Shown in pieces: positions 1 through 18,619 of a stretch of 18,619 bases of DNA. Position 1 is the first letter of the stretch. Each line of letters opens with the position of its first letter. A program made the position numbers and the translations under genes. The notes below the pieces were generated by a model. The model did no database searches and was not told the origin of the DNA. It saw only the letters and a list, made by a program, of their open reading frames with translations. This DNA is from Candidatus Woesearchaeota archaeon (GTDB lineage: Archaea; Nanobdellota; Nanobdellia; SCGC-AAA011-G17; JACPIM01), in NCBI GenBank assembly GCA_964584825.1, contig CAZPBI010000003.1, positions 13,382 through 32,000 on the forward strand, written 5' to 3'.

Positions 1-2
1 AC

Positions 3-146
3 TCATTTTCTCACCAAATATCCATATTCATAAAGTGTTTTTTTCAATTCTTTTAATTCTCTCAAATTATCATTCAAATCTTCTTCATAATACTCCAACA
101 TTTTCTTGATTAATTTTTGCAATTTAATGCAATTCTGACATTTCAT
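3..146 (-). CDS. hypothetical 47-aa protein (N-terminal CxxC)
   Basis: Hand-translated, below the track cutoff: MKCQNCIKLQKLIKKMLEYYEEDLNDNLRELKELKKHFYEYGYLVRK. The ATG at 146-144 overlaps the upstream stop as ATGA. Ends in the recurrent GTGAGAAAATGA junction. Confidence 0.5.
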   Translation of the reverse strand: MKCQNCIKLQKLIKKMLEYYEEDLNDNLRELKELKKTLYEYGYLVRK

Positions 147-361
147 TTTTTCACTTTTAATTTCTTTTCAATTTTAATTATTCTCTTTTCTTGTTTATTT
201 AATTTGTTTATAAATCCTACCATATAATCAAACATTTTTTCAATAAAATCCGCTACACATTGATTAGAACAAAAATCCAAATCATGTTCTAAATGCCATC
301 CTTCTGATACAAGTGTGTTTTTCTTGCATACATTACATAAATATTTTTTACCTTTTTTCAT
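143..361 (-). CDS. small zinc-ribbon protein (72 aa from the internal ATG)
   Basis: Track ORF 143..421. The start at 361 is preferred because AAGGAGGAATGAAGAAATG supplies a GGAGG SD and this removes the overlap with 366..575. Cys pairs CNVC and CSNQC. Confidence 0.65.
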   Translation of the reverse strand: MKKGKKYLCNVCKKNTLVSEGWHLEHDLDFCSNQCVADFIEKMFDYMVGFINKLNKQEKRIIKIEKKLKVKK

Positions 362-365
362 TTCT

Positions 366-575
366 TCATTCCTCCTTATTTTTAGTTTTTTCCCTGTTTT
401 CATACTCCTTAATCTTATCAACTACTATCCTTTCGCCCAAATCAAAAGTGCTATATAATTCTGCTACTTCTATCTTTATTGGAGGATTAAATTCCCAATC
501 TTCTAATGCTTTTTCAAAAGTTTCTATAGCCTTATTAATTGCATTCATTATTTCTTTTCTATCTTCTACATTCAT
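366..575 (-). CDS. hypothetical acidic 69-aa protein
   Basis: Track ORF. SD AAAGGAGTGATAAAATG. E/D/K-rich and looks helical. Confidence 0.65.
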   Translation of the reverse strand: MNVEDRKEIMNAINKAIETFEKALEDWEFNPPIKIEVAELYSTFDLGERIVVDKIKEYENREKTKNKEE

Positions 576-579
576 TTTA

Positions 580-1188
580 TCACTCCTTTTTTATCTTTTG
601 CATCTCTTCAAACACATTCACATTTATTCCTTTTGTAATTTTATCAAGATATGTATTGATTGTTCCTTCTATTGGCTCTATCTTAACAATTCTAAATGGA
701 TTTTGAGCATAAGATATTGCAACATATCCAATAAAATTAAAGGTTTTAGGCAACTTCTCAACTTGCTCTAAAATTTCCTTCTTTGCTATTTCTGATATTT
801 GGTTCATATGCCTAATTCTAATTTCATAGATTTTATTTTCCTTGTCTTTTTCGTCTTTTTCATCTTGATTTTTAATATTTTCTTTTTTACAATATGAAAC
901 ATTGAATAAATGCTTTTCTTTATTTTTATCTATTATTGTCGCTAAATATGGAGGAAAACAATTAACATCTTTTTCAATTTTAATTATTTTGCCTTCACAT
1001 TTAAAATTACAATCATTGAAATTTACAAACACATAATCACCTTTTTTTAATTTTAATTTATATGTCTTTGATTTCTCTACATTTATTCTATGCTGAAGTT
1101 TATCTGTTTCCTTATTCAAATATGTTTCTATTATTGATTTTACACTTAGAAGGTCTTCTAAATTTTTAATTTCATCTTGTAGGTTCAT
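580..1188 (-). CDS. hypothetical protein, 202 aa
   Basis: Long minus-strand track ORF. Its ATG overlaps the stop of the upstream micro-ORF (ATGA). No motif recognised. Confidence 0.75.
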   Translation of the reverse strand: MNLQDEIKNLEDLLSVKSIIETYLNKETDKLQHRINVEKSKTYKLKLKKGDYVFVNFNDCNFKCEGKIIKIEKDVNCFPPYLATIIDKNKEKHLFNVSYCKKENIKNQDEKDEKDKENKIYEIRIRHMNQISEIAKKEILEQVEKLPKTFNFIGYVAISYAQNPFRIVKIEPIEGTINTYLDKITKGINVNVFEEMQKIKKE

Positions 1189-1337
1189 TCTTTCATCTCC
1201 TTATTTTCATCATCCTTAATATCATCATATATCAGCCACGCATCACAAACTATACATTCTGATTCAAAATCTCCACACCTCTTACCATATAACTTTTGTA
1301 TTTTCTTTTTTAACCAATTTAAATTATTCATATTCAT
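1185..1337 (-). CDS. hypothetical 50-aa protein (C..C..CxxC)
   Basis: Hand-translated: MNMNNLNWLKKKIQKLYGKRCGDFESECIVCDAWLIYDDIKDDENKEMKE. ATGA overlaps at both ends (1334-1337 and 1185-1188). Confidence 0.5.
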   Translation of the reverse strand: MNMNNLNWLKKKIQKLYGKRCGDFESECIVCDAWLIYDDIKDDENKEMKE

Positions 1338-1612
1338 TTCAACTCCTTTTCAAAAATACCTACAACAAATCCTCCAACAAATATTACAGCATTTACTATT
1401 AACAACATTAATGGTATACTTGTAGCATTAAATTTCAAAGGGTTTAACGCATATAAAATAATAATGCCCAATACAACAACCCATGTCATAACCATTGAAC
1501 ATACTATTGCCCACATAAACCCATTTTTCAATCTTCTCTTTATTCCACTAAAAATATCTACTTCCACATAACAATCTTTACATTTACCTTTTACTTTTAT
1601 CTTCATTTTCAT
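1334..1612 (-). CDS. small membrane protein, 2 predicted TM helices, N-terminal KVxGKCKxxCYVxV module
   Basis: Track ORF with GGAGG SD. Hydrophobic segments FMWAIVCSMVMTWVVVLGIIILYAL and IPLMLLIVNAVIFVGGFVVGIF. The N-terminus is paralogous to 2384..2866. Confidence 0.75.
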   Translation of the reverse strand: MKMKIKVKGKCKDCYVEVDIFSGIKRRLKNGFMWAIVCSMVMTWVVVLGIIILYALNPLKFNATSIPLMLLIVNAVIFVGGFVVGIFEKELK

Positions 1613-1618
1613 TCCTCC

Positions 1619-1837
1619 TCAAAATACAATGTTTAATTCTTTTTGCTTCTTTTCACTTTTATGAATTTGTATCATACTTACAAAATACATAAACACTCCA
1701 AAAATAACTGGTAAAATGTTCCATATTGCTATGCCTAATGCAATAATACTTAATCCTATCACAATACAAACAAAAAATATTGCTTGATATAATTCATACA
1801 CTTGCCACTGTGCTTCTGCGCTTAAATATTTTTCCAT
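1619..1837 (-). CDS. small membrane protein, 2 predicted TM helices
   Basis: Track ORF with SD GAGGAGGAATAGAATG. Segments AIFFVCIVIGLSIIALGIAIW and LPVIFGVFMYFVSMI. Confidence 0.7.
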   Translation of the reverse strand: MEKYLSAEAQWQVYELYQAIFFVCIVIGLSIIALGIAIWNILPVIFGVFMYFVSMIQIHKSEKKQKELNIVF

Positions 1838-1840
1838 TCT

Positions 1841-2092
1841 CTATTCCTCCTCAAAATATTCATCCCAAATAACAACAAACTCAGGATTATCTTTCTCATC
1901 AATTTTATTCATCTCACAAAAACTTTTCAAACTCTCAATACTATTTGCCACAAAACTTCCTCTTACTGCTCTGGGTTTATCTTCTTTAATGTAAACCATG
2001 CTTTCTTCATTACATCTTTCGCATTTCAATTTAATGAATTTGTTCTTCTCATGTTCTATAATCATTTTTCTTGCATCACAATTACATAGCAT
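1841..2092 (-). CDS. small zinc-ribbon protein, 83 aa
   Basis: Track ORF with SD AAGGTGACTAACAATG. CNC ... CERC cysteine pairs. Confidence 0.7.
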   Translation of the reverse strand: MLCNCDARKMIIEHEKNKFIKLKCERCNEESMVYIKEDKPRAVRGSFVANSIESLKSFCEMNKIDEKDNPEFVVIWDEYFEEE

Positions 2093-2109
2093 TGTTAGTC
2101 ACCTTCTTT

Positions 2110-2367
2110 TTAACCAAATGACATACTCCAATTACTCTCTCCTTCATTATAACATAAACACCTTGCACCCTTTGCCAAAGAAGGAAAGTTTATATCACAC
2201 CTCACCAATTTGTTGTATTTTGCATCATCTGATTGTTGCATTATTCTTAATGTCAAATCACAATAATCTTTCTCACTAAAGAATGCCAATACTAATGCAA
2301 TAACCAATATAAAACCAACCAAAAAATAAAGCATATTATTCAATTTCTTTTTGTCTTCTTTAATCAT
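2110..2367 (-). CDS. small membrane-anchored Cys-containing protein, 85 aa
   Basis: Track ORF. One N-terminal hydrophobic helix (MLYFLVGFILVIALVLAFF) followed by a domain with 4 Cys. Confidence 0.65.
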   Translation of the reverse strand: MIKEDKKKLNNMLYFLVGFILVIALVLAFFSEKDYCDLTLRIMQQSDDAKYNKLVRCDINFPSLAKGARCLCYNEGESNWSMSFG

Positions 2368-2383
2368 TATTCCATCTCATCCA

Positions 2384-2866
2384 CTAATCATCCCACCTAT
2401 AACCTTCCATTACTTTAATTTTTTCCCAATTCTCTTTTTCTTTTTTCTTGTATTTATCCCACAAACCTTCTTTTTTAACTTTTTTAATAGCCTTATCAAG
2501 AGATAGATGATGCTTATGCATAATACTTCCAATAAAATCTTTCCATGTCAAATCTTCTTCTAAATCCTCTTCTTTAATATACTCTTTGATGTTTTCCTCA
2601 TCATATTTATGTTCCTCCCAAAATCTCCAACTTAACAATCCAAAAACAACCCCAATAAATCCTACTATTCCACACATAACAAAAATGAAATCTGGTAGGG
2701 GTTTTGGTAAATTCTCTGGGCTTGCTATTCCTATTGAAACTGCTGCAATTATTAACATAATAAAAGCCCCAAAAATTCCAAATACAACAGCATAAGCTAT
2801 TGGCTTTACAATAGCCACATCAACATAACATCCTTCCTTACATTTACCTTCTACTTTGAATTTCAT
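2384..2866 (-). CDS. membrane protein, 160 aa, N-terminal KVxGKCKxxCYVxV module + 2 TM + charged C-terminal tail
   Basis: Track ORF. MKFKVEGKCKEGCYVDVAI aligns with MKMKIKVKGKCKDCYVEVDI of 1334..1612. TM segments IAYAVVFGIFGAFIMLIIAAVSIGIA and FIFVMCGIVGFIGVVFGLLSW. Confidence 0.75.
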   Translation of the reverse strand: MKFKVEGKCKEGCYVDVAIVKPIAYAVVFGIFGAFIMLIIAAVSIGIASPENLPKPLPDFIFVMCGIVGFIGVVFGLLSWRFWEEHKYDEENIKEYIKEEDLEEDLTWKDFIGSIMHKHHLSLDKAIKKVKKEGLWDKYKKKEKENWEKIKVMEGYRWDD

Positions 2867-3053
2867 TCTTAAATCCTCCTTTCCCAGTATGATAACCTAC
2901 CCAATAATAAAAAAATATTAAAACCAACACACTAATTCCAAAATCTTTTCTATCTGCAATTGCATAGAAAATCAATATAGAGGACAATAAAATAGTTATA
3001 AGTACTATAAATTCTGCTTCTTTTTTTATCAATTTTTTAAATTGCTCAATCAT
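2844..3053 (-). CDS. small membrane protein, 2 predicted TM helices
   Basis: Track ORF. Segments FIVLITILLSSILIFYAI and GISVLVLIFFYYWVGY. Overlaps the downstream gene by 23 nt. Confidence 0.6.
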   Translation of the reverse strand: MIEQFKKLIKKEAEFIVLITILLSSILIFYAIADRKDFGISVLVLIFFYYWVGYHTGKGGFKNEIQSRR

Positions 3054-3220
3054 ATTCCCAACTCCACTTCAATATTTTTGCATTTTGGGCAATGCCATAT
3101 TATTCCTCCACAACAAAATCTGTTTTTCGAAGCTTTATCATCAGCTCTATTACTTAACTGTGCAGATTCTACAGATTTCCCTCTCTGTATCATATCAATA
3201 TTACAAAATGAACATTTCAT
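3050..3220 (-). CDS. zinc-ribbon protein, 56 aa, tandem paralog A
   Basis: Track ORF 3050..3265 trimmed to the ATG at 3220 (SD GAGGTGGAGTGAAAGAATG). MKCSFCNIDMI...CPKCKNIEVELGI. Confidence 0.65.
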   Translation of the reverse strand: MKCSFCNIDMIQRGKSVESAQLSNRADDKASKNRFCCGGIIWHCPKCKNIEVELGI

Positions 3221-3224
3221 TCTT

Positions 3225-3377
3225 TCACTCCACCTCAATATTCTTGCATTTTGGACATTGAACAATTTTTCCTATTGTGAGAACTCCTTTTATTTTTTGA
3301 AGTTCAGATGTTGTGTTTATGAAAATATGTGTATCAGATTTTGGTATCATATCAACATTACAAAATGGACATCTCAT
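3225..3377 (-). CDS. zinc-ribbon protein, 50 aa, tandem paralog B
   Basis: Hand-translated: MRCPFCNVDMIPKSDTHIFINTTSELQKIKGVLTIGKIVQCPKCKNIEVE. SD TAAGGAGCTGAAATAATG. Both termini match the neighbouring gene 3050..3220. Confidence 0.6.
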   Translation of the reverse strand: MRCPFCNVDMIPKSDTHIFINTTSELQKIKGVLTIGKIVQCPKCKNIEVE

Positions 3378-3389
3378 TATTTCAGCTCC

Positions 3390-3566
3390 TTATTCTATTT
3401 CATCTATAATTTTTAATATACTTTTCTTAAAATCACCGAAAAAATCATTCCAAGAACCACAAAAAACCAATCCTCCATCTTCATCTTCACTCCAACTACT
3501 TTCAAATTCAGATATTTTTTCATCTATTATTTTTTCAATTCTTAATCTTGCTTCTTCTTTATTCAT
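3390..3566 (-). CDS. hypothetical acidic 58-aa protein
   Basis: Hand-translated: MNKEEARLRIEKIIDEKISEFESSWSEDEDGGLVFCGSWNDFFGDFKKSILKIIDEIE. ATGA overlap with the stop of 3563..3997. Confidence 0.5.
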   Translation of the reverse strand: MNKEEARLRIEKIIDEKISEFESSWSEDEDGGLVFCGSWNDFFGDFKKSILKIIDEIE

Positions 3567-3997
3567 TTTCTCAAACCCTTTCTTTTTTCATTTTCAATTT
3601 CAATCATCTTTGATATTTGATTTCTTCTTCTCTCCTCTATTCTAAACCAATCCAATCTTTCCTTTTCTATTGCCTTTAATTCTGAAATTGCCAATTTTAA
3701 TTTTTTATATCCTTCTTCTTTGTTTAACCATATAAAAGGGCATGGATTTATATTTTTTAAATACTTTTTTATTTTTCTTAGTGCTATTGTATCATCCTTT
3801 AATATCTTGCTTTCATAAGCACTCATTACATAATCTTTTGAAGCATAAACTAAATTTCCTATTGGGCAGTTTTTACATTCCTTATTAACATCTTCATTTG
3901 TATGGCAACCAAAACAATAACTTTCCAATAAATGGCACAGCGTTTCTGCAAATGCTGTTTCATATCCAACATAACCAAAAACATAATGTATTCCCAT
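3563..3997 (-). CDS. Cys/His-rich hypothetical protein, 144 aa
   Basis: Track ORF. CFGCH and CKNCP motifs, basic coiled C-terminus. TAATG overlap with the upstream gene. Confidence 0.7.
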   Translation of the reverse strand: MGIHYVFGYVGYETAFAETLCHLLESYCFGCHTNEDVNKECKNCPIGNLVYASKDYVMSAYESKILKDDTIALRKIKKYLKNINPCPFIWLNKEEGYKKLKLAISELKAIEKERLDWFRIEERRRNQISKMIEIENEKRKGLRK

Positions 3998-4275
3998 TAT
4001 TTCAGCTCCTTCTTAATCTGTCCATATTGTATCTCAGCACAATCTGCTTTTTCTTCACCTACAATTTCAATAATAATTTTATCCTTAATAACTACAGCAG
4101 AATACTTTCCACAAAACATACATGGCTCTTTCAATTTCATAATACAATCATTCTTATTAACTAAATTTCCAACCTTAAATGTTTTTAATCTATCACTTCC
4201 TAATGCTTTTGTTTGTGATGTATTTTCTTTATTGCAATAAACACATTTATATTTTACTTCATCATATGTTCCCAT
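3997..4275 (-). CDS. zinc-ribbon protein, 92 aa
   Basis: Track ORF. CVYC ... CMFC. One-nt overlaps at both ends. Confidence 0.7.
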   Translation of the reverse strand: MGTYDEVKYKCVYCNKENTSQTKALGSDRLKTFKVGNLVNKNDCIMKLKEPCMFCGKYSAVVIKDKIIIEIVGEEKADCAEIQYGQIKKELK

Positions 4276-4508
4276 TATTTTTTCCTCACTTTTTCTTCTA
4301 TTTCTTTTATTCTATTATGTAGATATTTAACCATACATTCAAGTGTATCAAAATGCAAATCTCTTAAACTTTCAAATATTGCTTCTTCTCTTGTTTTATT
4401 TATTGGTATAACAATGTTTAAACAGCCTCCATATATCTCTACTAATGTATCACATCCCTGAATAATTCCTTTACATCCGTCACACCTAATTACTTTTTCT
4501 GTTGTCAT
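4275..4508 (-). CDS. hypothetical 77-aa protein (CDGC motif)
   Basis: Track ORF, translationally coupled to its neighbours. Confidence 0.65.
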   Translation of the reverse strand: MTTEKVIRCDGCKGIIQGCDTLVEIYGGCLNIVIPINKTREEAIFESLRDLHFDTLECMVKYLHNRIKEIEEKVRKK

Positions 4509-4890
4509 TTTTTATTTCCTCCTTACAATATGGACAAACAAAATCCCCTAAATTCAAATCTATCTTTTTTCTTGCTCCACATTTTATACAATATTGAGGT
4601 TTATTTATTTTCAATGGTTCTAAACCCAAACTAAATTCTTTTTTCTTCTCACTATTTTCACATGATTTTCTTGCATTTTCCATTTCATTAATGCAACTTT
4701 TTCTTAATGGCTTTTCTTCTTTAGCAATTATCAATCTTCTTTTCTCTTCTGGCAAACTATTTTTCAATCTTAACAAATCTCTATTCACAACTTCTAATCT
4801 ATTTTTTAAGTTTGATAATTCCATTTTTCCTCTATCAATTAATCCTATTAATATTTTCCTTTTATCCCAAAGCTGTTCATAATCTTCCAT
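4486..4890 (-). CDS. coiled-coil protein with C-terminal zinc ribbon, 134 aa
   Basis: Track ORF. Heptad-like K/E/L-rich N-terminal half. CIKCG...CPYC at the C-terminus. Confidence 0.7.
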   Translation of the reverse strand: MEDYEQLWDKRKILIGLIDRGKMELSNLKNRLEVVNRDLLRLKNSLPEEKRRLIIAKEEKPLRKSCINEMENARKSCENSEKKKEFSLGLEPLKINKPQYCIKCGARKKIDLNLGDFVCPYCKEEIKNDNRKSN

Positions 4891-4892
4891 AA

Positions 4893-5441
4893 TTACCAGC
4901 CTCTTTTGCTTCTTAATTGTTTTACTCTCTGGCTACTTTCATGGTCTTTGATATAATGTAAAGTTTGATTCTCTGTCATATGTTCATAACTGCATTTCAA
5001 ACAATATTTTGCTATCCTTTTACCTCTCCATGTTATGTCAGCTCCACATTTTTCACATTTCCTTTTTTCAATTAGTGGTAAGATTTCTTTATTTTGTTCT
5101 TCAAATGTTTTTTCAAACTCAGTATTTAGATTTGAATATCTTTTCAATTCCTCTTCTAAAGATTTATTTCTTGTTCTTTGCTCAATAATTTTTTCTTCTA
5201 ATTTTTGTGATTTTATTTGTATTAGCAATTCTCTTTCTTTAATTCTTAATTCTTCTAATTCTTTACCTAAAGGAGTTTCATTTATCTTTTTTCTTTCTTC
5301 TCTAAGTTTTTCTATGTATTTTCTTCTTCGTAATTTTTTCCTCTCTGCAAGACATTCTTTCCTAAAACAATATTCAGACCCAAAAATTCTATTTTGCTCT
5401 AATTGTTGCCCACAATTCTTGCATAATCTTTCTTCAGACAT
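4893..5441 (-). CDS. coiled-coil protein flanked by two zinc ribbons, 182 aa
   Basis: Track ORF. N-terminal CKNCG-x12-YC-x4-C and C-terminal CEKCG-x12-YC-x2-C bracket about 100 aa of E/K/L-rich sequence. Confidence 0.75.
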   Translation of the reverse strand: MSEERLCKNCGQQLEQNRIFGSEYCFRKECLAERKKLRRRKYIEKLREERKKINETPLGKELEELRIKERELLIQIKSQKLEEKIIEQRTRNKSLEEELKRYSNLNTEFEKTFEEQNKEILPLIEKRKCEKCGADITWRGKRIAKYCLKCSYEHMTENQTLHYIKDHESSQRVKQLRSKRGW

Positions 5442-5598
5442 CTTCTCTACCTTCTAAAATAACATTCTCATCACTTTCCCAAAACCCATCATCATATTTA
5501 ATAACAACCTCATCTCTACAATCCTGACATGAAACTTCTTCAAGGTTATCAGTATAAAATATATTTCCACAAGAACAAATCTTTTTAAATGTTGTCAT
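5434..5598 (-). CDS. small zinc-ribbon protein, 54 aa
   Basis: Hand-translated: MTTFKKICSCGNIFYTDNLEEVSCQDCRDEVVIKYDDGFWESDENVILEGREDV. ATGA overlap with the stop of 5595..6002. Confidence 0.5.
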   Translation of the reverse strand: MTTFKKICSCGNIFYTDNLEEVSCQDCRDEVVIKYDDGFWESDENVILEGREDV

Positions 5599-5972
5599 TT
5601 TCTCACCACAATTTCAACGACATTTTCAATTTCATATCTTTTATTTAACTCACTGCACTCTTTACACCTTTTCAATAAATCTCCTTTTGATTTTTCTTTA
5701 TCAATAAATGTAAAATATTCACTATCTGACAAAAACTTATTATCATCTATCAATTTTATTTTTGAATTATGATTATATCCCCTTCTTATCATTTCATCTT
5801 TCAATTTCTCATGCCTGACAATCAACGATGATGGTTCTAATAAATTATTTTTCAAATAACCATCTATTTTTTTGCCTTTATTTATTGTTCCAATAAACAT
5901 ATGCAATTCTAAATGCTCTCCCAATAAATGCCTTCTGCACATTATTTTAGGATTTACCATCCACATTCTCAT
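5595..5972 (-). CDS. pyrimidine-dimer DNA glycosylase / endonuclease V-like protein (T4 DenV family)
   Basis: Track ORF 5595..6002. The ATG at 5972 is preferred (SD-like GGGGATGAAAAAATG, family-typical MRxW N-terminus). MRMWMVNPKIMCRRHLLGEHLELH resembles the MRxW...LLGEHRELH signature of bacterial homologues and QHLMAEYREL of T4 endoV. RHEKLKDEMIRRGYNH resembles RQIELIAECLKRGFNI of T4. Recalled from memory, not searched. Confidence 0.65.
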   Translation of the reverse strand: MRMWMVNPKIMCRRHLLGEHLELHMFIGTINKGKKIDGYLKNNLLEPSSLIVRHEKLKDEMIRRGYNHNSKIKLIDDNKFLSDSEYFTFIDKEKSKGDLLKRCKECSELNKRYEIENVVEIVVRK

Positions 5973-5985
5973 TTTTTCATCCCCA

Positions 5986-6171
5986 TTAATCTTCTTCTGC
6001 AATCAATTCAACTCTTGCTACATCTTTCATTTCCATCCCATTATATCCAATATTTTGCAATGCCTTTTTGACTGCTTCTTCAATATTTTGTGCATTAACA
6101 ACTACTTTGTCATAATTATCTCCAAATTCTACTTCCCATAATTTTGCTTTTGTTGTTTTTATGTTTTTCAT
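5986..6171 (-). CDS. hypothetical 61-aa protein
   Basis: Track ORF in series with its neighbours. Confidence 0.6.
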   Translation of the reverse strand: MKNIKTTKAKLWEVEFGDNYDKVVVNAQNIEEAVKKALQNIGYNGMEMKDVARVELIAEED

Positions 6172-6182
6172 TTTACATCACC

Positions 6183-6350
6183 TCAATAATATTTCCTTAA
6201 TGTATGTTCACAGCCACAAAATGAGCATTTTTGTTGGTCAAGAAATACAGCAATTGTTATTCCAAAAGGTATAAATAAATTTGCTTCACTCCCACAATTT
6301 GTGCATTCTGTCTTTACTTCATATGTCTTTTCTTTTTCCATATTTTCCAT
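6183..6350 (-). CDS. small zinc-ribbon protein, 55 aa
   Basis: Hand-translated: MENMEKEKTYEVKTECTNCGSEANLFIPFGITIAVFLDQQKCSFCGCEHTLRKYY. The ATG lies 2 nt after the upstream stop. Confidence 0.55.
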   Translation of the reverse strand: MENMEKEKTYEVKTECTNCGSEANLFIPFGITIAVFLDQQKCSFCGCEHTLRKYY

Positions 6351-6352
6351 CT

Positions 6353-6628
6353 CTATTTCTTTTTTAATAATTCTTTCTGTTTCTTTTCAAATGCTTCCCA
6401 TGCTGGTTTGCATTGAGGACATTGGCATTTTTTCAAGAATGCTTCTAACATCCACTTAACCTCTTCTGGGGATTTATAAAATAATGGTTCTTTATTGCCT
6501 TCTGCTTTCAACTCTTTAATTATTTTTTCCAGTTCTTTAATGCTTGCTGTGAATTCTAATCTAACATATTTTTTATGCCAATCTTTTATTTTTGGTTTCT
6601 CAAAACTTGCATCTTGACACAAAGCCAT
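6353..6628 (-). CDS. hypothetical 91-aa protein (CQCPQC motif)
   Basis: Track ORF with SD TTTAGGTGAAAAAATG. Confidence 0.65.
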   Translation of the reverse strand: MALCQDASFEKPKIKDWHKKYVRLEFTASIKELEKIIKELKAEGNKEPLFYKSPEEVKWMLEAFLKKCQCPQCKPAWEAFEKKQKELLKKK

Positions 6629-6641
6629 TTTTTCACCTAAA

Positions 6642-6794
6642 TTAAAATCCTATTTTTATTGTTCTTTTTCTTCCACATGAACAAACAAAATGAAAAATAT
6701 CAGAGTATTCCCATAACTTTTTATTTTTGAAATGATAATCCCCGCAATCTGAAGTTAATTCATATTTTTTACCACATTTACATTTCCATTTCAT
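6642..6794 (-). CDS. small zinc-ribbon protein, 50 aa
   Basis: Hand-translated: MKWKCKCGKKYELTSDCGDYHFKNKKLWEYSDIFHFVCSCGRKRTIKIGF. SD GAGGTGGAATAAAATG. Confidence 0.55.
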   Translation of the reverse strand: MKWKCKCGKKYELTSDCGDYHFKNKKLWEYSDIFHFVCSCGRKRTIKIGF

Positions 6795-6801
6795 TTTATT
6801 C

Positions 6802-6822
6802 CACCTCAAAAATTCTTCTTTA
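6802..6822 (-). repeat. 21-nt gene-junction repeat, copy 1 (cacctcaaaaattcttcttta)
   Basis: Exact 21-mer also at 7004-7024. On the minus strand it encodes the ...KKNF C-terminus, a stop and a GAGGTG SD. Confidence 0.9.
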
Positions 6823-6997
6823 CTTTGATTCCAATTTCACTCAATGCCCATTCCATTAATTTTAAATAATTATCATCTTTAAGATTGTTTATTGCATTCC
6901 ATAAGTCAAGATTTTGTGTGTAATCAGACACTCTGGCTAATTTATGAAATGACCAACACAACTTTTCTGATTGTTCTTGAGTTATTTCTTCAATCAT
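6806..6997 (-). CDS. hypothetical 63-aa protein
   Basis: Track ORF 6806..7006 starts at a GTG. The ATG at 6997 with GAGGTGAAAAGAATG is preferred. Confidence 0.6.
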   Translation of the reverse strand: MIEEITQEQSEKLCWSFHKLARVSDYTQNLDLWNAINNLKDDNYLKLMEWALSEIGIKVKKNF

Positions 6998-7003
6998 TCT
7001 TTT

Positions 7004-7024
7004 CACCTCAAAAATTCTTCTTTA
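7004..7024 (-). repeat. 21-nt gene-junction repeat, copy 2
   Basis: Exact copy of 6802-6822, at the 3' end of the adjacent gene. Confidence 0.9.
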
Positions 7025-7253
7025 TATATTCATCATCAACTTTTTCAACTTTTGTTATTAGTATTCCTGACTTTTTCATAAATGGATTATAACCTATTTC
7101 TCTTCGTGTTAAAAACAAATCATCATCTTTTGCATTAAGTATTTTCTGTTTCAATTTCTTATTCTTAAAATACACTATGGGATTTTTCTTAATTATCTCT
7201 TTTAAGTCTTCTGCAAATTCAGTTTCATATACAGCTGTTGGTTTTGGTTTCAT
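7008..7253 (-). CDS. hypothetical 81-aa protein
   Basis: Track ORF. ATGA-type overlap with 7250..7876. Confidence 0.65.
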   Translation of the reverse strand: MKPKPTAVYETEFAEDLKEIIKKNPIVYFKNKKLKQKILNAKDDDLFLTRREIGYNPFMKKSGILITKVEKVDDEYIKKNF

Positions 7254-7876
7254 TTTCTTTTCTCCATTTCTCCCATTATTCTTATCATTCCTTTTTTCAT
7301 TTCTTCATACCATTTCTCTCTATTTTTTCTTAATTTCTCAACATACTTTTTATACTTAAACAATTTTAACTTAATTCCCCTTTTAAACTCCTTTCTAAAT
7401 TTTGAAGTTATTTTATATTCTCTGTTTATTACTTCTAATGGTTCACTTTCTCCTGTTGCATAATTTGTTAAAATTTGTGGGTTTTTTGGATGTATTGAAT
7501 GCAATATAGAATAGCAAACACTTGCTTTTGCAAAATGTTCTTGATATAAATTACTTTCTCTTCTCACAATTTCACACATCAATAAATTCTTAACCAATTC
7601 CCTCCTAATTGATTCTTCGTCTGGTTTAACCCATTTTGATGTATCTACTGGTTTATCCCAATCTATTTCTTTCTCTTTAACCACTTTTTGTTTTTTAGAT
7701 TTATGCCCAAATACTTTACTAAATGAGAAGCCATAATAAATTTCTGCGATTGCTCCATATTTCTTATCTCTATACATTTCAATGGATATTATATCATTAC
7801 CAGAACTGCCTTTTAAAAATTCTGGCTTTATGTTTCTTTCTCCTTCTATCGCTATTCCAATAATATCTCTTTTCAT
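7250..7876 (-). CDS. hypothetical protein, 208 aa
   Basis: Long track ORF. No motif recognised. Confidence 0.75.
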   Translation of the reverse strand: MKRDIIGIAIEGERNIKPEFLKGSSGNDIISIEMYRDKKYGAIAEIYYGFSFSKVFGHKSKKQKVVKEKEIDWDKPVDTSKWVKPDEESIRRELVKNLLMCEIVRRESNLYQEHFAKASVCYSILHSIHPKNPQILTNYATGESEPLEVINREYKITSKFRKEFKRGIKLKLFKYKKYVEKLRKNREKWYEEMKKGMIRIMGEMEKRK

Positions 7877-8016
7877 TGTTTCACCTTCAAAAAATCACTT
7901 AACTGAGGATTATCTCGCTTTTTGTAAGCATCAATAATTTTATCTTTCTCAGCTAATTGATATTTCAAATCATTTATTTCTGTTTGCATTTCTCTTAATC
8001 TATCTGATTTACTCAT
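7873..8016 (-). CDS. hypothetical coiled 47-aa protein
   Basis: Hand-translated: MSKSDRLREMQTEINDLKYQLAEKDKIIDAYKKRDNPQLSDFLKVKQ. SD AGGAAGGTAATAGAATG. ATGA overlap with the next gene. Confidence 0.5.
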   Translation of the reverse strand: MSKSDRLREMQTEINDLKYQLAEKDKIIDAYKKRDNPQLSDFLKVKQ

Positions 8017-8447
8017 TCTATTACCTTCCTAAAATATAATTGGTGGTAAGATAGGAATATTTCAGGATACACGAAGGAATCTAACCTACATTTCCACCTT
8101 ACCAGTGTGGCGAGCTAACCTTGCTCCAATGTACGACCCTTACCTCCTAACCCAATAATGGAATTCATCATTATTGTTCTACTCCTATCCTATTTCCACT
8201 TTTTCATCTTGAAGATATAGGGGTGCATTTCGGCAAAATCAGAATAGATTTCACTTCAAAAACACAACCCCATCTTCAAGATTATTTTTTAGAAAACATC
8301 AGATAACGGTAAGCATTCTGGCATACATTTTCACTCACCTGAACACGTCAGAAGTATAGATGTATGATAGCATTATTGACTCCCGTTCAAACTACATAAT
8401 GCCTCATCCATAATTGCTTCTTCCCGTCTGCTGTTTTCTTTCCTCCT
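8017..8447 (-). ncRNA. candidate structured non-coding RNA or cis-acting element (family unknown)
   Basis: Largest ORF-free stretch in the window. G+C is elevated by hand count. Several verified complementary segments are present, and two have G.U pairs only on the minus strand. Confidence 0.4.
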
Positions 8448-8846
8448 CTATAAATTTTCATACCACTTCTCTTTTACGGCTCTCTCAACTTTATCCATGT
8501 TGTGCTTCATGCCTGAAATTTCTTTATTGCATTTTTCTTTGTAGTCATTTGCTTCTCCATAATCTTTAACTACAAAAAACAATTTATCATTTTTCTCATT
8601 GCTTGAAACAATAAACATTTTTGTAGTATTTCTCAGTCTATGAATCACTGACAAAACAACATGCCTCCAATAATAATCCTGTTCGTACATGCTCATTAGG
8701 TTTAATCTTGTTCCATAAACAGATTGCATTATTTCTCTTTTTGTCAATCCATTTGTTGTCCCTATGTGGTTTTTGAACAAATTATAGATTTCTGAAGTCA
8801 TGGTTGTTGTTATAGTTTTTGTTTGCTGATGTCTTTTATTCTTCAT
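8448..8846 (-). CDS. hypothetical protein, 132 aa, possibly winged-helix DNA-binding
   Basis: Track ORF with SD AAAGGAGGTAACAAAAATG. The segment GLTKREIMQSVYG looks HTH-like, but this assignment is weak. Confidence 0.7.
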   Translation of the reverse strand: MKNKRHQQTKTITTTMTSEIYNLFKNHIGTTNGLTKREIMQSVYGTRLNLMSMYEQDYYWRHVVLSVIHRLRNTTKMFIVSSNEKNDKLFFVVKDYGEANDYKEKCNKEISGMKHNMDKVERAVKEKWYENL

Positions 8847-8851
8847 TTTTG

Positions 8852-9076
8852 TTACCTCCTTTTTCTATACAGCTTATAACTACCACAGTTACTACATTTG
8901 AACTGTAATCTTTTAGGAAACATCCTGTAAAATATATTATCACTAATTTCATCTGCATGAGCTCTTATATTTATCAAATCCCAATTATGATTGGTGAATT
9001 CATATCCATATGGTATTTTTAGAGTTTGTTGATTGTAACAATTTTCACAAACAACTTCTAATGTATATTCTGTCAT
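8852..9076 (-). CDS. zinc-ribbon protein, 74 aa
   Basis: Track ORF. CENC ... CSNC. Ends with AGG AGG TAA, which supplies the next gene's SD. Confidence 0.7.
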   Translation of the reverse strand: MTEYTLEVVCENCYNQQTLKIPYGYEFTNHNWDLINIRAHADEISDNIFYRMFPKRLQFKCSNCGSYKLYRKRR

Positions 9077-9080
9077 TTCC

Positions 9081-9713
9081 TCACTTCCTTAATTTATATA
9101 TATATTGAACTCTGTTATTCTCTGAACGACCTTTTTCTTTTATTAAAAGTTCTGGATGTCTTTTACACATATTATTCATATTAGTACTTATATGTTTCAC
9201 TTCCATATTGATATATTTTGCCATATCTGTTGTTGTTAATCCTTGAGGATTTACTATAAGCAATTCCTCTACTACTTTAGCAAATTCTCCATATTTTTTT
9301 TCTTTTGTTATTGGAAGATTTGTATGTTCTCCTATCAAATTTATTCTATATCTCTTTCTTTTGCTGTTTGCAATAGGACTTGAAACTATATTATATTTCT
9401 GAATTAATTTTCTATTACACAGCACACTTGAAACATTCCCAGATTTGAAACCTAAATTTGTTGCTATTTCTTTTACTAAACTTTCTGGATTTTGTTTTAA
9501 ATAATTGATTATTTCACCTACTTTTGTTCTTACACCATCATATTCTCGCTTATTAGTTGTTGTATCTGATATTTTAGTAATACTTTCTGTCTGTTTCATG
9601 GCTGATTTAATTACCCTGAGCAAATGCTCAAAATATCCGCACGCTTCCTGCGGATTCATACTTTCCTTGATTTTAACATCAAGAACAATTTCATCTCCGA
9701 AATCAATTTTCAT
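9081..9713 (-). CDS. DNA-binding protein with two winged-helix (MarR/TrmB-like) repeats, 210 aa
   Basis: Track ORF. Two internal repeats of the wHTH pattern: INYLKQNPESLVKEIATNLGFKSGNVSSVL...RKRYRINL and VEELLIVNPQGLTTTDMAKYINMEVKHISTNM...RVQYIYKL. Confidence 0.75.
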   Translation of the reverse strand: MKIDFGDEIVLDVKIKESMNPQEACGYFEHLLRVIKSAMKQTESITKISDTTTNKREYDGVRTKVGEIINYLKQNPESLVKEIATNLGFKSGNVSSVLCNRKLIQKYNIVSSPIANSKRKRYRINLIGEHTNLPITKEKKYGEFAKVVEELLIVNPQGLTTTDMAKYINMEVKHISTNMNNMCKRHPELLIKEKGRSENNRVQYIYKLRK

Positions 9714-9717
9714 TTTT

Positions 9718-9838
9718 TCATCTCCTTAATAGTCTATTAATAATTTCATTATATGTTTCACTTTCTGTAATCGCTATACTCTTCAATTTTTTGGCAGTTT
9801 CTTTTTCAACTAATATTAATGTTTTATTTTTTTTTCAT
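9718..9838 (-). CDS. ribbon-helix-helix (CopG/Arc-like) regulator, 39 aa, out of frame with its ATG at an A9 tract
   Basis: Open frame KKNKTLILVEKETAKKLKSIAITESETYNEIINRLLRR* has the RHH strand-helix-helix pattern. The only ATG (9838-9836) is followed by A9 (9835-9827) and reads MKKK*. Loss of one A joins the two. Confidence 0.45.
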
Positions 9839-9880
9839 ATTTAAAACCTTATATAATCATTATATAAACCCCTTTAAATA
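9839..9880 (-). promoter_or_regulatory. putative archaeal-type promoter (AAAGGGG-TTTATATA) for a leaderless transcript
   Basis: TTTATATA occupies 9868-9861 on the minus strand. The A of the ATG at 9838 is 30 nt after the first T, so the TATA centre lies about 26-27 nt upstream. Confidence 0.45.
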
Positions 9881-9892
9881 CCTTATGGTTCC

Positions 9893-9918
9893 TTAATTCT
9901 TTATAATTAAAGAATTAA
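9893..9918. repeat. perfect 11-bp inverted repeat with a 4-nt spacer (ttaattcttta-taat-taaagaattaa)
   Basis: Read directly. It lies between the stop of 9920..10426 and the putative promoter. Confidence 0.85.
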
Positions 9919-9919
9919 T

Positions 9920-10426
9920 CTACCCATATACCTCTATTTTCTCCTTCATCTCCTGTTCTTTTTCATTATCAAAATATGTATCTGTCCTTATGCGTTTGCA
10001 TATTGAAACCATTGTCATTTTTGTCAATGCTTCCTGCAAATCTGATGATAGTTTTTCTTCTATCATTTCCATTTTATTCTTCTCATCAATTATTTTAGAC
10101 ATTTCATATTTCAAATCATTAATATTGAATTTCCAATACTCAGGATAGCTATTCCTACAATAACTCCTAAAATTCCTCCATCTATTTAAAAACTCATTCC
10201 TCAAATTTCTATGCCTATCAATATCTGTTTCCATCTGCCAAGATAAATCCATCAATCCAAATCTATTCCTATATTCATCTTCCTCTTTCCCAAACCTGTA
10301 CACTTCTCTTGTAGGCGGACTAATCATCTCAACATCTTCAGGTGCTTGCATTTTCTTAAAGCTTTTATCCCTTAGTGTAAGAGTTTCTTCTTCTTCATTT
10401 ATCAATTTATCTATTTCACTTTTCAT
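9920..10426 (-). CDS. hypothetical protein, 168 aa
   Basis: Track ORF with SD GGGGTGAAAAAATG. Confidence 0.7.
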   Translation of the reverse strand: MKSEIDKLINEEEETLTLRDKSFKKMQAPEDVEMISPPTREVYRFGKEEDEYRNRFGLMDLSWQMETDIDRHRNLRNEFLNRWRNFRSYCRNSYPEYWKFNINDLKYEMSKIIDEKNKMEMIEEKLSSDLQEALTKMTMVSICKRIRTDTYFDNEKEQEMKEKIEVYG

Positions 10427-10436
10427 TTTTTCACCC

Positions 10437-10535
10437 CTATCTTACATTTTCCCATACAGCTCCACAATCTTCACATTCATATTCATCATTCTCAAATCTA
10501 CTTACTTGACCACTACCACAGTATGGACAAGTCAT
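10437..10535 (-). CDS. mini zinc-ribbon protein, 32 aa
   Basis: Hand-translated: MTCPYCGSGQVSRFENDEYECEDCGAVWENVR. ATGA overlap with the upstream micro-ORF. Confidence 0.45.
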   Translation of the reverse strand: MTCPYCGSGQVSRFENDEYECEDCGAVWENVR

Positions 10536-10666
10536 TTTTTCACAACCTTTAATTTTTTCTTATTACAATTCCTACACCTGTAAAACTTCTTAATAATATT
10601 CTTCTTTTCTTTCGTCATATACAAACTTATTCTTGGATTTTTACAACAACTTTTATCTCTTCTCAT
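10532..10666 (-). CDS. basic zinc-ribbon-like protein, 44 aa
   Basis: Hand-translated: MRRDKSCCKNPRISLYMTKEKKNIIKKFYRCRNCNKKKLKVVKK. SD TTGGAGGTAAAATAAATG. Confidence 0.5.
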   Translation of the reverse strand: MRRDKSCCKNPRISLYMTKEKKNIIKKFYRCRNCNKKKLKVVKK

Positions 10667-11002
10667 TTATTTTACCTCCAAACTTTCAAACCAATCACCA
10701 TATTTCTTTAAATTGATTTTACATTCAATTTTATTTAGTACTTTTTTTGTTTCTATTTTTCCAATTTCATCCAATTCTCTTTGAGTTTTTTTACTGAAAA
10801 TATTATTCCACATTCCTCTGCCACAATATCCATTTCTATAAACTGCCCTGGATACTTTTCCATAAGGATTACATGAAATCAAAATATCTTTTACTCCTTT
10901 TTGCATCAAAAATAAATAAAAATCACTTTTTTTAGCTGTCGGAACTTCTTTAATTTCTATAACTACATCACTAATTACTGGAACACTTGCAATTACTTTC
11001 AT
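10667..11002 (-). CDS. hypothetical protein, 111 aa
   Basis: Track ORF with SD AGGTGATATAAAATG. Confidence 0.7.
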   Translation of the reverse strand: MKVIASVPVISDVVIEIKEVPTAKKSDFYLFLMQKGVKDILISCNPYGKVSRAVYRNGYCGRGMWNNIFSKKTQRELDEIGKIETKKVLNKIECKINLKKYGDWFESLEVK

Positions 11003-11014
11003 TTTATATCACCT

Positions 11015-11152
11015 TCACTTATGTTGTTTCAAATGCTTCAAAATTTCAAGATTTATTTTACAAAGCAAAACAATTCCATTTGCTGTTACAGTAGAATTAA
11101 AGTTTCCATTAATAACATTCTCTATTTCTTTTTCAATTTCCTCTATCTCCAT
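11015..11152 (-). CDS. hypothetical 45-aa protein
   Basis: Hand-translated: MEIEEIEKEIENVINGNFNSTVTANGIVLLCKINLEILKHLKQHK. SD GGATGGAGGTGTAAAAATG. Confidence 0.5.
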   Translation of the reverse strand: MEIEEIEKEIENVINGNFNSTVTANGIVLLCKINLEILKHLKQHK

Positions 11153-11167
11153 TTTTACACCTCCATC

Positions 11168-11350
11168 CTACTCTTGCCTAAAAATATGTTTTATTCTTTC
11201 CATAAAACTTTCTTTTTCTTCTTCTGTTCTATAACTACCCAAATACTGATTATCCATTATCTCGTTTCTCAATCTTATTTTCAGTCCTTCATCTGTTGTT
11301 GAGAGTAGCATTCCTAACTGCATTTCAGTGATAAAATATCTTTCACTCAT
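11168..11350 (-). CDS. hypothetical 60-aa protein
   Basis: Track ORF with SD TGAGGTGATGTAAAATG. Confidence 0.6.
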   Translation of the reverse strand: MSERYFITEMQLGMLLSTTDEGLKIRLRNEIMDNQYLGSYRTEEEKESFMERIKHIFRQE

Positions 11351-11361
11351 TTTACATCACC

Positions 11362-12084
11362 TCATGTTTCAATTATAGGATTATAATTTTCCTCTTCTAA
11401 TCCAAAACTCCAAGCAACAGCTCCCTTACAAGTTAGAGCGCCACTTGGAACTGATAAAAGATAATCTTTATCAGATGAAGCATCCTTTACTTTTATATAT
11501 CTTTCTTTAACATCTCCTTCTAAAACTATATCAAACAACACCTCATCATTATCTTGGTGTATTGTAAAAAATTTAAAATGCTTCTTTACATTATCAAAGC
11601 CAACTTTTTTCATTAAATATCTCCTAACTTCAGAGTTTCTTGATTTAAATACTTCTAATGGTAATACTTTTTTCTTAATAAGAAGCATGTAATCTTTCAA
11701 ATTATTATATGCCTCTTCATTCCAACCTTCAGCAAAAGATAAATCAAATTTATCTTTGATTTCATATTCATTATCTGAATTAAATTCACCTATTGGCATT
11801 AATTCAAATTCTTTGTAAGTAATTGTATCCTTATAATCATCTTTTTGCCACCCAGACCAACAACTACAACCTGATGAAAAACCATATAATATTTTTCCAG
11901 TCCTGGTAATTCCTAATCTTTCTTCGCTTGTTTCATATGACCCTGCTGTTCCATCGTCTCTGTTAAGAATCCATATAACATCTTCTTCATTTTCAGCAGT
12001 ATGCCAAAACTCATCTGGAATTAAAGTAATATTGTCCAAAAGTATCTTAATTGATTCATTAAGTTCAGTCCTCAACAAAGCCAA
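11362..12084 (-). CDS. hypothetical protein, 240 aa
   Basis: Long track ORF. Contains SSGCSCWSGW and a C-terminal ...GAVAWSFGLEEENYNPIIET. It looks like a conserved phage-type family, but I cannot name it. Confidence 0.75.
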   Translation of the reverse strand: MALLRTELNESIKILLDNITLIPDEFWHTAENEEDVIWILNRDDGTAGSYETSEERLGITRTGKILYGFSSGCSCWSGWQKDDYKDTITYKEFELMPIGEFNSDNEYEIKDKFDLSFAEGWNEEAYNNLKDYMLLIKKKVLPLEVFKSRNSEVRRYLMKKVGFDNVKKHFKFFTIHQDNDEVLFDIVLEGDVKERYIKVKDASSDKDYLLSVPSGALTCKGAVAWSFGLEEENYNPIIET

Positions 12085-12373
12085 CCACCTCCCTTTGTCT
12101 CCTTATTTCATATTTTCCTTTAGGTAAAATAATAGTTTTATGTTCAGGATGCTTCAATTCAGCTGAATCTTCTTCAATTATTACATAAGCCATAACTTGT
12201 GATGATTTATCATTTGTAAATACAATCTTTCCGTTTGTAAGTTTATGTGAATTTCCTGTCATTTTTCCTGTAATAAGAATTAAAGAGTTGCTTGCCTCTC
12301 CACTAATTTCTTCATCTGTTTTAACAAGTAATATATCACCTTGTCTTGCCATCCAAACTGTATTAGAATTCAT
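12065..12373 (-). CDS. hypothetical protein, 102 aa (RQGDILL ... TGNSH ... HPEH ... QRE motifs)
   Basis: Track ORF with SD AAGAGGTGATATAAAATG. Overlaps the downstream gene by 20 nt. Confidence 0.7.
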   Translation of the reverse strand: MNSNTVWMARQGDILLVKTDEEISGEASNSLILITGKMTGNSHKLTNGKIVFTNDKSSQVMAYVIIEEDSAELKHPEHKTIILPKGKYEIRRQREVVGFVED

Positions 12374-12379
12374 TTTATA

Positions 12380-12619
12380 TCACCTCTTTCCTTTTAATAA
12401 AAAATCTTTTGCCTGACCTTCTATATCTTCTCCTATTACATCTCCCTCAAATAATGTTTCAACACATATAGGACAAGCAAATTCTACATTGTGTACCTTC
12501 ATTTTGAAATTTGTATTTGTACTATATGAATTGCCATCGTATACATAAACATTGGGTTCTCTAAAATCAATGAAGATTAGGCTAATTATTTTTCTTTTAC
12601 ATTTTGGACATATTGCCAT
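12380..12619 (-). CDS. zinc-ribbon protein, 79 aa
   Basis: Track ORF. CPKC ... CPIC. SD GGAGGAATAAAAAATG. Confidence 0.7.
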   Translation of the reverse strand: MAICPKCKRKIISLIFIDFREPNVYVYDGNSYSTNTNFKMKVHNVEFACPICVETLFEGDVIGEDIEGQAKDFLLKGKR

Positions 12620-12632
12620 TTTTTATTCCTCC

Positions 12633-12809
12633 TTATATTAACTTTACTTTATCTCCACACAACTCAGATATAAACTCCTGTATTGTTTTGCCATTCGCTA
12701 AATTTCTCCTATAACTATCATACCACCATTCTCTAATATTGATTTTCGGCTCCTGCTTAACTTTTTCTACTGCTTTCAATACAGCAAATTTACTTATTCC
12801 ACAAATCAT
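12633..12809 (-). CDS. hypothetical 58-aa protein
   Basis: Hand-translated: MICGISKFAVLKAVEKVKQEPKINIREWWYDSYRRNLANGKTIQEFISELCGDKVKLI. SD AGAGGTGATGAAAAATG. Confidence 0.55.
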   Translation of the reverse strand: MICGISKFAVLKAVEKVKQEPKINIREWWYDSYRRNLANGKTIQEFISELCGDKVKLI

Positions 12810-12822
12810 TTTTCATCACCTC

Positions 12823-12973
12823 TTAATTCCCTGCTATTTCAAGCGTTCCTAAGAATTTATTGCAATCATCACATATAATATTTAGTTTTCTATTTACTAT
12901 TTACTATTTTTTTGTTTGGTTTATTCAAAATCATAACCAATGCTTTATGTAAATTTCTTTTTTTGCATATCAT
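12823..12973 (-). pseudogene. micro-gene split by a 7-nt tandem duplication (intact form would be 47 aa, MIC...CDDC)
   Basis: A good start context (GGAAGTGATAAAAAATG) is followed by 27 codons and a TAG inside the repeat. Removing one 7-nt unit fuses the frame to ...NRKLNIICDDCNKFLGTLEIAGN*. Confidence 0.35.
12891..12911. repeat. 7-nt tandem repeat: tatttac x2 plus a degenerate third unit (tattttt)
   Basis: Read directly from the sequence. Confidence 0.85.
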
Positions 12974-13007
12974 TTTTTATCACTTCCTTTCTGAATTACA
13001 TGTTATT

Positions 13008-13178
13008 TTAATTACTCTTTCTAATCGCATCTTTAATGACTTTTTCAAGTTCTTCCATAGTTGTTTCTTCTACTGTGAAAGATATAGATTTTTTACCCTC
13101 TTTTGTAATTTTACCTTCCTTATTTTTGATTGTTATTTCAACTCTAGGTTTCTCTTTTTCTTCACCAAATATTTTCAT
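13008..13178 (-). CDS. hypothetical 56-aa protein
   Basis: Hand-translated: MKIFGEEKEKPRVEITIKNKEGKITKEGKKSISFTVEETTMEELEKVIKDAIRKSN. SD AGGAAGTGATGAAAAATG. Confidence 0.55.
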   Translation of the reverse strand: MKIFGEEKEKPRVEITIKNKEGKITKEGKKSISFTVEETTMEELEKVIKDAIRKSN

Positions 13179-13184
13179 TTTTCA

Positions 13185-13331
13185 TCACTTCCTCATTTTC
13201 TTTGTATTTTTATGGTATTTGTCTTTGATAGAACCTGCCTTAAATGTTTTTTCAACCAAACATAATTTACCTTTTGCATCTACAATCATATCATAGTCAT
13301 CTTCCAAAATTTGTTCAAATGCTTTTTTCAT
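13185..13331 (-). CDS. hypothetical 48-aa protein
   Basis: Hand-translated: MKKAFEQILEDDYDMIVDAKGKLCLVEKTFKAGSIKDKYHKNTKKMRK. SD AGAAGTGATTAAGATG. Confidence 0.5.
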   Translation of the reverse strand: MKKAFEQILEDDYDMIVDAKGKLCLVEKTFKAGSIKDKYHKNTKKMRK

Positions 13332-13332
13332 C

Positions 13333-13503
13333 TTAATCACTTCTTATCTTTCCACAACATTCACAATATCCAAAAAGTTCATCGCCCTTTTCATCACAAT
13401 GTGCAACCCAATCATGTTTTCCTCTTTTATGATTTTTACTTTTTGAAAGATACCCTTTAGGCATTTTTCCAAGAGCAATTGCAACTTCTATTTCTTTTTC
13501 CAT
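13333..13503 (-). CDS. hypothetical 56-aa Cys/His-containing protein
   Basis: Hand-translated: MEKEIEVAIALGKMPKGYLSKSKNHKRGKHDWVAHCDEKGDELFGYCECCGKIRSD. SD TGGAAGTGATGAATAATG. Confidence 0.55.
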   Translation of the reverse strand: MEKEIEVAIALGKMPKGYLSKSKNHKRGKHDWVAHCDEKGDELFGYCECCGKIRSD

Positions 13504-13509
13504 TATTCA

Positions 13510-13602
13510 TCACTTCCAAATTTTTAACACTCTTTGTATCTCTTTTATTTTTTCTTCTCTAGGAAGTTTAATAAATTCTTCTTTTGTTAAATATACTTCC
13601 AT
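13510..13602 (-). CDS. hypothetical 30-aa micro-protein
   Basis: Hand-translated: MEVYLTKEEFIKLPREEKIKEIQRVLKIWK. SD AAAGAGGAATAAAAAATG lies in the upstream gene's end. Confidence 0.4.
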   Translation of the reverse strand: MEVYLTKEEFIKLPREEKIKEIQRVLKIWK

Positions 13603-13605
13603 TTT

Positions 13606-13776
13606 TTATTCCTCTTTAATTACAAAATTTTTTGGTTTTCCATATATATCAAATTCAAGCCCCATACATCTTAGTTCTCTTCTTAAATCTTGCTCTTTCC
13701 AATTAATTTGACGAAGATTCTTTTGTATTTCCTTAAACTTTTCTAAATCTTTTCCTTCTAAAATTTTCTTTTCCAT
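13606..13776 (-). CDS. hypothetical 56-aa protein
   Basis: Hand-translated: MEKKILEGKDLEKFKEIQKNLRQINWKEQDLRRELRCMGLEFDIYGKPKNFVIKEE. SD GGAGGAATGAAAAATG. Confidence 0.55.
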   Translation of the reverse strand: MEKKILEGKDLEKFKEIQKNLRQINWKEQDLRRELRCMGLEFDIYGKPKNFVIKEE

Positions 13777-13779
13777 TTT

Positions 13780-14004
13780 TCATTCCTCCTCTTTTTGAGT
13801 ATTTTCATCTACTTCTACTTTTGTTTTTACTCGTAAAAGTTTATCTTTTAACTCCCATTTTTCATCAAACAATCCTAACCATTCCTCATTTATTCTTTCA
13901 AATGCTCTACTACCTACTTCAAACATCACTAATTTTTCTTCTATATTCAACATTTCTTTTTCCAAACTTACAATTTCATTTTCTAACTCTTCTTTATTTA
14001 CCAT
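13780..14004 (-). CDS. acidic coiled-coil 74-aa protein, first gene after promoter repeat A
   Basis: Track ORF. GGAGG lies 8 nt upstream of the ATG. Confidence 0.65.
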   Translation of the reverse strand: MVNKEELENEIVSLEKEMLNIEEKLVMFEVGSRAFERINEEWLGLFDEKWELKDKLLRVKTKVEVDENTQKEEE

Positions 14005-14012
14005 ACCATACT

Positions 14013-14075
14013 CCTCCTATATATATAAACCCTAAACTAAACAGGTTATATATAAAGGTTATGGTTGAGGTTATT
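14013..14075 (-). promoter_or_regulatory. 63-nt promoter/leader repeat, copy A (AACC-TTTATATATA ... AGTTTAGGGTTT ... GGAGG)
   Basis: 53/63 positions are identical to 17105-17167 in an ungapped hand alignment. It begins right after the SNF2 stop and ends in the SD of the next gene. TTTATATA is at 14056-14049 (minus strand). Confidence 0.55.
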
Positions 14076-15440
14076 CTATTCTACTATCACTTTCCTTAAA
14101 AACTCCTCTCTAATCTCTTGTTTATTCTCTAACACTTCATTAACTCTATCTTCAATGCTATCTTCCGCCAACAAATAATACACAAATACTGTTTTCTTTT
14201 GTCCTGTGCGATAAAGTCGTGCAATTGCCTGTTCTTCCACAGCGGGGTTCCAAGGACGATTGATAAAAATTACAACATTTGCATTTTGTAGGTTTAGTCC
14301 ATAACCTCCTACTTTTGTTTGTGCGAGTAGTATCTGGCACTCACCACTAGTAAAGTTTTGTATGTTCATTTCCTTCTCTTTTACTTTCTCCTCTCCGGTT
14401 AGTAATAGCGAATTGAAAAACCTACTCCTCAACTCTTCTAATGGAGTTAAAAACTCACTAAATACAACAATCTTACCTACATTCTCTTTCTCTAACTCTT
14501 CTACTAACTTCACTACTTCATCTACTTTTGTATTGTTGGTGGTTGTTAAGGATTGGGAGAGTTGGTGTATTTTAATGTCTTGGCTATGGGTATTAGCCAA
14601 TCCACTTAACCCATTACACACAACCCTCATCATTTGCACTATTCCTATAAAACTTTCTTCTCTATCAATCTTTTCCTTCGCCATCTTCTTCAACTCTCTC
14701 AAAACACCTTTTTCTTCTTGGCTTAATTCAACATAAATGTTTTCCTTGATTAGAGGAGGTAATTGTAATCCAATATCTTCTTTTGTCCTCCTTAAATAGT
14801 AGGGTTGTAGGCGCTGCTTCAACTCTTCAATATTTTTCATTCCATAAATCATCTTAATTAACCTATTCCCTATTCTTTGATAACCTACTTCCAAATACCT
14901 ATCCTCAAATGCCATATACTTACCTAGAACCCTATAATCCAACCAATTGAATAAAGACCACAATTCCTTACCGGTATTTTCTATTGGTGTGCCCGTTAGA
15001 AGGTATTTTCTATCCGCTTTTAATAGCCTAATCCTTTGTGTTGTTTTGTTGTAGAAGTTTTTAATTCTCGTTGCCTCATCTAACACAACTACATCCCAAT
15101 TAGTAGTAAAAGGCAAATCATCAAATCTAAACAATTCATAATTAGCGATTTTAATAGTGGAAAAAGCATTCCATAACTCTATTCTTTGTTTTTTACTTCC
15201 TTCAATAATCTGACAATCCAAATCACTAAATTCCCTAATCAAATTATACCACTGTTTTTTAAGTGACGATGGACAAATGATTAGGCAATTTTTTAACTTA
15301 CCTTCATTAAATAATTTTTCCAAAAGTGCGATTGATTGTACTGATTTCCCTAGACCCATTTCATCAAATAGTGCAAAATGTAGATTATCATACATTCTAT
15401 CTACACCCTCCTTTTCATACTGCCATAATTCTTTCTTCAT
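14076..15440 (-). CDS. SNF2-family (Rad54/Swi2-like) DNA-dependent ATPase/helicase
   Basis: Motif I DEMGLGKS, Ia LIICPSSLKKQW, II VVLDEATRIKN, III LLTGTPIEN, V-VI GGYGLNLQNANVVIFINRPWNPAVEEQAIARLYRTGQKK. The track start at 15452 is a TTG. The ATG at 15440 (MKKELWQYEKEG) with an ATGA overlap is preferred. Confidence 0.9.
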   Translation of the reverse strand: MKKELWQYEKEGVDRMYDNLHFALFDEMGLGKSVQSIALLEKLFNEGKLKNCLIICPSSLKKQWYNLIREFSDLDCQIIEGSKKQRIELWNAFSTIKIANYELFRFDDLPFTTNWDVVVLDEATRIKNFYNKTTQRIRLLKADRKYLLTGTPIENTGKELWSLFNWLDYRVLGKYMAFEDRYLEVGYQRIGNRLIKMIYGMKNIEELKQRLQPYYLRRTKEDIGLQLPPLIKENIYVELSQEEKGVLRELKKMAKEKIDREESFIGIVQMMRVVCNGLSGLANTHSQDIKIHQLSQSLTTTNNTKVDEVVKLVEELEKENVGKIVVFSEFLTPLEELRSRFFNSLLLTGEEKVKEKEMNIQNFTSGECQILLAQTKVGGYGLNLQNANVVIFINRPWNPAVEEQAIARLYRTGQKKTVFVYYLLAEDSIEDRVNEVLENKQEIREEFLRKVIVE

Positions 15441-15610
15441 TTTCTTTTCCAATTTCCACAGCCTTTACATATGACTACTTCATAAATTTCATATTCAGTA
15501 TTTTCACCTCTTATTCCATCTCTTCTTTCTTTCACACCTGCTTCTGTTTCAAAATATTCTTTCCTTCCTACTTCTTCTGATAAATCATACCAATCCAAAC
15601 ACCAAGTCAT
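15437..15610 (-). CDS. hypothetical 57-aa protein (C-terminal CKGC)
   Basis: Hand-translated: MTWCLDWYDLSEEVGRKEYFETEAGVKERRDGIRGENTEYEIYEVVICKGCGNWKRK. ATGA overlaps at both ends. Confidence 0.5.
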   Translation of the reverse strand: MTWCLDWYDLSEEVGRKEYFETEAGVKERRDGIRGENTEYEIYEVVICKGCGNWKRK

Positions 15611-15867
15611 TTTCTCACTTTCAATCTAATTTTTTTGCTCCAATTTCTTTTAAAATATTCGTCAGCACAATTTTCTTCACCAGAATATTCAATTCTTGCT
15701 CTTTTATCTTTTTTGATAACAAATTTAATTTGCCCCATATTTATTTTATATTCTTTCAATCTATATGCTCTACAAATCCAATTTGGTAAATAGAACCACA
15801 ATCCATCATATTCTTTTATTTTTTTTCTATCTAATGGATACCATATTAATTCTAATGGAGTTTTCAT
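15607..15867 (-). CDS. hypothetical basic 86-aa protein
   Basis: Track ORF with junction AGGAAGTGAGAAAATG. Confidence 0.65.
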   Translation of the reverse strand: MKTPLELIWYPLDRKKIKEYDGLWFYLPNWICRAYRLKEYKINMGQIKFVIKKDKRARIEYSGEENCADEYFKRNWSKKIRLKVRK

Positions 15868-15871
15868 TTTC

Positions 15872-16696
15872 TCACTTCCTAATTATTGCCTCTATTGGTT
15901 CTGCCAATAAAGTATTGGCTTTTTCAAGATATGTCTCCCTTGTCATTTCAGATTTTTCAATCAATTTACTACTTGCCATGTTTGTTATTAGATTATACAA
16001 TTCCCATCTATTCATTTTACCTAACTCTGAAGCCTTAGAAAGTATATATTCCCTATATCTTTTTCCAATTCCTATTTTTTCTAATACTTCTCCTATCACT
16101 TCTTTTTCTACATAATCTTTTGCTGCTTCTGTTATTGCTATGTTAAGTTCATTTCCAAACTCAGCAATTTTTATTGTTATGTCTTTGAATACATCTACCT
16201 GTGTGTTTCCTTTATGTATTTTATACATACAAGCAAATAACTTTTTACCAAAAATCATCCCGTTTTGGCAAATGCTTCTATACGCAAACGCCTTACCAAT
16301 AATAGAACCACTTCCGTCATAGGTGTTTGATACTCTTAATCCAAGATTTATTTTATGCCCGTCTTCAGGTTGTATCATAAATTTATCATCTTGGAAAAGC
16401 AAATCTACATATACTCTTTTCCCTTCATCTCTTACAAATCCTTTAACTTCTGTATTGAGGTGTCTTATTCCCATTAATATTGGATTAAATGCTTCTTGGT
16501 GTTGAACGAGGTTATATTTATCAGACATTATTGCTTCGCATTTACTCTTATTGATATTCCACACTGCCAAAAACTTTGGTTGTATTTTTGTAGTTTTTCC
16601 GTCTTGAATAAACACTTCTCTTGTTTCAGCAGTATCAAGATTTGTAATAATATTCTCTAATTCATCTATGTTTGAGAATGTTGATGGTTTAGTCAT
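15872..16696 (-). CDS. DUF932 (phage/plasmid-like protein) family member
   Basis: SDKYNLVQHQEAF, VSNTYDGSGSI, RSICQNGMIFG, KIHKGN and NRWELYNLITNMAS follow the order and spacing of DUF932 signature blocks as I recall them. Confidence 0.7.
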   Translation of the reverse strand: MTKPSTFSNIDELENIITNLDTAETREVFIQDGKTTKIQPKFLAVWNINKSKCEAIMSDKYNLVQHQEAFNPILMGIRHLNTEVKGFVRDEGKRVYVDLLFQDDKFMIQPEDGHKINLGLRVSNTYDGSGSIIGKAFAYRSICQNGMIFGKKLFACMYKIHKGNTQVDVFKDITIKIAEFGNELNIAITEAAKDYVEKEVIGEVLEKIGIGKRYREYILSKASELGKMNRWELYNLITNMASSKLIEKSEMTRETYLEKANTLLAEPIEAIIRK

Positions 16697-16699
16697 TTT

Positions 16700-16948
16700 T
16701 CATCCCTCCTCCTTGAAATTTGCCCAGAATTTCCTTCTCATTTCATTGGCTTTCTCATAAATTATTTTGCATTCATCGCAATCAATTTTATTCCCATACT
16801 TGCATTCAAGCTCTATTTCTATCATTATTTGCATCCCGAACTCAATCGTAAGCAGGTCTAAAGGCATCGCATTATAGCCTTTTATCCTCTGTGAAGGATT
16901 TCTGCACCTGAGAAAGCTCCTCATTTCATTTTCACTTATTTCTTTCAT
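16700..16948 (-). CDS. hypothetical 82-aa protein
   Basis: Track ORF 16700..16978 trimmed to the ATG at 16948 (MKEISENE), which overlaps the upstream stop as ATGA. Confidence 0.6.
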   Translation of the reverse strand: MKEISENEMRSFLRCRNPSQRIKGYNAMPLDLLTIEFGMQIMIEIELECKYGNKIDCDECKIIYEKANEMRRKFWANFKEEG

Positions 16949-17097
16949 TGTTTTGACTCCATAAAACAAGCCTCGCAAAGTCCTTCATCCAAATTGGCAA
17001 CAGTTCCGCATCTTTTGCAAAGTCTGAGTTCTCCAAGAGTAGGGTCTGCCAAGACATTCATCCCATTCAGTTTTGAATAATTCATTATTGCTGGCAT
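16945..17097 (-). CDS. zinc-ribbon protein, 50 aa, first gene after promoter repeat B
   Basis: Hand-translated: MPAIMNYSKLNGMNVLADPTLGELRLCKRCGTVANLDEGLCEACFMESKQ. GGAGG lies 7 nt upstream. Replaces track ORF 16985..17173. Confidence 0.55.
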   Translation of the reverse strand: MPAIMNYSKLNGMNVLADPTLGELRLCKRCGTVANLDEGLCEACFMESKQ

Positions 17098-17104
17098 ATT
17101 TTTT

Positions 17105-17167
17105 CCTCCTATATAATAAAACCCTAAACTCTACAGGATATATATAAAGGTTTTGTTTGAATTTATT
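17105..17167 (-). promoter_or_regulatory. 63-nt promoter/leader repeat, copy B
   Basis: See copy A. It lies just downstream of the GHKL gene stop (17174). AAAACC-TTTATATA is at 17154-17141 (minus strand). Confidence 0.55.
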
Positions 17168-17173
17168 CATCAT

Positions 17174-18574
17174 TCATACCTCAAAAAATGCAGGTTCTTT
17201 AAGGGCAAGCATAATTAACTCTCCTGCCATTTTAGTTATTGCTTGATGATAGCTTTTTTCTACATGCCATCCTTCTTTATGCCCCAACTCATGGAGGATT
17301 AAATCTGTGGTTTCTGCACTTATTGGGTTATTGAAAAAGTTTTTTGGCAACCTACTTATATTGAAAGTTAAGGTATCATTTCCAAATGATGCACATTCAT
17401 CTCCTCTTGATTTAACAAACACTACTTTTAGGCCAAACTTAAGAAGTCTTTCTGCAATTTTCTGAGCATATTTCCTAACCCTCATTTGGTTTTCTGATAA
17501 CTCCTTTACCTCCTCACCCTCTACAAATGTAGCTCCAAACAACTTACTTGATGAGCAGATTAGATTTGCTCCTTTTACATTTTCCCATTCTTCCTTACTC
17601 ATCTCTGAACCTCTAACTACTCTATATCCACTTGCTATCGCTTCATCTATACTTCTTCTATCAAAAGGGTCTGCTACACAAACCTTATCTCCAAATCTCT
17701 TATTTATTACTTCTTTCAAAATTTCCTCATCTATTCTTTTACTTGTTGTTGCTTCTCTAACCCATACTTGAGAGGAATTTATTTCTGTTATATCTTCTCC
17801 TATGTGGTTTAGTACCTCTGCATACAACTCTGTAAGGAAAGAAGGTAAAACTACATCCCTATCAATACTTAAGGGTATTTTTTGCTGAACATCTATACTA
17901 AACTCACACTCTATTTTTTGTATTGGTAATCCCATCTCATATAAAATTGGAGCTTCTGATTTTACTACATTCACATTCGTCTTTCTAAATACCCTTTTCA
18001 TTATTCTGTTTTCTTCAATTTCTGTTAAAAGCGAAGCTTCAAAAGTTTTATAAGGTTGTATATATTTGATTTTTTCTCCATTTACTTCAAGATAAATACC
18101 TTTTGGAATAAGATATGTTTTTACACTATCTAACATTTCTTGGTATTCTTCTCTTTTCATTTTAATTTTTACTGTAATTTTACTACCCTTTTCTCTATTT
18201 TTTCTTTCATTCCTTCTTCCTTCAACATCAAAAACCACTGTTCCTTTTGTAGTTTCTACTGTTGCTTCTTCACATATTGATAATATCTGCTTTTCACCTA
18301 TATTAAATCTACCTCTTTTTTCCGGATTCTTGCGTTTTTCTGTATGTTGGAACAAGGTATAACTATCAGTCAAATCTCTAAATCCTTCTGGATTATCATC
18401 TTCTACACTAATCTTCGCTACTTCATTTTCATAGTCTGCCTTTACTACACACTTTTTAGTATTTTCATCCCAAGCATTTTGAACAAGTTCTTTTAATACA
18501 AAGGACTTAGATTTTCCTTCTTGTAACTCTCTTAATCCTTCTTTTGAAACTTCAAACCAATTTTTACTTTCCAT
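17174..18574 (-). CDS. GHKL (HATPase_c, sacsin/MORC/Hsp90-like) ATPase with C-terminal HExxH zincin-like motif, 466 aa
   Basis: N box LKELVQNAWDE (aa 27-37). G1-like VEDDNPEGF. G2-like RGRFNIGEKQ. C-terminal LILHELGHKEGWH (aa 425-437). Confidence 0.7.
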   Translation of the reverse strand: MESKNWFEVSKEGLRELQEGKSKSFVLKELVQNAWDENTKKCVVKADYENEVAKISVEDDNPEGFRDLTDSYTLFQHTEKRKNPEKRGRFNIGEKQILSICEEATVETTKGTVVFDVEGRRNERKNREKGSKITVKIKMKREEYQEMLDSVKTYLIPKGIYLEVNGEKIKYIQPYKTFEASLLTEIEENRIMKRVFRKTNVNVVKSEAPILYEMGLPIQKIECEFSIDVQQKIPLSIDRDVVLPSFLTELYAEVLNHIGEDITEINSSQVWVREATTSKRIDEEILKEVINKRFGDKVCVADPFDRRSIDEAIASGYRVVRGSEMSKEEWENVKGANLICSSSKLFGATFVEGEEVKELSENQMRVRKYAQKIAERLLKFGLKVVFVKSRGDECASFGNDTLTFNISRLPKNFFNNPISAETTDLILHELGHKEGWHVEKSYHQAITKMAGELIMLALKEPAFFEV

Positions 18575-18580
18575 TCTTAA

Positions 18581-18619
18581 TCACTTGTTCTTACATTTAT
18601 CATGTGCTACTTTCTGCTT
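18581..18619 (-). CDS. 3' end of an upstream gene truncated by the window edge
   Basis: Open frame ...KQKVAHDKCKNK* runs to the window edge. It ends in AAGTGATTAAGAATG, which supplies the SD for the GHKL gene. Confidence 0.35.
   Translation of the reverse strand, partial: KQKVAHDKCKNK

Follow-up and report, generated by a model that had tools for sequence, protein, structure and literature searches.

A GC-rich non-coding island in a viral gene array

The window analysed here, the whole stretch of 18,619 nt under study, derives from a novel AT-rich virus almost without relatives, whose contig encodes a DNA polymerase of family B, which shares 27% identity with T4 gp43, as well as Hjc, TnpB and SNF2-helicase homologues, and some of whose features hint at an archaeal host. 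All genes of the window are located on the minus strand. Inside this unidirectional array, between a 132-aa gene and a gene pair encoding proteins of 47 and 208 aa, lies an island at 8017-8447; on one side of it 7873..8016(-) starts, and on the other 8448..8846(-) stops. The island is mainly an ordinary kind of element, a virus-encoded tRNA-Thr gene, with about 310 nt of unassigned non-coding sequence 5' of the gene (Table 1).

A previous sequence-only reading had described the interval as free of open reading frames, and indeed the only ORFs of at least 20 aa that touch it are fragments of 20-51 aa, with stop codons throughout all six frames. The decayed gene that had been considered finds no support either in these stops or in tblastx against all related loci, which gave one non-syntenic 27-aa match (E = 0.004). 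At 8442-8447, the motif AGGAGG occurs without an ORF behind it.

The G+C content is 29.4% in the window and 37.6% in the island, which exceeds every other non-coding stretch and ranks in the top 10 among 1819 sliding 431-nt windows. The local enrichment estimated previously was reproduced (38.25% in 8041-8440 and 44.2% in 8041-8160), and after removal of the tRNA the island still has 35.6% G+C. The array had been assumed to be gap-free elsewhere, which is not the case, as at least three further intergenic gaps exist at 9714-9919 (206 nt), 12810-13007 (198 nt) and 14005-14075 (71 nt), all three of them AT-rich (20-30% G+C).

Comparison with shuffled controls, as had been proposed, gave z = -4.1 for the minimum free energy (MFE) of the 431 nt on either strand, with none of 100 shuffles as good. 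All segments listed in the earlier reading are complementary as stated, namely an 11-bp stem with its extension and inner hairpin, a small 8-bp hairpin, a 7-bp pairing at 8370-8376/8396-8402 and the two crossing pairings 8044-8050/8098-8104 and 8050-8058/8181-8189; at two positions, A.C of the plus strand becomes G.U on the minus strand, and the repeated motifs GGTTAG (three copies), GGTAAGG (two) and GTGGAAAT (two) are present on the minus strand of the island. Besides the tRNA, Rfam 15, with its riboswitches, ribozymes, T-box, Y RNA, introns and omega/HEARO RNAs, provided no family at E up to 10, the remaining matches being at chance level (11-17 bits vs gathering scores of 41-128). A sigma-70 scan of the whole window found no promoter for the tRNA, promoter-like matches occurring at chance level, a scan of 7700-8900 for intrinsic terminators gave no site, and the region contains no iterons or tandem repeats, its direct repeats being short two-copy families.

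Table 1. Features of the island and its boundaries (window coordinates)
Feature	Position	Strand	Description
Leader of the 47-aa gene	8017-8042	-	Shine-Dalgarno AGGAAGG at 8024-8030
3' trailer arm	8043-8059	-	UAUUCCUAUCUUACCAC; inverted repeats I1 and I4
tRNA-Thr, anticodon GGU	8065-8135	-	71 nt, divergent, no encoded CCA; Rfam and ARAGORN
Small AU-rich hairpin	8153-8176	-	8 bp, 8-nt loop, in the tRNA leader; perfect complementarity
Leader-trailer stem, 5' arm	8180-8199	-	GUGG, 3-nt AAA bulge, then UAGGAUAGGAGUA; repeats D4 and I1
Hairpin	8206-8282	-	77 nt, 31 bp
149-nt segment	8291-8439	-	Closed by 13-nt inverted repeat I5, 12/13 complementary

A divergent tRNA-Thr(GGU) gene

The proposed Rfam search matched 8065-8135(-) to the tRNA family RF00005 over its full length (1-71 of 71) with 37.5 bits, above the gathering score of 29 (E = 4e-6 in a 901-nt search), and ARAGORN called the same 71 nt as tRNA-Thr(ggt) at every threshold tried and on the minus strand only, which establishes both the tRNA call and its strand. 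Judged by sequence and predicted fold, the element is a divergent member of this known family. The claim of a structured RNA thus stands insofar as an RNA gene marked by its G+C content is encoded on the minus strand, co-directional with the other genes; what it missed is that the core, which the earlier reading could place in no family, is a tRNA. The tRNA explains the 44% G+C peak, two of the three GGTTAG copies, which lie in the D-loop and in the T-arm (last two T-stem bases plus T-loop), one GGTAAGG, which is the anticodon loop, and one GTGGAAAT. What had been proposed as a candidate structured RNA is mostly a viral tRNA gene that standard tools find in seconds.

The cloverleaf has a free energy of -16.4 kcal/mol, about equal to the MFE of -16.5 kcal/mol. 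The anticodon loop, CUGGUAA, has 7 nt with U33 and a purine at position 37, and nine of the ten conserved tertiary nucleotides are retained (U8, A14, G18, G19, G53, U54, U55, A58 and C61). The tenth, C56, is replaced by A in the T-loop UUAGAUU, which breaks the G19-C56 elbow pair. According to the alignments, most nucleotides of the tertiary interactions are kept (U8-A14, A15-U48, G18-U55, G26-A44, U54-A58 and G53-C61). Instead of four fully paired stems (7/4/5/5 bp), the tRNA has the non-standard pairs C1xC72, A31xG39 and U50xU64, and two more acceptor pairs are G.U. As such mismatches are found in some phage tRNAs, they lower the confidence in function without excluding membership of the family. 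In the acceptor, C1xC72 and G2.U71 stand where G1-C72/C2-G71 would be, the identity elements of ThrRS in E. coli.

No benefit in codon usage is clear: with 138 ACA, 51 ACU, 13 ACC and 5 ACG codons in the genes of the window, ACA dominates and the GGU anticodon serves only 31% of the threonine codons. As CCA is not encoded, its addition has to be posttranscriptional. In 241 million metagenome records scanned for CTGGTAA...GGTTAGATTCC, this combination occurred in no further tRNA, and neither ARAGORN at relaxed thresholds nor Rfam at E up to 10 detected a second degenerate tRNA, a tmRNA or an intron-containing tRNA in the region.

Structures flanking the tRNA

The trailer arm and the 5' arm, which partly repeats the tRNA segment GGUGGAAAUGUAGG, form a leader-trailer stem of 17 bp with two G.U pairs that encloses the tRNA. 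The minus strand of 8036-8203 folds with an MFE of -48.7 kcal/mol (z = -3.35, 0 of 200 shuffles as good), compared with z = -1.8 on the plus strand, and the duplex with the trailer has -21.4 kcal/mol, a value reached by 6 of 500 shuffled trailers. The trailer has an alternative partner in the anticodon arm (8090-8104), its CUUACCA being the perfect complement of anticodon-loop nucleotides 33-39 (UGGUAAG). The two crossing pairings, interpreted previously as a pseudoknot or as mutually exclusive folds, represent complementarity of the tRNA trailer to the anticodon arm or to the 5' leader, each only marginally beyond chance (p about 0.01-0.03). The small AU-rich hairpin is weak alone (-7.7 kcal/mol, z = -1.7 for 8136-8205(-)).

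The hairpin at 8206-8282 is built, from its base, of helices of 11, 5, 7 and 8 bp, which are separated in turn by a 3-nt bulge, a 1-nt bulge and an internal loop and capped by a 6-nt loop, with five G.U pairs in the upper half, which hence forms only on the minus strand. The folding energies of 8204-8284 (-32.5 kcal/mol, z = -7.0 on the minus strand vs -22.5 kcal/mol, z = -5.4 on the plus strand) and of the inner 44 nt, significant on the minus strand only (z = -3.0 vs -0.95), establish its stability and strand specificity. None of the 80-nt segments listed in a scan of the whole window has a lower minus-strand z or a lower free energy than this hairpin, and no similar hairpin recurs at other gene boundaries. 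On the minus strand it is followed 3' by GAAAAAG, so the combination of hairpin and U-tract on the transcribed strand that characterizes an intrinsic terminator is absent, a T-run being found on the plus strand only. The two arms of the hairpin base are each an 11-bp palindrome (D3, I6; ATCTTSAAGAT twice, 66 bp apart) and, as each arm is palindromic, also direct repeats.

The 149-nt segment at 8291-8439 is a weakly supported domain, with z = -2.1 on the minus and -4.5 on the plus strand as a whole and z = -0.8 (not significant) and -2.3, respectively, for its interior; it has no Rfam match at E up to 10, and the evidence for a function is weak. Neither this domain nor the 77-nt hairpin matched Rfam 15 or any collection searched, and it is above all the hairpin that is, within the approximately 310 nt upstream of the tRNA, a candidate structured RNA without a family. 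Within the 47-aa gene leader, positions 8027-8037 are able to pair with 8057-8067 (I7), a stretch spanning the 3' end of the tRNA and the first part of its trailer, in a hairpin of -9.4 kcal/mol which is not significant (z = -1.4).

Two other RNA types were considered and rejected. On inspection, each stem has one 3-nt bulge beside a 4-5-bp helix, in contrast to the two bulges of the canonical archaeal bulge-helix-bulge motif; for a C/D-box sRNA, AUGAUGA at 8165-8171 lacks a D box at a suitable distance, and the SNORD18 match is weak (17 bits).

Related loci

The only other assembly of the virus is 100% identical across the region, its sole difference being a 92-bp indel at 13339-13440. There is no close relative. 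The loci reached via the helicase and the family of the 208-aa protein share only 35-54% identity, and a comparable gap is missing from all of them, as is a homologous leader. Among ten distinct related gene contexts (13 loci), one, L030, possesses a tRNA directly upstream of the homologous gene, and none of the others does. There, a tRNA-Thr(UGU) of 58.7 bits is encoded 39 nt upstream of a homologue (40% identity) of the 208-aa protein and is followed by a further tRNA-like element, which also carries A56 in its T-loop, and a tRNA-Asp. This recurrence of a tRNA-Thr in a distant relative is established and supports a real viral tRNA locus. The score of 37.5 bits compares with 54-59 bits for the better tRNAs of L030. 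In L008-L010, relatives through the 208-aa family, a CCA-adding enzyme is encoded about 3 kb downstream of the homologue.

Among 5.8 billion proteins, the 132-aa protein encoded upstream is an orphan, and neither flanking protein has a relative in IMG/VR. Phage and plasmid collections gave no blastn match, DNA-pattern scans returned 12 chance matches, none of them a tRNA, and the 25-nt 3' end of the tRNA is absent from 185,579 GTDB representative genomes. The 208-aa protein has no Pfam match and no sequence match in the PDB, and its AlphaFold model (pLDDT 79) is without a Foldseek match.

Discussion

The island is probably a non-coding RNA locus of this novel AT-rich virus, with the divergent tRNA-Thr(GGU) on the minus strand as its core and the flanking stems as precursor structures. 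The region would be transcribed together with the downstream genes or just ahead of them, RNase P would generate the tRNA 5' end, RNase Z would cleave after the discriminator base, and CCA would be added by the host or by a viral CCA-adding enzyme like the one in related contigs. The mature tRNA could supply ACC/ACU decoding, while its excision would also split the upstream from the downstream mRNA. The leader-trailer stem and the 77-nt hairpin may be processing elements or protect 3' ends; alternatively, both could be part of a co-processed stable RNA, in a position like that of T4 rnaC/rnaD.

Phage tRNAs and in particular the T4 tRNA cluster, located among small early genes, provide the closest precedent. 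Shared are the coding-strand cloverleaf in a run of small unidirectional genes, the T4 gp43-like polymerase, the lack of an encoded CCA with the need for later CCA addition, and the proposed excision of the tRNA by RNase P and a 3' nuclease out of a longer precursor. Here, however, a single tRNA of low score with three stem mismatches is found, with A56 in place of the near-universal C56, an acceptor without G1-C72 and an enclosing 17-bp leader-trailer stem. The position of the tRNA and of a long, imperfect hairpin precisely where two genes meet also recalls the RNase III sites of the T7 early mRNA and mitochondrial tRNA punctuation; by this analogy, cleavage there would separate the mRNAs, with a protective hairpin left at the 3' end. 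RNase III is missing from most archaea. In contrast to such processing hairpins, no similar hairpin is present at the other gene boundaries of the window.

The very stable strand-specific hairpin and the leader-trailer stem, both flanking the tRNA and both without a family, are among the features of the locus that retain interest, though alone the locus opens no long-standing question. That the sequence at 8136-8447, above all the hairpin, is a new viral RNA with its own function which merely happens to lie beside the tRNA is unlikely, albeit the rival that survives best. The G+C content of 35.6% outside the tRNA, the z of -7.0 with its minus-strand preference and the extreme rank of the hairpin among the 80-nt windows listed would fit such an RNA. 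There is a precedent in T4, where stable RNAs of 119 and 139 nt are encoded beside a tRNA. These, rnaC and rnaD (species 1 and 2 RNAs, beside tRNA-Arg), are likewise structured non-coding RNAs of tRNA size or larger adjoining a viral tRNA on the same strand, but are situated 3' of the tRNA, whereas the structures here are 5', and share no match longer than 11 nt with the island, so that the tRNA-adjacent position is all they have in common; rnaC moreover has a canonical T-arm end (GGGUUCGAAUCCC), with nothing like that in 8136-8447. Against an independent RNA also speak the missing Rfam match, the absence of a homologue from any collection searched and hence of conservation or covariation, the lack of a promoter or terminator delimiting a separate transcript and the weak minus-strand folding of 8291-8439.

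It is distinctly unlikely that the locus is a relic, with the tRNA as a pseudogene in decay, perhaps the final unit of what was once a tRNA cluster, the rest as non-functional spacer and the stems as remnants of duplications or inversions. While the low score, the three mismatches, A56, the weak codon-usage support, the insignificant minus-strand structure inside 8291-8439, the ORF-less AGGAGG and the resemblance of 8180-8202 to a partial duplicate of the anticodon-stem/variable-loop segment of the tRNA (D4) are what decay would leave, nearly every position involved in tertiary interactions is retained, and the cloverleaf remains optimal. A56 recurs in the tRNA-like element of a second virus of the group and may thus be a lineage trait rather than a sign of decay. 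So tightly packed viral genomes seldom retain 431 nt of junk, a hairpin of z = -7 with G.U pairs on one strand is hard to reach by decay, and no second tRNA remnant was found in the region at E up to 10.

An element acting at the level of DNA, be it an attP site on the tRNA gene, a replication origin or a pair of palindromic operators (ATCTTSAAGAT), is very unlikely. The hairpin-base arms, as palindromes and direct repeats, and the position among replication genes would suit this role, and tRNA genes are classical integration targets. The origin or att element suggested by the sequence-only reading found no support. As to attP, approximately 35 kb of the contig contain no integrase or recombinase Pfam match, the tRNA 3' end is missing from all representative genomes searched, which leaves neither an adjacent integrase nor identity with a host tRNA, and a whole cloverleaf, more than a 3' part, is present. 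As to an origin, the region is GC-rich, where origins are AT-rich, and offers neither an AT-rich unwinding region nor repeated initiator sites, iterons or tandem repeats. The palindrome is rejected as an operator, being not enriched in the window (3 found vs 2.3 expected), and the G.U-dependent extension of the hairpin favours a single strand over duplex DNA. A MITE or TnpB-associated element was also rejected, as the contig has no further copy and the flanks of TnpB show no similarity.

Highly improbable, too, is an antisense RNA from the plus strand, running from about 8042 up to the hairpin. The hairpin followed by UUAUUUUUU on that strand resembles an intrinsic terminator, its T-run being confined to the plus strand, a weak promoter-like site is located at 8008-8035(+) and the 149-nt segment has its better z there. 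Yet the terminator scan gave no site, the promoter match (9/12) is of chance frequency, hairpin and leader-trailer stem both have clearly greater stability on the minus strand, the tRNA reads on the minus strand only and so does every gene.

Most improbable is that the element is no decoding tRNA, or not exclusively one, and that pairing of its anticodon loop with CUUACCA, which includes the threonine codon ACC, in the loop of the leader hairpin overlapping the Shine-Dalgarno sequence forms part of a self-contained T-box-like sensing module, with the 77-nt hairpin as a new viral stable RNA. Translation of the adjacent 47-aa/208-aa genes would in that case be governed by how the viral tRNA is processed or by its state and, if true, a T-box-like principle would operate in a virus in a new architecture. 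A threonine codon inside a perfect 7-nt complement of the anticodon loop, placed in a hairpin loop, is reminiscent of the T-box, but there is no T-box match in Rfam (E up to 10), no T-box sequence and no antiterminator in the region, the leader hairpin has a z of only -1.4 and the feature is absent from the leader in L030. Similarly, the bacterial Y RNA YrlA carries a tRNA-like module on a long stem of distant 5' and 3' segments; here, in contrast, the cloverleaf is complete with its anticodon arm, the stem is located outside the acceptor, no Y RNA or YrlA match was obtained from Rfam at E up to 10 and no Ro/Rsr (TROVE) gene was found in the contig.

For the tRNA-centred reading preferred here, the deviations of the tRNA itself deserve attention. 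A56, the C1xC72 end, the lack of the ThrRS acceptor identity pairs and the occurrence of A56 also in a related virus hint at a viral tRNA lineage with a non-canonical elbow, which bears on tRNA processing and charging and possibly on the evasion of tRNA-targeting defences.

A divergent tRNA gene at the core of the island

The core of the ORF-free island belongs to a known class, the tRNAs encoded by viruses, of which it is a divergent new member. Across the whole window, Rfam 15 at gathering thresholds matched only once, to the tRNA family (RF00005) at minus-strand positions 8065-8135 (37.5 bits vs a cut-off of 29; E-value 4e-6 when searched in 901 nt), and ARAGORN, independently of Rfam, assigned the identical 71 nt to a tRNA-Thr(GGU) under default and relaxed settings. 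Since most of the short motifs remarked upon in the sequence-only reading also map onto the cloverleaf, the 44% G+C peak is the tRNA. That reading had proposed a G+C-marked structured RNA, which it could not assign to a family, transcribed from the minus strand; RNA gene, G+C mark and strand were correct, but the core does belong to a family.

The window is an AT-rich array of small genes (29.4% G+C), all on the minus strand, against which recounting gave 37.6% G+C in the gap as a whole, 38.25% in 8041-8440 and 44.2% in 8041-8160, in agreement with the earlier estimates; among 1819 sliding 431-nt windows, the gap falls within the top 10. No ORF longer than 51 aa touches it, the short ones being overlapping fragments, and stop codons run throughout all six frames, which counts against a decayed gene. 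The array is not gap-free as had been stated, as further intergenic gaps of 71-206 nt are present, which are AT-rich (20-30% G+C). Each of the proposed pairings is complementary, the two plus-strand A.C positions are indeed G.U on the minus strand, and the folding energy of the 431 nt beats 100 of 100 dinucleotide shuffles on either strand (z = -4.1).

Features of the island and of related loci (positions in the window unless prefixed L030, a distant relative)
Feature	Position	Strand	Remarks
208-aa protein gene	7250-7876	-	
Island	8017-8447		between stop of 132-aa gene (8448..8846) and start of 47-aa gene (7873..8016)
GGTTAG	8120	-	D-loop of tRNA (G18, G19)
GGTTAG	8086	-	T-stem end and T-loop of tRNA
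GGTAAGG	8103	-	anticodon loop of tRNA
GTGGAAAT	8097	-	anticodon stem 3' strand and variable loop
Proposed pairing (d)			anticodon loop with 3' trailer of tRNA
Proposed pairing (e)			5' leader with 3' trailer of tRNA
Leader-trailer stem	8180-8199 with 8043-8059	-	17 bp: GUGG, 3-nt bulge, 13 bp including two G.U
77-nt hairpin	8206-8282	-	31 bp, five G.U in upper half
149-nt segment	8291-8439	-	closed by inverted repeat, 12/13 complementary
tRNA cluster around 208-aa homologue	L030:19-89, L030:128-814, L030:1037-1178		

The element at 8065-8135 is clearly tRNA-derived and probably L-shaped. It keeps U8, A14, A15/U48, G18, G19, G26/A44, U33, A37, G53, U54, U55, A58 and C61, has a variable loop of 4 nt, and its cloverleaf (-16.4 kcal/mol) nearly equals the unconstrained optimum (-16.5 kcal/mol). 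What remains new are its non-canonical features, along with a very stable neighbouring hairpin without a family. The acceptor stem ends in C1xC72 and contains two G.U pairs, further mismatches are A31xG39 and U50xU64, CCA is not encoded at the 3' end, and in the T-loop A56 replaces C56, so that the G19-C56 elbow pair is lost. G1-C72 and C2-G71 are the acceptor pairs used by the E. coli ThrRS; the window tRNA lacks both, while G35 and U36 are present. The Thr(GGU) anticodon loop combined with the same T-arm returned 12 chance matches and no tRNA among 241 million metagenome records. Codon usage (ACA 138, ACU 51, ACC 13, ACG 5) provides no strong rationale for a Thr(GGU) tRNA. The coding strand of the window genes is extreme in composition (A 43%, G 21%, T 28%, C 8.5%; GC3 22%), with TGA (25) ahead of TAA (14) and TAG (8) as stop codon.

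Recurrence of the locus

No close relative of the island was found in any collection searched. The 132-aa protein upstream is an orphan, while the 208-aa protein encoded downstream of the 47-aa gene has 18 homologues (35-54% identity) from sediment and other metagenomes, an uncharacterised family of 19 members found with the invariant motifs KPVDTSKWVKPDEESIR and YSILHSHSPKNPQ; it matched neither Pfam nor PDB sequences, nor, by Foldseek with its AlphaFold model (pLDDT 79), any PDB structure. In all contigs read that extend upstream, except L029, the family gene comes after a small ORF (47-97 aa).

The gene neighbourhood was examined at 13 loci, which represent ten distinct related contexts. 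Nine of these have the homologue adjoining its neighbours with no large gap and no tRNA. The tenth, the distant relative L030, has a tRNA-Thr(UGU), scoring 58.7 bits, 39 nt ahead of the homologue, and downstream of the homologue a weak tRNA-like element (38.1 bits, anticodon CAU) and a tRNA-Asp. This succession of tRNA-Thr and 208-aa-family gene in two distant viruses, the sole comparative support for a tRNA locus, would make a genuine viral tRNA locus more likely than a cloverleaf that arose by chance. The T-loop of the tRNA-like element, UUAAAAU, also has A56, and that of the L030 tRNA-Thr is UCCAAUU (C55); this group of viruses may be characterised by non-canonical T-loops.

Flanking structures and alternative explanations

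The leader-trailer stem encloses the small hairpin proposed as pairing (b) and the tRNA in a 168-nt domain (z = -3.35 minus, -1.8 plus). Its duplex was equalled by 6 of 500 shuffled trailers, and that of the trailer's alternative partner, the anticodon arm, by 12 of 500, the choice arising because the leader segment partly repeats this tRNA segment. The 77-nt hairpin folds with -32.5 kcal/mol (z = -7.0) on the minus strand vs -22.5 (z = -5.4) on the plus strand; no other window listed in an 80-nt scan is below it in minus-strand z or in free energy, and its inner 44 nt are significant on the minus strand only (z = -3.0 vs -0.95). As no U-tract follows, it was rejected as a minus-strand intrinsic terminator. 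The interior of the 149-nt segment has no significant minus-strand structure (z = -0.8). These three structures have no match in Rfam at E up to 10, do not recur in the contig or related loci, and were not found in IMG/VR, phage or plasmid collections.

What is established is that a gene of tRNA type stands at a gene boundary, on the coding strand, and that the stems flanking it are stable and strand-specific. The locus would be transcribed together with the gene array, RNase P and RNase Z would cut out the tRNA before CCA addition, and the product may decode ACC/ACU, while its excision would part upstream from downstream mRNA. The 77-nt hairpin and the leader-trailer stem could serve precursor processing or 3'-end protection, or form a co-processed stable RNA. 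By position this resembles T4, in which tRNAs are embedded among small genes and the stable RNAs rnaC/rnaD adjoin tRNA-Arg, although these have no sequence homology to the island structures.

That the 310 nt upstream hold a new sRNA of their own would be compatible with this tRNA locus, but is doubtful given that it has no comparative support. That the tRNA is a relic with junk flanks is unlikely, as its tertiary positions are intact, A56 is common to it and the L030 tRNA-like element, and the 77-nt hairpin stands at z = -7. A plus-strand antisense RNA terminated by the 77-nt hairpin and a T-run is highly improbable, its promoter match being at chance level.

Within the trailer, CUUACCA (8044-8050, -) is perfectly complementary to nt 33-39 of the anticodon loop and contains ACC, a Thr codon. 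It sits in the loop, 19 nt long, of a weak hairpin (8057-8067 paired with 8027-8037, -) that covers part of the 47-aa gene's Shine-Dalgarno region. A T-box-like cis sensor built on this pairing is scarcely credible, since the leader hairpin 8027-8067 (-) does not reach significance (z = -1.4) and the leader in L030 lacks the feature. Of the readings at DNA level, an attP site or origin, also considered in the sequence-only reading, and operators are all highly improbable, as each failed its defining tests.

The virus and other intergenic elements

The window represents the same virus as NCBI contig CAZHDJ010000001.1 (39,154 bp), from which it differs only by a 92-bp indel (13339-13440), within a small Cys-rich gene (13333-13503); as the two agree at 100% identity over the remainder of the 18.6 kb, the pair is uninformative on conservation. 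The contig encodes a family B DNA polymerase (27% identity to T4-like gp43), Hjc, a PD-(D/E)XK nuclease, TnpB, an SNF2 helicase, DUF932 and a TFIIB-type zinc ribbon; the ~35 kb read contained neither an integrase nor any recognisable structural gene. The TnpB gene (OrfB_IS605/Cas12f-like; L003:4751-5902) lies outside the window between the polymerase and nuclease genes, TnpB likewise adjoins the 208-aa homologue in L008-L010, and the TnpB flanks have no similarity to the island. An archaeal (DPANN) host could be indicated by a 208-aa-family relative in a MAG labelled Candidatus Woesearchaeota (L031, CAYIGE010000031.1), Hjc, the zinc ribbon and the common GGTGA-type Shine-Dalgarno sequences; on the other hand, the relatives of the helicase belong to tailed phages that have a DNA polymerase III alpha subunit.

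GGGTTTATATA occurs twice (9861-9871 and 14022-14032, -), each time in a gap between genes and a short way ahead of a gene start, and is a candidate promoter element, two matches being reached in 15 of 200 shuffles; TTTATATA is similar to the TATA box of archaea. An AU-only hairpin immediately behind a stop codon (9893-9918), whose palindromic 11-bp stem is perfect and closes a 4-nt loop, has the strongest plus-strand z in the 80-nt scan and is a possible terminator or boundary element. It lies within the gap 9714-9919 (20% G+C), a better candidate origin than 8017-8447.
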